From the IMG/VR virus record IMGVR_UViG_2974616520_000001, positions 49,328 to 113,327 of that record: a stretch of 64,000 nucleotides of DNA. One strand, 5' to 3'. The notes beneath the pieces are model-generated. The model ran no database searches and was not told the origin of the DNA. It saw nothing but the letters and a program-made list of their open reading frames with translations. How positions within the stretch are numbered: position 1 is the first letter of the stretch; every line of letters begins with the position of its first letter. Shown here piece after piece: positions 1 to 64,000 of this stretch. A program made the position numbers and the translations under genes. Source of the stretch: a virus. Its lineage: Duplodnaviria; Heunggongvirae; Uroviricota; Caudoviricetes; Ackermannviridae.

Positions 1-154
1 TCATGAACAGAATGTTGGGGGCGATCTGACGGCAGTACTTGGCCACTGTGTAATAGCCATAGTACATGATGTTCTGATGGGTCAGCTCGGTTGAGTCATC
101 CCAGGTGGCGATACAAGGACAGCCGTATGAATAGTCAATTCCGCAATAGATCAT
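1..154 (-). CDS. hypothetical Cys-rich protein, partial (ORF runs off the window start)
   Basis: ATG at 154 on minus strand, open to position 1 (51 codons visible: MIYCGIDYSYGCPC...); co-directional with downstream gene at 208-690. Confidence 0.3.
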   Translation of the reverse strand, partial: MIYCGIDYSYGCPCIATWDDSTELTHQNIMYYGYYTVAKYCRQIAPNILFM

Positions 155-207
155 GATAAATACCCGCTTTCAACTCATGTGTGATTACGGGTATTTATAC
201 AGGCCGC

Positions 208-690
208 TTAGTGAGGCTTGACGATCTTAGTCGGAGGCAGGATCAGCTTCGGCTGCTCTTCTTTGCGTTTCTCACCCAGACGGCGAATCTGCTGGATCAC
301 GTTCTGTTCAATGTAGTACTGGTGGGCCTTGTACCCTTCAGTGCCCATGAGCAGGTTACGGTTCTGTGGATCGATAAAGTGACCGGCCCCAGCCGCAAAC
401 TCCCAGCCGTTACGGTAAGCCAACAGCGCCAGGTTAGCGGTCTCAAACGCAATTTGCTCAGCGTTATAGCCGAAGCTCGGAGAGTAATTGACGGTAGTGT
501 CAACCAGGCTCACGATACCAGCCAGCGTCTGCATGAACGGATAGCCGTCTTCATCTGTGGCGAACTGATTGAACACAGTAGCATACTGCTCAGGCAGAGC
601 GCCGGTTTCAGGGTCTTTGATCGTGTTGATCATCAGCTCACTGATCTGGCTCTGGATGGATTCGGCGGTGACTTTAGTTTCTTCAGACAT
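208..690 (-). CDS. hypothetical protein (160 aa)
   Basis: ATG 690 preceded by AGAGG RBS; no recognisable motifs. Confidence 0.5.
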   Translation of the reverse strand: MSEETKVTAESIQSQISELMINTIKDPETGALPEQYATVFNQFATDEDGYPFMQTLAGIVSLVDTTVNYSPSFGYNAEQIAFETANLALLAYRNGWEFAAGAGHFIDPQNRNLLMGTEGYKAHQYYIEQNVIQQIRRLGEKRKEEQPKLILPPTKIVKPH

Positions 691-699
691 TTGTAACCT

Positions 700-1185
700 C
701 TATATTGTGTTAGAACGAATGAATGATACTTCATTCTCTATCTTTGAATTTACCTGGCAATCCAAGAAGCCCAGGGTGGCCATAGGAAGGTGATTCAGGA
801 GCGGTGACTCACTACCACTATCCTGTAATGAGGTGACTGCTCCCAGGTGACCTGCTAACACCATCTGCACAAGCAGCCGTCCAATGCATACCGAGCCGGG
901 GTGGTGATTACCCAAAGTGCTCAGAGTGCGGTGGACGTCTAATGGAAGAACGTGCTTATCATTGATCGGGGAATATACTGGATCAACAACGATAATTTTG
1001 AACCCAGCATGGATCAGGTCTATCACCCCATAATGGATACTGCGGCGGGTTTCCAGGTCCATGGCAATCTTGGTGATCCCATTACGCTGGCAATAGTCCG
1101 TGAGGAAGAGACAAAAGTCGTCCTCTTCAACTGTCAGAACGTCCAGCTGTTTGTTCTCTCCTGCGAAACAATACCCAGTCAACAT
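700..1185 (-). CDS. hypothetical protein, weak calcineurin-like metallophosphoesterase resemblance
   Basis: 161-aa ORF; TDYCQRNG resembles GDxxDRG motif II and LGNHH resembles GNH[DE] motif III, but motif I not seen; divergent from plus-strand baseplate operon. Confidence 0.35.
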   Translation of the reverse strand: MLTGYCFAGENKQLDVLTVEEDDFCLFLTDYCQRNGITKIAMDLETRRSIHYGVIDLIHAGFKIIVVDPVYSPINDKHVLPLDVHRTLSTLGNHHPGSVCIGRLLVQMVLAGHLGAVTSLQDSGSESPLLNHLPMATLGFLDCQVNSKIENEVSFIRSNTI

Positions 1186-1198
1186 TTTACAACCCTCG

Positions 1199-1206
1199 TA
1201 TAAATA
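1199..1206 (+). promoter_or_regulatory. T4-type late promoter TATAAATA
   Basis: exact TATAAATA 28 nt upstream of ATG 1234 (GGAG RBS at 1221); downstream genes are baseplate (late) genes. Confidence 0.55.
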
Positions 1207-1233
1207 CCGGTACAGTATAGCCGGAGCCTACAT

Positions 1234-2017
1234 TATGAACTATCCATCATTACCCAAAACACAGCGATCTTATGAACATAAAATCTGGCCGCACAAGATT
1301 AAATATTCTGCTTTCACAGCAGGACAGCAGTCCCTTCTGTTACAGGTAGCTGACCCACAAGTACCTATGCAGGAACGCATCGACACCATGTCTCAGGTGT
1401 TTGGACAGAGCGTTGATGCAGGTGCCCCGTTCTCTGCTTTACCGCTGGCTATCGTTGAGAAGATCTTCCTCCTGATGCGTGAGATCGCCATCGGTGAGAT
1501 CATGAAGCTGCGCTATGGCTGCAAGGCCCAGGTGGACAGCGAAGACGGTAAAGGTAAAGAAGCCTGTGGTCAGGAACTCGTTGTTCCAGTCAACCTGTCT
1601 CAGGTAGATATCCTCATCGATCCTGAGTTCAAAAAGGACTTCGAGCTGTCTGGTGATATCTGGATCAGGATGCGTCTTCCTACTTATCAGGATGCGCTGT
1701 CGCTGGCCAACTCTGCTGATATCCCGTTGCTCTTCGCCACGTTTACCGAGTGCTTGTTTGATGAGAACCAAAGCTGGCCTGTGGCTCGTCCAGATGAAGA
1801 AGGTATCAGCCTGGAAGAAAGGAAGGCGCGGCAGGTCAAATTTGATGAATTCCGTGAATGGGTATCTGAGAATATTGACTCAGTGATGATCAATACTATC
1901 AAAGAATCTTTCTTTGATAAATTACCGTCTATCCATTATAAGACTGAAGTTAAATGTCCTAAATGTGGAACGATGCATCCTATTGAATTTACTAATCTCA
2001 ATCAGATTTTCATTTAA
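1234..2017 (+). CDS. baseplate-associated protein (putative hub/wedge component) with C-terminal zinc ribbon
   Basis: 261 aa from ATG 1234 (RBS GGAG); first gene of plus-strand block followed by gp5-like and gp25-like genes; C-terminal KCPKCG motif; family not recognised precisely. Confidence 0.5.
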
Positions 2018-2148
2018 TATTTGAAATTGATTTGTTTATGTTCTTTGAAATGTGTGATGTCATGAAGAGTCACAACTATAGCATGTTTGAGATTAATGAT
2101 ATGATGCCCTGGCACTTAGATGTTTTGACTGAGAAAGCCAAGAACCGC

Positions 2149-2180
2149 AAGCCCTCCTGACCGGGGGCTTCTTTATTTAT
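2149..2180 (+). terminator. rho-independent terminator after baseplate gene
   Basis: hairpin AAGCCC-tcctgacc-GGGCTT followed by CTTTATTTAT on plus strand, 130 nt after stop at 2017. Confidence 0.55.
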
Positions 2181-2299
2181 AGGTGAACATAAAATAACGC
2201 TTTCTCAATGATCAACCTGTCAGTATAATGCATTTCAGCAGCTGCGCTGACGATGAGTATTTATGAACGAAGTGAATAAATGCGAGTCGTAATGGTTTT

Positions 2300-2377
2300 A
2301 TCCGAGCGTAGCGAGTGATAAGACTTTAATAAGAACGGCGGCTGCGCCGCCTATAATATTAATATAAACCGCGCGAG
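2300..2377 (+). repeat. copy A of ~80-bp three-block intergenic element (ATCCGAGCGTAGCGAGTGATAA ... TAATAAGAAC ... ACCGCGCGAG)
   Basis: blocks at 2300-2321, 2327-2336, 2368-2377; same three blocks in same order occur reverse-complemented at 48861-48948. Confidence 0.8.
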
Positions 2378-2396
2378 AGCAAATTCCCGTTCCCCA

Positions 2397-2404
2397 CATA
2401 AATA
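2397..2404 (+). promoter_or_regulatory. late-promoter-like CATAAATA (7/8 match to TATAAATA)
   Basis: 32 nt upstream of ATG 2436 of the gp5-like gene, 20 nt after repeat block 3. Confidence 0.4.
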
Positions 2405-2435
2405 CAGGTAGAAGACTAACACCAAGGTCAATGAT

Positions 2436-4289
2436 ATGCTACCTGAAAAACGCTGGTTCTATGCTTGTGTTGAAGACGTGAATGATCCTGACCAGAACGG
2501 CAGGATTGCTATCCGTATCGCAGGCGTACACACCCAAGATAAGACTGTCCTCCCCACCGAGTTCCTGCCGTGGGCTAAATGCCTCATGCCTGTTACCAAT
2601 GCGTCATCTGTAGGGCTTGGAGCAGCACCGACAGGCGTCACAGTAGGCACATGGATCGAGGGTTACGCCCTTGACGAAGCCTATCAGGAAGTTCGTGCCT
2701 GTTGGGTATGGACAGGACAGAACCCAATCAACGGCTCAGACACCAACCCGCTGGCGCTGGGACAGGTTGTACAGGCGATTGATCGTCAGCAATACAACGC
2801 CATTGAGAACATCCCGGTTAAACAGGAAGATGAAACACCTGCGCCGCCGCCCCCTGAACCTGTACCCGAGGGTGCCGATGCTCAGAAGTGGATGGAGATC
2901 GCCTCTGGTGAGATTGGTACCAAAGAATATGCGGGTAAGTTCAACAACAACCCCAGAATCATTGAATATCATAAGACAACATCGCTTGCTGCAAGTCAGG
3001 ACGAGGTCTCGTGGTGTGCTGCATTCGTGGGCTGGTGTCTGATCAAAGCAGGTTACACAGCCACCCGGTCTGCTTTAGCCCGTTCATACGTGAACTGGGG
3101 CAGTACGCTGGCGGCCCCGCGCTTTGGTGCAGTTGTTGTCTTCCGTCGCGGTAACAACCCGACGTTTGGTCATGTGGGATTTGTGCAGCGTTTTGACGCC
3201 AACTACATCTATTGCCTGGGCGGCAACCAGTCTGACAGCGTGAAGATCAGCCGGTTCCCGCGCTCCAGTGTATTGTCATACCGCTGGCCAACTGGCCTGA
3301 CTACAGAAGCTGCAGCCCCAGCACAGAAGAATGGTAAATGGTCTGAGCCTATCCCTGACCGTACACCAAAGCCTGTGACCACACCGCCTCCATCAGGCAA
3401 TATACAGGACTCAGACGTCACCGGAGAGGCTGTTGTGCCAACACAGGGCGGTAGCAAGTATCCCTACAATATCCCGTTTGCATCTCGCTCAGGGCACCTG
3501 ATTGAGATTGATGATACGCCTGGGGGTGAACGTCTTCACTGGATGCATACGAGCGGCTCCTATAAGCAGATGTTGGCTGACGGCGACGTGGTCAACAAGT
3601 CCATGAAGGACCATTATGACATCACCAAGTTCGATAAGAAGATTGCTGTCGGCGGTGACCACAACTTCACAGTAGGTGGCTCTGAGGTCAAGCGTAAGGA
3701 AGGCCCGTCATACTCTCTGTACAACAGCCAGAAGACCTCTGTGGTCAATGGGCCTCAGTTGCAGAAGGTTTCGGGTGTTCATGAGATCCATGCGGGTGAG
3801 GTTCACCGTATCATTGCTGACCTAATTGAGGGTAGCGGTACTCTCAGGATTCCCAAGATCGAGGTAGGCTCTATCCTGGCCGACAATCTTGAAGTCAAGA
3901 ACGTGATCAACGGGAACATCAAGTATGCAGAAGGCGCTGGCAGAGCACCAGTCAAAGCAGGGGCCACCCCAGCCAGTCCGAGCGGGCCGGGTAGCATCGA
4001 CATCAAAGCAACTCTGAACGATACGGGCGGCAACTTTGATAAGCCAATCCAGGGAGAAGGCAGTGCTCCAGCGTCTGCTAAGATCATGGCAAACAGATTG
4101 GCTGACACGAGTTCCAGCACGTCTGAGAGTGCTGCTGAGGCAACCCCTGTGGCAATGCCGATGTCTTTCCCTATTACAACTCAGCTCCCGTCAGCGTCGC
4201 AGTACCCTGACATGGTGATCATCTTGCGTCAGGCCGGTTCTAAACCCCAAATGATGCTGTCAAACGGAAGTACGTGGGAGGCCATGTGA
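2436..4289 (+). CDS. baseplate central spike protein, gp5-like, carrying a CHAP/NlpC-P60-type cell-wall peptidase domain
   Basis: 617 aa; N-terminal gp5-like OB-fold region (GRIAIRIAGVHTQ..., WIEGYALD); central peptidase-like domain (SWCAAFVGWCL ... FGHVGFV, TIGR02594-like Cys/His); C-terminal Gly-rich repeat region; followed by gp25-like gene. Confidence 0.7.
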   Translation: MLPEKRWFYACVEDVNDPDQNGRIAIRIAGVHTQDKTVLPTEFLPWAKCLMPVTNASSVGLGAAPTGVTVGTWIEGYALDEAYQEVRACWVWTGQNPINGSDTNPLALGQVVQAIDRQQYNAIENIPVKQEDETPAPPPPEPVPEGADAQKWMEIASGEIGTKEYAGKFNNNPRIIEYHKTTSLAASQDEVSWCAAFVGWCLIKAGYTATRSALARSYVNWGSTLAAPRFGAVVVFRRGNNPTFGHVGFVQRFDANYIYCLGGNQSDSVKISRFPRSSVLSYRWPTGLTTEAAAPAQKNGKWSEPIPDRTPKPVTTPPPSGNIQDSDVTGEAVVPTQGGSKYPYNIPFASRSGHLIEIDDTPGGERLHWMHTSGSYKQMLADGDVVNKSMKDHYDITKFDKKIAVGGDHNFTVGGSEVKRKEGPSYSLYNSQKTSVVNGPQLQKVSGVHEIHAGEVHRIIADLIEGSGTLRIPKIEVGSILADNLEVKNVINGNIKYAEGAGRAPVKAGATPASPSGPGSIDIKATLNDTGGNFDKPIQGEGSAPASAKIMANRLADTSSSTSESAAEATPVAMPMSFPITTQLPSASQYPDMVIILRQAGSKPQMMLSNGSTWEAM

Positions 4290-4666
4290 AGAAATATATC
4301 GATGTTGACCTGCACTTTGACCGTCACCCTGTAACAGGGGATGTGACCAAGCGCGTAGGCGTCCGGGCTGTACTGCAGTCAGTACGCAACATTGTAATGA
4401 CATCTCTTGATGAATGGGAAACAATGCCCCAGATGGGCGCGGGTATGTACCGGATTATGGGCGAGAACACAACCCCAACGATCCAGGTAGATATTCAGAA
4501 TAAGATTGAAGATGCGATTGTGCAGTATGAAACGCGGGCTGAGCTGGAAGAAGTATCCGTGTCATTACTGGAAGATATGCACACACTGATGGTGAAGATC
4601 ACCTTCTATGTGACAAACAACCCAGATCCGATCACGGATACCATTTACCTGAAGCGAACCAATTAG
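4274..4666 (+). CDS. baseplate wedge protein, gp25/GPW family
   Basis: 130 aa; alignable by eye to T4 gp25 (D..DLHFD...G....SV.N......EW, C-terminal V...VKITFYVTNNPDPI); 16-nt overlap with upstream gene. Confidence 0.7.
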   Translation: MGGHVKKYIDVDLHFDRHPVTGDVTKRVGVRAVLQSVRNIVMTSLDEWETMPQMGAGMYRIMGENTTPTIQVDIQNKIEDAIVQYETRAELEEVSVSLLEDMHTLMVKITFYVTNNPDPITDTIYLKRTN

Positions 4667-5043
4667 AACTTTTTGTTCTTACGATTTTCAAAGACTGTGT
4701 TCCACTTCATCAGGACCATACGGGTGACCAGGCCTTGCGGCGTGACCTTGAGATGCAACTCGGGAAACGCGCCTGGCTTGGGCATGAAGTTGCTATAGAA
4801 GTTAGGCGTCAGCTTCACGCTCACTGTCACCACGTTCTGTCCGATATCTTCCCGCCGTATGACATGCACGATATCACCGATTCTCATGCACTCACCATTA
4901 TCGTTCAGGCCACTGATTACCTGCAGCTGACAGCGACACAGATTGTCGGCGTCATTGATCACATCACAGAAAGCCTGTATCGTGTGTTCATTCCCCACAA
5001 TATCCAGCTGTGACGTCATGTTCAGAACTTCTGCCGTTTTCAT
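4663..5043 (-). CDS. hypothetical protein (126 aa)
   Basis: ORF convergent with baseplate operon; stops overlap at 4663-4666. Confidence 0.45.
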   Translation of the reverse strand: MKTAEVLNMTSQLDIVGNEHTIQAFCDVINDADNLCRCQLQVISGLNDNGECMRIGDIVHVIRREDIGQNVVTVSVKLTPNFYSNFMPKPGAFPELHLKVTPQGLVTRMVLMKWNTVFENRKNKKF

Positions 5044-5044
5044 C

Positions 5045-5485
5045 TCACACCTCCAGTTCTACCCATGAGACGACATCAATTTCAATTCCCCTGTCGGCTT
5101 CGCGATCCTTTTCGATAACGACTCTGAACTGCGGAGACAAAAGACTGATATGTTCCGATACAAAATATGGGCGATTTGCGTAATTACCGATGCGGCCCTT
5201 GATGAATTGTAACACCTGCGGGTCCATATCGGTCGAGTCTACCTTGAACCATGGCTGGCCTACTGCCTGACGCAACTCTGTCACCTTACCCAGCCGTCCT
5301 ACCAAAAGACCAGTTCTCTTGCAGCGTACTACCACATCCACTTCTGATTTATAGATTTCATCGCCTACCAGGTGCAGGGCATTGACGAAGGGTTGTTGCT
5401 CTCCGCTGTGGTCAAAGCATGGAACATTGTAATCAATAGCGAAGCAGCCGAAGTTGTGACGAGCATTCTTGAGAGTAGTATTCAT
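5045..5485 (-). CDS. hypothetical protein (~146 aa from ATG 5485)
   Basis: ATG 5485 with AGGA RBS; track start at 5551 is not preceded by an SD. Confidence 0.45.
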   Translation of the reverse strand: MNTTLKNARHNFGCFAIDYNVPCFDHSGEQQPFVNALHLVGDEIYKSEVDVVVRCKRTGLLVGRLGKVTELRQAVGQPWFKVDSTDMDPQVLQFIKGRIGNYANRPYFVSEHISLLSPQFRVVIEKDREADRGIEIDVVSWVELEV

Positions 5486-5601
5486 GATATAGTGTCCTGA
5501 GACGTTCAAGTTCAATAAACTGTCCAGGAAGTATAGGCTTGAGGATTTCAATAGTAAAGCCTGGGATTTGAACTCCAGGCTTTTTAAGCGTAAACCTAAT
5601 T

Positions 5602-5826
5602 CTAGCGCTTCAGGTGACTAATCAGGCCAGCATAACCGGTGACTGAGTGGTCAGGTAACACAACCACAGGCATTGCCATGGTGCGCTGCCCTGTGAGCGC
5701 CTGAACGTCCTCCAGACGGTAATCATCATCCAGCTTGAGGACTTTGTGCTCGATGCCGCGAGCCTTGCAGAGGGCAGCAGCAGAATTACATTGAGCACAA
5801 CCAGGTTTAGAGTAGATCTTGATCAT
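5602..5826 (-). CDS. glutaredoxin/NrdH-like redoxin
   Basis: 74 aa, N-terminal KPGCAQC active-site CxxC, immediately downstream of nrdB; 4-nt overlap with nrdB stop. Confidence 0.75.
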   Translation of the reverse strand: MIKIYSKPGCAQCNSAAALCKARGIEHKVLKLDDDYRLEDVQALTGQRTMAMPVVVLPDHSVTGYAGLISHLKR

Positions 5827-7001
5827 TTATCGGCCTTTAGAAGTTTGCGACGGTCAACCAGACCATCAGTTACGGAACCGGTCATGATGCCTGTCAGGTA
5901 GTCAGCAGCTTCGGCTTCCTGTAAGGCATACTGCATCTGATCATTATTTAACCACTCATTAATCCAAGGATATGGATTGTCTTTGGTGGCGTTGCCAGGG
6001 TACGGGTGGCCGATAGCGCCCATACGTGCAGTGGCTAACCAGTCAACAAACTGGCAGTTCGTTTCGTGGTTCATACCCAGAATCGCGCCATCTTTGAACA
6101 GATACTTGGACCATTCCTTTTCCTGCTCAGCAACGCTCACATACAGGGCAGTCATCTCTGAACGCAGCTCTTCACGGATCATCTCAAAGTCTGGGTCCAT
6201 CTTTGGATAACGATTGAGCAGAGTCTGGGTCAGCATCAGGTGGTCTTGTTCATCACGAGCAATCTGACGGATGATCTTGGCGTTGCCTTCCATCTTACCG
6301 TTCAGGAACTGAGGAAACGCCCATGAACATGCGAACGACACATAGAAGCGGATACCCTCCAGGCTATTAGCAGCGAACAGAGCACGCCAGAAGGCCCGCT
6401 TGGCATCCAGCATTTCTTCGCGGCTGAACACGTGGCCCATCATACGCATGCCGGCATATTTGATCATTTCGTCATAATACTTCGCGATGTCGTTCGCGCA
6501 ATCGACGATTTCAGAAACGTCAAGGATGTGGTCAAACACGATGCCTGGGTCATTGACTGTGTTACGCAGGATGTGGGTATAAGACAGGCTGTGAATCGCT
6601 TCCTGGCGGGTCCACTCCAGTACAGCGAACTGCATCTCTGGAGTTGAGGTCCAGGCACCGAATGCTTCTTGTGGGGCCGCCCCCTGAATGGTGTCCAGCA
6701 TAGACTGGCGCTTCAGGTTGCTAATGAAGATATGTTTCTCGTGATCTTCCAGGGACTCGTAGTCAGCCTTGTCTTTGGTGACGTCGACTTCCTCTGGACG
6801 CCAGAACTGAGACAGACCTTTTTCGTACCACTTCTTGACAAACGGCCAGGCAACTTTGTCATAACGCTGGATGTTCACAGGGTCACCGAAAAATGGCAGG
6901 CGGGTATTGTCAGACATAGTGTTGAACACAGAGAACGGGATCATACGCTTGCCGTTCTCTTCAACGAATAAGGATTCAATTTCGGTCTTGGACATAGTCA
7001 T
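5823..7001 (-). CDS. nrdB: ribonucleotide reductase class Ia small (beta) subunit
   Basis: 392 aa; di-iron/tyrosyl radical motifs (EAIHS..SY, EGIRFY..F, RDEQDHL) typical of NrdB. Confidence 0.9.
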   Translation of the reverse strand: MTMSKTEIESLFVEENGKRMIPFSVFNTMSDNTRLPFFGDPVNIQRYDKVAWPFVKKWYEKGLSQFWRPEEVDVTKDKADYESLEDHEKHIFISNLKRQSMLDTIQGAAPQEAFGAWTSTPEMQFAVLEWTRQEAIHSLSYTHILRNTVNDPGIVFDHILDVSEIVDCANDIAKYYDEMIKYAGMRMMGHVFSREEMLDAKRAFWRALFAANSLEGIRFYVSFACSWAFPQFLNGKMEGNAKIIRQIARDEQDHLMLTQTLLNRYPKMDPDFEMIREELRSEMTALYVSVAEQEKEWSKYLFKDGAILGMNHETNCQFVDWLATARMGAIGHPYPGNATKDNPYPWINEWLNNDQMQYALQEAEAADYLTGIMTGSVTDGLVDRRKLLKADK

Positions 7002-7067
7002 GGTGTAGATACTCTCTTGGGGAATAGAAGGACTGGGGCTATTATACCCCAGTTTGTATCAATGAAA

Positions 7068-7247
7068 TTATGCGGTTTTCTTTTCGAGCGTGAAGTTCAG
7101 AGGAGTGGCGGTAACGCCGTGTCCATCGGGCGTAGACAGGTTTGCTGCAGTAACGTTATTGCACGCCAGTCGCGCCTGATCAACAGTCTCATAGCGCAGG
7201 ATAATGGTTTTGTCGCCGGGTACGATCAACAGGATTTCATAGTTCAT
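7068..7247 (-). CDS. small hypothetical protein (59 aa) between nrdA and nrdB
   Basis: ATG 7247 with GAGG RBS; analogous position to T4 nrdA.1/nrdA.2. Confidence 0.35.
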   Translation of the reverse strand: MNYEILLIVPGDKTIILRYETVDQARLACNNVTAANLSTPDGHGVTATPLNFTLEKKTA

Positions 7248-7268
7248 GGTGTAGCCTCATTTCAAAGA

Positions 7269-7282
7269 GGGGCCGTAGCCCC
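7269..7282 (-). other. intercistronic GC-clamped hairpin, UACG tetraloop on mRNA
   Basis: GGGGC-cgta-GCCCC (mRNA: GGGGC-UACG-GCCCC) between nrdA stop (7290) and next start (7247). Confidence 0.6.
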
Positions 7283-7289
7283 AGGTGGG

Positions 7290-9623
7290 TTAGATGATAC
7301 AGCTGGCGCAATAGGACGGGTCGTCCTCAGGGTTCTCGTACTTCTGAGTGATCGGGCCTGCATCTGCCTTCTCATCTTCAGGTTCTTCTTCCTGGGTATC
7401 GCGGTTCGTGTTGTAGTACAGAGTCTTCCCGCCGCGAGCATAGAAGTCCATCATGTCCTGCATAATCAGGGAACGAGGAACCTTGCCGCCTGGGAAGCGA
7501 TTTGGATCATAGTGGGTGTTGGTGCTGATAGACTGATCAACCCAGCGCTGGCATACCACAACAGTGTTCAGGTAGTCGGCACAACGCACGTCCCACTTCA
7601 GGTCATACACAGGACCGAGAAGCTCAACGTCTGGAACCAGCTGCTTGAAGTTGCCGTCCTTAGATCCCTTGATTGACCAGAGACCTTTTGGAGGCTCAAC
7701 ACCGTTCGTTGCGTTGAGGACTTGAGAGGAGCTCTCAGTGGGTGCAATCGCCAGTAAGGTGGCATTACGGATACCAAACTGCTTCAGGCGGGCTTTCAGG
7801 CCGTCCCAATCAAGTCCATAGGCGTTACCCTCAGGCAACTGGCCAGTGGGCAGGATATCGCTTGCAAGAGGCTGTAGATCCGCTGTGGTCTTACCTTCAT
7901 CATGGATGGTAGGCAGGCGGCATTTACCCCACTTCTCTGCCAGGCGGTTTGAAGCACTGACCAGATGATAATGAAGGTGAGCCATCCACTCATCTATCAG
8001 GCGGAGGCCTTCTGGTGAACCGTAAGAACAGAAGTTCTTCGCCAGGAAGTGAGCCAGGTTGACGATACCGATACCCAGCGGGCGGTAATCCAGTACAGCT
8101 TCACGCGCCTGCTTCATCGGATAGTCTTGATACTCCAGGAGCATATCCAACGCCGATACCAGCACATAGCAGACGTCTTCCATTTCATCGAACTCAACGC
8201 CTGTCATGTTGAGTGATGCCAGAGTACACAGAGCAATACGCCCACGCATGTCGTCTTCATTTTCGAACGGCTTGGTAGGCAGCGCGATCTCAACACACAG
8301 ATTAGACTGATAGACAGTATCAACCACGAATGGGCTGTATTTGTTCATGTTGTCAACGAATGCGACATAGATACGGCCTGTGTCTGAACGCTGGTCAGCA
8401 AACCACTGCCATACTTCTTCGGCCGAATGTTTTTTGAAGCGAATCTCACCGCGCTCAGCACGTTGGATGGCCTTCTCATATTCAGCCTTGAACAGTTCGT
8501 TGTTATTGAAGTATGACTCATAGAACGGGCTACCGTCTGAGCCAACATCTTTCGGGTCGAACAGATACATAGACTGACCGTCAAGCAGGCGGTCCCACAT
8601 CACGCCGTTGATCTGAACGCCATAGTCAGTACGGCGCTCACGGTTCTCTGCCAGACCACGGTTGTTCTTCAGGACGATCATGTCTTCAAACTGGAAGTGC
8701 CACATCGGGTAATACATGGTTGCTGCGCCGCCACGGATACCGCCCTGAGAGCAGCTCTTCAGATCACCCACGAACTTCTTGATGAACGGTACAGTACCGG
8801 TATGGGTCATCTCACCGTCGCGGATAGCAGAGCCTACAGCACGGATAGCGCCGAAGTCAACACCGATACCCGCACGCTTGGAGACATACTTGACGATTGC
8901 GGTGCCGGTAGCTGTAATGCTGTCCAGTGAGTCACCACACTTGATGAGGACACAAGAGCTGAACTGACGGGTACGGGTACGGACGCCTGCCATGATAGGG
9001 GTCGGCAGACTGAACTTACCGGTAGAGGCGTAGTTGTAAAACTTCTTGATCATATCCAGGCGCTCTGCCTTGTCCTCTAAACGTGAGAACAGGGCCATCG
9101 CAATCGCCATGTACATAACCTGAGGAGTTTCGCAGTAGGAGCCTTTCTTGGTACGGTCACGGAGCAGATACTTTTCAACCAGCTGGCCCATTGCCGCATA
9201 GGTGAAGTTCTTGTCGCGTTTGTGGTTGATGGTTTGCTGGAGTTCTTCAAACTCAGAATCAGAATAGATGTCAAGAAACTCGGCATCATATTTCTTGTCG
9301 GCCACGTTCTTCTTGAAGATCTCAATCAGGTGTGGTGGCTTGTATTGACCATAAACCCGCTTACGCAGGTCATAGTTCTTCAGCCGCGCCGCCACATACT
9401 GGTAGTTTGACTTCTCAACAGAGATAAGACTGACTGCAGCCTGGATGAGGATTTCCTGGATGCGCTCCGACTTCATGCCATCAGTGAACTGGATTTTGGA
9501 GCGATCCACGATCTCAGACACCGATACGCCAGACAGCCCGTCACAAGCGCGGCCAAGGACAGTATGGATTCGTTCAACTTCAAATGGAACGGATAGACCG
9601 CTCCTTTTTATGATAGAGATCAT
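7290..9623 (-). CDS. nrdA: ribonucleotide reductase class Ia large (alpha) subunit with N-terminal ATP cone
   Basis: 777 aa; ATP-cone N-terminus (VIKRSG..FE..RI), catalytic region (LSSCVL-like, NLCTEI-like) and C-terminal CxxC tail (YCASC). Confidence 0.92.
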   Translation of the reverse strand: MISIIKRSGLSVPFEVERIHTVLGRACDGLSGVSVSEIVDRSKIQFTDGMKSERIQEILIQAAVSLISVEKSNYQYVAARLKNYDLRKRVYGQYKPPHLIEIFKKNVADKKYDAEFLDIYSDSEFEELQQTINHKRDKNFTYAAMGQLVEKYLLRDRTKKGSYCETPQVMYMAIAMALFSRLEDKAERLDMIKKFYNYASTGKFSLPTPIMAGVRTRTRQFSSCVLIKCGDSLDSITATGTAIVKYVSKRAGIGVDFGAIRAVGSAIRDGEMTHTGTVPFIKKFVGDLKSCSQGGIRGGAATMYYPMWHFQFEDMIVLKNNRGLAENRERRTDYGVQINGVMWDRLLDGQSMYLFDPKDVGSDGSPFYESYFNNNELFKAEYEKAIQRAERGEIRFKKHSAEEVWQWFADQRSDTGRIYVAFVDNMNKYSPFVVDTVYQSNLCVEIALPTKPFENEDDMRGRIALCTLASLNMTGVEFDEMEDVCYVLVSALDMLLEYQDYPMKQAREAVLDYRPLGIGIVNLAHFLAKNFCSYGSPEGLRLIDEWMAHLHYHLVSASNRLAEKWGKCRLPTIHDEGKTTADLQPLASDILPTGQLPEGNAYGLDWDGLKARLKQFGIRNATLLAIAPTESSSQVLNATNGVEPPKGLWSIKGSKDGNFKQLVPDVELLGPVYDLKWDVRCADYLNTVVVCQRWVDQSISTNTHYDPNRFPGGKVPRSLIMQDMMDFYARGGKTLYYNTNRDTQEEEPEDEKADAGPITQKYENPEDDPSYCASCII

Positions 9624-9732
9624 AAAAACGTTCCTCAGGAGTAAAGTGTGTTTTTGTTTGCTGTCAGATATTTAATGTGGGGCGAGGTAAAAGCCACTCC
9701 AAATGTATTGAAGTGGCTGTTTTATAAGGAGT

Positions 9733-10569
9733 TTACAGGTCAAACATATCGTTGATTTCAAGCATGCGGCGAACGTTATCACCACGACCATTGCGGTCGC
9801 TTTTGGTGAATTCGACCATGCTCACTGGCTTGGCCCACTTCGGCATATCGCCATCAACTTTAAGATGATCCAGACCACCTGTCAGCAAGCGGCTATTATA
9901 CTCGTTAAAGCAGCTTAGATACCGGCCAAATGAGTTTTCTTTTAAGCGCTTGTTACCCTGCTTAGTGTCCCCATTGGCAAAGATGTATGAACTGTCAGCA
10001 GCACGCGTGAAGAGGTTCTTCAGCTGCTCCATGTCACACTCTTGCGCCTCTTCGATGATCACGAACTTGTTGTCAAAGGACATACCCTTGATGGTCTCCA
10101 AGTCCTGGATCTCGATCGTCTTCTTCTCCCAGAGGTAATTGAACAGGCCGTCAGAACCGGTCTCTGTGCGCAATACCTTTTTGAAGGTTTGGATCAGCGG
10201 CATGAGGTAAGGCATCAGCTTCTCATACGTGTCGCCGGGGCGGAAGCCCGCTGTTGTACCTGTGGGCAGGGGTGAACGGGTGATGATGATACCGTCAATC
10301 AGACGCTCGCTGAGCAGCTTAATAGCAGCACTGGCACCACAGTATGACTTACCTGTACCGGCAGGACCGGAAACAAGAACAAGGTGGTGTTCCAGGGCGG
10401 CTTCATAGGCGAGTGCTTGGTTCTCTGAGAGAGGTTCGAATGGAGCGTATTTGAATCGTCCTTTAGAATATTCCTGCCAGTCTGCGCTGGTCTGAACTTC
10501 CTGAGTTTTGCGTACAGATTTGGTCTTACCCTTGTTGGCGATTTTGACCACATTGCTGGATGATTGCAT
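9733..10569 (-). CDS. phoH: PhoH-like ATPase
   Basis: Walker A GPAGTGKS, PhoH-like core; ATG 10569 with RBS (track start 10587 is TTG). Confidence 0.8.
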   Translation of the reverse strand: MQSSSNVVKIANKGKTKSVRKTQEVQTSADWQEYSKGRFKYAPFEPLSENQALAYEAALEHHLVLVSGPAGTGKSYCGASAAIKLLSERLIDGIIITRSPLPTGTTAGFRPGDTYEKLMPYLMPLIQTFKKVLRTETGSDGLFNYLWEKKTIEIQDLETIKGMSFDNKFVIIEEAQECDMEQLKNLFTRAADSSYIFANGDTKQGNKRLKENSFGRYLSCFNEYNSRLLTGGLDHLKVDGDMPKWAKPVSMVEFTKSDRNGRGDNVRRMLEINDMFDL

Positions 10570-10713
10570 AGAATGTACCTTATTCAAAGGAACGCTGCTC
10601 GTTCACTTTTATTTAACCCAGCACCATCATAACCCAGCGAGGCTCCTATAGAATAATGTTAAATACGGTTGGAGCAAAAACTCCACACAGCAAATCAAAC
10701 CAAGGATAATAAG

Positions 10714-10887
10714 ATGAATCGCGACGAAGAAATTGTCATGTTAAGGCAACGTCAAGTCCAGTCTATCCAAAATGAAAAACCCGGCAAGATAGCCGGGAAT
10801 TTTATTAGTTCAGCATTGATGTTAGCCGGTATCGGTCTGATCTATGGACCTTATTACTGGGTAGAGATCGCATTCGGATCTCTATGA
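10714..10887 (+). CDS. small membrane protein (57 aa), possible lysis-associated (holin/antiholin-like) protein
   Basis: ATG 10714; single hydrophobic segment (FISSALMLAGIGLIYGPYYWV); convergent with and overlapping endolysin stop. Confidence 0.3.
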   Translation: MNRDEEIVMLRQRQVQSIQNEKPGKIAGNFISSALMLAGIGLIYGPYYWVEIAFGSL

Positions 10888-11679
10888 GTAAGCCAGGTAT
10901 GCATCGGCCATTTTGACATCATACTTGTTCGCTGCATAACCCGGCCCGTTGTAAGCATAAGCGAAAGTCGGCCAGTCTTTGGAACGGATAGCCCGCAACA
11001 GAGTCTGGTCGGCTTTAATGAATGCCACAAACGCACGCAGGTGCGCACCCTCACCCGAAGCCACAAAGTCATCAAACATCGATTTTGCGCTGCTGTATCC
11101 GGCGATCTTGTAGTTGAAGCCCATCATCTGGAAGAGGCCGTAGGAGGCACTCAGATAAGCGCATTCCTCATCCAATGCAATCGCCCGCTTGAGGCGCTGA
11201 TGCTCCGCGTCTCCACCGATGTAGCCACCAGAATTCTTGTTCACAATGTCAGGGTACTTGGCCGCCAGTTCATCCGCCTTCTGTGAACCGTACTTCTGGG
11301 CCAGGAACTTGTACATCTTGTGACGCTCAAACAGAATCTTGATCAGGCCGGTTTTACTGAAGCCAGTGCCCTTGCTCTCGACTGTGTTGACCGCCTTGAT
11401 AGCAGCCAGCTCACATTGCAGAGACTGGGCGGCGCGGATGAGGTCCATTTCAGTGAGGTGTTGCTCGTGGGGTTCCCCGGCATTCTGGAGAGCATAGAGC
11501 GTCTTCGGCCCTACCATTCCATCAACTGCTAAGCCAGCGCCTGTCTGAAAGAGCCTGACGGCCTTCTCAGTGCCTGCGCCATAGATGCCGTCGATACCAA
11601 TATTGTAACCGAGGCTGTTGAGTGCTACCTGGACTGCTTTGACTTCGGCCCCGCGTGAGCCGGTTTTTAGAATAGCCAT
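10882..11679 (-). CDS. endolysin: N-terminal peptidoglycan-binding domain + C-terminal N-acetylmuramidase (DUF3380-like)
   Basis: 265 aa; PG_binding_1-like repeat (GSRGAEVKAVQVALNSLGY..DGIYGAGT), C-terminal muramidase family signature (WPTFAYAYNGPGYAANKYD). Confidence 0.8.
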   Translation of the reverse strand: MAILKTGSRGAEVKAVQVALNSLGYNIGIDGIYGAGTEKAVRLFQTGAGLAVDGMVGPKTLYALQNAGEPHEQHLTEMDLIRAAQSLQCELAAIKAVNTVESKGTGFSKTGLIKILFERHKMYKFLAQKYGSQKADELAAKYPDIVNKNSGGYIGGDAEHQRLKRAIALDEECAYLSASYGLFQMMGFNYKIAGYSSAKSMFDDFVASGEGAHLRAFVAFIKADQTLLRAIRSKDWPTFAYAYNGPGYAANKYDVKMADAYLAYS

Positions 11680-11688
11680 AATAAAATA

Positions 11689-11712
11689 CCCTCTGAAGGT
11701 GGTTTCAGAGGG
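11689..11712 (-). terminator. terminator hairpin immediately 5' of endolysin ATG
   Basis: CCCTCTGAA-ggtggtt-TTCAGAGGG; on minus strand followed by UAUUUUAUU then AUG 11679; T-rich on both sides. Confidence 0.55.
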
Positions 11713-11720
11713 TATTTATG
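11713..11720 (-). promoter_or_regulatory. late-promoter-like CATAAATA directly upstream of the terminator hairpin
   Basis: minus-strand CATAAATA (plus tatttatg) abutting the hairpin 5' arm. Confidence 0.4.
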
Positions 11721-11728
11721 GGAGCGGG

Positions 11729-11968
11729 TTATTTGATGAGGCGCTCACTAGACCAGGCCCGAACGTAGAATTCAAAATCCTGTTTGGTGCTCTGGACGTC
11801 GTGTGCTTCTTTCAGAGTTTGAAATCGGGTATAAGTCCGATTCTCTGAACGGTAAAACGTGACTGATATGATATCAGAAGCAGCCACATAAACCGGGTAT
11901 TCAGGGCTTTCAGACAGGTTCATCACACCTGGCCAAGGACACAACTGGTGACGGTTAAGAACGGACAT
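11729..11968 (-). CDS. small hypothetical protein, paralog family member A (79 aa)
   Basis: ATG 11968 with GAGG RBS; shares PxPG[VI]M.L...P..PV[YW]VAAS.I.S core and C-terminal ERL[IV]K with adjacent gene. Confidence 0.5.
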   Translation of the reverse strand: MSVLNRHQLCPWPGVMNLSESPEYPVYVAASDIISVTFYRSENRTYTRFQTLKEAHDVQSTKQDFEFYVRAWSSERLIK

Positions 11969-11979
11969 TTGTACCTCGG

Positions 11980-12279
11980 TTATTTGACCAGGCGCTCTTC
12001 AGCCCAGATGTTAGTGAAAACGCCTTGGTCCGCTCGGTCGCTGGATGGCACGAAAACTGATCTTGGGGTATCAATGACGCTGAAGGTAACAACACCCTCG
12101 TTGTGTTTCAGGTTCAACGCCTCTATCAAGGGTTTGAAGCTGTCATCACTTCTCATTGTTTCTGCGCTGATGTAGCCGATTGAGGTGATGGCAGAAGCCG
12201 CTACCCATACCGGGTCATCAGGTAGGCCAAGGCGCATGATGCCAGGGCGTGGGACAATTTTATTGCGAGGAAAGTGCAT
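11980..12279 (-). CDS. small hypothetical protein, paralog family member B (~100 aa)
   Basis: ATG 12279 with AGGA RBS (track start 12321 is TTG); homologous to 11729-11968. Confidence 0.5.
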   Translation of the reverse strand: MHFPRNKIVPRPGIMRLGLPDDPVWVAASAITSIGYISAETMRSDDSFKPLIEALNLKHNEGVVTFSVIDTPRSVFVPSSDRADQGVFTNIWAEERLVK

Positions 12280-12333
12280 GGCAAAGTTCCTTAATTTCAA
12301 TTTCAAGGGGGTGATGATCAAGACAGAAGCGGG

Positions 12334-12349
12334 GCGGGGCGAACCCCGC
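12334..12349 (-). other. intercistronic hairpin with UUCG tetraloop on mRNA
   Basis: GCGGGG-cgaa-CCCCGC (mRNA GCGGGG-UUCG-CCCCGC) between stop 12359 and start 12279. Confidence 0.6.
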
Positions 12350-12358
12350 GACCATTTG

Positions 12359-12853
12359 TTACACCAGACGGTTAACCAGAGCAGTCACTTCAGAGGCAGA
12401 CAGTTTGCCGACCTGGACATACTGGTTCTTTTCGGTGCCTGCGCCAATCATATCAGCTGCGTCTTTCACGCTGTAGCCTTTCTTAGGCAGGACCATCACG
12501 CTGTATGTGCCGTTGTTCATTGGGTTGATCTGAACGCGGCCACATTTGACCAGCACGGTGCCGTAGGTTTCGGTCTTAGCTTCAACAATGTGGGTGCTGA
12601 AGTCAAAGGCTTTCAGGGCAGCAACTTTGTCAATCTTCGCAATCACTTTAGCTGACTGCTCAACAACGGTCTGAATTTTGATGCTGTAGCCACAAGCGAC
12701 TTCAACTTTGCCATTCAGCAGGTTCATGAAGCTGGTGCGACCGCCTTCAAAACCTTCTTCCTGCGCAACTTTCCACATTTCAGACTTGGTCAGGTCTGCA
12801 TTCAGTTCGAAGCTGTTAACGCCGTTGGTGATGATCTGGATTGATTTAGTCAT
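12359..12853 (-). CDS. hypothetical protein (164 aa)
   Basis: ATG 12853; first gene after an early-type promoter; no motif recognised. Confidence 0.5.
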   Translation of the reverse strand: MTKSIQIITNGVNSFELNADLTKSEMWKVAQEEGFEGGRTSFMNLLNGKVEVACGYSIKIQTVVEQSAKVIAKIDKVAALKAFDFSTHIVEAKTETYGTVLVKCGRVQINPMNNGTYSVMVLPKKGYSVKDAADMIGAGTEKNQYVQVGKLSASEVTALVNRLV

Positions 12854-12922
12854 TTTGCTGCCCTCATTATGTAGGATGTTACTTTCAATTTGGCGGGTCG
12901 TTGTTGCCGCCCTATGGATTTA

Positions 12923-12953
12923 AATATACTCCATGTTCAATAAGTCGTAAAGC
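12923..12953 (-). promoter_or_regulatory. T4-early-like promoter (GCTTTAC -35, 17-nt spacer, TATATT -10)
   Basis: minus strand: GCTTTACG-N17-TATATT with A/T-rich upstream tract; third member of a conserved promoter family (see 20503, 58879). Confidence 0.5.
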
Positions 12954-13026
12954 GATTTTTATTGAATTTAGTAAAATAAATTGAACTTTTTACTAAGTGG
13001 CTGATTTACTGAAGTTTAAAGTCTGA

Positions 13027-13386
13027 CTATTCTTCCTCGTCAGGGCACTCCAGCTCAATTTCTTTGAAGAAGTTACGGATAGTCCAGTTGGCCATACCCA
13101 GTTGGAACTGCGCCTGCTTAATCAAATTAGCGTCTGCATAGTCCTTCTTGAGGTGTTCACGGTATTCCCGTGCTATCTCGACCAATTGCATGGCGAACTG
13201 GAGTTTTGGGCTATGGGCCAGGATGAGTGGATACTTCTCTTTAACGATATCTGACCACTGATGATAACGGGTATCCCAGAAGTCAAACATGTGGGCGCTG
13301 GTCAGCTCATCCCTGAGCTTGGGGTCAGACTCAGCCAGCTGGAACAACTGGGAGTGTTTGGATGATGGCATTTTCAATTTCCTCAA
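13027..13386 (-). CDS. hypothetical protein (119 aa)
   Basis: ORF with acidic C-terminus. Confidence 0.45.
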   Translation of the reverse strand: MRKLKMPSSKHSQLFQLAESDPKLRDELTSAHMFDFWDTRYHQWSDIVKEKYPLILAHSPKLQFAMQLVEIAREYREHLKKDYADANLIKQAQFQLGMANWTIRNFFKEIELECPDEEE

Positions 13387-13502
13387 TGATGTCTGGGACA
13401 GATTGGGGAATAATACCTTTGATCATTTCAATAACAAAGTTTCGCTGTGTGTCAGACATTTCTGACGGAAAGGTCGTCTTATACATATTAATCATGATTG
13501 GC

Positions 13503-13742
13503 CTACTTTCTTTTGGCCTCCCGCTTCACGCGTGCGATATCGGCTGCGAGGGCATGTTGGTATTTATCCACTTCGCCTGTGGTGTCAGACAGCCCGTTGC
13601 GCCAGCCATGTACAAAGCTGCGTGATTCGTCGCCCTTCAGGACATATCCCTTACGCGCTTCATAGTAACCCTTCTCTATCTCATCACCATCGAGAGTGAC
13701 CAGGTCTCTTGCTGTAACAACTGGACTGAATTTTTTCATCAT
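13503..13742 (-). CDS. hypothetical protein (79 aa)
   Basis: ORF overlapping primase stop by 4 nt (ATGA). Confidence 0.4.
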   Translation of the reverse strand: MMKKFSPVVTARDLVTLDGDEIEKGYYEARKGYVLKGDESRSFVHGWRNGLSDTTGEVDKYQHALAADIARVKREAKRK

Positions 13743-14797
13743 ACTTTCCTCAAGTCAGCGAAGCGAATCTCGGCACTCATCCCCTGAAATACATTGGACG
13801 CAAGCATCTGTAATAACTGCTGACGGCCCATATTCCCTTTGTCGGGGTGAACCATGTCATTGATATCCTTCCAGGGTACAGAGGGAGGAAACAAGACAAC
13901 CTTCACACCTGATCTAATTATCTTCTCAATTATTCCACAGACCGATGCGTTACGGTACTGATTGTCAGGGATGTAGACATCACCCTTAGCACTCAGTAGA
14001 TCGGCATCGGCGGTAGCCACGCAATTGGGAAGGAACAGACTATCAATCGGCCCCTCGACGACCAGAGTGGTGTGCCCCCGAGTAAGCCGGTCTTCACCAT
14101 AGATCTTGGTGTCCTGCTCATCAGGCTTAGAGGTGATGTAGCGCAACCCCGATTTTGGATCAAACGAGCGGCCCTGGACTGCCTTCAGCCTGCCGTCCTG
14201 CGTCCAGAAAGGAATCACAAGGCGCTCATCCCCCGGTAGCTTGGCATAGATCTCAGGGTTGGTCTCAAAGCCTTCCAGGTCACGCTTGTAGTCCTTGGTG
14301 AAGTACAAGATCTCATGGAACTGCTCTGGGATACCGCGCCCGCGCACATACTTCTTGGCATAGTGATCATCGGCAAGAGAAGCAATTGTGAGCATGTTTC
14401 CCAGCTGGCTCACCTTACGCACGGCCTGTTGCTTACCGATGCGTGCAGTCTGGGTGAGGCGCGGCTGAGTCTTCATTGGAGTCAGCCGCTGACGTCCGCC
14501 TGTACTGCTGCCCTGTTCCTGGAACTTCTCAAGGGAGTACTCGGAGAACAGAGACTCGTCAAAGTGGCGCAACCAGTTATGGAAGGTCCAGCCGTCGCAC
14601 TCACCACAGTTGTGACATTTAAATCTGAACTCATCGAGCTGTGTATCAAAGTAGAAGTAGCCCCGCGCCTTGGTCTGTGATTTCTGCGAATCCCCACACA
14701 GCGGACAGCGGAAGTTGGCAACGTTCTCACGCTCCCACTTGAACCGCTGCAGCCGGGGTGACAGGATACTGATAAAGCGCTTGTCAAGTTCTCTCAT
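13739..14797 (-). CDS. DNA primase, T4 gp61-like
   Basis: N-terminal zinc ribbon (CPLCGDS...KARGYFY...CHNCGE) and TOPRIM region (VVEGPIDSLF); 352 aa similar in size to T4 gp61. Confidence 0.85.
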   Translation of the reverse strand: MRELDKRFISILSPRLQRFKWERENVANFRCPLCGDSQKSQTKARGYFYFDTQLDEFRFKCHNCGECDGWTFHNWLRHFDESLFSEYSLEKFQEQGSSTGGRQRLTPMKTQPRLTQTARIGKQQAVRKVSQLGNMLTIASLADDHYAKKYVRGRGIPEQFHEILYFTKDYKRDLEGFETNPEIYAKLPGDERLVIPFWTQDGRLKAVQGRSFDPKSGLRYITSKPDEQDTKIYGEDRLTRGHTTLVVEGPIDSLFLPNCVATADADLLSAKGDVYIPDNQYRNASVCGIIEKIIRSGVKVVLFPPSVPWKDINDMVHPDKGNMGRQQLLQMLASNVFQGMSAEIRFADLRKV

Positions 14798-15432
14798 CGT
14801 TTACTGATCGCTGGTCGTTGGAAGATTTCGTCTATGATAACCGGGACGTTCTGTTTAGAAGCCATACACATTTGTCGATAGCCGCCATACAAGACATTCA
14901 TCTCAGCGCCGACGTTCTTCTGATTGAAGGCAAATGCATGGTACTGCTCCAGCATATCGACCACATGTTGTGGTACTGGCCCAGGCTTGTTCTCATGCTT
15001 CTTGTACTGCTTCATGGCATAGTCGAACTGAGCACACGGCGGCTGAAGAGATGAGAAGCTGCGTGGGACTACAACAGGGCGCAACGAGCCGCGTGCAGTG
15101 AAGTAAAACAGCCCCCACTTGGGCGGTAGCTCATCCGGCTTGATCAGTCCCTCAGGGCAGACGTAGAAGCGATAATCACCCATTCCACGTTCGGCATTTA
15201 CGCGATGGGGCTTAGAGAAGTCAGAACGGAAGTCGCCCCGGCTGACCTTCACTTCCATCAGGATCGAGGTATTGTTGGGACGGAAGCCGATGGCATCAGG
15301 GGCTTCACTATTAGCCCAGGGATTCGGCTCAATGAAGACAATCCCACAGTTGAACTTGGTCTTGAGGTATTGAGCAGCGATGGCACAACCTTCAGAGTGG
15401 GTAATCGGTAGGGGTTTCAATTTAGATGCCAT
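14794..15432 (-). CDS. putative PD-(D/E)xK-type nuclease
   Basis: 212 aa; D-x(n)-E-V-K arrangement (DAIGF ... LMEVKVSR); coupled to primase gene (ATGA overlap). Confidence 0.35.
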   Translation of the reverse strand: MASKLKPLPITHSEGCAIAAQYLKTKFNCGIVFIEPNPWANSEAPDAIGFRPNNTSILMEVKVSRGDFRSDFSKPHRVNAERGMGDYRFYVCPEGLIKPDELPPKWGLFYFTARGSLRPVVVPRSFSSLQPPCAQFDYAMKQYKKHENKPGPVPQHVVDMLEQYHAFAFNQKNVGAEMNVLYGGYRQMCMASKQNVPVIIDEIFQRPAISKR

Positions 15433-15958
15433 TGTTGATACCTTCCTGGATCAGGCGCAGTGCCTCTTCAGCTTCAGCCACAGAGAAGAAATACAGGGTC
15501 TCTTCAGTATGTTCTATGGATCTGATTGTAATGGACGGCCAGAATATCTGATCCATGAGTAATTCTGTGCTATGGTGAGGACTCTGTACCTTCTGGATTT
15601 TAATGTCTGGCCAGTGATGGAGGGCGATCTGAAGCCAATCGCTCTTTTTACCTAAATGAACGAATGGATAGGCCCGAAGTTCTACCATCCTTGCACGCCT
15701 TTCTGAATAACGCTCAATATCTCTCAGATCATCGCCATTATCCCGAAGGCTGCGATATTCGTCCATCAGCTTTGCGGCCTCAGGAAAAGTTCTGTCAATG
15801 TCTATCCGACGCGCATGCCATTCAGGCTGAGAGTGGATCACGTCTGTGAAGGTGAAGATTGTAGGTGAGGCGATGAATTTGCGCTTCCTGAATATCTCGA
15901 TGGATCGGCTTGCGGGTACATCTTGCGCATAGGCAACGTGAAGGGTGATAACAGACAT
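15422..15958 (-). CDS. hypothetical protein (178 aa)
   Basis: ORF overlapping downstream gene. Confidence 0.45.
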   Translation of the reverse strand: MSVITLHVAYAQDVPASRSIEIFRKRKFIASPTIFTFTDVIHSQPEWHARRIDIDRTFPEAAKLMDEYRSLRDNGDDLRDIERYSERRARMVELRAYPFVHLGKKSDWLQIALHHWPDIKIQKVQSPHHSTELLMDQIFWPSITIRSIEHTEETLYFFSVAEAEEALRLIQEGINNGI

Positions 15959-16046
15959 GGTGTAGGTTCTCTATTCAATTAAAGATATTACAATGATATA
16001 CCAGGGATGGATATAGAAAGCCCCCGATTTTACTCAGGGGCTTGTT

Positions 16047-16223
16047 TCATTTACAAAGGCGTTTCCAGGCTTCTATCTCAGAGTCGGTTGCCGGTACGCT
16101 ACCAGGTGGTAACTCACCGTGGTTGTCAAGAGGAACACTCTTGTGCCAGCTCCCGTCCTCTTTCTGGAACAGCTCTATTTCAGGATACCAATCTTCTTTG
16201 AGGAATTCCTGAAAGGTCTTCAT
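16047..16223 (-). CDS. small hypothetical protein (58 aa)
   Basis: ATG 16223 overlaps stop of upstream gene (TAATG). Confidence 0.3.
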   Translation of the reverse strand: MKTFQEFLKEDWYPEIELFQKEDGSWHKSVPLDNHGELPPGSVPATDSEIEAWKRLCK

Positions 16224-16780
16224 TACGGCTTGACCACGTCCATTTTATGAAGGGTGCCATCGCTGGTCTTCACAGAGATAGTGCGGATATTTACAGAGGT
16301 GACTTTACCGTATTTCTTGTCGCCCTGGCGGTCATAGAAGTCGATATCCTGGCCTTTGGTTGGGAGAGTGTCACCATCTTCTAAAGCATAACGGCCCATG
16401 GTGCCCATTTTGCGATGGTCAACTTTCTCATTTACCGACTTTCCCGCGTCACCACCTTGGTTCGCGGATTCAAAGAATTTACCACTCGCCTGACGACCAC
16501 CCAGCCAGAAATCAGCCTTGTCAATGGTCAGGATACGCTCATCATTTGGACCCAGGCCTTTGACGTGATCCTGAGTGATGCGGCCATGGACTTTACCGCC
16601 CATAGAGATCTCCCAGTACTTTTCGTCATCCTTGCTGTCTGGAGTGACCTGCGTGACCACAACATCCTGCCAGCCCAGATCAGATTTGATCTTAACCTTA
16701 ACGCCGCCTGGGATTGCACTCTTGCCCTGGTTCAGAGACGCATCGGCCTCGGTCATCAGAAAATCGCTGAAACTCTTCAT
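16223..16780 (-). CDS. hypothetical protein (185 aa)
   Basis: ORF; Gly/Lys/Asp-rich. Confidence 0.45.
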   Translation of the reverse strand: MKSFSDFLMTEADASLNQGKSAIPGGVKVKIKSDLGWQDVVVTQVTPDSKDDEKYWEISMGGKVHGRITQDHVKGLGPNDERILTIDKADFWLGGRQASGKFFESANQGGDAGKSVNEKVDHRKMGTMGRYALEDGDTLPTKGQDIDFYDRQGDKKYGKVTSVNIRTISVKTSDGTLHKMDVVKP

Positions 16781-16832
16781 TTGGATACTCCCGTTTAATG
16801 GAATAAGGCCCGCAACGCAGGCCTGTGTTCAG

Positions 16833-19598
16833 TTACTTAGTGGCGACCAGGTTGCCGCCAATGCTCTGCTCATATTCGCTGTATGCCTGATCAGAAGTTG
16901 CGTCCATGTTGCGAACATCATCCAGGCCCAGAATGAAGGTCTGAACATTGTAGCCTGCATTTTCCAGCGTAGCCTTCATATAATTGATAGCTGCGTTGGC
17001 GCGGCTGATTTCAGTTTTGTACTCCATGAACGCGCCCGTCTTGCTATTGCGACGGAAGGTGATATCCCAGTCGGCATAGATCTTGCCCTGGTACTCACGG
17101 ATTTGCCACTCAACATCACGTCCACTTGATTTCTTTGTTTCTATATTTTTGAGCATCGCCTTGTTGTCCAGCGCTGCACTATCAGGGGCCGCTTTATTGA
17201 TCTCGGCGATCTTTGTATTAACGGCTGTCTGTACATCCTTGGTCAGCTGGGCTGGCTTGTTCAGTGGGAACCCGCGCAACACAATCTGGGGAGAAATATC
17301 GATCGATTGACTGTCGGTGTCATTCGCTCGGATAATCACTTTCACAAGATCATCCGTTTTCCCGTCGCCGCGCATCATGGTGACCTGTACACGCCCCTTG
17401 TTCCCAACGCTCACGCCGCCGGATACTGTTGTAGAAGATGTCACGCCACGGAAGTCTTTTACCTTGGTCAGCGCGTTGCACAGCGCCCGCCAGCGGTCTG
17501 TTGTCATCTCCTGGTCTTGGTTTGGCACGGCCACAGGGTTTGCGTTACCAACGATCTGATCTTTAAAGTCGATGATCTTTTTGACCGCATCCTTCAGCTC
17601 ATCAGCGCTGCTTACAACAACGTCAGCATCACGGGCATATTTCATCCAGGCGTTGTCTGCGAAGTTATTGCTGTCAAGAAGTGTACCCAAAACCCGAGCG
17701 CCTGTCTCAAGACGTGAAACGCTGATCATCAGTTTACCCTGGCCAGCAGGCATAGCACCAAAGATTTTTCGGAACTCAGTACGGATTTCAAAACCCATAC
17801 CCTCCAGAGTAGTTTTGAAACCGTTCCAATCGTTCTGGCTCAGGGGTGCGGGCGTATTGGTCGCATTTTTCTGTTCCTTCTGACGCTTTTCTTCATCTTT
17901 GGTCAGTTTGAGGATACGGTTCAGCACAAACCCCCGGTTACTGGCCTGACCGAGGTCCGTTCCGTCCACGCGGATTTCGCCATAGGATCCGATTTCCACC
18001 ACTCCCACTTTCAATTTCAATGGATTGTAGTTGTCGTTGTCGATCAGAGAAAGCTGCCCGGTGGCGCTCTGAAGTTTCTCATTCATTTCTTTATAGATTT
18101 TCTGGACAACGCCTTCCTCGTAAGGGACTGAATAAGAAGCCGTTGACAGGCGGCTGCCCTTGTCGTTGATCACGTTGGTAGTGATATCAACCTCATTCTT
18201 TCTTTCATTGTAAGTAAGCAATTTGTCAATGGTGTAACCATCGATTTCGCTTCCAAATTTGCGGAAGGTGATCCCCAGTACAGTTGCCGAGTTGCGTTCT
18301 GACACCACAACCAGATCATTAGAGCCGCGCTTGATCTGGGAACCTAAATCGATGGAGGAACCGCCAACTGTCAGGTTTTTGCTAGCCCACCATGCCTCAG
18401 CAGCCCTGGTCATGGTTGCTTTAACATTAGCAGGGATTGGAGGTAACTTGATCTTTTTTGCCAGAGCATCTAACTCTGAATCAGAGACTTCCGCAAAGGT
18501 TCTAGACTTTGAGGAAACGCCGTAATACATGCCGTATACTGGCTTGTTGCTACTTGGCACAACATTGATACCACCGCCATACATACCTGAGTTATCACGG
18601 AATTCTAATATTGGTTGTCCAGCAGGTGCTGTTTTGTTAGACCAACCAATGGCAGTATGAACTAAATTCTTTTCAACATAGTTCATTGTGTCTTTAACGA
18701 AGTCGTCGATAATTTTAGGGAATCGTTTTGGTTCGTTAATGTCAACATATTCAAGCACACCCGCTGCCGGGGGGAATGACAACCATTTCTCTGCTCCAGA
18801 ATCCCAAGCATTAACAGACAACCTCACTGATTGCACACGGCGCGTGATGGACAGAGTGAGTTTGTAACGGTCTGTGACGAAATTTTTGATGAATTCATCA
18901 TTTCCAAACAGTTTACCGCCAGCCGCCTTACTGTAACCAACGAAATTCAGTAGAGCGAGCCACTTGGATTCGGTGAGTTCATTGGATTGTTCAGGAGTGT
19001 TCACACCCACACCAGAACTCACAGGCACATCACCCACTTTGTTCGGGTCATCCCAGGTTACGCCTTTCATTTTCGGCCCGTTGAAGACATCAGCCGGATC
19101 TTTACCCTTGCGGATAACCCACACATAACCGCGCCCGTCATCAGGGGAGAATGTCAGGTCCATAACATTCAGCTTCTGCTTCAGGCCGGACTGACGGATG
19201 ATCTTAGGCAGAAGCTTCAGGCCACGGTCCATCACCTTCTTAGAGAAGTTGATTGCAAAGCCGTCAATGCCTTTACCGATTGGAGTTTCCAGGAACTGTT
19301 TGGTGGCTTCAATCATAGATGCGACGACTTTCATCGGGTTCTTAAAGACCTGATTGGAGTCAAGGTAGGAAGCACCTTTCTTCTGACCGATGAATACCTG
19401 GCGAACGTTCTTACCCAGGCCCGCCGGGGTATAGAACTGAATTCGGAATTCTTTATCATCTTCGTCGTGGAAGGTGAAGAAGATATCGCCTGCTGACTTC
19501 TTACCAAAGGTCAGATCATAGGGCGCAGTATTGAAGGCTTCGGTGACGAGCTTTTGGTCTTCCTGCTCAGTCAAGAAACCAGAAAATGATGGGGTCAT
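16833..19598 (-). CDS. large hypothetical protein (921 aa), no recognisable domain
   Basis: long uninterrupted ORF with ATG 19598; flanked by hairpins (19655-19670 upstream, AGGCC stem at ~16806 downstream). Confidence 0.6.
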   Translation of the reverse strand: MTPSFSGFLTEQEDQKLVTEAFNTAPYDLTFGKKSAGDIFFTFHDEDDKEFRIQFYTPAGLGKNVRQVFIGQKKGASYLDSNQVFKNPMKVVASMIEATKQFLETPIGKGIDGFAINFSKKVMDRGLKLLPKIIRQSGLKQKLNVMDLTFSPDDGRGYVWVIRKGKDPADVFNGPKMKGVTWDDPNKVGDVPVSSGVGVNTPEQSNELTESKWLALLNFVGYSKAAGGKLFGNDEFIKNFVTDRYKLTLSITRRVQSVRLSVNAWDSGAEKWLSFPPAAGVLEYVDINEPKRFPKIIDDFVKDTMNYVEKNLVHTAIGWSNKTAPAGQPILEFRDNSGMYGGGINVVPSSNKPVYGMYYGVSSKSRTFAEVSDSELDALAKKIKLPPIPANVKATMTRAAEAWWASKNLTVGGSSIDLGSQIKRGSNDLVVVSERNSATVLGITFRKFGSEIDGYTIDKLLTYNERKNEVDITTNVINDKGSRLSTASYSVPYEEGVVQKIYKEMNEKLQSATGQLSLIDNDNYNPLKLKVGVVEIGSYGEIRVDGTDLGQASNRGFVLNRILKLTKDEEKRQKEQKNATNTPAPLSQNDWNGFKTTLEGMGFEIRTEFRKIFGAMPAGQGKLMISVSRLETGARVLGTLLDSNNFADNAWMKYARDADVVVSSADELKDAVKKIIDFKDQIVGNANPVAVPNQDQEMTTDRWRALCNALTKVKDFRGVTSSTTVSGGVSVGNKGRVQVTMMRGDGKTDDLVKVIIRANDTDSQSIDISPQIVLRGFPLNKPAQLTKDVQTAVNTKIAEINKAAPDSAALDNKAMLKNIETKKSSGRDVEWQIREYQGKIYADWDITFRRNSKTGAFMEYKTEISRANAAINYMKATLENAGYNVQTFILGLDDVRNMDATSDQAYSEYEQSIGGNLVATK

Positions 19599-19654
19599 GA
19601 TAAATCTCCGTCGGAAAGGCGCTTATTGGTTTGAGTTATTTAGTGAACGAAGAC

Positions 19655-19670
19655 GGGGGCCGCAACCCCC
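19655..19670 (-). other. intercistronic GC-clamped hairpin
   Basis: GGGGG-ccgcaa-CCCCC between stop 19678 and start 19598. Confidence 0.55.
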
Positions 19671-19677
19671 CTGGGGA

Positions 19678-20064
19678 TTAAAGATTTGACGTCATGATTG
19701 AAACAGTGATCCAGTCGACGACACCTTCGTCATCCAGCTTCTCAAGGATACGCTCGATTGCCATGGCCATTTGTTCGTTATCCCAGACCAGTTGCTCTTC
19801 GGTACAACCGTTTTCAACACCGTCCTCAATGTCGGTGATGCGGTAGTTAAGGAAAGCGCCTTCACCAGACACGATAATGGCAAAGCTGTTGAACTCGTCT
19901 TTAGAGACGTCACCCGTCAAGGCCAGACTGATCTTCTCGTTCTGGTCTTTGGTCAGGTAAAGCGCACGAGGCTGGTGACCAGAGGTGAAGTTCCACACAC
20001 CGTAAAAGGTGTGCTCAGGGTCAGTGTTATCAAAGGAAGTGAATTTAGCGTCTGAGTGATTCAT
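19678..20064 (-). CDS. hypothetical protein (~128 aa)
   Basis: ATG 20064 with AGGCAGGA RBS (track start 20085 is TTG). Confidence 0.45.
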   Translation of the reverse strand: MNHSDAKFTSFDNTDPEHTFYGVWNFTSGHQPRALYLTKDQNEKISLALTGDVSKDEFNSFAIIVSGEGAFLNYRITDIEDGVENGCTEEQLVWDNEQMAMAIERILEKLDDEGVVDWITVSIMTSNL

Positions 20065-20130
20065 AGTATAGATCCTGCCTTTCAAGTGAGTTTATTCATG
20101 TGCCCGGTCAGACACATGGTATAAAATCAA

Positions 20131-20448
20131 TCAGAAGTCAAAGGTGAAGAACATGCCGTGCAGTTCTAATTTCACGGTCTTCAGACCTTTACGCATTTCA
20201 CCATTCTGGCGGAAAATTTTGTTATGAAACTCAGCCCAGGTGAGCATGTCAACTTCGGCGAATTCTTTGATCAGGGCTAAAACTGCCAGGAGGCTCAGGC
20301 CGTGGTCACGAGACAGGTTAATCATTTTGACCTGATTCTTGCCGCTGTAATCACTTTCGGCTTTATCGGTCTTACCGATAACTTTCTGGGTGAATGAATC
20401 AAACGCGGTGAATTCGTTGAATGCCCAAACCTGAATTTTAGTAGCCAT
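20131..20448 (-). CDS. hypothetical protein (~105 aa)
   Basis: ATG 20448 with AGGA RBS (track start 20469 is TTG); first gene after early-type promoter. Confidence 0.45.
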   Translation of the reverse strand: MATKIQVWAFNEFTAFDSFTQKVIGKTDKAESDYSGKNQVKMINLSRDHGLSLLAVLALIKEFAEVDMLTWAEFHNKIFRQNGEMRKGLKTVKLELHGMFFTFDF

Positions 20449-20502
20449 TTTAAAGTCCTGTCGTTTCAATCAGGCTGGCACATTGCCGCCCTACTGAGTT
20501 CA

Positions 20503-20533
20503 ATAATACGGCAGTTATTGAACTTAGTAAAGC
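20503..20533 (-). promoter_or_regulatory. T4-early-like promoter (GCTTTACT -35, 17-nt spacer, TATTAT -10) with A/T UP element
   Basis: minus strand TTTTAAATTATTTATTGAAACCGCTTTACTAAGTTCAATAACTGCCGTATTATTGAAC; near-identical to element at 58870-58925. Confidence 0.55.
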
Positions 20534-20549
20534 GGTTTCAATAAATAAT

Positions 20550-21164
20550 TTAAAAGTTTTTTGAGGGCAGGAATGAGCGGAAGTCAGCTACCATGTCAGC
20601 CAGCTTCGGTGACCAGCCGTCAATCAGGGGCTTGATAGCATCGGCTGCAGCCAGGCTGAGCACAACATCATTACCTGCCACTCCATGGTTAGGGAACTGG
20701 GCTACCCAGCTCTTGTAATCGATACCATCAAACGGGATCGGCTTGTGCAGGTATGAGTCACACGTTGCCCCAAAGCCGTCCACGCCCCAGAGGATCACCC
20801 CAGTGGCCGCAACGTTAGACTCTGTCGCAAGGTAGAAGTTGTTCTGGTAAAGCCCCTCAATGACGTAGAGGCCGTTCTGAGGCATCAGTCTGATCTGACC
20901 ATTGGCCGCCATATCCTCAAAGCAGTTGGTCGCATTGTCAACAGATTCCATCGGATCGATCACTGTGGCAAAGTCAGGGTAGCCCACTACAGACATTGCG
21001 AAGAAGGCCTCAATATAAGTCAGCAGCTCACTCTTGGTCAGTGCTGTCTCATGGCGGCGAATAGTCCCTGAGTAATAGGCTTTGATTGTACCGGTTTTAA
21101 CACCCTGGAGGGAAGCCAGGATGAAGAGGTTCTTTAACCCCTTGGGAGTGGCAACGACACGCAT
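20550..21164 (-). CDS. hypothetical protein (204 aa)
   Basis: ORF; ATGA-coupled to upstream gene. Confidence 0.45.
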   Translation of the reverse strand: MRVVATPKGLKNLFILASLQGVKTGTIKAYYSGTIRRHETALTKSELLTYIEAFFAMSVVGYPDFATVIDPMESVDNATNCFEDMAANGQIRLMPQNGLYVIEGLYQNNFYLATESNVAATGVILWGVDGFGATCDSYLHKPIPFDGIDYKSWVAQFPNHGVAGNDVVLSLAAADAIKPLIDGWSPKLADMVADFRSFLPSKNF

Positions 21165-21763
21165 TATTGTATCCTCTTAAGACGTTTCAGGGTGCGTGTG
21201 TTGTCGGCAAGGACGCTGGGGTCAGGTTTGTTAACAACAGGCCGTCCCGCAAATGAAACACACTTTTGCAGATATTTAGCCTTCTTGGTGACGTCCTGAG
21301 CGTACCGGCGCGATGCAGTATTATGGTTGCCGCCTGAGTTATAGGAGGCCAGTGCCTTGCGCAGATTTGAGTTATGGCGGTCCATCCAGTAGTTGACCTC
21401 ATTCAGGGCTGCATTGGCTGCATACCGCTGGTCAGTCATCAATCTGTAGCCCACATCGGCGTAACAGCTTTGGGTCTTGCACCCGGCGCGATCCCCTGTT
21501 GACTTCACCTGGTTCTGGAATGCGCCCAGGTTGGCCCACTTGACCGATTTCCCCATTCTCACGACGTCCTGACCGGCCTTGCTCTCCCGCCAGCTGATTG
21601 CTGCCAGGGTGTAGCCCAGGTCTGACTTCTTTCCAGTCGTGTATGCCCTTGTCATCACGTCTAGTTGCGAACTGGTGAAAGCGACATCACATGATGCGCT
21701 TACTCCTGTGGCAAGGGTAAAGGCCATGATTGCTCCAATGGCCTTCAACTTTGACATAGTCAT
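21164..21763 (-). CDS. lipoprotein lytic transglycosylase (SLT-domain)
   Basis: signal peptide + lipobox (ATGVSASC); SLT motifs ISWRESKAG (E-S) and ASYNSGG (AYNAG-like). Confidence 0.55.
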   Translation of the reverse strand: MTMSKLKAIGAIMAFTLATGVSASCDVAFTSSQLDVMTRAYTTGKKSDLGYTLAAISWRESKAGQDVVRMGKSVKWANLGAFQNQVKSTGDRAGCKTQSCYADVGYRLMTDQRYAANAALNEVNYWMDRHNSNLRKALASYNSGGNHNTASRRYAQDVTKKAKYLQKCVSFAGRPVVNKPDPSVLADNTRTLKRLKRIQ

Positions 21764-21772
21764 CTTACTTCC

Positions 21773-22081
21773 TCATTTCTGTAGCTGTTTCGTATAGCTC
21801 CAACCGAGCCGCCTGTAGTTTTTGATCCTCTTGATGATCATGATTAAAACGTCACCATGGCAGGCTTTCGGGGAGCACCAACAACCCAGAATCTTGCCAT
21901 CCAATTCAAGCAGGTCATCCTCAGTCCAGATCCCTGTTCTGAGGTTTTGTATGACATGCTCTTCGTATTTAGCGATTGAGCCAGTCCTACCATACTCTTC
22001 CACTGTGTACGGGTTCCCCCACTTACTGGGGCGGGCGATGAAGACATCATAGGGCTGGCGTTTAAAATGGACTACGCGCAC
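21773..22081 (-). CDS. DUF4326-family protein
   Basis: 102 aa; conserved FIARPSKWGNPY ... GCWCSPKACHGDVL signature of DUF4326. Confidence 0.5.
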   Translation of the reverse strand: MRVVHFKRQPYDVFIARPSKWGNPYTVEEYGRTGSIAKYEEHVIQNLRTGIWTEDDLLELDGKILGCWCSPKACHGDVLIMIIKRIKNYRRLGWSYTKQLQK

Positions 22082-22389
22082 TTGGCGGGCCGGGGAAGTG
22101 AGAAGAGTTCGTTCAGGCAGTCGGTCATCCCCAGGTAGGCTTCAGAGAACCCATCACCGGAAACATGGGCCGAACCGATGATGAACACACCATCATACTG
22201 CCACACGTTGCTGTCACGGATAAATGTACCGGCTGGAGCAAAGCCGATCTCACCATCGATGATCAGGTCATTGGCTTCAACTCCAACGAAGCGCATACGC
22301 AGCGAGCACAGGAAGTCGGGGTTGGTGGCCATCCAGTCCTCTACAGCTTCCTCAATAGACTCTTGAAAATGAGTAGTCATATTATTCAT
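22072..22389 (-). CDS. hypothetical protein (105 aa)
   Basis: ORF downstream of gp46-like gene. Confidence 0.4.
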   Translation of the reverse strand: MNNMTTHFQESIEEAVEDWMATNPDFLCSLRMRFVGVEANDLIIDGEIGFAPAGTFIRDSNVWQYDGVFIIGSAHVSGDGFSEAYLGMTDCLNELFSLPRPAKCA

Positions 22390-22400
22390 GTTGTAGTACA

Positions 22401-22414
22401 GGGGCTTGCGCCCC
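22401..22414 (-). other. intercistronic hairpin with GCAA (GNRA) tetraloop on mRNA
   Basis: GGGGC-ttgc-GCCCC between gp46 stop (22419) and next ATG (22389). Confidence 0.55.
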
Positions 22415-22418
22415 CGCC

Positions 22419-24740
22419 TCAGTTCTTCTCAATGACAGTGGTCACGCCGTTACGCAGACCGTAGCGGATATTGTTTTCAAAGTACTCCTGGAACTCCTGC
22501 TCGCGCTGACTGATAACGAAGAGGTTATTGCCTCTGAATTTGTTCTTCAGCATCATGACAGCCTCTTGCACGCCGCGCTCGCTCAGGTTCTCAAGGATTT
22601 CATCGAACACCAGTATATTACACTGTACAGACGCTTTGAGGTTAGCGACATCGCGTAACGCCATGGTGATGGCAATATTCAGACGCGCCCGCTGCCCGGT
22701 AGACAGTGAGAAGATAGACTGGCCCTTACGCTCAGGGGACGCCATAATGATCTCAAACGTGTCGTCCATCTGAACCTGGAGGAACATGTTCAGACCTTCC
22801 AGGTACTCGTTCACCTTGCTGTTGAGGAAGGGAAGGTACAGGCTGATGATGTTAGCCTTGGTCTGGTCATCACGCAACTGGAACAACAGGTGCTCATGAT
22901 CCTGACGGGATTCGTCCAGCTCAACCTGGATATCGCTCAGCTGGGTTGAACGGGCTTCCAGGTCTTCAATCGCCTTACGCAGCTCAGTGGTTGAGGTCGG
23001 CTCAATGGCCAGCTTGCGGCGCAGGTCATCCATGTAAGTGCGATGGCCGTCCAGCTTGCTGTGTAGATCACGGAGGCTTGCAATGATCTGGCTGCGACGT
23101 TCCTTAGTCTCCAACAGCTGTAAATCAATGGCTGAGGCAGCGTCGTTCGCACGATGTGCTATTGCGGCGCGTAAGTCTACCACACGACGGTCACGCTCCC
23201 GGAGAATGCCTCTGAGGGCATTATCACCCTGAGCCTTAATGTCATCGATAATGCGCTGCAGCTCACGTGATTTGGTCTCGTGTTCACGCAGGGCAAAGTT
23301 CACCTCAGACAGTTGCTCAAAGACCAGCGCATGTTCAGCCTGATTCTTCTGTACCGCAAGCGAGAACTCTTCAGCCTGGTTTTCCAGGTCTTCCGTCCGG
23401 GCCTGAGCTGCTGCCAGGTTCGCTTCCAGTTCAGTGATCTTAGGCTGGTACTCATCTGAGATACGCGCCTTGGTGTCATCACTGACCAGCTGAGTACAGG
23501 TAGGGCAGGTGCCCATATCATGGAAGCGCTGAATAGAAGCACGATGGCCTTCCAGCTCTGTAGTGAAGCGCGTACAGAAGGTCTCACCCGTCTTCACATT
23601 CTTGTGTGCTTCTGCATACTGTTTTGTCAGATTTTTGCCGTTCTCAAGGATGCGTTCAATCTCTTCCTTCAGCTTTTCCTGATGGGCGACGATACCGGCT
23701 TTGTCAGCATCATGATCTTCTTTGGCGACAATCGCGTTCTGAAGATCCATTTCATTCTGCTGTTCACGCTCAGCCAGCGGTGCCTGGTATGATTCCACCA
23801 GGGCCGCGACTTCCGGCTCGGCAGCATTCACCACTTCCTCGCGCACGGTCTTAGCAGAGTCAGTCAGGTGGTCAATCACCTCATCAACCAACTCGGCATC
23901 TGCATGGGCCTTCTCCACTTCCGCCGTCATCTGTGACTCAACGGTAATGGCAAAGTCTAAGGCATCCTGAGAGTGCTGCTTCAGCTGCTCATTGGCGGCC
24001 TCTGCCTGCTCCAGCTGGGCGTACTTGCCATGCAGCTCAGTGTCGACCATACGCTTGTCCTGATCGGTAGCATTCAGCTGGGCGATGATCTTCTTGATCG
24101 CTGCCTTCACGTCTTCGTTCATGATGGAGAAGAAGCCCAGGTCCCAGATAGTCTCTACCATCAGGCGGCGGTCAGCAGTCATCATCTCACTGAACGGGAT
24201 ATACTTCTCTTTGCCCAGGACGATAGCGTTCTCAAACATCTTCTGATCAACGCCGACGATCTCCTGGATCAGCTTATTGGTGTCGGACTTGGCGGCGTCA
24301 TTCTCAAGAATCTTCCATTCACCATTGACCAGCTTAGAGACCTCGATGAAATCAGGTTTGATGCCCCGGCGCACCTTCCACTCATCACCCTTAGTGAAGA
24401 ATTCAAGTTCAGCCACACAGTCTTTGCGTGACATTGAGTTGACCAGACCGGCCTTCTTTTCACGCTTAGAGTAAGTGTCGTTGAAGAGAACAAAGATCGG
24501 CAACCAGACCATGAGGGTAGACTTACCCGCGCCGTTGTCATCAGAGGTGATGAGCGTGGACGCATTCTTCATGTAGTCGATTTCAATGAACTCATTACCG
24601 ATAGAGCGGAAGTTCTTGGCGCGGCCCTTACGCATGGTGAGTTTGTGGGTAGCGCTCTGGGTTACTGTGAATGGCGCTACAGGAGCCGCTACCGGCGCAC
24701 TCACCTCAGATAGGAAAGACTCAAATAATGTCATGATCAA
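22419..24740 (-). CDS. recombination endonuclease subunit, SbcC/Rad50-like (T4 gp46)
   Basis: 773 aa; Walker A DNGAGKST, long coiled coils, CxxC zinc hook (GTCPTC), C-terminal ABC signature LSTGQ and D-loop VFDE. Confidence 0.85.
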   Translation of the reverse strand: MIMTLFESFLSEVSAPVAAPVAPFTVTQSATHKLTMRKGRAKNFRSIGNEFIEIDYMKNASTLITSDDNGAGKSTLMVWLPIFVLFNDTYSKREKKAGLVNSMSRKDCVAELEFFTKGDEWKVRRGIKPDFIEVSKLVNGEWKILENDAAKSDTNKLIQEIVGVDQKMFENAIVLGKEKYIPFSEMMTADRRLMVETIWDLGFFSIMNEDVKAAIKKIIAQLNATDQDKRMVDTELHGKYAQLEQAEAANEQLKQHSQDALDFAITVESQMTAEVEKAHADAELVDEVIDHLTDSAKTVREEVVNAAEPEVAALVESYQAPLAEREQQNEMDLQNAIVAKEDHDADKAGIVAHQEKLKEEIERILENGKNLTKQYAEAHKNVKTGETFCTRFTTELEGHRASIQRFHDMGTCPTCTQLVSDDTKARISDEYQPKITELEANLAAAQARTEDLENQAEEFSLAVQKNQAEHALVFEQLSEVNFALREHETKSRELQRIIDDIKAQGDNALRGILRERDRRVVDLRAAIAHRANDAASAIDLQLLETKERRSQIIASLRDLHSKLDGHRTYMDDLRRKLAIEPTSTTELRKAIEDLEARSTQLSDIQVELDESRQDHEHLLFQLRDDQTKANIISLYLPFLNSKVNEYLEGLNMFLQVQMDDTFEIIMASPERKGQSIFSLSTGQRARLNIAITMALRDVANLKASVQCNILVFDEILENLSERGVQEAVMMLKNKFRGNNLFVISQREQEFQEYFENNIRYGLRNGVTTVIEKN

Positions 24741-25852
24741 GATCCTACGGAAATTTTGTTTTGAGCAGACGTGTAGAAGAACTCTGCCAGCTTACACACC
24801 CGGTCTTTGCGCTGGATGTTCTGAGACGCATTGATATCGGCCTTAAAGATCTCAATAGCATCCGTGGTGATCATCTCTTCGGTGATCGTCACCTTTTCAC
24901 CCGCGACTGTAACCGTGTTATCAATATAGTTGTAATCAATACATTGAACACGCTTCATTGCGTCACAGAAGGCTTCATAATGCTTCAGGTTGTCACGGTT
25001 GTTGACAACGATCTTAATGATCTGGCCTTTCAGCCCCAGCTCATCCTGTAACCAGGCCGGGTCTTTCCATTTGTCAATGACGTCAGCGCCCATTTTATCA
25101 AACGCATATTCAATGACACGGAAGAGAGTCTGGTTCTTATCGTTTTTGATGAACAGCTCACCACCATCGGTCAGGTCATCAATGAAGAAGCCCCGGTTAT
25201 CCCCGTCCTTGTAATCTTCCCAGGTCAGGTGATACGGCGTTCCCAGGTACTGAATATTATCTTCAAAGGAGCGCGTGTGAAAATGACCTGTATCCACCCG
25301 CTTAAACTTGCTGAGGAGGGCCGGGTCAATCTGACCGTGATCACAAACAGACGATTGGTACATCTTGAAGCCAGCCAGTTCCAGGTGAGAGAAGCAATAC
25401 TCAGCCTGACTATGTTGGATAGCCCCTACGCAGATGTCATAGTTCTCTTTGTTGATCCACGGCAATACCAGCACCTGCTTACCCTCGACGATGAAAGTAG
25501 TAGGCTCGCTCACATAGCAGAAGACATCTGGGGCAATGCTGTTTAGCCACGACGGCCAGTTGAGCCGATTACTCTCTGATAAGGAAATGTCGTGGTTGCC
25601 AACCAGACCGAACCAACGTATCCCGTTGGCGCGGAGTACGGGGACGAGTTCATATTCGATCCAGTGCTTGTCGGCTCCATATAGGAATTTGCGGACGTCG
25701 AAGAAGTCTCCGAATTGCCAGACGGTTTTGATTTCATTTTCAACGATCTCTGGGATGAAGTAGTCAATGAGGTAGGACTTGATAAAATCGCGTAAAAATT
25801 GGGAACCCTGACGGCTCCCAATGTGTAAATCCCCAAGTTTAGCAATTGCCAT
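24737..25852 (-). CDS. recombination nuclease subunit, SbcD/Mre11-like (T4 gp47)
   Basis: metallophosphatase motifs GDLHIG, GNHD; ATGA overlap with gp46-like gene; ATG 25852 (track start 25888 is TTG). Confidence 0.8.
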   Translation of the reverse strand: MAIAKLGDLHIGSRQGSQFLRDFIKSYLIDYFIPEIVENEIKTVWQFGDFFDVRKFLYGADKHWIEYELVPVLRANGIRWFGLVGNHDISLSESNRLNWPSWLNSIAPDVFCYVSEPTTFIVEGKQVLVLPWINKENYDICVGAIQHSQAEYCFSHLELAGFKMYQSSVCDHGQIDPALLSKFKRVDTGHFHTRSFEDNIQYLGTPYHLTWEDYKDGDNRGFFIDDLTDGGELFIKNDKNQTLFRVIEYAFDKMGADVIDKWKDPAWLQDELGLKGQIIKIVVNNRDNLKHYEAFCDAMKRVQCIDYNYIDNTVTVAGEKVTITEEMITTDAIEIFKADINASQNIQRKDRVCKLAEFFYTSAQNKISVGS

Positions 25853-25868
25853 GTCGTAGAGTTCCAGA

Positions 25869-26576
25869 TCAGATTGGGTCGTTATCAACTCCTACAGCAA
25901 CGCCTGATGGCGCGTCGGTGGAATTGGCTGTCTGGCTATTATTACCCGAAGACAGATATAGAGCAAATGCTTTCGGGATCTTGGCTTGCTTAACAGTTTT
26001 GGTCTGGGCTTTGGCCTTCTCACGCTCTTTGGTACGCTGGCGCTCGCGCTTGTCTTCAAAGTTACCCAGGCGCTCACGGAAGTCCATAGCGATGCCTGTG
26101 TTCTCAGTGAAGGTAGAGATGTCCACATCAGCTTCGTCCTGGAATGCAGCAAAACCGCCGACTTCTTCAAATGCTCTCAGCTTCAGATAGGTCTGGCCTT
26201 CTTCGTCGGAGATCTTTTTAGAGAAGCTGCGGTCAGCACACATGGTGACCCAAGAGAAGAAATTGACTTTGTTTTTGATGCCGACGCGTGAAACGTCAAA
26301 GGTGTGGAGGTAGCGGATCATATTGAGGACTGCATCACCGACCATATCTTCGCGGAATGGATAGTCGCGATAGTTGTAGCGGGTACTGGTGCGCTCTGTT
26401 ATGCTTTGGATGGCACGGCCTACGATCTCAGGAACGGCTGGTAACTTAGTCCCATTGGCAATTGCTGCCTTACGCCCTGGGATCCAGTCAACAAGGATAT
26501 CGACGATCAGGTCATTATCTTTGTCCGAGAAATACTTGGCTGACGTATCAGCTCTTTCAACAAAATTCATACCCAT
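25869..26576 (-). CDS. late-transcription sigma factor, T4 gp55-like, with basic C-terminal extension
   Basis: alignable to T4 gp55 (DILVDW vs AIIDW; FDVSR..NFFSWVTMCADRSF vs FDETK..AYITQACFNAF); adjacent to gp47 as in T4. Confidence 0.65.
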   Translation of the reverse strand: MGMNFVERADTSAKYFSDKDNDLIVDILVDWIPGRKAAIANGTKLPAVPEIVGRAIQSITERTSTRYNYRDYPFREDMVGDAVLNMIRYLHTFDVSRVGIKNKVNFFSWVTMCADRSFSKKISDEEGQTYLKLRAFEEVGGFAAFQDEADVDISTFTENTGIAMDFRERLGNFEDKRERQRTKEREKAKAQTKTVKQAKIPKAFALYLSSGNNSQTANSTDAPSGVAVGVDNDPI

Positions 26577-26600
26577 TTTTATTACCCCAATTCAAGTCTG

Positions 26601-27131
26601 CTATGTGTGTAAATGCGTGGCGATATCGCCAATAATTTTAGTGGTCTTGACCATGTTATTATTGAGACTGAAATCGCTGTCTCGTTTGCCATGACCACAC
26701 CAGGTGTCTGCCAGCTCGTTACCCTTAATCCCCGCATGCCCCTTTACCCACTTGAATGACAAATCACAAACAGGCTTGATCAGATCATGTGTTGCGAACA
26801 TATCCAACCAGAGTTCGACGTTCTTCTCAGGCATGCCCTGGTATTCCCATTTGGCTCGCCATTCTAAGAGTCCTTTCAGTGTGTACTGACTATCCGAGTA
26901 GATCATTGTGGGAGGGATTCGACGGCTTCCGCCGTTAGAGAAATGATATAGCAATTTCATCGAATTTAAAACAGCCGTCATTTCACCGATATTGTTGGTG
27001 CTGGGTGGGGTGAGGTGTCCAAAGTAGACGGACCAGGGTAAATCTTGACGTAAGGGGCTGATCGCAAAGGCCCAACCTGCAGCCTGGTTGGTCTTCGGGT
27101 TTGAAGAACCATCAGTATAAATCTCAATCAT
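26601..27131 (-). CDS. rnhA: ribonuclease HI
   Basis: RNase H motifs IYTDGS, TNN.GE, SDS.Y, WVKGHAG..GNE.AD; ATG 27131. Confidence 0.8.
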   Translation of the reverse strand: MIEIYTDGSSNPKTNQAAGWAFAISPLRQDLPWSVYFGHLTPPSTNNIGEMTAVLNSMKLLYHFSNGGSRRIPPTMIYSDSQYTLKGLLEWRAKWEYQGMPEKNVELWLDMFATHDLIKPVCDLSFKWVKGHAGIKGNELADTWCGHGKRDSDFSLNNNMVKTTKIIGDIATHLHT

Positions 27132-27138
27132 ATAAATA
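27131..27138 (+). promoter_or_regulatory. T4-type late promoter TATAAATA
   Basis: exact TATAAATA 33 nt upstream of ATG 27171 on plus strand. Confidence 0.5.
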
Positions 27139-27170
27139 ACCCAAATTGTATATTTCTGTGAGGAACGGGC

Positions 27171-27944
27171 ATGAACACCGAAAAGCAATACCGGCTGAGC
27201 CTGACAGCAGCTAAGATTGAAGAGCTGTTGCTGTCAATCCAGGACAAGATCAGTCCTGATGATATCGTTTACGAATACACTGCAGGCGGTGAAAAGGGTA
27301 AGATCGCAGCAGCATCAGCCGTCAAAAACATGTGGCTCAAAATCAACGAAATGGTTACTGGCGACGGTCTGAAGGCAGCGATCAATGCCGCAGAAGACAG
27401 TAACGTTTTCACCGACAATTATAAGTCAATTCTGGATCGTGAAAGCTTTAAATTTGTTGGCTCTCCAGCGGATATCCTGGCGCGTGACGATATCAACACC
27501 CAGGCGTTCACAGGCGGTGAAGTCATTCTGTTACAGAAGAACGTAGCAGGAAACCCAGAGTTCCAATACTGGAAGCGTACCCCTGGCACCAATGGGGCTA
27601 ACCCGACATTTGAATGGGCTTCGGTTGATGCAGGCGGGGCGAACGATGCCAACATCACCATCCCGGCAGTTGGCACTCAGTTACTGAAGTCTATCCCGAA
27701 GTCGCTCTTCCATATGGTCGAATTCAGGATCCACTCCTACGAAGCCAACAACGGTCACTGGCAGTCGGTTGACGGGAAGCTGGGCTATCGTGGAGACGAC
27801 CTTGTGATCAGCGAATACAACGGCGTGAAGACCAAAGACCTGGTTCAGATCGGGTACAGCCAGACAGCAACCAACATGGACATCAACATCAAAACTCTGG
27901 TGCCTGATGTCAAATGTTGGTTGTCTATCATTACCGGCTATTAA
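27171..27944 (+). CDS. hypothetical late protein (257 aa), possible virion component
   Basis: only plus-strand gene in a long minus-strand block; preceded by TATAAATA; Gly/Asn/Thr-rich. Confidence 0.5.
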   Translation: MNTEKQYRLSLTAAKIEELLLSIQDKISPDDIVYEYTAGGEKGKIAAASAVKNMWLKINEMVTGDGLKAAINAAEDSNVFTDNYKSILDRESFKFVGSPADILARDDINTQAFTGGEVILLQKNVAGNPEFQYWKRTPGTNGANPTFEWASVDAGGANDANITIPAVGTQLLKSIPKSLFHMVEFRIHSYEANNGHWQSVDGKLGYRGDDLVISEYNGVKTKDLVQIGYSQTATNMDINIKTLVPDVKCWLSIITGY

Positions 27945-29656
27945 GATTCAAAGATGGCCTCGGTGAACCATGCTGGGAAGAACTCAGGGTTCCGGGACAG
28001 CAGGTTCTCAAACGAGCGGTCAAGGATGTAGGTGTTAGCCCAGTCATCCACGCCGCGTACCGAGCGCCCGCACATCTGTACGATACGCAGTACTGCCTCA
28101 CGGAAGTATGCAGACGGATCCACCTGGTTGACGTGAGCAATCAGGGGGTCTCCGAGGTAGGCGTAAGGCACCTTGATAATGATCTGAAACCGGCTGATAT
28201 CACCCTTGAAGTCATATCCCTCCTCCATAGCCGGGGAAGCAATGATCACCTTGCGGCCCTGCTTAGCAGCATCATTCTGGTAGCCCAACAGAGCATCACG
28301 AGTACGCGGCACCACAATCTTCTGGCGGTGCTTGCTGAACTTCTGGATAGCCTCGGCCCGGTCATAGCTCACCGTATGGATAATGCCGTTCACATCACCC
28401 TCAAAGTCGATGATCTCATCCACGCTCTTGACGAACTGCTTCATTTCATAATCACCCATGTTATTGTTCATCTTCATAACAGGGATATAGTTGATCTTAC
28501 GGTTCTCAACAGGGATTGGGTTGCCTACTGTGATCGCCTGGTACTCGCCCTTTTTGATGCCCATATCACGAGCATAAGAATCAATGCCGCAGATGGTGGC
28601 AGACATGTGCAGGAAGTAATCGGCCTTACGCAGCACACCAAACTCGCTGACGTCAGCTGCCAGTACTGCCTTGAACAGGATCTGACCATCCCCCTTCTCA
28701 TGCACGATGAAAGTGTGGGCGTCGGTATCGGCCATGATAGAGCAGTAGTCTGAGAGGTTATGGAGGATGTCTATGATGTCACCCAGGCGCATTACCTGCA
28801 CGTCTGTCAGAGAGTCGCTCGTGATCATCTCATCAAGGATCTCAACCGTACCTTCCACCACAGTGTGCATATCATCAAAGATGTTGACCAGTTCCTCAGG
28901 AAGGCGGTACAGCTTGCCCAGCTCATAGTCTTTGGTCATCTGGATAACCGTGGTCATCAGCTTGACCATCTCGTCCCCGTTCGGGATGCCCTTCAGCCCC
29001 GCAAGCGTCTTGAGGTCATACTCCATGATGGTGTGATCAAGTAGCGCCTGAGGCATTTTGTGGCACTCATCCAGGATGATGAAGTCAGAGCGGTTCTCAG
29101 GTTCCATACACAGGCTTGAGCACATCTCTACCAGCATGGCTGAGTTGGTGCAGCGCAGATCAGACATCTTGGTCCAGTGATTACGGGCCTGAACATACGG
29201 ACAGCGCTTGGGTGAGCAATTACCATCACGGCATTGGATACGGCACTGCACAGAGTTGTAGTAGATGTCAGAGTGGACGTGACAGCGATAGTTCTTCTTT
29301 CCCTTGAGGATTGCCAGCTTGACATGGTCCTCTTTTGCATACTGGTCCTGGAGTCCCTTCGTAGGCGTAGAGATAGACGTTCTCCACTGACCCATAGGAT
29401 CGTTGGCGATTACCAGCGAACGGATCACCTGGTGAATTGTGAGGCCGATATGGGACTTGCCGACGCCGGTAGGGGCTTCAATGATGATGTGCTTCATCTT
29501 TTTGTTGACGAGGGCATCAACGCCTTCAACAATAGCCTCCAGCTGCCCTGCGTTAAAGGTCGGATACGGGAAGTAATGGCGGGCCAGACTCTCAATGGTA
29601 GCCAGGGGAACCGGCTCTCTGATTGTACTGAGCGCCTTCTTGGTTTGTAGGAACAC
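27941..29656 (-). CDS. DinG/Rad3-family (XPD-like) Fe-S helicase
   Basis: 571 aa; Walker A APTGVGKS, DECH box (ILDECH), Cys cluster between motifs (CHVH...C..QC..GNC....C). Confidence 0.75.
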   Translation of the reverse strand: MFLQTKKALSTIREPVPLATIESLARHYFPYPTFNAGQLEAIVEGVDALVNKKMKHIIIEAPTGVGKSHIGLTIHQVIRSLVIANDPMGQWRTSISTPTKGLQDQYAKEDHVKLAILKGKKNYRCHVHSDIYYNSVQCRIQCRDGNCSPKRCPYVQARNHWTKMSDLRCTNSAMLVEMCSSLCMEPENRSDFIILDECHKMPQALLDHTIMEYDLKTLAGLKGIPNGDEMVKLMTTVIQMTKDYELGKLYRLPEELVNIFDDMHTVVEGTVEILDEMITSDSLTDVQVMRLGDIIDILHNLSDYCSIMADTDAHTFIVHEKGDGQILFKAVLAADVSEFGVLRKADYFLHMSATICGIDSYARDMGIKKGEYQAITVGNPIPVENRKINYIPVMKMNNNMGDYEMKQFVKSVDEIIDFEGDVNGIIHTVSYDRAEAIQKFSKHRQKIVVPRTRDALLGYQNDAAKQGRKVIIASPAMEEGYDFKGDISRFQIIIKVPYAYLGDPLIAHVNQVDPSAYFREAVLRIVQMCGRSVRGVDDWANTYILDRSFENLLSRNPEFFPAWFTEAIFES

Positions 29657-29785
29657 GGCGTATCTCCATGGTGTGGTGTGGGGCTATTCTAACTCATGGG
29701 CAGTCAATAGCAAAAACCCCGCACGCGGCGGGGTTTCTGTACTTCAAGCCAGCATCTGTGACTTGCACAGACGCCGCAGCCGATT

Positions 29786-30058
29786 TTATTTGTTCAGCGC
29801 AGCTTTCAGCTTTTCACCAGCTGAGAACGCAGGCTTGATCGACGCAGCGATAGTGATTGCCTGACCATTCGATGGGTTGCGACCCTGACGCTCTGCCTGA
29901 TGGCGCGGCTCAAAGGTGCCGAAGCCGATCAGCTGAACTTTACGGCCCGCCTGCAGCTCAGAGGTGATACCATCAGTTACCAGTTTGATCGCTTTCTCTG
30001 CTTCAGTTTTGGTCACGCCGGTAGCGGCGATTGCTTCGATAAGGGCTTGCTTTGACAT
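29786..30058 (-). CDS. HU/IHF-family DNA-binding protein
   Basis: 90 aa; canonical HU signature (GFGTFE..R.AR.GRNP.TG..I.I). Confidence 0.8.
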   Translation of the reverse strand: MSKQALIEAIAATGVTKTEAEKAIKLVTDGITSELQAGRKVQLIGFGTFEPRHQAERQGRNPSNGQAITIAASIKPAFSAGEKLKAALNK

Positions 30059-30144
30059 ATTTTGAATCTCCCGACTCAGTTAATGGTTGTGTTTACGTGT
30101 ACTGCTAAAAGAGGTTTACAGCTTACCGTACAACTACTTATTGA

Positions 30145-30618
30145 CTAAATTTTATCTTGCTCTGCGTTCAGGGCCAGGCGCACGGCGTCATGAACACGCT
30201 GGACCATACGTTCTGCCATCTGTTCATCGATGTTACCAACCGTGAAGCGCACAGCTTCTACCCCGGCGTCCATCACATCACCCGGCAACTTGTGGTAACC
30301 ATGGAAGCCATTGGACCTGAAGTCTTCCATGTAACCAGCCAGGTCTTGAGCGTTTTCAATGCTGATCCAGCGATCAGACAGGTTCATTTCTTCCAGGTCT
30401 GAATCAGACAGGGTATGGTCAAAGAAGTGAATACCAGAGGCATTACAGTAGTCCGGCTTGATATTGTTCTCAAACTGGAAGATGTCATAGCCCGCCAGCG
30501 CATTCTGAAGACGTACTGCTTCATCATACGTCGGGACCTCAAAGGTGAAGGCTTTGCCTGGAACCTGTGGTACATGCCATACACGGAACTGTAATTGGAA
30601 CTTGGTTACGTCGGTCAT
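30145..30618 (-). CDS. hypothetical protein (157 aa)
   Basis: ORF; acidic. Confidence 0.45.
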   Translation of the reverse strand: MTDVTKFQLQFRVWHVPQVPGKAFTFEVPTYDEAVRLQNALAGYDIFQFENNIKPDYCNASGIHFFDHTLSDSDLEEMNLSDRWISIENAQDLAGYMEDFRSNGFHGYHKLPGDVMDAGVEAVRFTVGNIDEQMAERMVQRVHDAVRLALNAEQDKI

Positions 30619-30698
30619 ATAAACTCCAAAAGAAAGGGGAACTGCTATGGGTTCCCCTATAATACCAGGCCCAATAATATTGAGCCGTTGTTTGTTAA

Positions 30699-31514
30699 TC
30701 AGAATGACGCGCTGTACAGCCCTGAAGCAACTTCAGTCAGGTTGACACGCCCAATCGCAGTTTTCATCACCGGGGTCTGAAGCCCCTGGACTTCATGGAT
30801 CATTTTGATCAGCGCATGGCAGCTCATCTTACCCGTCTTGGTCAGGGTCAGTTTACCCGGCCCGACTTCCACCAGAATGATGCGCTGTTTTCGACTGATA
30901 CGGATATCGAAGTTGCTTTTCCCAATTACCTCACGCAGGGCTGATGGGAACACGATCTGGCCGCTACAACGCAGGCTCAGGAACAATTCGCCGCGCCGGG
31001 TGTGGACTTCAGACTGCAGGTCACTCACTGAGACGAAGTCGTCTTCATCGTCAGTACGCAGTGGAGCGTTGGAATCAAATTTGATTTCGCCTTCTTCACG
31101 CGCCTTGACAACAGCCATTTCACAGCGAACGGCTTCTTGGATCTGGGCAGCAGCTGTGCGGCCTAACTCCTGGAAGGTTACTGGCTCAGGTTTCGTCACC
31201 TTGGTCAGGGTTTCCTGTGCCTTCATCATCCGGGAAGCCCGAGAGTTGGTAGACTTAGCCGTTGGAGTTTCTGTGGCGTTGGCGGAGTTTACAAATACGT
31301 CACCCCGGCGCACACCAACCAGTTCCAGGCTGTCAAAGATACCCTGCATGACAGTAACACGGCCATCAGGATACCAGAGAGTGGCCCCACGCTTGAACTC
31401 TGTCGCAGAGAAGATTCGGCCGTCTTCATGACGCAGGATAACGCGGGCTTCCTTTGGAAGTGTTTCAGAGTAAGCAATGAGAGTTTCAGGGAGGAGTGGT
31501 GTGGTAGTTTTCAT
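30699..31514 (-). CDS. hypothetical protein with C-terminal AbrB/SpoVT-like swapped-hairpin region
   Basis: ATG 31514 (GAGAG RBS); C-terminus GQIVFPSALREVIGKSNFDIRI..RIILVEV resembles AbrB/MazE-type DNA-binding barrel. Confidence 0.35.
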   Translation of the reverse strand: MKTTTPLLPETLIAYSETLPKEARVILRHEDGRIFSATEFKRGATLWYPDGRVTVMQGIFDSLELVGVRRGDVFVNSANATETPTAKSTNSRASRMMKAQETLTKVTKPEPVTFQELGRTAAAQIQEAVRCEMAVVKAREEGEIKFDSNAPLRTDDEDDFVSVSDLQSEVHTRRGELFLSLRCSGQIVFPSALREVIGKSNFDIRISRKQRIILVEVGPGKLTLTKTGKMSCHALIKMIHEVQGLQTPVMKTAIGRVNLTEVASGLYSASF

Positions 31515-31531
31515 GGTGTAGTCTCTCAAAA

Positions 31532-31547
31532 GGGGGCCGTAGCCCCC
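31532..31547 (-). other. intercistronic hairpin, UACG tetraloop on mRNA
   Basis: GGGGGC-cgta-GCCCCC between stop 31559 and ATG 31514. Confidence 0.6.
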
Positions 31548-31558
31548 GCAAAGGTTAG

Positions 31559-32338
31559 TTATTTGACTGACACGGCCTTGGCAGAGGACGAGCCGTCGAC
31601 AATCATGGTGCAGCTTGAGCGTTTGGCACATTCAGCAACAGCCAGGTTGTACTCATGCTGAAGGAACTCAGGCGTCAGAGACTGCTGCAGTTTTTCGTTT
31701 GCCAGAGCATCCTGTTCGCGGATCCCGACACGCTTACGGGCAGTCTCCAGGTCTTTGTCAGCCATGATGTTGTTCTGAATAGACTGTTCGATAGTCTTAT
31801 CAGTATCGGCTGTGGTTACAATGACGCGGGTCACAGTGAACGTATGAGGAGCTGCTGCGTCCAACATGGCCTGGGCTTTCTCTTTCACAGAGGCTTCCAG
31901 CAGCGCACGATTCTGGTGAATCAGAAGTGACTCAAAGGTGGCTACTGAGTCCATAGACGCTGATTGGGAGATATCATGCACCATGCTGTAACCAGGGAGA
32001 TAAACACCGTTATCACCCTTCACGCTCATGTTGCTGAACTTGGTCTGAAAGCCTGGGATGGCTGCTGGTGTTGCCACGTAATAGACAGAAAGGTCCAGCT
32101 TTTCCATCTTCAGGTTATCTTTGGCCTTTGGCGTCAGATCTACCAGTTTAACCGCCACTTCCTTCGTGGTGTAGATGTCCACGTCAGAGATGATGCTGGT
32201 ATAAAAACCGTTCGCGACAGGCTTGGGATCAACGTCACCAAACTGTGTGCGAACACCCACGTTACCCTGGTCGATAACACCGCAACCGGCCAGCAGGAAA
32301 GCTGACAACATGATAAAGAGACCAAGAACTTTTTTCAT
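31559..32338 (-). CDS. SPFH/band-7 (prohibitin-like) domain lipoprotein
   Basis: signal peptide + lipobox LLAGCG; SPFH-like core (QGNVGVRTQFGDV ... coiled-coil C-terminus). Confidence 0.55.
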   Translation of the reverse strand: MKKVLGLFIMLSAFLLAGCGVIDQGNVGVRTQFGDVDPKPVANGFYTSIISDVDIYTTKEVAVKLVDLTPKAKDNLKMEKLDLSVYYVATPAAIPGFQTKFSNMSVKGDNGVYLPGYSMVHDISQSASMDSVATFESLLIHQNRALLEASVKEKAQAMLDAAAPHTFTVTRVIVTTADTDKTIEQSIQNNIMADKDLETARKRVGIREQDALANEKLQQSLTPEFLQHEYNLAVAECAKRSSCTMIVDGSSSAKAVSVK

Positions 32339-32532
32339 TAACGCGACTCCAAAAAGATGAGGATGATTAGCCAGGCCGTTATCAGGCTGAGGCCGATTAA
32401 GATGACATTGCGTGCGATCTTCAGCAGGCGCTGTCGGTTTTTAAAATAGTCGGTGGTCAGCAGAGTCTTCCAAAAGAAGAACCCCGCAAACGCCAACACA
32501 ATAAAAATCAGGGCAAACCGTAAAATGAACAT
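32338..32532 (-). CDS. small 2-TM membrane protein coupled to SPFH gene
   Basis: 64 aa, two hydrophobic helices; stop/start overlap TAATG with SPFH gene (NfeD-like positional partner). Confidence 0.45.
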   Translation of the reverse strand: MFILRFALIFIVLAFAGFFFWKTLLTTDYFKNRQRLLKIARNVILIGLSLITAWLIILIFLESR

Positions 32533-32535
32533 GAT

Positions 32536-32745
32536 TCAACCTACAATAACAATTTCAACTTCAACCTGAGTATGGGCACTCAGTTCAGATTCACCTGCGA
32601 CGGCCCGCGCCACCCGATTAACGTAGCCGGTCCGGGCGTGAGAATCGCTGTCTTTCAGGCAGTTCAGGTTTTTGATAACTATCGGAACATCACCAAGGCT
32701 CTGGTGATACTCGGCCCTGGTCATTTCGATTTTGACCTTAGCCAT
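32536..32745 (-). CDS. hypothetical protein (69 aa)
   Basis: ORF. Confidence 0.35.
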   Translation of the reverse strand: MAKVKIEMTRAEYHQSLGDVPIVIKNLNCLKDSDSHARTGYVNRVARAVAGESELSAHTQVEVEIVIVG

Positions 32746-32908
32746 AGAAGGCTACCTTAACCGCAATCAGGATCACGGCCCACACAGCGATAGAGCTGAA
32801 GAGTGCACGCACTGGATTGCCAGCAAAGAAGTTCAGAAGACGAGTCTTCATGTTACGACGAGGAATAACAGGGATTGGTGCTTGTTGTGATGCGTTGATT
32901 GCTGACAT
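32738..32908 (-). CDS. small C-tail-anchored membrane protein (~56 aa)
   Basis: ATG 32908 with GAGGG RBS (track start 32998 is TTG); C-terminal TM helix. Confidence 0.4.
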   Translation of the reverse strand: MSAINASQQAPIPVIPRRNMKTRLLNFFAGNPVRALFSSIAVWAVILIAVKVAFYG

Positions 32909-32994
32909 TTGTAGTTCCCTCAGTGCTGCGTGGTTGATGAGGTGAACTATAGCGCCTTCTAAAGTTATTGAATACTGTTTAGAAGGCGCTTTTA

Positions 32995-33294
32995 TCAACG
33001 AACGAAGTCAGAAGCAATTCTTGAGCAGTAAATGAGAGTGCGGGTTGTGTCACGGCCTTCTCCCTGAGCGGAAGTCTGAAGTTGTTTGTCATTGGCGGCT
33101 TCGTGTAGCTGAGTTGGGTTGAAGACTTTAGATTTCTTTAACTCCAATTCCAGTTTTGCCTTCAGCAGCCCGGTCTGGCGGTCGTTGTGGGTTTCGTCAT
33201 AGGTGGTGAGCCAGGCCAGGCAGGTATGGATCTCGTCCGGCTGAGCACTGGCGGTGACCGTGTACAGGGCCAGTATGATTGCAAGGTATTTCAT
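32995..33294 (-). CDS. secreted hypothetical protein (99 aa)
   Basis: N-terminal signal peptide (MKYLAIILALYTVTASA). Confidence 0.45.
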   Translation of the reverse strand: MKYLAIILALYTVTASAQPDEIHTCLAWLTTYDETHNDRQTGLLKAKLELELKKSKVFNPTQLHEAANDKQLQTSAQGEGRDTTRTLIYCSRIASDFVR

Positions 33295-33788
33295 GGATTA
33301 ATTCCTTTCCGAACTTTTGCGCAATATTGGTCCATACTGGCCTTGGTGTAGGTCTCACCATCTTCTATGTATCGCCCGCCCATGAAGATATTGCCGCCAA
33401 TACGTCCACCCAAATCATAAGCATCATGACTGATACCACCCTGACTTTTATATGAATTCACGTGCTGCGTATATAGGCGGACGGCTAATTTTTGGTCTGC
33501 GGAGAAATCATTTTTAAACACCAGACCAGCCAGTGAGCTGATGCTGCCCATCTCACCGATTGCAGAGGCGTTGTAGTACCCAGCACAAATGGAATTGTTC
33601 ATGATGCTCAGCTCACGCGGAGTGGCGTCCATGGTGAGGGTGATGTCAGGTAGCTCGTGAGTGACCTCTGGATCTTTGTACTCAGGAGCCAGGCGAATCA
33701 CATTACCCGAGCTGTTCTCTACAGAACGGGCGTGTACCGGCGCTGAGATAAAGCAGAGACCTGCGATGATAGGAATTAAGATTTTCAT
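33291..33788 (-). CDS. secreted hypothetical protein (165 aa)
   Basis: N-terminal signal peptide (MKILIPIIAGLCFISAPVHA); ATGA overlap with downstream gene. Confidence 0.45.
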   Translation of the reverse strand: MKILIPIIAGLCFISAPVHARSVENSSGNVIRLAPEYKDPEVTHELPDITLTMDATPRELSIMNNSICAGYYNASAIGEMGSISSLAGLVFKNDFSADQKLAVRLYTQHVNSYKSQGGISHDAYDLGGRIGGNIFMGGRYIEDGETYTKASMDQYCAKVRKGINP

Positions 33789-33842
33789 GGGGTTGCCTCA
33801 ATAGTTAATTTAACGTATGAGGCAATGATAGTTGATCGATTA

Positions 33843-34304
33843 TTATTGAAAAGTATTTCCGGCATCAGAAACCGTGCGATGTCTGATTCCCGTAAACTTG
33901 TTGGCCACCTTGATGAACTCCAGGGCAGGCATAGCAACATGGTAGCCTTTGATCTTCTTCCGGTCATCTATGTTGAGAGCGGCCACAAATCGGTGAGAGC
34001 CGTCGACCACATAATAGTCAGATGTCACCCAGATGGGCTGGATTTTCTTTTTGGCCCGGATACCCTTCATCATCTTCCAGATCTTCATCTTGTTCATCTC
34101 GTTCTGAGTAAGACGCAGCCGGTCAAGGCTAAACATGCGGTCTTCCACAGTGATGTCTTGGTTCTGAAGATAGGTGATGAAGTCCTCGGTCTTGTCCGAG
34201 TCAATCTGGGGCATAGAGGTACGAGAAAGCCCCAGGTTCCCGACAGGGATTCTGAGGCCATTGATAATGGTGAGCCAGTCAACAAAGGTGCGGTACATAG
34301 ACAT
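33843..34304 (-). CDS. ParB/sulfiredoxin-like nuclease-domain protein
   Basis: 153 aa; motif PIWVTSDYYVVDGSHRFVAAL matches ParB N-terminal (DGxHR) signature. Confidence 0.45.
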   Translation of the reverse strand: MSMYRTFVDWLTIINGLRIPVGNLGLSRTSMPQIDSDKTEDFITYLQNQDITVEDRMFSLDRLRLTQNEMNKMKIWKMMKGIRAKKKIQPIWVTSDYYVVDGSHRFVAALNIDDRKKIKGYHVAMPALEFIKVANKFTGIRHRTVSDAGNTFQ

Positions 34305-34325
34305 CGGGCCGTCCCCAAATAGCAG

Positions 34326-34889
34326 TTATCCCTTACTTAGCTTGGCCTTGAGCGCGGTGAAGTTATCTCTTGACAATTTACCGGTACGAAGAATCCGGGC
34401 ATAATCGGTTGATACCAGAAGGAACACCAGGCGTCCATTCCGACGTTTGACCAAATAATACTCCTGGCGTACACGATAACCTTTATCTAAGAAATGATCA
34501 ATAATATCACAGTTCTGTGGCTGCGTACCCTTGACGAGATTAAAGGCTTCAGTGGCTTTATGACCAGTAGCGTCAGGGAATAATTCTTCGCTGAGTTTTA
34601 CCTTTTTGGCTGGTTTCGTAAATGATTCCTGAATCATGTCACGCAGGGTTTCAGGTTGACCATTGACCGCAGGGGTTTCAAGTAATTTGGTGACGCTGTC
34701 CATGGTGTAGCTCAGTTCCGTCTGGCGTAACTGATTTTCCATCAGCAGCATGATGGCCGCTTTGATATCGCCTGAATCCAGGGCAACTTTTGCTGTAGCA
34801 ATATTTCGCACCAGAATGCTGTTAAAATAGGTTGATCCTATGACTTCTTTAACGCGTTCTGTAATCAGGGTATGGTGTTTGATGATCAT
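34326..34889 (-). CDS. hypothetical protein (~187 aa)
   Basis: ATG 34889 with GGAG RBS. Confidence 0.45.
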   Translation of the reverse strand: MIIKHHTLITERVKEVIGSTYFNSILVRNIATAKVALDSGDIKAAIMLLMENQLRQTELSYTMDSVTKLLETPAVNGQPETLRDMIQESFTKPAKKVKLSEELFPDATGHKATEAFNLVKGTQPQNCDIIDHFLDKGYRVRQEYYLVKRRNGRLVFLLVSTDYARILRTGKLSRDNFTALKAKLSKG

Positions 34890-34932
34890 GATATAGCTCC
34901 ACAAGAAAGGCCGGGGTCACCGGCCTTGATTA

Positions 34933-35172
34933 TTAATGGACTGACTTCAATGCAAGGTAGAGACTGTGGTGTTTACTGATGGCCTTCGTCTGTACAACCT
35001 TTTCAACAATCGGGTAAACGCGCCATGCTCCCTGCTTATACGCAATCTTGTAGTCAAGACGCACCAGGTGGGAGCACCCATTCTTCTCCCAGGCGATCTG
35101 AAAGTCTTTTGCCCGGAAGTAGCCGACGTTCTTGCCGATTTCTGAATTGATTTGTATTACGGTTAAAGCCAT
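34933..35172 (-). CDS. hypothetical protein (79 aa)
   Basis: ORF. Confidence 0.4.
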   Translation of the reverse strand: MALTVIQINSEIGKNVGYFRAKDFQIAWEKNGCSHLVRLDYKIAYKQGAWRVYPIVEKVVQTKAISKHHSLYLALKSVH

Positions 35173-35270
35173 TGTATAGTTCCTTCTTTCAATCGGCGGG
35201 AGCCTATTTCCCGCTTCAAGTTCAATAATACTCGGGCTTATTGAAGAAGTAAACCGTTATCAATAAACTA

Positions 35271-35570
35271 TTAGTCCTCTACCTGTACCAGACCTTTTGA
35301 CAGCGCATCGACGACTTCATCAATGCTGAGGGTGCCGATATACCAGTCAGGCAACGCATCATCTGGGATATTAATCTCCAGGTCATCTTCCAGCTCCATG
35401 ATGAACTCGATATAATCCAGCTCATCCATGGCGAAATGTTCATCCAGCTGAAGGGCTGCAATGGCGGACACATTACCGTTGACCTTGTACTCTTCCAGCT
35501 CGGCTGGGGTGCTATATGAGTTGCTCTCGACAGTTCTCAGTACACGGAGGATCAGATCCTTACGTTTCAT
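35271..35570 (-). CDS. acidic acyl-carrier-protein-like protein lacking the phosphopantetheine serine
   Basis: 99 aa; helix II region FAMDELDYIEFIMELEDDLEINIPDDA parallels ACP [28 protein letters not shown] but DSL is DEL. Confidence 0.4.
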   Translation of the reverse strand: MKRKDLILRVLRTVESNSYSTPAELEEYKVNGNVSAIAALQLDEHFAMDELDYIEFIMELEDDLEINIPDDALPDWYIGTLSIDEVVDALSKGLVQVED

Positions 35571-35588
35571 TTCATCACCTATAAGAAA

Positions 35589-35604
35589 GGGGGCCGTAGC
35601 CCCC
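35589..35604 (-). other. intercistronic hairpin, UACG tetraloop on mRNA
   Basis: GGGGGC-cgta-GCCCCC between vWA gene stop (35612) and ACP-like ATG (35570). Confidence 0.6.
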
Positions 35605-35611
35605 TGAATTG

Positions 35612-37885
35612 TTAGACCTTGATCTCTTTCGTCTCAAGGGAAGCAGTTACAGTATAATCTTCGCCCCGGTTATTGATAACCATCGTCGGCTCTTCAAAGC
35701 TCAGATCACTGAACCAGCCGTGGCCTGCGACAATACCGTACATCAGCTTGCTCAGGGTCAGCTGGATCTGACGGGTAGCATCAATAGAGGCCTGCGTCTC
35801 GTCCTTAATCCAGGTGCTGATGATGGTGTCGCGTGACTTGGCTCCCGTTACCACAGGTGAGGTTACGAATGCCGTATAGTGGTCAATCGCTTCCTTCATC
35901 AGGCGGTCACCGGCATTGATGGTCTTCAGCTTCTTACCATCCTTCGCCGCTTTCTCGTTCTCAGCGAACTTCTTGATAGTCGCATCAACAGAAGGCAGGC
36001 TGCTCAGGCCCGCGATCTTCACAGACAGCTCGCGGCTGTAATAGAAGTCGGTCGCCTCTACAGAGTCTACAGCAGGTGAGAAGCCATAGTCGCGGATACC
36101 TTTACCAGACAGGAAGGCAGCGGCCTCGTCGCCATAGTCCTTGGCCAGGCCCAGGGCATTGACCTTACCGATCAGCTGTTCACGATAGAACTTCAGCACT
36201 TTGGTCAGGGCTTTCTGACGCTGCAGCTCAACGTGGGCATTAAAGAACTCAGTCGCCTGGATACCTTTGACCATCGCACGGTTGACCACCGGCAGGCTCA
36301 TCAGGTCGATCACATAAGAGCGGACGCCATCAGACAGAGACAGTGCCTTATCGTTCGGGATTTCAAACATGCCCACTTCGTGCTGTTCTTGCAGGTAGGT
36401 CGCGATCTCAGGTGAAAGGGCCACCGGCAGGGTCTTGATGTTGATGATCCCGTCTTTGATGATCGTGTAGTTGCGATAGATATGAGAAGGGATGCTCTCA
36501 GGCAGCGTAGGATAGTCTTTACGGATGCTTTCGGGCACAGCCACCTTTCCATCAACTGTGGTGCGAACGCTGACGTTAGGACGCGTCTCGTTGTACACAA
36601 GGGCATGCATAGGGGACGGCTCTTCACCAACCTTTTCAAACTCAGGCGTCCATTCGTTCGCTGACACCATCTTCGCCGCGATCTCTTTACGCTCTTCTTT
36701 GGTCTTCGCTGATGCCATTTCTTCGGCCAGCTTGTCGACAGTATCGTCTTCACGCTGAACCGTACCACGCCCGATGCGATTGTAAGAGAAGTATGGAGAC
36801 GAGGTGAGCAGCTTGGCATCATTGTCGGCCAGCTCGTTCAGCAGGTCCAGAACAGTGAAAGCATCTTCCTTCGGCACCAGGTTGTAGTTCACGCCGTCTA
36901 AGAAGCGGAACTCAGGCTCAAGCACAGCCTTCTCAATGTCAGCTTTGATCACCGAGTAGTCCTGCTTGGTGAAGCAGTTGTTGTACTTCTTGATCAGGTA
37001 GACGTCACCGAGCAGCTTGAGGATATCCCAGACCAGGTCTTGGTTCATATCCCGCACTGCCATCAGAAGGCAGACATACAGCAGCTGCTCGTCTTTGGTA
37101 TCGGCCAGGGCTTTGGCATCCAGGTTTTTGTTCAGCGCCCAGACAACTTTGACGTCTTCTGGGATATAGGCAGTATCGCCTTCGCCAGTTTCGTCAAAGT
37201 CTTTGACCTGGTTGAACACCAGCGTACCGCCATCAACGTATGCGATGTCAGAGGTGTACTTTGGCACACTGATCTTAATGCGCTTGGCAGCACCGCTCTT
37301 CAGGACGTTGTCCATCTGCGGTTCGAGCTCCTGATAGCCTTCTGCAAACACATGAGTTGCGTTCAGTACAGAGGCCATCTTCTCCAGCAGCGGGCGGTTA
37401 CAGTAATAGCCGTACTCAATGATGGTCACATTATCGAATACTTTGGAGATCTGCTGCGCTTTAGACAGGATCTGTTCTTCGGTCCACTGGTTGTCATAAC
37501 CATCGGTCAGGAAGGCCAGGCTGTTGGTGTTACCGTTCTTGATTGACTGAACAGTTTCAAACGCCAGCTGCAGAGGCTCCACAAACCCGGTCAGGCCAGT
37601 CGGCTTGAGGTAGCGGTCAATCGCATTGTTGATATTTGACAGATCGGTCAGGTTGCGTACCGGCTCACCGACGAATACTGCACCACACTGACCTTTGGAA
37701 GAGAAGTACAGCACAGACACAGTGTCGCCAGGCTTAACCAGAGTTGCCAGGTTAGATTTGAGGTGCTGACGGATTTTGGGCAACGAGTCATACATCGAGC
37801 CGGAGGTATCGACTGCGATGACATGGTTCGTCGGGGCGGCTTGGGCTACCGCGTTTTTGAACTCAAGAGAAGTGATCATATTCAT
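35612..37885 (-). CDS. large protein with N-terminal von Willebrand factor A (vWA) domain (757 aa)
   Basis: MIDAS motif VDTSGSM (DxSxS) near N-terminus followed by vWA-like alternating pattern; remaining ~550 aa unrecognised. Confidence 0.6.
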   Translation of the reverse strand: MNMITSLEFKNAVAQAAPTNHVIAVDTSGSMYDSLPKIRQHLKSNLATLVKPGDTVSVLYFSSKGQCGAVFVGEPVRNLTDLSNINNAIDRYLKPTGLTGFVEPLQLAFETVQSIKNGNTNSLAFLTDGYDNQWTEEQILSKAQQISKVFDNVTIIEYGYYCNRPLLEKMASVLNATHVFAEGYQELEPQMDNVLKSGAAKRIKISVPKYTSDIAYVDGGTLVFNQVKDFDETGEGDTAYIPEDVKVVWALNKNLDAKALADTKDEQLLYVCLLMAVRDMNQDLVWDILKLLGDVYLIKKYNNCFTKQDYSVIKADIEKAVLEPEFRFLDGVNYNLVPKEDAFTVLDLLNELADNDAKLLTSSPYFSYNRIGRGTVQREDDTVDKLAEEMASAKTKEERKEIAAKMVSANEWTPEFEKVGEEPSPMHALVYNETRPNVSVRTTVDGKVAVPESIRKDYPTLPESIPSHIYRNYTIIKDGIINIKTLPVALSPEIATYLQEQHEVGMFEIPNDKALSLSDGVRSYVIDLMSLPVVNRAMVKGIQATEFFNAHVELQRQKALTKVLKFYREQLIGKVNALGLAKDYGDEAAAFLSGKGIRDYGFSPAVDSVEATDFYYSRELSVKIAGLSSLPSVDATIKKFAENEKAAKDGKKLKTINAGDRLMKEAIDHYTAFVTSPVVTGAKSRDTIISTWIKDETQASIDATRQIQLTLSKLMYGIVAGHGWFSDLSFEEPTMVINNRGEDYTVTASLETKEIKV

Positions 37886-37956
37886 GCTATAGAGGTTCCT
37901 AAGTTATTGATAAATAGGGTGAGAGCTAACCCACCCATATTAAATGACAGACGGCT

Positions 37957-38415
37957 TTAGACCAAGCGGCCTGAGAATCGATCTTTGAATATCGCAATCA
38001 GATCCAGGCTGGCAGCATACCACAGCTCAGCGCGGGGGCCGGAGATGATAACAACCAGCTTGCGGTCTACCAGGGATGCTGCGCCCGACTTAGAAGGTAG
38101 GTCACCGGGGGCACATGGGCCAAACTTAACCAGTTTGAAGATCACATCCAGCTCAGCGCCACTGAAGTTCTGCGGATACTTCTTACCCAGCCACTCAGCA
38201 AAGTAGGCATCGAGTTGCTTGGTGTGATCACCAAACATCACCATCCCGCTCTCAATAATGATCTCATCGTCATCTTTGAAATTGCCGTTGAGGTCCATGG
38301 TCAGATCAACACCATTGACCTTGATATAATAATCGTCAAGATAGGCGTCTTCTGGCCAGAACTCGTTGTCATTGTAAAACTCGTTAAAGAGTCTACCCGT
38401 CGTTTTCACAGTCAT
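37957..38415 (-). CDS. hypothetical protein (152 aa)
   Basis: ORF in co-directional module. Confidence 0.45.
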   Translation of the reverse strand: MTVKTTGRLFNEFYNDNEFWPEDAYLDDYYIKVNGVDLTMDLNGNFKDDDEIIIESGMVMFGDHTKQLDAYFAEWLGKKYPQNFSGAELDVIFKLVKFGPCAPGDLPSKSGAASLVDRKLVVIISGPRAELWYAASLDLIAIFKDRFSGRLV

Positions 38416-38690
38416 GATAAATTACCTTTGTCAATCGATTTCAGAGCAACCATGTTAGCCCAACGTTGAAACGTACCCCGGTCTTCGTGCCCAACAACCT
38501 GGCCTGCGGCAGCTCTGATACAAGAAGCACCTACCCGCGCCACCGCATTTTTCAATGCCTCCAGGTCTTCATCCGAAATCGTGTCCCAGAACTCTTCACC
38601 CAGATAATTGAACAGGACATCCGGATCCAAGAGCATTTCACCGGCCAGCTGACGGGCCAGAACCTGCATACAATCTTCAGTTATGGCCAT
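38412..38690 (-). CDS. hypothetical protein (92 aa)
   Basis: ATGA overlap with downstream gene. Confidence 0.4.
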   Translation of the reverse strand: MAITEDCMQVLARQLAGEMLLDPDVLFNYLGEEFWDTISDEDLEALKNAVARVGASCIRAAAGQVVGHEDRGTFQRWANMVALKSIDKGNLS

Positions 38691-38702
38691 AATGGTGACG
38701 CC

Positions 38703-39542
38703 TTACTTGAACGAGTGAACGACAGAGCGGAAGATATAGTCTTTCGCCTGCTGCTCTTTGGGCAACTGGCTGTAGGCCACCATGCAAGGGTGTTCCTTCT
38801 TCTCCGCGTCTTTGACAGGGCCGTACACCCAACCATCGGCTTCCTTCTCAGCATACCAGCTTTCGTGGCTTGCTTCCGGGCCGTGCTCACCAGACAGGTG
38901 GAACTCAACACCTTTGATAGCAGACACACGCTGCCACTCAGGGGCTTCATTCCATGGCAACTGGCTGGTATCGCCCAGGGCCGCGCAATAGCCGCGATTG
39001 GCTTCATGACATGCCTTGGCGATCATGACCACACGTGGGTGTGAAATTGCGCTTGCGCCCAACTGTTCCCGTACTACTTCCAGAATCTTTTCACGCGGAT
39101 CTTCACCCAGCTGCGTGTTAACTTTAAAGAGATAACCGTTGGAAATGATTTTCAGCCTGGTACTGATCCAGCTTGTTTCACCTTGAAGGCTCATATCCCG
39201 ATAGCGTTCAGAACCAATGACTTCAACCAATGAATGAAGGTCATATGTATCCCGGTACTGCTCAAGATCACGCGCCTTCTCCAGTTGGCTGAAAGCAAAC
39301 AGTTGCCACAGCTCGGCAAAGGTGTTGTCATACGCATACTTCTCGCCCAGAGCCTTATCAAAGTTGGCCGGGTCGATCGCCATGGAAGGTTTGGAGCCGT
39401 AGATCACAAACCCGTTATCAAGCTGCAGATGACAGAACACCGCCATCTGGCCGAAAGAGGTTTTGGTTTCAAACTCAGTCGCAGCAATGCGAGACTTGAG
39501 ATATTCAGGAGTGAGGCGTTGGCCTTTACGCAAGTCAGTCAT
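38703..39542 (-). CDS. Gp49-like N-terminal domain + RyR (ryanodine-receptor-type) domain protein
   Basis: C-terminal SHESWYAEKEADGWVYGPVKDAEKKEHPCMVAYSQLPKEQQAKDYI matches RyR-domain consensus (HxxW...GW.YG...D...K.HP.LVPY.EL.E..K..DR); N-terminus resembles phage Gp49/Sf6 gp66 family. Confidence 0.5.
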   Translation of the reverse strand: MTDLRKGQRLTPEYLKSRIAATEFETKTSFGQMAVFCHLQLDNGFVIYGSKPSMAIDPANFDKALGEKYAYDNTFAELWQLFAFSQLEKARDLEQYRDTYDLHSLVEVIGSERYRDMSLQGETSWISTRLKIISNGYLFKVNTQLGEDPREKILEVVREQLGASAISHPRVVMIAKACHEANRGYCAALGDTSQLPWNEAPEWQRVSAIKGVEFHLSGEHGPEASHESWYAEKEADGWVYGPVKDAEKKEHPCMVAYSQLPKEQQAKDYIFRSVVHSFK

Positions 39543-39936
39543 TATTCATATCCTCAATTTGCTTTTGATAAAATTCGTTACAGAGTTTAACAACTTCATG
39601 GCATTGCTCAACACTGAACATACCGATGTGGCTATTCGCCTGCCGGATCTTTAGTTTACTAGCAAGCCAGATATAGACGTCCTTCCGGCTCATATGACCT
39701 TCTTGCCAGATAGGATCAAGATAAGAGTGGGCCTTCTTCTTAGCAGCACGCAGCTCAACATTAGCCAGGCGGCCCAGAGGAACTGCATCAGATTGCTTAT
39801 GGCAACCCACATAGGCCGCACAGGGTTCGCACTGCCAGAACTTGAGGCTGTGGAGGTCTTTGCGGTGTGGGTAAATGACAGCGCCGGTAACAAGCTGGGC
39901 GGGCTGACCGCAATAGTCACAGGGTACAATTCGCAT
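39535..39936 (-). CDS. zinc-ribbon protein, DUF3268-like
   Basis: CDYCGQPAQLVTGAVIYPHRKDL...FWQCEPCAAYVGCH signature. Confidence 0.5.
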   Translation of the reverse strand: MRIVPCDYCGQPAQLVTGAVIYPHRKDLHSLKFWQCEPCAAYVGCHKQSDAVPLGRLANVELRAAKKKAHSYLDPIWQEGHMSRKDVYIWLASKLKIRQANSHIGMFSVEQCHEVVKLCNEFYQKQIEDMNND

Positions 39937-39987
39937 CGAGTTTACCTAAAGAAAAGCCCCTCCGGAGAGGGGCTGGAGCGGGCCGGG

Positions 39988-40407
39988 TTATTCCTGGGTG
40001 GCGTTGAGCATCGCCTGCAGCTCTTCGATGGACTTGTCGCCCAACTGCTGGTCCTGTTTCTGAGCGATGAGGGCCGCCAGTTTCTGACGAGTCTCACGCT
40101 TCTCATCAGCCTGTTTGGCGCGGTCAGCTTCTTCCTGGCGAACGCCGAACACGTAGGTCAGCACATCCAGTTTCAGCTGCAGCAGGTCGTTGGCCGCCGA
40201 ACGAGTTTTCACTAGACCTTCCTCTTCGGTGGTTTTCAGCTGGCGGTTGATCTGCTTAGCCAGGTCGTTCAGGTTAACTGCGCCACGTGTGGTGCCGATA
40301 TCCCACAGGTCTTCTACAGTCAGCTGACCACGCGCTGAATCAAAGCGCAGTTTCAGACGTGAAGCCTTTTCAAACAGCTGGTCTTGTGATGCATTCAGGT
40401 TTGACAT
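39988..40407 (-). CDS. hypothetical coiled-coil protein (~139 aa)
   Basis: ATG 40407 with AGAGGA RBS (track start 40425 is TTG). Confidence 0.45.
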   Translation of the reverse strand: MSNLNASQDQLFEKASRLKLRFDSARGQLTVEDLWDIGTTRGAVNLNDLAKQINRQLKTTEEEGLVKTRSAANDLLQLKLDVLTYVFGVRQEEADRAKQADEKRETRQKLAALIAQKQDQQLGDKSIEELQAMLNATQE

Positions 40408-40451
40408 AATACTATCCTCTAACAAAATGGGTTTCAGTTAAACTTCAAGTT

Positions 40452-42488
40452 TTAGAACATAACTTCCAGCACGCGGTTGAATGCACCGCCTACCTTGACA
40501 TGGACGCTATTGGCAACCGTGGATGAGAAGCCCAGGCCGCTCAACTGATCAGGGGTTGGCTCAGCCTTCATTTTACCCGCTAACAGTTCAAAAACCTTAC
40601 GATGTTCTTTCAGTTCCGGCTTCAGAAACTCGTTGTAGAAGCCACGCGCCGGGTCTGGGTTCTGACAGCCATCCAGCATGAAGAAGTAATGCTTGTGACC
40701 AGTCTGTTCGCCGTCCCAGTGATTAGGTGAGAACATCATCATCTTCACAGGATGGAAGCTGTTGGTATGGATACCCCATGCTTCAGAAGCCTTCTGAGCG
40801 CTTTCAGAGTGGCCCATGCTTTCGATGATTTCAACGCCGTTCGCTTTGGAGTACTTGAACTTCAGTACCTGGACATCATCGCCGCCTCTGAGGCGGGCCG
40901 GGTGCTCAAAGGTGAAGACCTGACCTTTGTATTCCATCTGAACGGTAAAGCCCACATTGTCCGTTGAGCGCACGCTGTACTGGTTCACCACAACAGTGTA
41001 AACGCCTTCGGTCATACGGCTTTCTTTAGCCCAGGTCACGTTCTCAACCGGGTTTTCATGATCCTGCCCATCAAGGCCGTTCATGTCAACGTCCAGCAGA
41101 CCGCCTGATACCTGGCTGTGGCGAGAATGGCGAGCGAAGTAGATGTGACCACCCTTCGGCTCACGGATATGCAGGTCCAGGTCATCAGCGTTATGCCAGG
41201 CTAATGATACGCGCAGTTCGCCTTCAACGTTACCGCCTGCTGCTTTCACACGCTCTTTGATCGCATCGGCTACTTCGCCATTGTATGACCAGGAGAACGG
41301 ATTACCCCACTGGAAGAGGTTCGGAGCCGATTCATGTACCGGCGCAATCAGGCTGACCAGGTTCGCTTTCAGTTTAGGCGTGAACAGCATCTCCAGGGAA
41401 CCGGCCTTTGGCAGCACGTTTGCGATGAAGTCGGCGATGCTGATCTTCTCCACCTTATCCAGGGACTGAACTGGCTTGGCAGATTCTTTGGCCAGGACAT
41501 CAAAGGCGTTCTTCATCACCGGTTTGATTGAACGGTCGGCAAACAGAACGTTGTTGATGGTCAGGTCACCCGCTACAGCAAACCGACGTTCCAACGAATC
41601 TACCATGCCCAGCTCAACAACCTTCTCCTGCGCTTTCTTAACCATGGCAGGCGTTACCAGGGCTGTTGGGCGCTGGTAGTTGGTGCCTGACACTTTATCT
41701 TCAAACTTCTTGACCGCAACTTCCAGGTCAACGCCTTCAGACAGATCTTCCAACAGGGTGCCAATGACATCACCACGGAAGCGCCCACCTTTGCCCAGTT
41801 CCTGAGATACCAGCCAGCAGTGGTTGACGCGCTTCTCTTCAGGCAGAGCATCATACTCACGCTTAGCCTTAATGAAGTTGTTGACCACATTGCGCTTCTC
41901 AGCACCTTTGTACAGGGAGTTCTGATCAATCAGCTCCATGACAATGTTGGCAGAGTCCAGGCTGATTTCACGCAGTGAGCGCTCCAGCATTTCGAAGTTG
42001 GTACGCCATTCACCCAGGGTAGATGGGATCAACTCACCGCCTTTAACCAGACGCGGATGCAGCTTGGTGTGGAAGTGGTTCCACTCTTTCTGCTTACCGT
42101 CTTTGATTTCAAAGTTGCTCAGCTCGCCAACATCACGCTGGATGTGCAGGTAGCTATCGGCGATTGCGTGTTGCTTAACGAATGCAGCCATGGCATCAAC
42201 CACCGGCTGATAGTAGCCACCGACCTGGATATCCCAGATGCTGACCAGATTGAGTTCCGCGTCCAGAGTTACCAGTGCGCCCACATCACGGATGAAGCGA
42301 CGGCAGCAGGTGCAGTCATATTCGCGGCGCTCACGGAAGATTTTGTTGGTGCCTTCAGGGAAAGAATCCAGGTACAGATTGTACAGGACTTCTTCGTCCA
42401 GGGCCACACGGAACACTGGGGTGCTGTTGACCGTCATGTTGACGATCTTCTGGTTTACGGTATCGCGGAACTCTGCAAACGTTGTCAT
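40452..42488 (-). CDS. large hypothetical protein (678 aa), first gene of the module
   Basis: ATG 42488 with AGGA RBS; N-terminal Cys cluster (DCTCCRRF); no family recognised. Confidence 0.6.
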   Translation of the reverse strand: MTTFAEFRDTVNQKIVNMTVNSTPVFRVALDEEVLYNLYLDSFPEGTNKIFRERREYDCTCCRRFIRDVGALVTLDAELNLVSIWDIQVGGYYQPVVDAMAAFVKQHAIADSYLHIQRDVGELSNFEIKDGKQKEWNHFHTKLHPRLVKGGELIPSTLGEWRTNFEMLERSLREISLDSANIVMELIDQNSLYKGAEKRNVVNNFIKAKREYDALPEEKRVNHCWLVSQELGKGGRFRGDVIGTLLEDLSEGVDLEVAVKKFEDKVSGTNYQRPTALVTPAMVKKAQEKVVELGMVDSLERRFAVAGDLTINNVLFADRSIKPVMKNAFDVLAKESAKPVQSLDKVEKISIADFIANVLPKAGSLEMLFTPKLKANLVSLIAPVHESAPNLFQWGNPFSWSYNGEVADAIKERVKAAGGNVEGELRVSLAWHNADDLDLHIREPKGGHIYFARHSRHSQVSGGLLDVDMNGLDGQDHENPVENVTWAKESRMTEGVYTVVVNQYSVRSTDNVGFTVQMEYKGQVFTFEHPARLRGGDDVQVLKFKYSKANGVEIIESMGHSESAQKASEAWGIHTNSFHPVKMMMFSPNHWDGEQTGHKHYFFMLDGCQNPDPARGFYNEFLKPELKEHRKVFELLAGKMKAEPTPDQLSGLGFSSTVANSVHVKVGGAFNRVLEVMF

Positions 42489-42562
42489 GGTATAGATCCT
42501 TCAATTTCAAGTGAGTGGTGTTTGTTGACAGATTGAATATTACGGGCTAAAAAGTTATTGAA

Positions 42563-42838
42563 CTAATACTCCGGAAACCCTTCAGTCCAGAGACCGTAAT
42601 AGCGATTTTTGAATCTGGTGGCATGGCCGATACCCTTACCGCTCACACCATCGACGCAACCGCACATTTCCGGTGGCATCATAATCAGAGTGCTCGGAAT
42701 GAACAAGCAGATCAACCAGGTGAACAGATTATGGGACTTAACCAGATGTTTGATGTCTTCATATTCTGGTGTACCGGTAGGGAAACGGGAAACAAACCGT
42801 GGTGTTTGCCGAATCGTCATTTGGATTTCTTTAGACAT
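42563..42838 (-). CDS. hypothetical membrane protein (91 aa)
   Basis: ORF with one hydrophobic segment. Confidence 0.4.
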   Translation of the reverse strand: MSKEIQMTIRQTPRFVSRFPTGTPEYEDIKHLVKSHNLFTWLICLFIPSTLIMMPPEMCGCVDGVSGKGIGHATRFKNRYYGLWTEGFPEY

Positions 42839-42849
42839 TTTGTTAACTC

Positions 42850-43098
42850 CTAACGGACATGATAACGGATCAAGAAGTTGACGGCATCAATCAAAGTAGA
42901 TTCTTGTGTCCAAACCCAGCCCATTTCCTGAGCGCGGTGCTTGATAGCATTGATTTCAGCAGTCACTTTAGCCCAGTCCTGAGACTTCTGACTAAGGTTC
43001 TTTTCGCATACTTCATGTCGCTTCCACAACTGCTCAAAGCGTTCAGCCAGACGGGGGTCATGGCGGTAATCATCAGTTGGTAATGGCATGATAATCAA
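42850..43098 (-). CDS. hypothetical protein (82 aa)
   Basis: ORF. Confidence 0.4.
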   Translation of the reverse strand: MIIMPLPTDDYRHDPRLAERFEQLWKRHEVCEKNLSQKSQDWAKVTAEINAIKHRAQEMGWVWTQESTLIDAVNFLIRYHVR

Positions 43099-43313
43099 CC
43101 CTTTGGTAATATATGGTTAGGTGTCCGGGTTGCGCTGATTCTTGAAGCCTGAGGATAAAAGTGCTTGATCAGATCCTTTGCATGATTCTGGTTGTTGGCC
43201 ATCAGAAAGGTTTCTTTGCGCAGATCAGTCGCCACAGGCTCATCACCCGGCCAGCCAGCGGCGACCGTAGGGCCACCGCCTTTGATGACGAACTTTACGA
43301 AGTATTGTTCCAT
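43095..43313 (-). CDS. hypothetical protein (72 aa)
   Basis: ATGA overlap with downstream gene. Confidence 0.4.
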   Translation of the reverse strand: MEQYFVKFVIKGGGPTVAAGWPGDEPVATDLRKETFLMANNQNHAKDLIKHFYPQASRISATRTPNHILPKG

Positions 43314-43373
43314 GAGAGGATACTCGGTTGTTGAACATGGGGCTAAGTTACCTCAACCCCATTTATTGAATAA

Positions 43374-43724
43374 CTACATCTTTTCGTAATACTCTTTCAT
43401 GGTCATGGTACAGTGGCCAGGGTCACCGCCGTCATAATAGAGTTCAGAATAGGGGCGGACAGTAACAGCTGAATAGACCGGGTATCCGAGCTCTTCACAG
43501 ATTTCAACGAATTTGTGGGGTTTGCGTTGTGTTTTAGAGTTGCCAATACGGAGGCCAATGTCATAGATTTCACATCTGGTCTCGTACTCAAAGATCAGAG
43601 TGCCCTCATAATTGAGGACAAACCCCTTTTCACGCAACGCATCATATGCCTCTTCACGAGCAACAGGCGTGACCGGCGTCTTTAATATGCCGACCAGACC
43701 AGCAACGTATTGGTAGTTGCTCAT
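43374..43724 (-). CDS. hypothetical protein (~116 aa)
   Basis: ATG 43724 embedded in TTATGA overlap with upstream TM peptide. Confidence 0.45.
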   Translation of the reverse strand: MSNYQYVAGLVGILKTPVTPVAREEAYDALREKGFVLNYEGTLIFEYETRCEIYDIGLRIGNSKTQRKPHKFVEICEELGYPVYSAVTVRPYSELYYDGGDPGHCTMTMKEYYEKM

Positions 43725-43840
43725 AACAATACTCCCAAACCGACGCCGATGAGGAACACGACAGCCAAAGCGACCACCACACAACGGACAATAACAGATG
43801 AACCGTCTGACACTGCATCAAAAACTTGTTTCGGTATCAT
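43721..43840 (-). CDS. 39-aa transmembrane peptide translationally coupled on both sides
   Basis: ATG 43840 overlaps TGA of 411-aa gene; TGA overlaps ATG 43724; sequence MIPKQVFDAVSDGSSVIVRCVVVALAVVFLIGVGLGVLL. Confidence 0.35.
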   Translation of the reverse strand: MIPKQVFDAVSDGSSVIVRCVVVALAVVFLIGVGLGVLL

Positions 43841-45072
43841 TTCTTGAGTCCTCCAAACAGAGAAGTCAGACTCTTGGAACCACCAGATACAGCAACCTTG
43901 ACATCTTTAGCCTGGCCGTCATACCCTACCTTTCCACGCGGCTTCTTACCTTCGGACACAGCCTGCTTACAGCGGGTATACTTCTGCAATTCACAGAACA
44001 TGTTCTCCAGCTGCATCACATTCATGGCCTGGTCATGAGGCTCTTCCGCATGCCAGAACAAATCACGCACATAACCCATGGTGCCGAAGACTTCATCCTG
44101 GTTATCACGCAGCCAGAAGATGCACTCATCATGGGTCATACCAGCCTTGTTTTTGAACAGAAGATCGATGCCAGCGCGGCAACCCGGCCCCGAGATGGTG
44201 AAGTGGTTCTCACTGAACGGATACTCTTCAATGTACGTGAAGTCTACCCAAATCTGATAGGCCAGGAACGGGCCGAGACCTTCGATGTCGTTGTACATCT
44301 TCAGATAAACCTGGTCAGGACTGTAGAGGCACAGCAGATCTTCAAAATAGGTAGGGTACTTGTTGACAAACGCCCTGAGTGAACGGATCACCCGCATCGG
44401 CATGTAGGGTTCCCAGCCTTCGATCTCATAGCCATCCGGGTCAGATTCAGCCAGTTTCTTGGCTTCCTTGTAGTCCATCTGCACCGTGATCCAGTCTTCA
44501 GAGCCTTTCTGTACAGAGGTACGCTTGCGCAGATCGACCATCATACCGCCAAAGCGCTGCTCTTTGTGGTTGACTACCAGCTCAGGGAAAGCCAGACACT
44601 GCTTCAGACCGCCTGTGTTGAAGGCGTTGGTAAACACCTTACCGCCGACTTGTTCATGGAGTACCAGGGAACCACGCGCTTCATCGAGGTCTATTCCAGC
44701 AAACTCTTTGATAGTCCAGGGGCCACCCATCGCCAGGATAGGATCCCAGAGGTTGAACATACGGAACAACACGCAGTTGAACATCTTGTCAGCAAGAGTC
44801 AGCTTATCGTTCTTGATGATATTGTTAATGAGGTTAAGAGACTGCCTGTCGTGCTCTCTCCGGACGTTACAGAACTTAACCTGGCGTAGTATGGGATTAT
44901 CCGTCCAGGGAGCAGGAAGACGTTGGACATCCTTTTTCACATGGATATCGTAGCGATCTCTCATCCACTCATACGCATAGGACAGGATGGTCATATCAAG
45001 TTCTGGTACGGCGGCCTCGATCTTCTCACGGCGCACAGCACAGTAGGGTATGTCACGCGGTTTATCTTTCAT
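43837..45072 (-). CDS. large conserved hypothetical protein (411 aa)
   Basis: ATG 45072; no family recognised. Confidence 0.55.
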   Translation of the reverse strand: MKDKPRDIPYCAVRREKIEAAVPELDMTILSYAYEWMRDRYDIHVKKDVQRLPAPWTDNPILRQVKFCNVRREHDRQSLNLINNIIKNDKLTLADKMFNCVLFRMFNLWDPILAMGGPWTIKEFAGIDLDEARGSLVLHEQVGGKVFTNAFNTGGLKQCLAFPELVVNHKEQRFGGMMVDLRKRTSVQKGSEDWITVQMDYKEAKKLAESDPDGYEIEGWEPYMPMRVIRSLRAFVNKYPTYFEDLLCLYSPDQVYLKMYNDIEGLGPFLAYQIWVDFTYIEEYPFSENHFTISGPGCRAGIDLLFKNKAGMTHDECIFWLRDNQDEVFGTMGYVRDLFWHAEEPHDQAMNVMQLENMFCELQKYTRCKQAVSEGKKPRGKVGYDGQAKDVKVAVSGGSKSLTSLFGGLKK

Positions 45073-45138
45073 GGCGAATTCCGAATAGAAAAAGAGGAGC
45101 CTATTATAGCTCCCCTTGGGTTTATTGACGAAGGCTTC

Positions 45139-46020
45139 TTAGAAGCGGATAAACTCAGTCACGCCATGGAGGCCCAGCGCTGACAGATCACCTTCAACCT
45201 GGCTCATATCAGAAGGTTCCAGTTCCATGTTAAACGCCAGCCACTGCCCGGTCAGGCCGTTGTCAGCTGTTGCATGTTTGAATTCAACCACCATCATGGC
45301 ACTGTTGAGTTGAGTGTTCTCGTCTACAGTTTCAAAGGCAGTATCGACCACGACAGCATTATCCCAAAGCTCCTGGAAATATTCTTCAGTGCCATAGAGG
45401 ACGCCGCCGATACTTGCTGGGGTTTCTTGCTTACCGTCGATGACAATCATACCGAAGTCCCAACCTTTACCTGCCAGGATGTCACTGAAGTCTGGCTCCT
45501 GGAAGGTTGCCATATTCTTCAGGAACTTACCGGCTGGATACTTCTTACTACCGATTTGGACATCACGAGTGACTTTAATGCAAACCAGCGGGAATTCGCC
45601 TTCAATACGCAGATCTTTTTGATCAAATCCAAGATCATAGTAGTAATTGAGAGCCGGTTCCACAGAATCCACATCAGGAATGAACTTGGTGCGGTTTGAG
45701 CGATCCACGATAGAGAGCACCTGGTCACCATTGAAGCCAGCGATATGGCCCATGCCGTCATTGACTGTGGTCACGTCACCCTGAGCGTCCAGGATCTCTT
45801 TCATGTTCACGCCAACAGCATGCTCTGGTGGCTCAGCTGTGATATCCCATTGCCAGAAGATCTTGGAGCCGGGGTAGGCCGCTTCCATGAGTTCGATCGC
45901 TTCTTCCAACACCAGCTCAGCTTGCTTACGGATTGCAGGAACATTCGGATTCAAGATGTCGCCCTTTGGGTTACCAAAGGCTTCGTTCAGTTCAGATACT
46001 TTCTGGAAGGTAGTTTTCAT
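45139..46020 (-). CDS. protein with N-terminal MazG-like all-alpha NTP pyrophosphohydrolase domain (293 aa)
   Basis: N-terminus ELNEAFG...RKQAELVLEEAIELMEA (EExxE-type helix) plus second acidic helix; C-terminal ~180 aa unknown. Confidence 0.4.
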   Translation of the reverse strand: MKTTFQKVSELNEAFGNPKGDILNPNVPAIRKQAELVLEEAIELMEAAYPGSKIFWQWDITAEPPEHAVGVNMKEILDAQGDVTTVNDGMGHIAGFNGDQVLSIVDRSNRTKFIPDVDSVEPALNYYYDLGFDQKDLRIEGEFPLVCIKVTRDVQIGSKKYPAGKFLKNMATFQEPDFSDILAGKGWDFGMIVIDGKQETPASIGGVLYGTEEYFQELWDNAVVVDTAFETVDENTQLNSAMMVVEFKHATADNGLTGQWLAFNMELEPSDMSQVEGDLSALGLHGVTEFIRF

Positions 46021-46023
46021 TGT

Positions 46024-46449
46024 TTAGTCTTTCCTGTTCAAATCAGTTCGTTTACGTTTATGTTGCATACGGTACTTGGGGACGAGCTTCCACTTACTGA
46101 CATCGCCGTGCTTCACCACTTTGATATGGTTCATACCAGCAAAGTCAGTCATCTGCTCAGGGTGCTTGATTGTATACAGCCCCCAATCAGCCAGCAGGCG
46201 AATGATCTGGTTCATGCGGAGGATGTCCTCACGATAGAACCCATTGATCTTGCCGTCCAGCATGAACAGATGCTTAAAGTGGACGATGTAATAGCGCCCA
46301 GCCTTATGCAGAATATGACACGTCTGGTAGAGCGTCCGATCTTCTGGATCTTCATCCTTGCGGATATGGATCCCGATACGGCTCAGGGTCTCAAGCGTGC
46401 TGAGGAATGGGTCGCGAGACTTACCCTCAGCCAGCTCAACTTCAACCAT
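46024..46449 (-). CDS. regA: translational repressor RegA
   Basis: alignable to T4 RegA: MVEVELAEG/MIEITLKKP, TLYQTCHILHKAGRYYIVHFKHLFMLDGK / VLYQSCHILQKKGLYYIVHFKEMLRMDGR, WKLVPKY; ATG 46449. Confidence 0.8.
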   Translation of the reverse strand: MVEVELAEGKSRDPFLSTLETLSRIGIHIRKDEDPEDRTLYQTCHILHKAGRYYIVHFKHLFMLDGKINGFYREDILRMNQIIRLLADWGLYTIKHPEQMTDFAGMNHIKVVKHGDVSKWKLVPKYRMQHKRKRTDLNRKD

Positions 46450-46555
46450 ACAATCAATAATGCTTTGCTCGTCACCAACTGCGGCAACTTTTAGAATATC
46501 GAGCGTGTTACGCGGCGATGACATGGGGAGAACTCCGTTATAGCATATAATGATG

Positions 46556-46993
46556 TTACTTAGCTTTGCGGCCTTTCACTTCATTATTATTCTGGTTTGC
46601 GACGGCGGTTCTCAACTGCTCCATTTGTTCGTCGGTGAAGATCTGAAGATACTCAGCAGCCTTCTCGTGGTTGATCTGATAGAAATCACTGATCAACAAG
46701 ATATCCGGGTCGGCAGCTGACTTCTTCGCCCACTTACCATAACGCTTGCGCGGCGCTATCGATTGCAGAGCATAGTTCCACTGTAACCAATCATCAACCG
46801 GGTGTAACAGGTTCATCTGCTCCGCACACACAATGGTGTCCATGTTCTGGGCCAGAGCACGGCGGGTCATGAACGGGTCGAATGCTTTCTTGACCTCAGG
46901 ATCGTCCGTTGCCAACAGGTTGTTCTTTACGCCATTGACAGCATCAGAACCGGTCAGGGCATTCGCGAAATCAAATAGTCCTGGACCGGCCAT
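46556..46993 (-). CDS. clamp-loader small subunit (gp62-like) by position
   Basis: 145 aa between gp44-like and regA as in T4 (44-62-regA); ATGA-type close spacing with gp44 gene. Confidence 0.45.
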   Translation of the reverse strand: MAGPGLFDFANALTGSDAVNGVKNNLLATDDPEVKKAFDPFMTRRALAQNMDTIVCAEQMNLLHPVDDWLQWNYALQSIAPRKRYGKWAKKSAADPDILLISDFYQINHEKAAEYLQIFTDEQMEQLRTAVANQNNNEVKGRKAK

Positions 46994-46996
46994 GGG

Positions 46997-47986
46997 TTAT
47001 CTCCACTTCACAGTTGACATGATATCGGTCAGGAAGTAGACGGCATGAAGCCACACGTCACCCACCTGGCGATGATGAATCTGGGCCTGACCGCAAATGG
47101 CTACCAGGTCTGGGATAGACTGGCTTTCAATCAGCGGTGTCTTGTCCTTTGACTGAGGCACACAGAACTGGAAGAATCGGGTATAGAAATCTTCGTTGAT
47201 GTCGTTCTGGTTGTCAGTAACCCACTGCTTCATCTCAGGCCAGGTCTGCTTAGACTTCAAGGACTCGACCAGCGTTGACATGTCAACAGACTTCATAGCA
47301 GCCAGCGCACGTTCATCGATGGCCTTGTACTTCACAGCAGCCTTCTGGAACTCACCCATGATCTTGCGGTTGTCAGGGAAGTGCTTTTGCACAATCGCTG
47401 CGATCACGGCGTTTTCAAACGGGATGTTCTCAGCAGTCAGTACCTGAGCACAACGCTGCATCATACGCACTTTGACCTGGTCGGCTTCTTCTTTAGTCCA
47501 GATGAAGTCGATCTCACGGCAACGAGAGCGCAGAGGCTCGTTCACACGCATTTTGGCATTGGTGGTGAGGATAAAGGCGCAGTTGGCTGACACACGCTCT
47601 ACGATGCCTTTCAGGGACTCTTGCGCCGCTGCACTCAGACGCTCAACCTCATCCAGGATCACAACTTTAGTGCCCCCAAATACGGAAACGCCGGTAGCGT
47701 ACTGAAGAACGTGTTCACGGATGGTATCGATAGAGTTGTTCAGCGAGGCGTTGATGAACAGAGGCTTCTTACAGCCAATTTCATTACAGACCGCAAATGC
47801 TGTGGTAGTTTTGCCAGTGCCGGGGCCGGGGCTGTAGAACAGGAATGACGGGATCTTACCTTTACCTTCGTCAATGTAGTTATGTAACATCAACTTGATA
47901 TCGTTTGGGAGGATGATTTCATCCAGGTTGTCCGGACGATACTTCTGGTCCCAGCCGAATTCTTTCAGGTTTACTGTAAGTGACAT
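46997..47986 (-). CDS. clamp-loader AAA+ subunit (gp44/RFC-like)
   Basis: ATG 47986 (AGAGG RBS); Walker A PGPGTGKTT, Walker B ILDEVE, SRC motif (SRC). Confidence 0.85.
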   Translation of the reverse strand: MSLTVNLKEFGWDQKYRPDNLDEIILPNDIKLMLHNYIDEGKGKIPSFLFYSPGPGTGKTTTAFAVCNEIGCKKPLFINASLNNSIDTIREHVLQYATGVSVFGGTKVVILDEVERLSAAAQESLKGIVERVSANCAFILTTNAKMRVNEPLRSRCREIDFIWTKEEADQVKVRMMQRCAQVLTAENIPFENAVIAAIVQKHFPDNRKIMGEFQKAAVKYKAIDERALAAMKSVDMSTLVESLKSKQTWPEMKQWVTDNQNDINEDFYTRFFQFCVPQSKDKTPLIESQSIPDLVAICGQAQIHHRQVGDVWLHAVYFLTDIMSTVKWR

Positions 47987-48068
47987 GTTGTGCCTCTGTA
48001 GTTCAGTGTGTAGAAGGAGCAATTCAAAGCGGGGCATTATACCCCGCACAATCAATAGAGGCTAACGG

Positions 48069-48734
48069 TCACTCTAACTGCAGGCCAACAAAATACTTCA
48101 GGCTGGCATCAGACGATTCAAAGCTGGCTACCTGCATTTCTTCACACGCCTTGATGATATAGCCGCTGCTCATCATCTTCAGGTTAGACACGTCCAGTGG
48201 GAATGAGCAGTCGCCCAGAGTGGTTTCGCCCAGCTCAACGACATAATCGTTTGAGTTTTCCAGCTCGGCAGTAGTGCCGGTCAGGTAGGTTTTGCCGTTT
48301 TTGTTGACCAGCTTAGCGGTTTTGTGAGACAGCACGTTACACACACGGATGAATTCATCCAGGGTATCGGCAGTCACTTCGGCCTGGAAGTTCACATCAT
48401 CAAGGATCAGATCTTCCGGTGGCGGCGCAGTCAGCTCTTTGGCAGAAGCCCAGAATGCCAGTTCAACTTTATCGCCGTTGAGGGTGATCTTTTTGTCGGT
48501 AAATTCCAGCTTACACTCTTTGAAGCTTTTCAGCTTCAGGATTGCCAGCAGTTTGGTGATGTCCAGCACAGGGAATTCGGACGGGAAGTCTTCTTCGATA
48601 TCTGCCATCGCAATTACGGTAGCAGAGTCGCTCACAACGCGCAGCTTTTTACCCGGTTGTAATACGATTGAAGGACAGACGCCTGAGAAGTTCTGAAGGA
48701 TACTGAGGGTGCGCGGTGTTAACGTAATAGACAT
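48069..48734 (-). CDS. sliding clamp (gp45-like)
   Basis: 221 aa, size and position of T4 gp45 upstream of gp44; acidic. Confidence 0.7.
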   Translation of the reverse strand: MSITLTPRTLSILQNFSGVCPSIVLQPGKKLRVVSDSATVIAMADIEEDFPSEFPVLDITKLLAILKLKSFKECKLEFTDKKITLNGDKVELAFWASAKELTAPPPEDLILDDVNFQAEVTADTLDEFIRVCNVLSHKTAKLVNKNGKTYLTGTTAELENSNDYVVELGETTLGDCSFPLDVSNLKMMSSGYIIKACEEMQVASFESSDASLKYFVGLQLE

Positions 48735-48825
48735 AATGTCGTTCCTATAGAGGGTTCAAGTCAAAGCAGTCGTTGGTGACTGACAGGAGCTAATATTACC
48801 CGTTCTTGTGTATTGAAGCAAAACT

Positions 48826-48832
48826 TATTTAG
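48826..48832 (-). promoter_or_regulatory. late-promoter variant CTAAATA upstream of gp45
   Basis: minus-strand CCTCCTAAATAAG ~90 nt upstream of gp45 ATG; same CTAAATA core as upstream of gp22 and gp23. Confidence 0.4.
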
Positions 48833-48860
48833 GAGGATTCTAAATCGGGAAGGGGGTGTT

Positions 48861-48948
48861 CTCGCGCGGTCTATTATTAAACTAGAATAATATTAAATTA
48901 AGCTTAAATTAAGTTCTTATTAATATTTATCACTCGCTACGCTCGGAT
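48861..48948 (-). repeat. copy B (inverted) of three-block intergenic element
   Basis: reverse complement carries ATCCGAGCGTAGCGAGTGATAA (48927-48948), TAATAAGAAC (48913-48922), ACCGCGCGAG (48861-48870) in same order as copy A. Confidence 0.8.
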
Positions 48949-49106
48949 GATTAATATTCTCGTTATGTCGCTGACGCTCCACAACTCGAATATAGCGTGC
49001 CGCCCGATCATTGACCTAATGATTTTTAATCCGGGTTTAAAATAGTGTTCATAAACATCATCCAGGGTATATTTTCTTTAATTTAACCCCTAATAGGATA
49101 CATGTT

Positions 49107-49556
49107 ATGAAGTATGAACACCGTGAACACTTTTCATTAATAGCAGTGACTGACACCAAATTTGAGAAGCCGCGCTTCCTTATTAACTTAAACCCTTCTG
49201 TGTTCACACCGAACGAATTGATGAGCAATGGGATCATCGTTCGCAATGAACTAAAGAAACTGGTTGCCGCAGCTGCTTCCAATGGCTTGTCAGTACCGGC
49301 TGGTCTGAACATCGCTGTCCTCAATCTACGTGATGGGAAAGTTCGTTACTACCCGTTCAACATGAACATGGACGTGAAGATCTTCCGTGAGTATCATCAG
49401 GAGATCCAGAGTAAGATGGAAGCATTCTTCGGTATGGACACAGCACCTGAACCGATGTATGTCGATATTGGGCAGCTGACTCCAGAACAGGCACAGACCT
49501 ATGCCGAAGCCAGCATAGGTTACATGGAAGCCAGCCGCGCCTATGTCAAGCAGTAA
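49107..49556 (+). CDS. hypothetical protein (149 aa), divergent from gp45
   Basis: ATG 49107; occupies rpbA-like position next to gp45 but on opposite strand; no motif recognised. Confidence 0.45.
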   Translation: MKYEHREHFSLIAVTDTKFEKPRFLINLNPSVFTPNELMSNGIIVRNELKKLVAAAASNGLSVPAGLNIAVLNLRDGKVRYYPFNMNMDVKIFREYHQEIQSKMEAFFGMDTAPEPMYVDIGQLTPEQAQTYAEASIGYMEASRAYVKQ

Positions 49557-51059
49557 TCATAACTGAATTGTGCTTCGCTTGATCGGATGACGTTCTTCAG
49601 TATAGAACCGATACCGTTCAAGCGAATGCCTCAGTGAGTGGTTCCAGTAATCAGGCTTCCTCAGATCGTCTACCACGTCCCAGATCTTAGAAGGCGTCCC
49701 CACCTTAGTTGAGTGTAAACGCATCAGGCGGCCCAGAGTCTGCAGCACCCTGACAAATGATTTTGATGGGTGAGCCAGTACCAGGTTGTGTAGCTTGTTG
49801 ATACTCACCCCCTGCTGCATCGTGCCGTATGAAGCCAACAGAGTGATATCATCACCGCGCTCCATAGCAGCCTGAATCTCAGCACGAACCTTTGCAGGCA
49901 CCTCGCCATTGATCACAAACACGTTCTGCTTGTACTTGATCAGCTCCTCGTAGATTACCATCATGTGGGCATCAATACGGGCGAACATAATCGCTGTATT
50001 CCCTTTCAGGTATTTGGCCATCGTGAGGATAACTTCATTACGCGCCTTGTGAGATATCAGGAATTCAATCTCGTCACTATAATCGCCCGTCAGCAGGCCG
50101 CGCTCAGGGATAGGATAGACCAGCTGTACCATCTCAACCTCGATGTCTGCTGCATACCCCTTCTCAATGAGTTCGCGGGCGCTGATGATCTCATGTACCC
50201 GGCCAAAGTGGCTCTTGACACGCATGATGTCTGTTGGGTTGTTACCCAGGGTGCCGGTCAGGCCAACGCGGTGATCACAATAGATGCAGTTGTTAAGGAT
50301 GTAGGACAGCTTGTCGGCTTTGGAGGTATGCACCTCATCGACCACCACATCACCAAACTGATGGAAGAATTCCTTGGGCATGTTCTGGATACCCTGCCAG
50401 GTACTGATCACGATGTTCTTGTTCGTGAACTTATCAGCGTCACCAAAGACCATGTGGACTTCGGCATCACTGTTGAATTTGTTGATCTGGCTGTACTCTT
50501 CAAAGTTCGCTTTCAGCTGCGTAACCAGGTGAACTGATGGCACCACGATAAGCGTCTTCAGAGTGCTTTCGAGCGCCTGACGTCGCATCCTGTAGTACCG
50601 CGCCAGAATGTACAAGATAAGGCTCTTACCGGCACTGGTGGCCGCTCTGAGTACACATCGAGTATCCCTGACGCCGTGCATGACAGATTCAAACTGATAG
50701 TCACGACATTCGGCTGGGACGTAGTCGCCATCTTCTGTCTTGCGTGACAGCTTGAGTCCATCAACAAACTCCCTGATTTCTTCTTCAGGGGCGTCGTTCA
50801 TGTACTTGAGTGCAGGGTCTAGTTCGATGGTGTACTTGTGCTTCTTGGCAAACTGGAAGACTTCGTAGAGCAGCCCGATGTCGATCATCCCATTTGACTT
50901 ATGGTAGAATCGAATCAGGCCGTCATATTTGCTGTAGCCGTTGGGCGTGAAGTTGGGGTCTGGCATTTTGAAGTGGTCATACAGCTCAGCCTCGATAGAA
51001 GGCTCAGCAACCACGCGCATCCGGACTTCGCTTACTTTTTGAAGAGTGATGTTAGCCAT
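49557..51059 (-). CDS. uvsW: UvsW-like SF2 DNA helicase
   Basis: 500 aa (T4 UvsW 502 aa); Walker A ATSAGKS, DEVH box, helicase C motifs (QTLGRLMR). Confidence 0.8.
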   Translation of the reverse strand: MANITLQKVSEVRMRVVAEPSIEAELYDHFKMPDPNFTPNGYSKYDGLIRFYHKSNGMIDIGLLYEVFQFAKKHKYTIELDPALKYMNDAPEEEIREFVDGLKLSRKTEDGDYVPAECRDYQFESVMHGVRDTRCVLRAATSAGKSLILYILARYYRMRRQALESTLKTLIVVPSVHLVTQLKANFEEYSQINKFNSDAEVHMVFGDADKFTNKNIVISTWQGIQNMPKEFFHQFGDVVVDEVHTSKADKLSYILNNCIYCDHRVGLTGTLGNNPTDIMRVKSHFGRVHEIISARELIEKGYAADIEVEMVQLVYPIPERGLLTGDYSDEIEFLISHKARNEVILTMAKYLKGNTAIMFARIDAHMMVIYEELIKYKQNVFVINGEVPAKVRAEIQAAMERGDDITLLASYGTMQQGVSINKLHNLVLAHPSKSFVRVLQTLGRLMRLHSTKVGTPSKIWDVVDDLRKPDYWNHSLRHSLERYRFYTEERHPIKRSTIQL

Positions 51060-51086
51060 AATAAACCCCTGTTTAGACAGAAGTAT

Positions 51087-51833
51087 TTAGGCGGCGTTTA
51101 CCCAGTCACCACCACGTTCGGCATCCATTTTCCGGTACAGCTTAACGCGCTCAATCGCCTTCTCAGCAACGTCATTGCGATTGAACTCAATCACTGTGGC
51201 TACAGGTGAGCGCTCATTAGAGATCACGTTAATGAGGGTGTCAATGCGCTTACCGAACATCTCCTCAAACATGAATGAGTACAGGCACAACTGGATGCTG
51301 TAGTCCTCAATCATACCCCGCGTCTTATTGAGGTTGGAAGTTTTAAAGTCCAGGATGCATGCCTTCCCGTTGTAGACGCCGACAAAGTCAACACGGCCAG
51401 CAAGGCCAAGCGTTTCACTATAGAGTGGGATTTCTTGAGCATAAACTTTCGTTACCTTGTTCAGATGTGGATGCAGTTGTTTGTACATGAAGAAGTAGTT
51501 GCCTGCAGCAGCTCTGACCTTCTCCATTGGTGCGTTTCCCAGGTACAGTTCACAAGCCAGGTGAACCGCTTCGCCTCTATCGGCACAACGCTGAGTTTCG
51601 GCATCAGCTGCAGCTGCTCCAAGGCGCTCACGCCATTCATCCAGCCAACCATGGTCAGAGCTGCGGCCCAGCATTGTAGTGACAGAGGTCAGCTTCTTTC
51701 CATTGGGGGAGATGTAGTGGCGACCATTCTCAGTCGTCACACACTCAAGTTCCTTATAGGGAAGTTTGTACTGCTCGAACGTATGGGTGCGCTCAAGCAG
51801 TCGGGTTTGCTGACGTAAGGAACCCAGATCCAT
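51087..51833 (-). CDS. PD-(D/E)xK exonuclease-like protein (Cas4/RecB-nuclease fold)
   Basis: 248 aa; GRVDFVGV ... ILDFKTS (D ... D/E-x-K) arrangement. Confidence 0.45.
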   Translation of the reverse strand: MDLGSLRQQTRLLERTHTFEQYKLPYKELECVTTENGRHYISPNGKKLTSVTTMLGRSSDHGWLDEWRERLGAAAADAETQRCADRGEAVHLACELYLGNAPMEKVRAAAGNYFFMYKQLHPHLNKVTKVYAQEIPLYSETLGLAGRVDFVGVYNGKACILDFKTSNLNKTRGMIEDYSIQLCLYSFMFEEMFGKRIDTLINVISNERSPVATVIEFNRNDVAEKAIERVKLYRKMDAERGGDWVNAA

Positions 51834-52045
51834 CAGAACTTCTTCCGGCTCATCATCTGGCGGCGGGCGACAGGGTTAGCTGTGGCAGCTGCTCGTTTGA
51901 ACCACATGCGTTGTTTCAGGCTCATCGTGTCATGTTTAACTGGCATTTCTGTTCCTCCAGGATCTTCTTCAGGTGTTGTTTACGGGCGGCGGGCGTATCA
52001 CCCTCCACACGGATGTCTTTGCCTTTGTCACCACGCTCCAGGCGC

Positions 52046-52528
52046 TTAACCGCCATCCATATATTTACGCCATTCGATTGCATTCTTCACCTCATAGCCC
52101 ATAGAACGAATGCGGTCAAAGCAGCTTTCCAGGTACTTGACCTTGCGCTTCTGCTCTTCTACCAGGGCACTGATCTCTAACACCACGTCATCGGCCTTCA
52201 GCCAGAGCTCGACCTCTGTTTTCAGTATCGGGCGCTGCAGGGGTTCTCTCTGGTAAAATGCTGCCGGAAGCTGACCTAAATAATACAGACGACGCTGAAC
52301 CTCAACCTGGTTGCGCTTGGCTGTGAACTTCTCAAGCCCGCGCCCCTCGTTCAGATAGAACTTCTGCGCCTGACTGAATGCTCGACCACAACGCAGTGAG
52401 ATCTGGTCCAGGTTCTTGTCGTATGGATCGATAGCAAAGTAGCGGTCCATCACTTCCATGATGTATTCAATCGGTATAACCTTTACCCCAGCAATTTCTT
52501 GCAGTGGGATCTCTTCGTTGTCTGCCAT
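52046..52528 (-). CDS. uvsY: recombination mediator UvsY
   Basis: ATG 52528; C-terminus SMGYEVKNAIEWRKYMDGG parallels T4 UvsY SRGFAIKHIQDMRAFEAGK; adjacent to uvsW. Confidence 0.65.
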   Translation of the reverse strand: MADNEEIPLQEIAGVKVIPIEYIMEVMDRYFAIDPYDKNLDQISLRCGRAFSQAQKFYLNEGRGLEKFTAKRNQVEVQRRLYYLGQLPAAFYQREPLQRPILKTEVELWLKADDVVLEISALVEEQKRKVKYLESCFDRIRSMGYEVKNAIEWRKYMDGG

Positions 52529-52571
52529 ATAGAATGATCTCAAATCAATAGGTGACTAATTAAAACCAGCT

Positions 52572-53066
52572 TCACTTGCTACGTTGTGGGATCATGTCCT
52601 GATACTTGATCGTTACCGTGCTTACAAGACGGACGACCTCGTGGTCAGCATCCAACAGAACGTTATCAAGAGCAGTCGGGCGTGCTTCTGTAAGCACTAT
52701 TTTAAACCCAGTTGGTCTATTGACGCTGTTTAAAAGTTCTATGATGATGTCTTCGGTTCTGGGTAGATCGGCCTCAGCATTACCCCGGATCCAGTCATAG
52801 ATGGTCTGCCAGTTTTCCCACTCTTCATCAATGGAGAATGTGAAGACAACTGGGTCAAAGGTAACGCGTTCAGAAGCGAATGAGGTCATGAGGGGGCCGG
52901 GGCCGGGGCCATCAATCCCTTCTGAATAAATACCCGGTACACTGAAATCATGAATTCTGCGAGACAATAGGACGAGATTCCCGATCATTAGTCTCCATTT
53001 ATCGGAACCTGCAAGATTGGGGTTCTCGTTTTTGAATTGAGCTTCAGTATTAGACATTTCAAACAC
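52572..53066 (-). CDS. hypothetical protein (164 aa) with GPGPGP linker
   Basis: ORF upstream of uvsY. Confidence 0.45.
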   Translation of the reverse strand: MFEMSNTEAQFKNENPNLAGSDKWRLMIGNLVLLSRRIHDFSVPGIYSEGIDGPGPGPLMTSFASERVTFDPVVFTFSIDEEWENWQTIYDWIRGNAEADLPRTEDIIIELLNSVNRPTGFKIVLTEARPTALDNVLLDADHEVVRLVSTVTIKYQDMIPQRSK

Positions 53067-53091
53067 CTTTCAATGTTGAGGAGATACCAAA

Positions 53092-53763
53092 GTGTCCCCG
53101 AAAAAGATTGCTTGGGTGCTGATTGTTCTGGCGTCACTGTTCGTGAGTGGGTGTCGCATTACTCTCACTCCCATTGTGAGTTTGTCCTCTTTGAAGGACG
53201 TGAGTATCAGGACTGCACCAGTTGTAATCACAGCAAACATGGGAACATGCAGCAAAGAGTTTTTAGAGAGTGTCGCCAATTTCTTCAAGGCCAGCTACAT
53301 CATTAGACCGGTGGCCTGTCGCAAGAAAGGTGAGGGGTACGAAGCATTATGGGAAACGGAAATACCCTTGCTGCGTACCGGGGACGAACAGAAAATCCCT
53401 CATGTTCCTGTGAGTATTTATTACTCCAAGAATCATACGGTGATCCTGACATTGAAAACAGACTTCTTGAATGATCTGTCGGACAAGCTGAATGAGAAGG
53501 GAATCACACTGAAGGACAATGAGATCTTTATCGCTTTCATTTTCAAGAACGATACAGAGCAGGCGGTTAATATCGCTGTTGAAAACGTTCTGGTCAATGG
53601 GATCCCAGTAGGCAGGGACATGGCGATCTTTAAGATCCGGCCTTCAGGCTCTGTAATGGTGAGACTGAGTGACCTGGGAGTCAATTCCTTGTTCCTCGGT
53701 GGTATTGAGGCAGCTGGCGTTTTCCCAGCGATTGAACCGAGAACAGACTCAGAACCAGAGTAA
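53092..53763 (+). CDS. lipoprotein (223 aa), plus-strand moron-like gene
   Basis: GTG start 53092 with GAGGAG RBS; signal peptide + lipobox LFVSGC; opposite strand to all neighbours. Confidence 0.5.
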   Translation: MSPKKIAWVLIVLASLFVSGCRITLTPIVSLSSLKDVSIRTAPVVITANMGTCSKEFLESVANFFKASYIIRPVACRKKGEGYEALWETEIPLLRTGDEQKIPHVPVSIYYSKNHTVILTLKTDFLNDLSDKLNEKGITLKDNEIFIAFIFKNDTEQAVNIAVENVLVNGIPVGRDMAIFKIRPSGSVMVRLSDLGVNSLFLGGIEAAGVFPAIEPRTDSEPE

Positions 53764-53794
53764 ACAAACCCCGCTCATGGCGGGGTTTCCTTTC

Positions 53795-54523
53795 TTAAGC
53801 GATCATGCTCTTGAGTGATGGGGAGGCCATCTTCTGAATTGCTCCAGCCACGCACGAGTCCTTCAGCCAGGTGCCGATCTCGCTGCTCATACAGAAGTTC
53901 ACACACTTGTTGGCAAGACCTTCCAGGTGCGCTAATTCAGCAGCAATCCCATCCGTGATATCCTGAACTACCTTGTTCACCACTGCGACAGCCTTGTCAA
54001 TCTCTGCTGCTACCTGAGCCGCCAGCGCCTGGATCTTTGCCAGCCCTGCGGCCACACCCTGAGAAGCCAGAGCATACAGGTCAGCGATTTTAGCATTCAC
54101 CACGCTCAGGGCCGACTCCATAGTAGCGAGCCACTTGGCACCAGTCTCCTGAACAATACGGAAGGCGTCATTGACTGTATCACAGGACGTGGGAGCGCGT
54201 CCAATGGCTGTCAGGCCGCTTGTGTATGCATTAACTGTGCTGACGCGGGAGAACGTCTCTGAGACTGTTGTCTGGCCATACCCGACCAGTGTGGTGACAC
54301 CGCCTGTAGCAGCAGTGAGCATACCTGTACCAGCAGTCAGTTTAGCCGGACTGAGGCCACCTGCTGTCATAGCAGCCTTGACTTGGGAGTCAGCAATGCC
54401 CGAGAGGGAAGTGATCCCTGTTTTGGCCCCGCTGATGAGATTGGTCGCACCTGATGATACAGAGTCCAGCGGATTGCTGAAGGCGTTGCCGGACTCGAAG
54501 AGATCGAATAATTCTGCGTTCAT
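53795..54523 (-). CDS. Ala/Gly/Thr-rich late protein (242 aa), possible virion or scaffolding-type protein
   Basis: ATG 54523 preceded by UAUUUUAUU, terminator hairpin and AATAAATA (late-promoter-like); low-complexity A/G/T-rich sequence. Confidence 0.5.
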   Translation of the reverse strand: MNAELFDLFESGNAFSNPLDSVSSGATNLISGAKTGITSLSGIADSQVKAAMTAGGLSPAKLTAGTGMLTAATGGVTTLVGYGQTTVSETFSRVSTVNAYTSGLTAIGRAPTSCDTVNDAFRIVQETGAKWLATMESALSVVNAKIADLYALASQGVAAGLAKIQALAAQVAAEIDKAVAVVNKVVQDITDGIAAELAHLEGLANKCVNFCMSSEIGTWLKDSCVAGAIQKMASPSLKSMIA

Positions 54524-54532
54524 AATAAAATA

Positions 54533-54555
54533 CCCCTGACGGATTGCATCAGGGG
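54533..54555 (-). terminator. terminator hairpin immediately 5' of ATG 54523
   Basis: CCCCTGA-cggattgca-TCAGGGG, followed on minus strand by UAUUUUAUU-AUG; same layout as endolysin leader. Confidence 0.55.
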
Positions 54556-54563
54556 TATTTATT
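54556..54563 (-). promoter_or_regulatory. late-promoter-like AATAAATA abutting hairpin
   Basis: minus-strand AATAAATA directly 5' of hairpin. Confidence 0.35.
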
Positions 54564-54753
54564 ACAATTTGGGGAGGTGATACCAGAAAGATCGCTTGAG
54601 GTACTTCCAAACAACCTTGTAAACAGGCGGTACAAACTTATCCCCGTTTTTCATGTCCTCTTCCTGCGTTCTCAGTGCGTCATAACAGACCACATAGAGG
54701 AACCAGACAGTGAACATAATACAAAGGAAAATCAAGAAGAATCCTACATACAT
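54562..54753 (-). CDS. small membrane protein (63 aa)
   Basis: single strong hydrophobic helix. Confidence 0.4.
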   Translation of the reverse strand: MYVGFFLIFLCIMFTVWFLYVVCYDALRTQEEDMKNGDKFVPPVYKVVWKYLKRSFWYHLPKL

Positions 54754-54789
54754 GGCGAAGTTTCCAATGATTGCTGTGGGTATGTCTTT

Positions 54790-55221
54790 TTATAGAAGAC
54801 GCTTGGTCTTCGGCTTGCCCATTAGATGGACATCGATATAATAACCCGATTTCTTTATTGAGTTAATCATATGTTGCGTGCCGGTACTACTTCCATCCCA
54901 GAATGCGATTGAGCACAACAACGCATCCTTCAGATCACAGGTATCCTTGGCGTAATTGAACATCTCAACATTGCGCATAATACCGGCTTTCTTACCGTGC
55001 TCCTCCCACTGTTCTTTGGTAGCAGCAACTGTGTGGGTTGGAATACCCTGGCTGATGGCCCAGCGTTTACAGATTTTGTCGACGCCTTCAGCATCACCTT
55101 CTACCAGGCCGATGATCTGATTGGGAAGAATGCTGATCCGGAAGGCATCGAGCTTCTCCCAGATCTTGGTCTCGTCCGTGATTGAACGAGACCCTGTCAC
55201 CAAGACGATAACATTGCTCAT
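54790..55221 (-). CDS. SLOG/DUF2493-like Rossmann-fold protein (DprA/LOG-like)
   Basis: VIVLVTGSRSITDE...GLVEGDAEGVDKICKRWAISQGI...GKKAGIMRN pattern typical of DUF2493/SLOG. Confidence 0.45.
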   Translation of the reverse strand: MSNVIVLVTGSRSITDETKIWEKLDAFRISILPNQIIGLVEGDAEGVDKICKRWAISQGIPTHTVAATKEQWEEHGKKAGIMRNVEMFNYAKDTCDLKDALLCSIAFWDGSSTGTQHMINSIKKSGYYIDVHLMGKPKTKRLL

Positions 55222-55375
55222 GACAACGCCGCCACAAGTTCTGCTTTGACTGCATTAAACCTGGCAGTTGCTCTAACTTTCCAATCGTCATCTTCCGGAA
55301 GGCCAGACATAGTGTGGAGGGTTACAGCAGTATCCCTGAATTTCTTTAAGAGCAATTCAATTTCTTCAGAGCTCA
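55218..55375 (-). CDS. small hypothetical protein (~52 aa)
   Basis: ATG 55375; start uncertain. Confidence 0.25.
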
Positions 55376-55383
55376 TAAACACC

Positions 55384-55677
55384 TCAGAACAAGACCGTCT
55401 TTGGTTTGTTGATGTTATCGATCTCAACCAGACCGATACCCCTGCCGAAGCCGCATCCTGGGCGAACCTGAGTGACAGACATACCCATGTCATTCAGTAG
55501 ACCGAACAACGCTGTGTAGGTCAGATTAGCCTGGTTGCCTACCGGATGGTGGAACTGGACCTTGGTCTCACCTTTGGCCTTTGCCACCTTCAGGAAGTGC
55601 CAGATGCGATGATCAAGAAAGCGATCAACCAACTGCGGGTCGAGTTTCTTTTGTACAGTACGGGTGCGAGTTGCCAT
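55384..55677 (-). CDS. hypothetical protein (~97 aa)
   Basis: ATG 55677. Confidence 0.4.
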   Translation of the reverse strand: MATRTRTVQKKLDPQLVDRFLDHRIWHFLKVAKAKGETKVQFHHPVGNQANLTYTALFGLLNDMGMSVTQVRPGCGFGRGIGLVEIDNINKPKTVLF

Positions 55678-55678
55678 T

Positions 55679-56134
55679 TTATTTCTCCAGACGGAAGATC
55701 TGAGGATAACCACCAGGATGTTCAGCGCCAGTGATCAACACTTCAAAGCGAGAACCCTTCACCAGGCCAGGCAGCTCACCTTTGTCCAGCAGGCTCCGAA
55801 CCTGGTTCATGAATTCCAGGTAGGACTCTGCCTCTTTCCCCGGCTTTGGACGATCGATGTACAGGAAGCCTTCGGAATAATACTTACCTGACTCTTTGAA
55901 GTAGTCCAGGCGCATTTCCAGCTTGGTCGGATTCGGGACTTCGGTATAGCCGCTGTCAACCAGATCCTGACGCTCGCTATCGAACTCCTGGAAGTCAATC
56001 TCACCACCACTGACGCAGCTCAGGGTCTGAGAGAAGCGCACGTCCGATTTTCTGTCGGTGGAACGGTAAAACTCTTTGCGGAAAGGGGAGACATGCAGAT
56101 ACCCCTTGTCTGAAACGATGATTTTATTGCACAT
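55679..56134 (-). CDS. hypothetical protein (~151 aa)
   Basis: ATG 56134. Confidence 0.4.
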   Translation of the reverse strand: MCNKIIVSDKGYLHVSPFRKEFYRSTDRKSDVRFSQTLSCVSGGEIDFQEFDSERQDLVDSGYTEVPNPTKLEMRLDYFKESGKYYSEGFLYIDRPKPGKEAESYLEFMNQVRSLLDKGELPGLVKGSRFEVLITGAEHPGGYPQIFRLEK

Positions 56135-56162
56135 GGTATAGTCACTTCCTTTCAATTGTTGA

Positions 56163-56179
56163 GGGGCTAATATAGCCCC
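56163..56179 (-). other. intercistronic hairpin
   Basis: GGGGCTA-ata-TAGCCCC between stop 56188 and ATG 56134. Confidence 0.55.
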
Positions 56180-56187
56180 ATCATTAG

Positions 56188-56913
56188 TTATTGAATAACT
56201 GGTGTCCAGCCCGGTACGTTCAGACGGACCAAAGTACGCGTCACATCACAGTCAACCGGCAGCGATTCGTGAAGCATGGTCACGTTGCCTGCATATGCCA
56301 CGAATGGGTCCAGAATGATCTCATCCATGCCGGTCAGGGATAAGTGAGAGCAATCACCACCTTCGCCAGGGTTGCCCATGTAAGTCCCTGAGAGGGCACG
56401 GCAGGCACGCACATCAGAAGCCAGGATAATTCCTTCAGGCGTTGTGAAGTCGCAGTGCTTCCACGGCTCATAGCTATGGTCCCATTCGCCAGAGGCTGAA
56501 GCAGAATGACGAGCTGGCTGACCGCCGTGACCTTCGCGTACTGGGGTCCACTCGACTTCTTCAAAGCCGTCGTCTGGCTGTCCGCGACGGCGCTTCGGAC
56601 TTGGTGGCGGAGTACTCCCATGACGGCTCACACCACCATGAGCACGGACAGCCGGGTGCCAGTACCCGTCGATGTGCACACCGGGGCGGCGCTGGGCCGT
56701 ACCTGCTTTGACCACACCCTGGTCGATCATCAGATAGATAGGGCCGTCGGTGTCCACGCCTTCCAGCATAGCGTCTACAGTAGACTGCCAGCGACCACGG
56801 AGTTCAGGAGGTAGGCCGGTGCCCTTACGGAACTCACGCATGTAGACGCGCTCAGCCATGAATGACGGGAAAGCAACCAGCCCGCGCTGTTGTACAATGC
56901 TCTGGTTTACCAT
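56188..56913 (-). CDS. hypothetical protein (241 aa) in GC-rich island
   Basis: ORF with markedly higher GC (~60%) than neighbours; Pro/Gly/Arg/His-rich. Confidence 0.45.
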   Translation of the reverse strand: MVNQSIVQQRGLVAFPSFMAERVYMREFRKGTGLPPELRGRWQSTVDAMLEGVDTDGPIYLMIDQGVVKAGTAQRRPGVHIDGYWHPAVRAHGGVSRHGSTPPPSPKRRRGQPDDGFEEVEWTPVREGHGGQPARHSASASGEWDHSYEPWKHCDFTTPEGIILASDVRACRALSGTYMGNPGEGGDCSHLSLTGMDEIILDPFVAYAGNVTMLHESLPVDCDVTRTLVRLNVPGWTPVIQ

Positions 56914-57347
56914 GGTGCCTCCGAGGAGTATTTGTCTTCTTCAGAGCCAGTATCGTCGCCAATCGGGTTTTCAAAGCCGTACTTCACTGCAGTGGCCTTG
57001 AAGAGGGGCAGGCCGTACTGGGCGTAATTGTCTTCTGGGAAATCTTCCAGACCTTCTTCCAGCACCCAGTTCCACATCTGGACAACAGCAAACATCGTGC
57101 CAGCGCTGAGGCCGCGACGGTTCAGTGCCTTTTCAAAGCCGAAGTCAACATCCTTCTGCAGCTGGGCCAGAACGTTCTCACGAGTGAACTCAACCGGCTT
57201 ATGTTCAGCGCGGGCTTCTGGAGTGTTGAATTCCATGCCAAGGGATTCGATCTGCTCAACAGTCAAAAACTGTGCCAGACGGTTCAGATCACGCCCATCC
57301 AGAGTCTGGGATTTGTGTTGAGACAGAATTTGTTCGATAGTTTTCAT
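56907..57347 (-). CDS. hypothetical acidic protein (~146 aa)
   Basis: ATG 57347 (track start 57368 is TTG). Confidence 0.4.
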   Translation of the reverse strand: MKTIEQILSQHKSQTLDGRDLNRLAQFLTVEQIESLGMEFNTPEARAEHKPVEFTRENVLAQLQKDVDFGFEKALNRRGLSAGTMFAVVQMWNWVLEEGLEDFPEDNYAQYGLPLFKATAVKYGFENPIGDDTGSEEDKYSSEAPW

Positions 57348-57357
57348 GATATAGCCC

Positions 57358-57612
57358 TTACAGTTCAAGGTTAGAGGATACGGGTTCTTCGTATTCCCAC
57401 TTGTAGGTGGTCACAGTATCGTGTTCACTCGGGGCCGTCAGTGTGCGGCCCACCTGGGATTCGGGGACAAAGGTGCTCTCAAAGCGAGACAGGTACAAAC
57501 GGCTCTCGCCTGCTACCATTTTGCGTCGAAACTGGAAGAACTCCGTGACAGTCTTCTCATCGTCAAACCGACGAATCTGTGTAGTGCGCTTGAGCCATTC
57601 TACCATTTTCAC
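57358..57612 (-). CDS. hypothetical protein (84 aa)
   Basis: ORF. Confidence 0.35.
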   Translation of the reverse strand: MKMVEWLKRTTQIRRFDDEKTVTEFFQFRRKMVAGESRLYLSRFESTFVPESQVGRTLTAPSEHDTVTTYKWEYEEPVSSNLEL

Positions 57613-57647
57613 ACCTCCGCCAACGGGACCGAAGCCCCGCTTTCAGA

Positions 57648-58115
57648 TTAAAGGTTGAAGTTGCCGAAGTTGTTGATCTTATCAGCAATGTGCATTGCAG
57701 CAACATGTTCAGAGAAGATCTGACGCTTGCCCCAGGCACCCGGTACATAAGAGATGACAATGTAACTATCAATAATGGAGGCGTCAAGGAAGTTGCGGTC
57801 TTCTTCGATAAACGCAACACCCACACCGAACTCATCCATCAGAGCGATCAGCTTACCGGCGAACTGTTCCTGGGTGTAAAGGATCTTGCCGAGCATTTCA
57901 ACAGCCAGGTTACGGACCATTTTGCGCTGGGCTTGGAAGAAGACCATTTCAACACAACCCACTTTGCTGAGGATGTGTAATACGCGGCCAGCAAATTCAG
58001 GGCCGTTCACCCATGCCTGCTCAGCAATAGCTTCTTTAGAAACCATGTGCAGGTCTTCCTGACACTGACGGATAAACTCAAACGGGTTGATCGACAGATC
58101 TTTGATAGGGGTCAT
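57648..58115 (-). CDS. hypothetical protein (~155 aa)
   Basis: ATG 58115. Confidence 0.4.
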   Translation of the reverse strand: MTPIKDLSINPFEFIRQCQEDLHMVSKEAIAEQAWVNGPEFAGRVLHILSKVGCVEMVFFQAQRKMVRNLAVEMLGKILYTQEQFAGKLIALMDEFGVGVAFIEEDRNFLDASIIDSYIVISYVPGAWGKRQIFSEHVAAMHIADKINNFGNFNL

Positions 58116-58187
58116 GATATAGGTCTCGCTTTTCAAGGAATGACTAAGTTTACTACTGCGCTCATTTATTGAACGCAGTGTGTAAAA

Positions 58188-58553
58188 TCAGGCATTAGCT
58201 AAGATGGTGTCATAACCGGCGATCATTTCTTCAAGCACGATGATAGCACAGGAAAGAGCCACATTGTACTTCATGATTTGCAATATGTGACCGCGATTGT
58301 ACTCGATGTCAGAGACAATTCTTTCAGCCACCTCAAGCGAAAATCGGGTGGCAGTAGCAAAGGAGTTTGAAGGGCGTGAACAAGAGCCTGACACCATGTA
58401 AGACTGAAGACCACCTGCGTCAACAAAGATGTACTGCTCGCCGACCAGGCCGGACAACTCTTGCTCTTCAGCCTGCAGGCGCTTGAAGGTAGCCAGGCAT
58501 TCCACGGCGTGCTTACGGAAATCAGCAATCAGGTTTTTGTTGATGTCGTTCAT
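58188..58553 (-). CDS. hypothetical protein (121 aa)
   Basis: ORF. Confidence 0.4.
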   Translation of the reverse strand: MNDINKNLIADFRKHAVECLATFKRLQAEEQELSGLVGEQYIFVDAGGLQSYMVSGSCSRPSNSFATATRFSLEVAERIVSDIEYNRGHILQIMKYNVALSCAIIVLEEMIAGYDTILANA

Positions 58554-58580
58554 GATAAAGTTCCTTCAGTTTCAACGGAG

Positions 58581-58820
58581 TTAAAGGGTGACGTAAGCCT
58601 GAGCTTCAGTGGCCTTGGCAACCAGGGCGGCTTCAGCAGCCTTCAGAGCTGGTTTGAATTCAGACATGCCGCTGTGGACAACCAGGAAGTGCTGGGTATC
58701 AACTTCTTTTACCAGTTTGCGCAGTTCGGTAGCAGCGCGGCGCTTGGCAGTAGCCTGACCTTTCTTGGCCGGAAGATCAGAGAATGCGGTGGCGAATTCG
58801 TAAGCTTGGATGCGGTTCAT
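58581..58820 (-). CDS. hypothetical protein (79 aa), first gene after early promoter
   Basis: ATG 58820 with AGGA RBS. Confidence 0.45.
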   Translation of the reverse strand: MNRIQAYEFATAFSDLPAKKGQATAKRRAATELRKLVKEVDTQHFLVVHSGMSEFKPALKAAEAALVAKATEAQAYVTL

Positions 58821-58878
58821 GGTGTAGATCCTTCAGTTCAAGTTGTTCGGTTGCGGCTGTGTACCGCCGATGAATTGA

Positions 58879-58909
58879 ACTATACGGCAGTTATTGAACT
58901 TAGTAAAGC
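58879..58909 (-). promoter_or_regulatory. T4-early-like promoter (GCTTTACT -35, 17-nt spacer, TATAGT -10) with A/T UP element
   Basis: near-identical 60-bp to element at 20495-20556. Confidence 0.55.
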
Positions 58910-58948
58910 TTGTTCAATAAAATAATTAAAAATATTTTGAACAAAAGA

Positions 58949-58969
58949 AAGCCCTCACTTGGAGGGCTT
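58949..58969. terminator. bidirectional rho-independent terminator
   Basis: AAGCCCTC-acttg-GAGGGCTT with T-rich tracts on both strands. Confidence 0.55.
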
Positions 58970-59108
58970 GATTTTACTGATTATCTTCAAGGGTCTTGTC
59001 AATCTCTTCGGCATTATCACCATTGGATTCACAGAAGGACTCAAACATCGACCAGTTGGCAGCCAGGAACTCCCGGACGCGCATCAGTTCATATTCCATT
59101 TACTTCTC

Positions 59109-59468
59109 CTACTTTATACGGGTGATCTTACGGAAGTCGGTTTCTACTGATTCACCGACGTCTAACTTCAGAACTTTGCCATCCCAGAACCAGGACATGT
59201 CCATGGTGGAGCCAGGGGCGCGGTTTGCCAGGTATTGTGGTGGCCGGTGGCCAGGGACGAATTCGGGCTTGGCCTCAGGGAATTCCAGGTGCGTTATCTT
59301 AAACTGCTTCCACCGAATGCCAGCACAGCCTTCACAATTACAGGGGCGCTCAAGTGGTCTACAGAAGACGCAGTGACAACCGCCACCATAAGGCCGTTTG
59401 TCAATCTTGTGAGGATGAACGTGGCCTGTCAAAGCACTCCCTCCCGGAAGCAGATCCAAATGATACAA
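59109..59468 (-). CDS. Cys/His-rich putative zinc-binding protein, possibly degenerate HNH-like; start uncertain
   Basis: GHVHPHKIDKRPYGGGCHCVFCRPLERPCNCEGC; track start is TTG, no in-frame ATG until near C-terminus. Confidence 0.3.
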   Translation of the reverse strand: MYHLDLLPGGSALTGHVHPHKIDKRPYGGGCHCVFCRPLERPCNCEGCAGIRWKQFKITHLEFPEAKPEFVPGHRPPQYLANRAPGSTMDMSWFWDGKVLKLDVGESVETDFRKITRIK

Positions 59469-59638
59469 TCACGGAGGGTGCCAGCGTTAAACAGAGTAGT
59501 AGCGCCTGACCAACTCACATACCAGGTGCCTGATTCCAGACCTTTGGATACCCGGTAATTCTGTTTGTTGGCGGTCACGAGCCATTGGCCTTTAACGCCG
59601 CGTTTGACTTTGTAGTCATATACTGATTTGCGTGCCAT
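59429..59638 (-). CDS. small hypothetical protein (~69 aa)
   Basis: ATG 59638 (MARKSVY...). Confidence 0.3.
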   Translation of the reverse strand: MARKSVYDYKVKRGVKGQWLVTANKQNYRVSKGLESGTWYVSWSGATTLFNAGTLRDCIIWICFREGVL

Positions 59639-59826
59639 TATAACCACCACCCATCAATGAAAGAGTCAATGTGTTCGTTCATAGCCTTCTTCGCACGTTT
59701 GGCTTCAGCTACAATTGCGGCGCGGTCTTCTGGATCCTGAGAGCCAGAGTTAGAGAGTGCTATCTGGGCTTTGGTATGGGCGCTGATGAGCCGCTTCATC
59801 TTTCTTATGTCAGTTTGTGATGCCAT
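59638..59826 (-). CDS. small hypothetical protein (62 aa)
   Basis: ORF. Confidence 0.3.
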   Translation of the reverse strand: MASQTDIRKMKRLISAHTKAQIALSNSGSQDPEDRAAIVAEAKRAKKAMNEHIDSFIDGWWL

Positions 59827-59887
59827 GATTTAGTTCCTGCGTTTCAATGAATGAGGGCAATTATACGGCGGGTTGGTTTATTGAATA

Positions 59888-59919
59888 CTAGAAATGAAAA
59901 AGCCCTCCGAAGAGGGCTT
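59888..59919 (-). terminator. UUCG-tetraloop rho-independent terminator, copy 1 of 32-bp direct repeat
   Basis: TAGAAATGAAAAAGCCCTCCGAAGAGGGCTT; mRNA AAGCCCUC-UUCG-GAGGGCUU-UUUUC. Confidence 0.65.
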
Positions 59920-59922
59920 ATA

Positions 59923-60213
59923 TCAGTTTGCTGGGGTACGGCTCTTGTTAATCTGTTCGGGGTCATAATACTCACCGACGTTGGAACGGATCACGTCGAG
60001 GTGAGAATGAATCTCTTCCAGGATTGCCCCAGTGCGGTTCTGTTGGTATTCTAACGCCTGCAGCAAAGAAATCGTTTCGTGTGGGTCATCAGCCTTAAGA
60101 GTGGAAGGAAACTCCCCACTCAGCTGGATACGCAGATTACGCAGGTTGCGACAGAGGTCTTCCAGGCGATCGTTGTCATTGCGCTGACCGATATAGAATT
60201 CAGAAATGTTCAT
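59923..60213 (-). CDS. hypothetical protein (96 aa)
   Basis: ORF between homing endonuclease and terminator copy 1. Confidence 0.4.
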   Translation of the reverse strand: MNISEFYIGQRNDNDRLEDLCRNLRNLRIQLSGEFPSTLKADDPHETISLLQALEYQQNRTGAILEEIHSHLDVIRSNVGEYYDPEQINKSRTPAN

Positions 60214-60305
60214 GATAAAGCCTTCATAGTAGTGGGTAGGCTTACATTATAAAGGGGGTGGGATGCAAGACCTAACCGAGTATTTTATGGTGACCATTAT
60301 TCAAG

Positions 60306-61160
60306 TTAATGGAAGTCTTTCACCCAATCAGAATCCTGAGAGGGTATCCAGCCATCATATTTGAACATCTTGTACATGTTGTAGAATGTGCGCACATTGA
60401 GACCGTCGTGCATACGGTTACAAAAGCGCTCGTGACCCCAGCCTTCGTTCTTCCACAGCTGATAGAACTGGTCAGCCTTGGCCCATGCATCACGTAAAGG
60501 TTGTGCCCGATTCGTTTGCCAGATCCTCAGAGTCGCGTTACGGGCCTTGTTGGTGGCTGATACCTGAGCACCGAACCCTTCGGGCTTCTTACGTCCTTTC
60601 AGAGCGTTTGAGATCTTGGCGAGTTCTTCTGGGGTCTTCTCACGAGAACTTGTTGTAGCTGCTATCCGGGTGCGGAGTTCTTTATACTCAGGTGTCTGTT
60701 GGTAGGCTTTGACTGCTTCACGCTGTACCTGAGACCATGTGGTGCCAATTTTGCTTTCTCGCATATTTTGGCGGCCAACACTGTCAACCTTTCTCCCCAA
60801 GTTTGATTCACTAATCTTTCTCTTCGTCTCTTCTGAACGTGGACCAAATGAGCCAAGGTATACCGGCGTCCCGTCTTTCTTACATAGGAACATGTTCAGA
60901 CATTTTGGATGATCTGTTATCTCAATGATATATGATGCTTCAACCTGCAGGGCTTCCATAGATGAGGAACATAGCTGGACCACCTCATACATGAAGTAAT
61001 CCTTTCCATGTTCTTTGATCAACTGATGAACAATTTTAGAAGATGAAAAGTAGGAAACGCCAAGTTCATCAGGATGACAGCCCTGAGCGTGGCGGCATCC
61101 GTAATAGAGATGCCCGTCTTTGGACACCATGGAGTAGACATAGGGTTGGGTTGGTTTCAT
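60306..61160 (-). mobile_element. GIY-YIG homing endonuclease with NUMOD3 DNA-binding repeats (Seg-like)
   Basis: N-terminal YVYSMVSKDGHLYYG (GIY-YIG-type) and two NUMOD3-like motifs (ETKRKISESNLGRK; PEELAKISNALKGRKK); located right after gp23 like T4 segD. Confidence 0.65.
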
Positions 61161-61206
61161 TGGTTTGGCCTCAATTGATTAACTGAAGCCAGTATACCCC
61201 ATATCT

Positions 61207-61238
61207 TAGAAATGAAAAAGCCCTCCGAAGAGGGCTTT
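61207..61238 (-). terminator. UUCG-tetraloop terminator downstream of gp23, copy 2 of 32-bp direct repeat
   Basis: identical 32-bp to 59888-59919. Confidence 0.65.
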
Positions 61239-61263
61239 TAAGTTATTGTTTAACAACAACTTA

Positions 61264-62589
61264 TCAGAAGAGATTTTTTATTAACGCTTTCCGGAAATAT
61301 GGATTGCTGTCTTTCGCGATGCCGTCGGAGGTAACGTACACCTGTGGATCCTGACCAGCAGGGATCTGCACAAATGGGTTAGCAGCCAGGCCGTAACGAG
61401 TTTTGAACGCCATGCGTGGTGCGAAGGTGCTCTCGCCCTGAGTTTTGTACATCTCCAACGGCACGTAAGGTGCGTAGAAGATACCAGCATCCAGAGCAGT
61501 TGCGCCTTTGAACGCTACGGTGATGTAGTCAGCAATTGCATACGGGTCGATATAGACGCGCATACCGTTGGACAGCACACCAGCGAAGGTCTGACCAGTT
61601 GGGTCAACAGCCAGGCTTGCCTGTGAGTTCAGCGCTGGGCTATAATCCAGCATACCGGCCATCGCCAGGGCAGACGCCACGTTTGGAGAACACAGAACAC
61701 GGTTGCCTTTACCACGACGGGTTTCGACAGCGATCTGGTTCGCTTCAACTTCCAGCACGAACAGCATGTATTTCCATTTCTCCAGAGCCCAACGGCCTGA
61801 AGTGTTGGTGTTCATGTCGATCACGCCGTTGGCACCGTGCTTGCTCACACGCTTAGCACTGAAGTTCATGGTACGAATGAACTCACGGTTCATTTCAGAC
61901 TGAATTTCAGTTACCATCACGTCGGACAGGATTGCGTCAACGTCTTCGCCGTGGATCGCCATCATATCCTGACGCAGCTCGTGAGAGTAGTCAGCATACA
62001 GGCCACGAGACTTCGCAGTCACGCTGGCTTTCTGGATAGTGATACCAACACGCGCCCATGGCTGTGCAGGTGAACCCAGCTGCTCGGCCTTAACGGTATC
62101 CATCGCTTTACCGACAGAGCTCACGCCAGTGCCGGAACCTTCGATATCAACCTGGTCGAAGCCAGATGGATCGCCTGAGTGAACAGTGGTCTGATCACCA
62201 GAGTAGTTGGTCTGCGCTTCATCCACGAACAGCTCACGACGAGACTGCTGGGTGTTAGAAGCATCGGCAACGCCCTGACGAGCACGCAGTGCGAAGATCT
62301 GACCATCAGGACCAGCCAGAGGCTGAACACCGAAGAAGTCCATCGCGATGTTGTTAGGGGCCAGACGCTTAGCCATATCGATCAGAACTGGCTGCCATTT
62401 GCCCACGTTGGCGTTAACAGAAGCAGGTGCTTCAGATTCGCCCAGGTTTTTAGCATTCCATTCTGCCTGGTTCTGCAGAAGGCGGATTGAAACGTTTTCG
62501 GCAGACAGTGGCTGGATCTGAGTAGACTCTTGCTCCAGTACTGGCTTCCACATTTCGCGCATTGCTTCGGTAACGAGTTTCTGTGACAT
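61264..62589 (-). CDS. major capsid protein, gp23-like
   Basis: 441 aa immediately after gp22-like scaffold gene; gp23/gp24-family-like C-terminal region; strong terminator downstream. Confidence 0.7.
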   Translation of the reverse strand: MSQKLVTEAMREMWKPVLEQESTQIQPLSAENVSIRLLQNQAEWNAKNLGESEAPASVNANVGKWQPVLIDMAKRLAPNNIAMDFFGVQPLAGPDGQIFALRARQGVADASNTQQSRRELFVDEAQTNYSGDQTTVHSGDPSGFDQVDIEGSGTGVSSVGKAMDTVKAEQLGSPAQPWARVGITIQKASVTAKSRGLYADYSHELRQDMMAIHGEDVDAILSDVMVTEIQSEMNREFIRTMNFSAKRVSKHGANGVIDMNTNTSGRWALEKWKYMLFVLEVEANQIAVETRRGKGNRVLCSPNVASALAMAGMLDYSPALNSQASLAVDPTGQTFAGVLSNGMRVYIDPYAIADYITVAFKGATALDAGIFYAPYVPLEMYKTQGESTFAPRMAFKTRYGLAANPFVQIPAGQDPQVYVTSDGIAKDSNPYFRKALIKNLF

Positions 62590-62626
62590 GATCTAATTCC
62601 TTACTGAGTTCAGTTCGTTGTTGAAG

Positions 62627-62634
62627 ATATTTAG
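62627..62634 (-). promoter_or_regulatory. late-promoter variant CACTAAATA upstream of gp23
   Basis: minus strand TCACTAAATATC 38 nt upstream of ATG 62589. Confidence 0.4.
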
Positions 62635-62674
62635 TGATAAAATTTCAACCCCCTTTCGAGGGTTGAGAAACCCG

Positions 62675-63466
62675 TTAACCATTAACTGGTTTGTTACGTG
62701 CCAGGGTAGCTGCGATCTGAGCCTGGATAGACTCATTCACTTCTTTATTGGCTTCATCTTTGTCGGTCTTTTTCGGATCTTTGTCTTTACCGTCAGGATC
62801 CTTGTCCTTGCCTTCGTCACCATCAGTAGGCTTTTTGCCTTCGATCAGGTTACGATAACGCTGTACACGTGCTGTGTAAGAAGGCGCATCTTTGAATGGA
62901 ACGCCTTCCAGCAGGTTAGTGATGGTCTCTTTCTGAGTATCAGCCAGACCTTCAGTAACAGTTGCGAACACCGCCAGGCGGGCCGCTTCATTCTGAGATT
63001 CGCGAATCTCATGCAGCTGGCTTTCAACCTGAGTACGCGCCTGGGTTTCGCTTTCCAGCTTCAGCTGAAGCTCAGCAATCACGCCTTCAGCATCGCCAGT
63101 AACCTGCAGCTGGGTTTCAGCGAACAGATGAGCCAGACCAGCTAGCAGCTTTTCAGCAGACTCGACTTTCAGCTGACCATCGATCACAGGAGCGTTTTCG
63201 TTAGCCCATTCCAGTACCGCAGCATTCAGGAAGGCATTCAGTTTCGTTTCCATGTTAACGGTGAAACTTTCTTCCAGAGTGGCGATCTCTTGCGTGTGTG
63301 CTTCTTTGATAGCCAGCAGTTCAGCATCGAACTTCTGCTCAGCTTCAACAACAGCAGCCAGTTTGCTTTCTTCGACCTTTGACTCAAACACTGCAGTCAG
63401 TTGGGTCAGGAATTCAGGTTTGAAGCCTTCAGCGCCCTCAAACAGTTTCTTCAATTCTTCGTTCAT
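62675..63466 (-). CDS. prohead core scaffold protein, gp22-like
   Basis: 263 aa, highly acidic, predicted all-helical with KD-rich C-terminal tail; position between gp21-like and gp23-like. Confidence 0.6.
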   Translation of the reverse strand: MNEELKKLFEGAEGFKPEFLTQLTAVFESKVEESKLAAVVEAEQKFDAELLAIKEAHTQEIATLEESFTVNMETKLNAFLNAAVLEWANENAPVIDGQLKVESAEKLLAGLAHLFAETQLQVTGDAEGVIAELQLKLESETQARTQVESQLHEIRESQNEAARLAVFATVTEGLADTQKETITNLLEGVPFKDAPSYTARVQRYRNLIEGKKPTDGDEGKDKDPDGKDKDPKKTDKDEANKEVNESIQAQIAATLARNKPVNG

Positions 63467-63492
63467 TTTAAACTTCCTCTGAGCAGTTTTCA

Positions 63493-63500
63493 GTATTTAG
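63493..63500 (-). promoter_or_regulatory. late-promoter variant CACTAAATA upstream of gp22
   Basis: minus strand TCACTAAATACTG 27 nt upstream of ATG 63466. Confidence 0.4.
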
Positions 63501-63510
63501 TGAGTTAAAA

Positions 63511-64000
63511 TCAACCCAATTTGTTCATTGCCAGTTTAAAGCGACGAATAAATTCGCTTTCTGCGTTTTCGAGCAGGCTATCGATCTTTCCACCATTAAC
63601 ATCTTTTGGTTCCCAGATGCCAGTAGCTTCATTCAGACGCCACTCTACAGACTCAGTCATCGCCTTAACATAGCAAACCTGCCCAGAAGGCCGGTCTACG
63701 ACATCGACAGCAGTCAGCATAAAGCCCGGAAGGACTTCAGTGCGGCCCGCCACTTCTTTTACTTCACCCAGGCCACGAGTACTGACAGCCAGGTTAAAGT
63801 CTGCTTCAGCCAGTGCACGAATGATCTGTCCCTTCTGGGTGTTGAGGATTCGTGCCTTGCCGATCGAGTTATTACCGTTCCAGGACATGGACTCAACCTT
63901 GATGGCTGCGTGCTCAATATCCGGGAATGGATAGTCAGGGTGTTTCAGTTCACCGATTGCGCGGCGGTCGTCGATATAGTCACGCTGATATGCGCCTACT
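63511..64000 (-). CDS. prohead core protease, gp21-like (N-terminus beyond window)
   Basis: ORF open to window end; position 21-22-23 synteny. Confidence 0.45.
   Translation of the reverse strand, partial: VGAYQRDYIDDRRAIGELKHPDYPFPDIEHAAIKVESMSWNGNNSIGKARILNTQKGQIIRALAEADFNLAVSTRGLGEVKEVAGRTEVLPGFMLTAVDVVDRPSGQVCYVKAMTESVEWRLNEATGIWEPKDVNGGKIDSLLENAESEFIRRFKLAMNKLG

Follow-up and report, generated by a model that had tools for sequence, protein, structure and literature searches.

The question addressed was which function is served by the sequence blocks that lie upstream of the gp5 gene of Erwinia phage vB_EamM-Bue1 (NC_048702) and recur, inverted, upstream of gp45. The window analyzed comprised 64,000 nucleotides, corresponding to positions 49328-113327 of the phage record. 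In the initial annotation the blocks were described as an ~80-bp, three-block unit controlling the two genes, or alternatively as a pair of recombinogenic inverted repeats. Bue1 belongs to the Ackermannviridae (ViI-like), which find wide use in typing, biocontrol and therapy directed at Salmonella, E. coli O157, Klebsiella, Dickeya and Erwinia.

Copies and distribution of the element

The 22-nt block ATCCGAGCGTAGCGAGTGATAA (block 1) was located exactly at 2300-2321 (+) and 48927-48948 (-), and the CGCGCGAG block (block 3) was likewise exact at the positions first given for it. The ATCCGAGCGTAGCGAGTGATAA pair was also recovered in a repeat search of the window (inverted pair I5), and 100 shuffles yielded 0 matches even with up to 3 mismatches allowed. 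Across the whole genome one further copy was found, outside the window. This third exact copy of blocks 1 and 3 is at 145134-145221 (-) of the Bue1 record, upstream of gp6.

The ~80-bp unit proved too small, with a conserved hairpin (H1) lying further upstream in both window copies (Table 1). The element is ~130-250 nt long, non-coding, multi-hairpin and strand-specific, and is ordered as promoter-like site, H1, block 1 hairpin (B1), AT-rich segment and CGCGCGAG box. All copies point toward a gene start ~60-130 nt away. The long non-coding region originally assigned upstream of gp5 was reduced to 2161-2435, because an annotated 42-aa ORF and a terminator occupy the rest. The gap before gp45 spans 48735-49106 and is bounded by an ORF without RefSeq annotation.

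Table 1. Positions of element features and flanking promoters in the window
Feature	Position	Strand	Sequence or organization
Promoter-like site, copy 1	2202-2229	+	TTCTCA-16 nt-TATAAT after A-tract; from promoter scan
Hairpin H1, copy 1	2255-2286	+	GAGTATTTA-T-GA-AC-GAA-GT-GA-A-TAAATGCGAG; Watson-Crick helices, tandem G·A mismatches, GAA loop
Block 1 (hairpin B1), copy 1	2298-2321	+	TTATC-C-GA-GC-GTA-GC-GA-G-(T)-GATAA; core GCGTAGC, a GCGNAGC DNA mini-hairpin; 3 exact copies per genome
AT-rich spacer, copy 1	2322-2367	+	Contains block 2, hairpin GGCGGC-TGC-GCCGCC (2337-2351) and TATAATATTAAT
Block 2	2327-2336 (+), 48913-48922 (-)		TAATAAGAAC; within spacers
Block 3, copy 1	2368-2379	+	ACCGCGCGAGAG (ACCGCGCGAG(A) at 2368-2378); conserved core CGCGCGAG
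gp5 late promoter	2397-2404	+	CATAAATA, 31 nt before ATG at 2436; kept in phiMAM1 and CBA120
Promoter-like site, copy 2	48989-49017	-	AGGTCA-17-TATATT; TATATT overlaps H1 5' arm
Hairpin H1, copy 2	48951-48995	-	ATATTC-GA-GTTGTG-GA-GC-GTCA-GC-GA-CATAAC-GA-GAATAT
Block 1 (hairpin B1), copy 2	48927-48948	-	Exact match to copy 1
AT-rich spacer, copy 2	48871-48926	-	Nested inverted repeats AATATTAA..TTAATATT and TTAAGCTTAA; contains block 2
Block 3, copy 2	48860-48870	-	ACCGCGCGAGA, ACCGCGCGAG(A)
CTAAATA	48826-48832	-	Late-promoter-like; 92 nt from gp45 ATG
gp45 sigma70-like promoter	48793-48821	-	TTGCTT-17-TAATAT, between element and gp45 start at 48734

Related phages from several genera carry the element as well, each time ahead of the same genes. 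In Serratia phage phiMAM1 and E. coli phage CBA120 it precedes gp5, gp45 and gp6, as in Bue1; the three dispersed copies are 42-48 kb apart and occupy identical loci in 3/3 complete genomes from three genera, with gene order and copy orientation the same throughout. The gp6-upstream element was also found in 8 further phages (Agtrevirus, Limestonevirus, Taipeivirus, Kuttervirus). Gp6-type sequence gave blastn matches in 277 phage records, and the sequence under the match was unannotated in almost all of the records listed. Late operons other than those at the three loci are without the element. Bue1 and phiMAM1 share block 1 with 100% identity, although their neighboring proteins are only 57-74% identical; overall, the element is conserved as well as or better than its neighboring proteins. 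It is a three-copy cis element (gp5, gp45, gp6) in the enterobacterial Ackermannviridae examined, which bears out the shared, orientation-specific element first proposed and is neither chance nor a coding remnant.

Hairpin structure and covariation

The three blocks do not amount to equivalent binding sites: all are present in the window, but block 1 forms a hairpin of its own, in which tandem G·A mismatches are invariant and Watson-Crick pairs covary. It takes the form N-GA-GC-loop-GC-GA-N', usually capped by a GCGNAGC DNA mini-hairpin, and CGAGC-N3/4-GCGAG was found in elements only. Helices punctuated by invariant tandem G·A pairs, combined with DNA mini-hairpins, make this an unusual motif. 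A review defines mini-hairpins as GNA or GNNA loops that contain a sheared G·A pair and are closed by two G-C pairs, and describes GCGNAGC mini-hairpins as much more stable as DNA than as RNA.

Block 1 structures were tabulated for 22 phage hairpins and p15A. The closing pairs vary (C:G, T:A, G:C, T·G), GA/GA is invariant, and loop insertions are themselves self-complementary. All Bue1 copies have GCGTAGC as the core and other copies have GCGAAGC, while GCGTCAGC caps both the gp45-copy H1 and the CBA120 gp6 insertion. The mini-hairpin loop is not universal, TTCA, AAA and TTT loops also being present.

H1 is longer than B1, with 1-3 tandem G·A interruptions and clear compensatory changes. Whole-upstream-region MAFFT alignments were unreliable at the indel-rich hairpins and were replaced by anchored segments and a purpose-written stem finder. 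Over 8 copies of H1, 97.4% of cells pair and double changes occur in 5/10 pairs; the covariation score was reached by 0/500 shuffles and the summed H1 scores were 384 (171 ± 10 in shuffles). The copy 1 stem scored 27 (10.5 ± 2.0 in shuffles), gave the same fold by RNA MFE and covaries with the gp6 copy, the closing pair being T:A in one and C:G in the other. The copy 2 stem scored 38 (15.8 ± 2.9 in shuffles) and was found with RNA and DNA parameters alike. The hairpins are established by covariation.

Folding was observed on the gene-sense strand only, with RNA-parameter z-scores of -3.4, -1.9 and -1.0 and antisense values of ~0. ViennaRNA DNA parameters, a model outside which sheared G·A pairs fall, gave weak z-scores only. 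The MFE of the copy 1 spacer had a z-score of -2.7 (RNA) or -3.4 (DNA).

Sequence variation between copies

Block 2 was not retained as a part of the element: it is exact only in the two window copies, has 1 mismatch in the Bue1 gp6 copy and is absent in the other genera examined. The block 3 core is kept in most copies and missing in L034 and CBA120 gp5. The spacer sequence differs in each copy and genus. Block 1 and block 3 are separated by 46, 56 and 55 nt in Bue1 and by 19-64 nt across genera, and the gp6 copies of AG3, CBA120, RC-2014 and May have spacers of 19-24 nt without a hairpin. The copy 2 spacer overlaps the most AT-rich 50-nt window of the 164-kb Bue1 genome (AT 0.88, rank 1), and the spacer of the phiMAM1 gp45 copy overlaps a joint-top AT-rich 50-nt window.

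GCGAG occurs 3-4 times per element in one orientation. Block 1 is flanked by TTATCC..GTGAT in Bue1, phiMAM1 and AG3, by TTACGAGC..GAGTA in 2/3 CBA120 copies, RC-2014 and May, and by TCACGAGC at CBA120 gp45. The GGCGGC hairpin is common to the Bue1 gp5 and gp6 copies, and two extra hairpins are common to CBA120 gp5 and gp6. A terminator-like hairpin was seen on the opposite strand only, in two Bue1 copies. Reading the GGCGGC hairpin as an opposite-strand terminator was rejected: no gene is transcribed toward the gp6-locus hairpin, and the hairpin is absent in other genera.

Promoters flanking the element

[ACT]TAAATA was identified as the Bue1 late-promoter motif, with 28/59 sites 20-45 nt upstream of ORF starts (3.2 expected), including those of capsid, portal, sheath, gp5 and gp6. 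The gp5 site corresponds to a T4-type late promoter (TATAAATA-like -10 element), and gp55, gp33 and gp45 are annotated. The late-promoter motif reported to follow both window copies therefore holds for gp5, and is also conserved at gp6, but the gp45 site lies further from its ATG than the usual 20-45 nt (Table 1). The corresponding positions in phiMAM1, CBA120, L017, L031 and L034 lack CTAAATA, and the gp45 site is probably non-functional or Bue1-specific. In the AG3 paper a late promoter was predicted before gp5 and gp6. For gp45 a sigma70-like promoter was found instead, its TTTGCTTCAATAC being kept in L017, L031, L032, L034 and L036 and its phiMAM1 counterpart reading TTGCTT-18-TGGTATAAT. 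This site was unlisted in the promoter scan (-35 match 3/6). MotA-type middle promoters are a T4 feature not established for Ackermannviridae.

Upstream of the hairpins, a promoter-like arrangement (A-tract, hexamer, 16-17 non-conserved nt, TAnnnT) precedes every copy examined, 13/15 being found by regex and 2 by eye. The -10-like hexamer lies within a hairpin in several copies. The upstream site of copy 2 is doubtful as promoter of an H1-containing RNA, since the H1 stem includes its -10. A sigma70 reading of TTGACC-block 1-TGATAA in phiMAM1-type copies was discarded, because 18-22 nt is not a suitable spacing and Bue1 lacks TTGACC.

A proposed single-strand initiation signal

Of the functions considered, we tentatively rank a single-stranded DNA signal for initiation at an R-loop-type origin slightly above a structured 5' leader RNA. 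By analogy with T4 oriF/oriG and ColE1-type ssiA, the element could be a helicase-primase loading signal at an R-loop or D-loop origin, a reading held at well below even confidence. The element would be active once the gene-sense (non-template) strand was single-stranded. Transcription from the upstream promoter would enter the AT-rich segment, and the displaced strand would fold into very stable G·A and mini-hairpin structures. These might hold the bubble open and present the phage loader (gp59/gp41/gp61) or host PriA with a branched site, and forks would then depart in the direction of the downstream operons. What was observed is the structure, its strand specificity, its conservation and its copy number; single-strandedness in vivo, protein binding and origin activity are inferred.

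Several observations point to such a signal. Three dispersed copies are held at fixed loci in three genera, block 1 exceeds the neighboring proteins in identity, the hairpins covary and fold on the sense strand only, the spacer is AT-rich (to an extreme at the gp45 copy), and each copy is preceded by a promoter-like arrangement. In all three genomes the gp6 copy coincides with the main switch in gene orientation and is close to the minimum of cumulative GC skew, but the skew is asymmetric and equally explained by transcription direction.

Among the closest known likenesses is ssiA of ColE1/p15A (n'-pas, the PriA primosome assembly site), where the presumed ssiA hairpin C-GA-GC-GNA-GC-GA-G is identical to that of phage block 1. 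Phage CCGAGCGTAGCGAGT matches the p15A origin region at 15/15 positions, with no longer similarity. We take this 15-mer, as in pBR322, to lie inside ssiA, and the pMB1 version presumably differs only at the loop N. In p15A, GAGCGAGGAAGCGG comes after CCGAGCGTAGCGAGT and is similar to block 3, whose form in AG3, RC-2014 and others is GCGAGGAAG; both systems have a further GAGCGAGGAAG-like block, oriented alike, after the hairpin, and the arrangement is strand-specific. In ColE1-type replicons n'-pas/ssiA lies immediately past the origin, on the strand that leading-strand synthesis displaces after transcription-primed initiation. The plasmid blocks are, however, 4 nt apart, whereas the phage blocks are separated by 19-64 AT-rich nt, and the phage, unlike ColE1-type plasmids, has its own loader, helicase and primase. 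The p15A similarity is short, and a 12-mer literature match is within chance expectation for the search space. There is no extended homology to ColE1/p15A replicons, because blastn of the element against plasmids returned nothing beyond noise at E ~8.

Several origins per genome, as proposed here, are also found in the T4-related replication system (oriF in uvsY, oriG in gene 34). At T4 R-loop origins a promoter precedes a readily unwound, AT-rich stretch of a gene leader, and the displaced strand serves for gp59-mediated helicase loading. They have neither conserved G·A hairpins nor sequence similarity to the phage element. Primase origins (G4, St-1 and alpha3 oric; RSF1010 ssiA) and the virion-RNAP promoters of N4, which has three hairpin promoters, likewise carry GCGNAGC or GCGNNAGC caps at the apex of a conserved hairpin. 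The hairpins of those systems act in single-stranded or extruded DNA (review). They belong, however, to ssDNA phages, a broad-host plasmid and an N4-type RNAP, and Ackermannviridae encode neither RepB' nor a virion RNAP. In the phage element, unlike these origins, the invariant part is the tandem G·A stem and not the loop.

Other points weigh against an initiation signal. The loops are not all GNA or GNNA, the 19-24-nt hairpin-less spacers of four gp6 copies are short for an unwinding element, and the DNA-parameter z-scores are weak. Genes for T4-type recombination-dependent replication are present, and PriA is not needed. Co-orientation and closeness to gene starts fit a leader RNA at least as well. 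Were the element an origin or primosome site, it would give the first map of replication starts in Ackermannviridae and link a ColE1-type ssDNA signal to a T4-type replisome.

A possible structured leader RNA

The small structured leader RNA suggested at the outset stays among the two best readings and is possible, with a slightly lower standing than the initiation signal. The element would then belong to early or middle mRNAs of gp5, gp6 and gp45 begun at the upstream promoter-like site. Its G·A hairpins might bind a phage or host factor or RNA polymerase, with an effect on operon read-through (nut/put/ops-like), translation or processing and stability. Late transcripts would start at the downstream late promoter without the leader, as those of T4 genes e, soc and 49 lack the early leader. 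The element would in that case represent a cis-regulatory RNA of a new class, whose protein partner could be tested for. Under either this or the origin reading, the three intergenic regions would be unsuitable as neutral insertion sites in phage engineering.

The element is always co-oriented with, and near, the downstream gene, and an A-tract/-35/-10 arrangement with a non-conserved 16-17-nt spacer precedes every copy. Covariation includes G·U-type wobbles on the sense strand only, and RNA-parameter MFE yields H1, B1 and the spacer hairpin (z down to -3.4, antisense ~0). In RNA, tandem sheared G·A pairs are commonly recognized by proteins. The sense strand has no terminator, and the RNA would therefore continue into the gene. 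Against this, the mini-hairpin core is much weaker as RNA, Rfam gave no match even at E<=5, and no transcript data were found in the literature searched. The putative gp45-type -10 (TATATT) forms the 5' arm of the covarying H1 stem, so that an RNA with this start would be unable to fold into H1.

Lambda nut boxB, HK022 put RNA and RfaH ops/JUMPStart are likewise short, conserved, orientation-dependent leader hairpins of long operons with few copies per genome. A GTAGCG core is common to ops and block 1, and the published RfaH-ops structure reportedly shows a small non-template-strand hairpin, like block 1. The phage element, however, has no boxA and no GNRA pentaloop, and neither canonical GGCGGTAGnnTG nor the RfaH ops sequence GGCGGTAG was seen in the copies when these were read by eye. 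Block 1 reads GAGCGTAGCGAGTG, and the adjacent GGCGGTGTTACG in Kuttervirus-type copies lacks TAG. As late genes, gp5 and gp6 each possess a late promoter located downstream of the element, and late transcripts would therefore bypass the element, unlike those of antitermination leaders.

Operator, enhancer and recombination readings

A double-stranded operator or enhancer, the main idea of the initial annotation, is unlikely. A phage or host protein would bind direct GCGAG(A/T) repeats in H1, block 1 and block 3 and activate or repress the gp5, gp6 and gp45 promoters. Compatible with this are the 3-4 GCGAG occurrences per element in one orientation, the Bue1 block 1-block 3 spacings, which approximate whole helical turns, and several annotated 'transcriptional regulators' in the genome. 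The block 1 flanks change in concert across a genome's copies, which would fit co-evolution with a trans-acting factor. However, H1 and block 1 form hairpins with compensatory changes and fold on one strand; compensatory pairs, self-complementary loop insertions and strand-asymmetric folding are not predicted for a duplex site. Spacing varies across genera, and other late operons lack the element.

It is about as unlikely, or slightly more so, that a hairpin-stabilized R-loop origin doubles as a built-in late-transcription enhancer. If an RNA or primer with non-template polarity were annealed immediately before the late promoter, it would create a primer-template junction, whose polarity would be exactly right for gp44/62 to load the gp45 clamp facing the promoter. 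The start of replication would then switch on gp5 and gp6 (the first baseplate genes) and feed back on gp45. The T4 'mobile enhancer' is supplied non-specifically by forks and nicks; the arrangement supposed here would be its hard-wired, sequence-specific form.

A recombination substrate or mobile cassette is very unlikely, whether as repeats driving inversions or module shuffling (PeSL-like) or as a MITE/REP-like selfish repeat. Copies do evolve in concert within a genome (the GGCGGC hairpin of Bue1, the extra hairpins of CBA120), and the block 1 20-mer occurs in REP-like arrays and inverted pairs on unrelated bacterial contigs. Contigs in relatives' assemblies end at the element, and for this reason it matters for genome assembly. 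But the recombinogenic inverted repeats first suggested find no support in Bue1, phiMAM1 and CBA120: in all three genera the copies number only three, occupy identical core-gene loci and keep their relative orientation, and no inversion between copies was seen. Neither terminal inverted repeats nor target duplications were seen, and purifying selection on structure exceeds the needs of a recombination scar. PeSL cassettes (RB49/phi1-type) are likewise repeated intergenic promoter-like and stem-loop modules in a T4-related genome. PeSLs are reportedly many, lie in hyperplastic regions, carry strong sigma70 promoters and efficient terminators and accompany gene shuffling; in the phages compared here three copies at core genes, with stable synteny, were found without a pairing of strong promoter and sense-strand terminator.

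Chance similarity or a duplicated coding remnant was refuted: the 22-mer was matched in 0/100 shuffles, the 33-aa ORF that spans copy 1 exactly (2298-2399, minus strand) is intact only there and broken by stop codons in the other two copies, and what is conserved is nucleotide sequence and structure, with indels occurring between the blocks.

Database and literature searches

Rfam 15 gave no match at gathering score across the window, nothing relevant at E<=5 in copy 1 or four gp6-type loci, and only a neighboring tRNA on unrelated contigs carrying the 20-mer. Pfam and PHROG assigned no function to the genes divergent from the copies (149-aa ORF, gp157, gp158, gp062). The element is undescribed in the literature searched; part of it may be mentioned by Adriaenssens et al. 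2012, a study said to treat 'conserved regulatory sequences' of Viunalikevirus. Promoters, regulation and replication origins are not mentioned in a 2024 review of the Ackermannviridae family.

TA(A/G)TATTA(A/T) was considered as a CRESS-virus nonanucleotide or phiX174 origin and set aside as chance in AT-rich DNA, with no HUH endonuclease identified. A CRISPR-repeat mimic (RNA anti-CRISPR) was also rejected, what we take to be a resemblance to I-F and I-E repeats being vague.

The exact two-block pattern was not found in IMG/VR. In GTDB genomes it gave 12 matches, all in GC-rich actinobacteria, myxobacteria and the like, which were judged to be chance. A metagenome scan with the 20-mer yielded 18 loci, of which 11 are coding matches, attributed to chance, at the N-terminus of an enoyl-CoA-hydratase-like gene of actinobacteria. 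The remaining loci lie in unrelated non-coding contexts, including the REP-like arrays and inverted pairs mentioned above.

Copies of the element in Bue1

By megablast the window was placed in Erwinia phage vB_EamM-Bue1 (NC_048702, 164,037 bp; Ackermannviridae, Nezavisimistyvirus; record position = window position + 49,327); Erwinia phage phiEa2809 was 99% identical. All sequences quoted in the initial annotation were found where it had placed them. The 22-mer ATCCGAGCGTAGCGAGTGATAA (block 1) precedes gp5 and, inverted, gp45, and the pair was also recovered by a repeat search of the window as inverted pair I5. With up to 3 mismatches allowed, the 22-mer gave zero matches among 100 shuffles. 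A third exact copy, together with ACCGCGCGAGA, was located in the whole Bue1 genome directly 5' of the gp6 baseplate wedge gene, and no others were found there even at 5 mismatches. Copies are spaced 42-48 kb apart. Block 2 (TAATAAGAAC) is exact only in the window's two copies, and CGAGC-N3/4-GCGAG was absent outside the elements in the genomes of Bue1, Serratia phage phiMAM1 and E. coli phage CBA120. The shared, oriented module first proposed was borne out; the details of its blocks, its two copies and a late promoter at gp45 were not.

Coordinates of the element, its surroundings and other repeats
Feature	Sequence	Position	Strand
Block 1 22-mer, gp5 copy	window	2300-2321	+
Block 1 22-mer, gp45 copy	window	48927-48948	-
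Third copy, gp6	Bue1 record	145134-145221	-
Hairpin H1	window	2255-2286; 48951-48995	
Late-promoter motif, gp5	window	2397-2404	
Late-promoter motif, further examples	Bue1 record	111961; 115727; 116342; 118340	
Sigma70-like promoter, gp45	window	48793-48821	
149-aa ORF	window	49107-49556	+
33-aa ORF (rejected)	window	2298-2399	-
Cumulative GC-skew minimum	Bue1 record	145218	
Cumulative GC-skew minimum	phiMAM1	22496	
Cumulative GC-skew minimum	CBA120	133225	
Vibrio phage K356 hairpins	L067	77-97; 234-254	
Unrelated 20-mer locus	L053	5852-6053	
Unrelated 20-mer locus	L039	373-440	
Unrelated 20-mer locus	L047	2666-2760	
Unrelated 20-mer locus	L022	10659-10800	
70-nt direct repeat	window	20495-20564; 58871-58940	
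Repeat family D1 (examples)	window	57333-57370; 58101-58138; 58806-58843	+
Paired stem-loops	window	59889-59922/61207-61240	
Paired stem-loops	window	31529-31558/35586-35615	
Paired stem-loops	window	29714-29744/53766-53796	

Structure and strand specificity

Block 1 folds as a hairpin, N-GA-GC-loop-GC-GA-N', compared here in 22 phage hairpins with the p15A sequence added. The GA/GA dinucleotides were invariant throughout, and both the closing pair (C:G, T:A, G:C or T·G) and the inner pair (C:G or T:A) varied. Loops read GTA, GAA or TTCA, or consist of a long self-complementary insertion (GAGGG..CCCTC in the CBA120 gp6 copy), and an outer helix, such as TTATC/GATAA in Bue1, adjoins directly or past a one-base bulge. 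The core, GCGTAGC or GCGAAGC, is a 'mini-hairpin DNA'.

A second hairpin, H1, lies ∼12-45 nt upstream of block 1 and consists of 10-14 Watson-Crick or G·T pairs broken by 1-3 tandem G·A blocks. Its score was far above shuffles in 12/12 copies tested (sum 384 vs 171 ± 9.6). In an alignment of 8 sequences, 97.4% of cells paired (83% in shuffles), both-sided changes were present at 5 of 10 pairs and the covariation score of 0.38 (vs 0.13) was reached by 0/500 shuffles; sliding the partners out of register reduced pairing to 28-61%. In Kuttervirus-type copies two more hairpins that covary lie between H1 and block 1: one reads CAGCC-TCCAT-GGCTG at gp6 and ATGCC-TCCAT-GGCAT at gp5, and the other, CTGCC..GGCGG, has a T·G pair that is conserved.

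The spacer 3' of block 1 is AT-rich, 19-64 nt long and different in sequence in each copy; in the gp45 copy it overlaps the 50-nt stretch that ranks first for AT content in the Bue1 genome, and in phiMAM1 one that shares the top rank. Spacers of at least 38 nt tend to hold an inverted repeat (summed z about -6), and none was found in four gp6 copies with short spacers. Most copies then have block 3 (CGCGCGAG), which is missing in L034, a relative's contig, and in CBA120 gp5.

Folding with RNA parameters was limited to the gene-sense strand, with z of -3.4, -1.9 and -1.0 for the three Bue1 copies and -0.0, +0.7 and +0.3 for their complements, and H1, the spacer hairpin and block 1 all reappeared in the minimum-energy structure. 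DNA parameters give no bonus for sheared G·A pairs, and with them the z values were weaker.

Conservation among relatives

A 30-nt query around block 1 was found at three places each in Serratia phages phiMAM1, 3M, 2050H1, KNP4 and Kevin. Just as in Bue1, the genes that follow the copies in the complete phiMAM1 genome are gp6, gp45 and gp5, despite limited protein identity (gp6 ∼64%, gp45 relatives 54-74%). The same three genes are preceded by copies in CBA120. The element also precedes gp45 in metagenomic relatives and is recognizable 5' of gp6 in Agtrevirus AG3, SKML-39 and EspM4VN, Kuttervirus CBA120 and fGh-Ecl02, Limestonevirus RC-2014 and Taipeivirus May and IME250. The CBA120 gp6-type sequence matched 277 phage records at 476 places by blastn, and the matched stretch was without an annotated feature in almost all of the matches listed. 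The element was not present before gp6 in Aeromonas phage phiA8-29. In the distant relative Vibrio phage K356, similar hairpins (GGGG-TGAGCGAAGCGAA-CCCC and GGGTTAC-GAA-GTAACCC, each followed by ATA(A/G)TCCC) sit about 450-620 nt 5' of gp6 and may be a diverged form.

Several relatives' contigs terminate exactly within the element, as a repeat would lead one to expect. Independent metagenome or SRA assemblies (L017, L032, L033 and L036) break inside it, 150-250 nt upstream of gp45, a practical sign of a repeat longer than the assembler k-mer in those genomes.

Flanking promoters and genes

[ACT]TAAATA is the Bue1 late-promoter motif: genome-wide, 28 of its 59 occurrences lie 20-45 nt upstream of ORF starts against 3.2 expected, including those of the capsid, portal, sheath, gp5 and gp6 genes. 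The form CTAAATA outnumbers the T4 consensus TATAAATA (25 vs 6 occurrences). Late promoters before gp5 and gp6 had been predicted in the AG3 genome paper. A late-promoter motif had been noted downstream of both copies in the window. The gp5 site is kept in phiMAM1 and CBA120; at gp45, CTAAATA stands 92 nt from the ATG and is lacking in relatives, which instead keep a sigma70-like promoter, TTGCTT-17-TAATAT.

Every copy is preceded by an A-tract, a hexamer, a non-conserved 16-17-nt spacer and a TAnnnT hexamer, an arrangement that looks like a promoter; in gp45-type copies, however, TATATT doubles as the 5' arm of H1. The pre-gp45 region is bounded by a conserved 149-aa ORF, divergent from gp45 and located between it and the uvsW helicase gene, that is missing from the Bue1 RefSeq annotation; the related contigs L031, L034 and L035 have an annotated gene of 133-144 aa in its place. 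It had no Pfam or PHROG match, and the same searches gave no recognizable function for other genes divergent from the copies. A 33-aa hydrophobic ORF spanning the gp5 copy exactly was rejected as spurious because stops break its frame in the gp45 and gp6 copies.

Function

The structure, strand specificity and conservation of the element are demonstrated. Its function is inferred, and the reading ranked first, held tentatively, is a single-stranded-DNA initiation signal of R-loop/D-loop-type origins, paralleling T4 oriF/oriG plus ColE1 ssiA. Such an origin would combine a promoter, an AT-rich unwinding segment and, on the displaced strand, very stable G·A/mini-hairpin structures serving helicase-primase loading. 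According to a 2026 review, mini-hairpins typify single-strand initiation sites (G4, St-1, alpha3, RSF1010 ssiA) and N4 hairpin promoters; in DNA form their melting temperature is 70-76°C, and the RNA form is much weaker. The gp6 copy lies at the main switch of gene orientation, 0.75-4.5 kb from the cumulative GC-skew minimum, in all three complete genomes, a proximity confounded with transcription.

A literature search with the block 1 12-mer led to the p15A origin region, which reads CCGAGCGTAGCGAGT (15/15) and then GAGCGAGGAAGCGG; block 3 reads GCGAGGAAG in several phage copies. By blastn against plasmids the likeness did not extend past this short shared sequence. We take it, from pBR322, to lie inside n'-pas/ssiA. 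In ColE1-type replicons this PriA primosome assembly site is just downstream of the origin, beside a DnaA box, and is exposed on the displaced strand.

Nearly as likely as the origin signal is a structured 5' leader RNA, which best accounts for the orientation of each copy towards a gene start close by; folding with RNA parameters also favours it. The element matched no known family in an Rfam search. A duplex operator or enhancer is unlikely, as it leaves the covariation unexplained, and recombination or mobile-cassette readings, which conflict with the stable three-locus synteny, are highly improbable. Chance or a coding remnant was excluded.

The element is not mentioned in the Ackermannviridae review or in the accessible genome papers. 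Mini-hairpins, tandem G·A pairs, ssi signals, R-loop origins and leader RNAs are already known building blocks; no description appears to exist of the element itself, of its distribution over three loci in a whole phage family or of its hairpin architecture punctuated by G·A pairs.

Other repeats

The block 1 20-mer ATCCGAGCGWAGCGAGTGAT was also found in unrelated bacterial and viral metagenome contigs, within REP-like arrays starting GTAG or as inverted pairs; the G·A mini-hairpin module is therefore widely used outside these phages. A 70-nt direct repeat (83% identical) in the window holds the inverted repeat GTTCAATAA..TTATTGAAC and may be an early-promoter cassette; its TTATTGAA motif also occurs in divergent promoter regions beside gp6 in other genera. 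Read on the minus strand, repeat family D1 (∼38 nt) looks like a translation-initiation region (..AAGGGCTATATCATGAAAAC..) that is conserved along a series of small genes on that strand. Paired near-identical GC-rich stem-loops, terminator-like in being followed by T-runs, suggest duplicated terminator modules.
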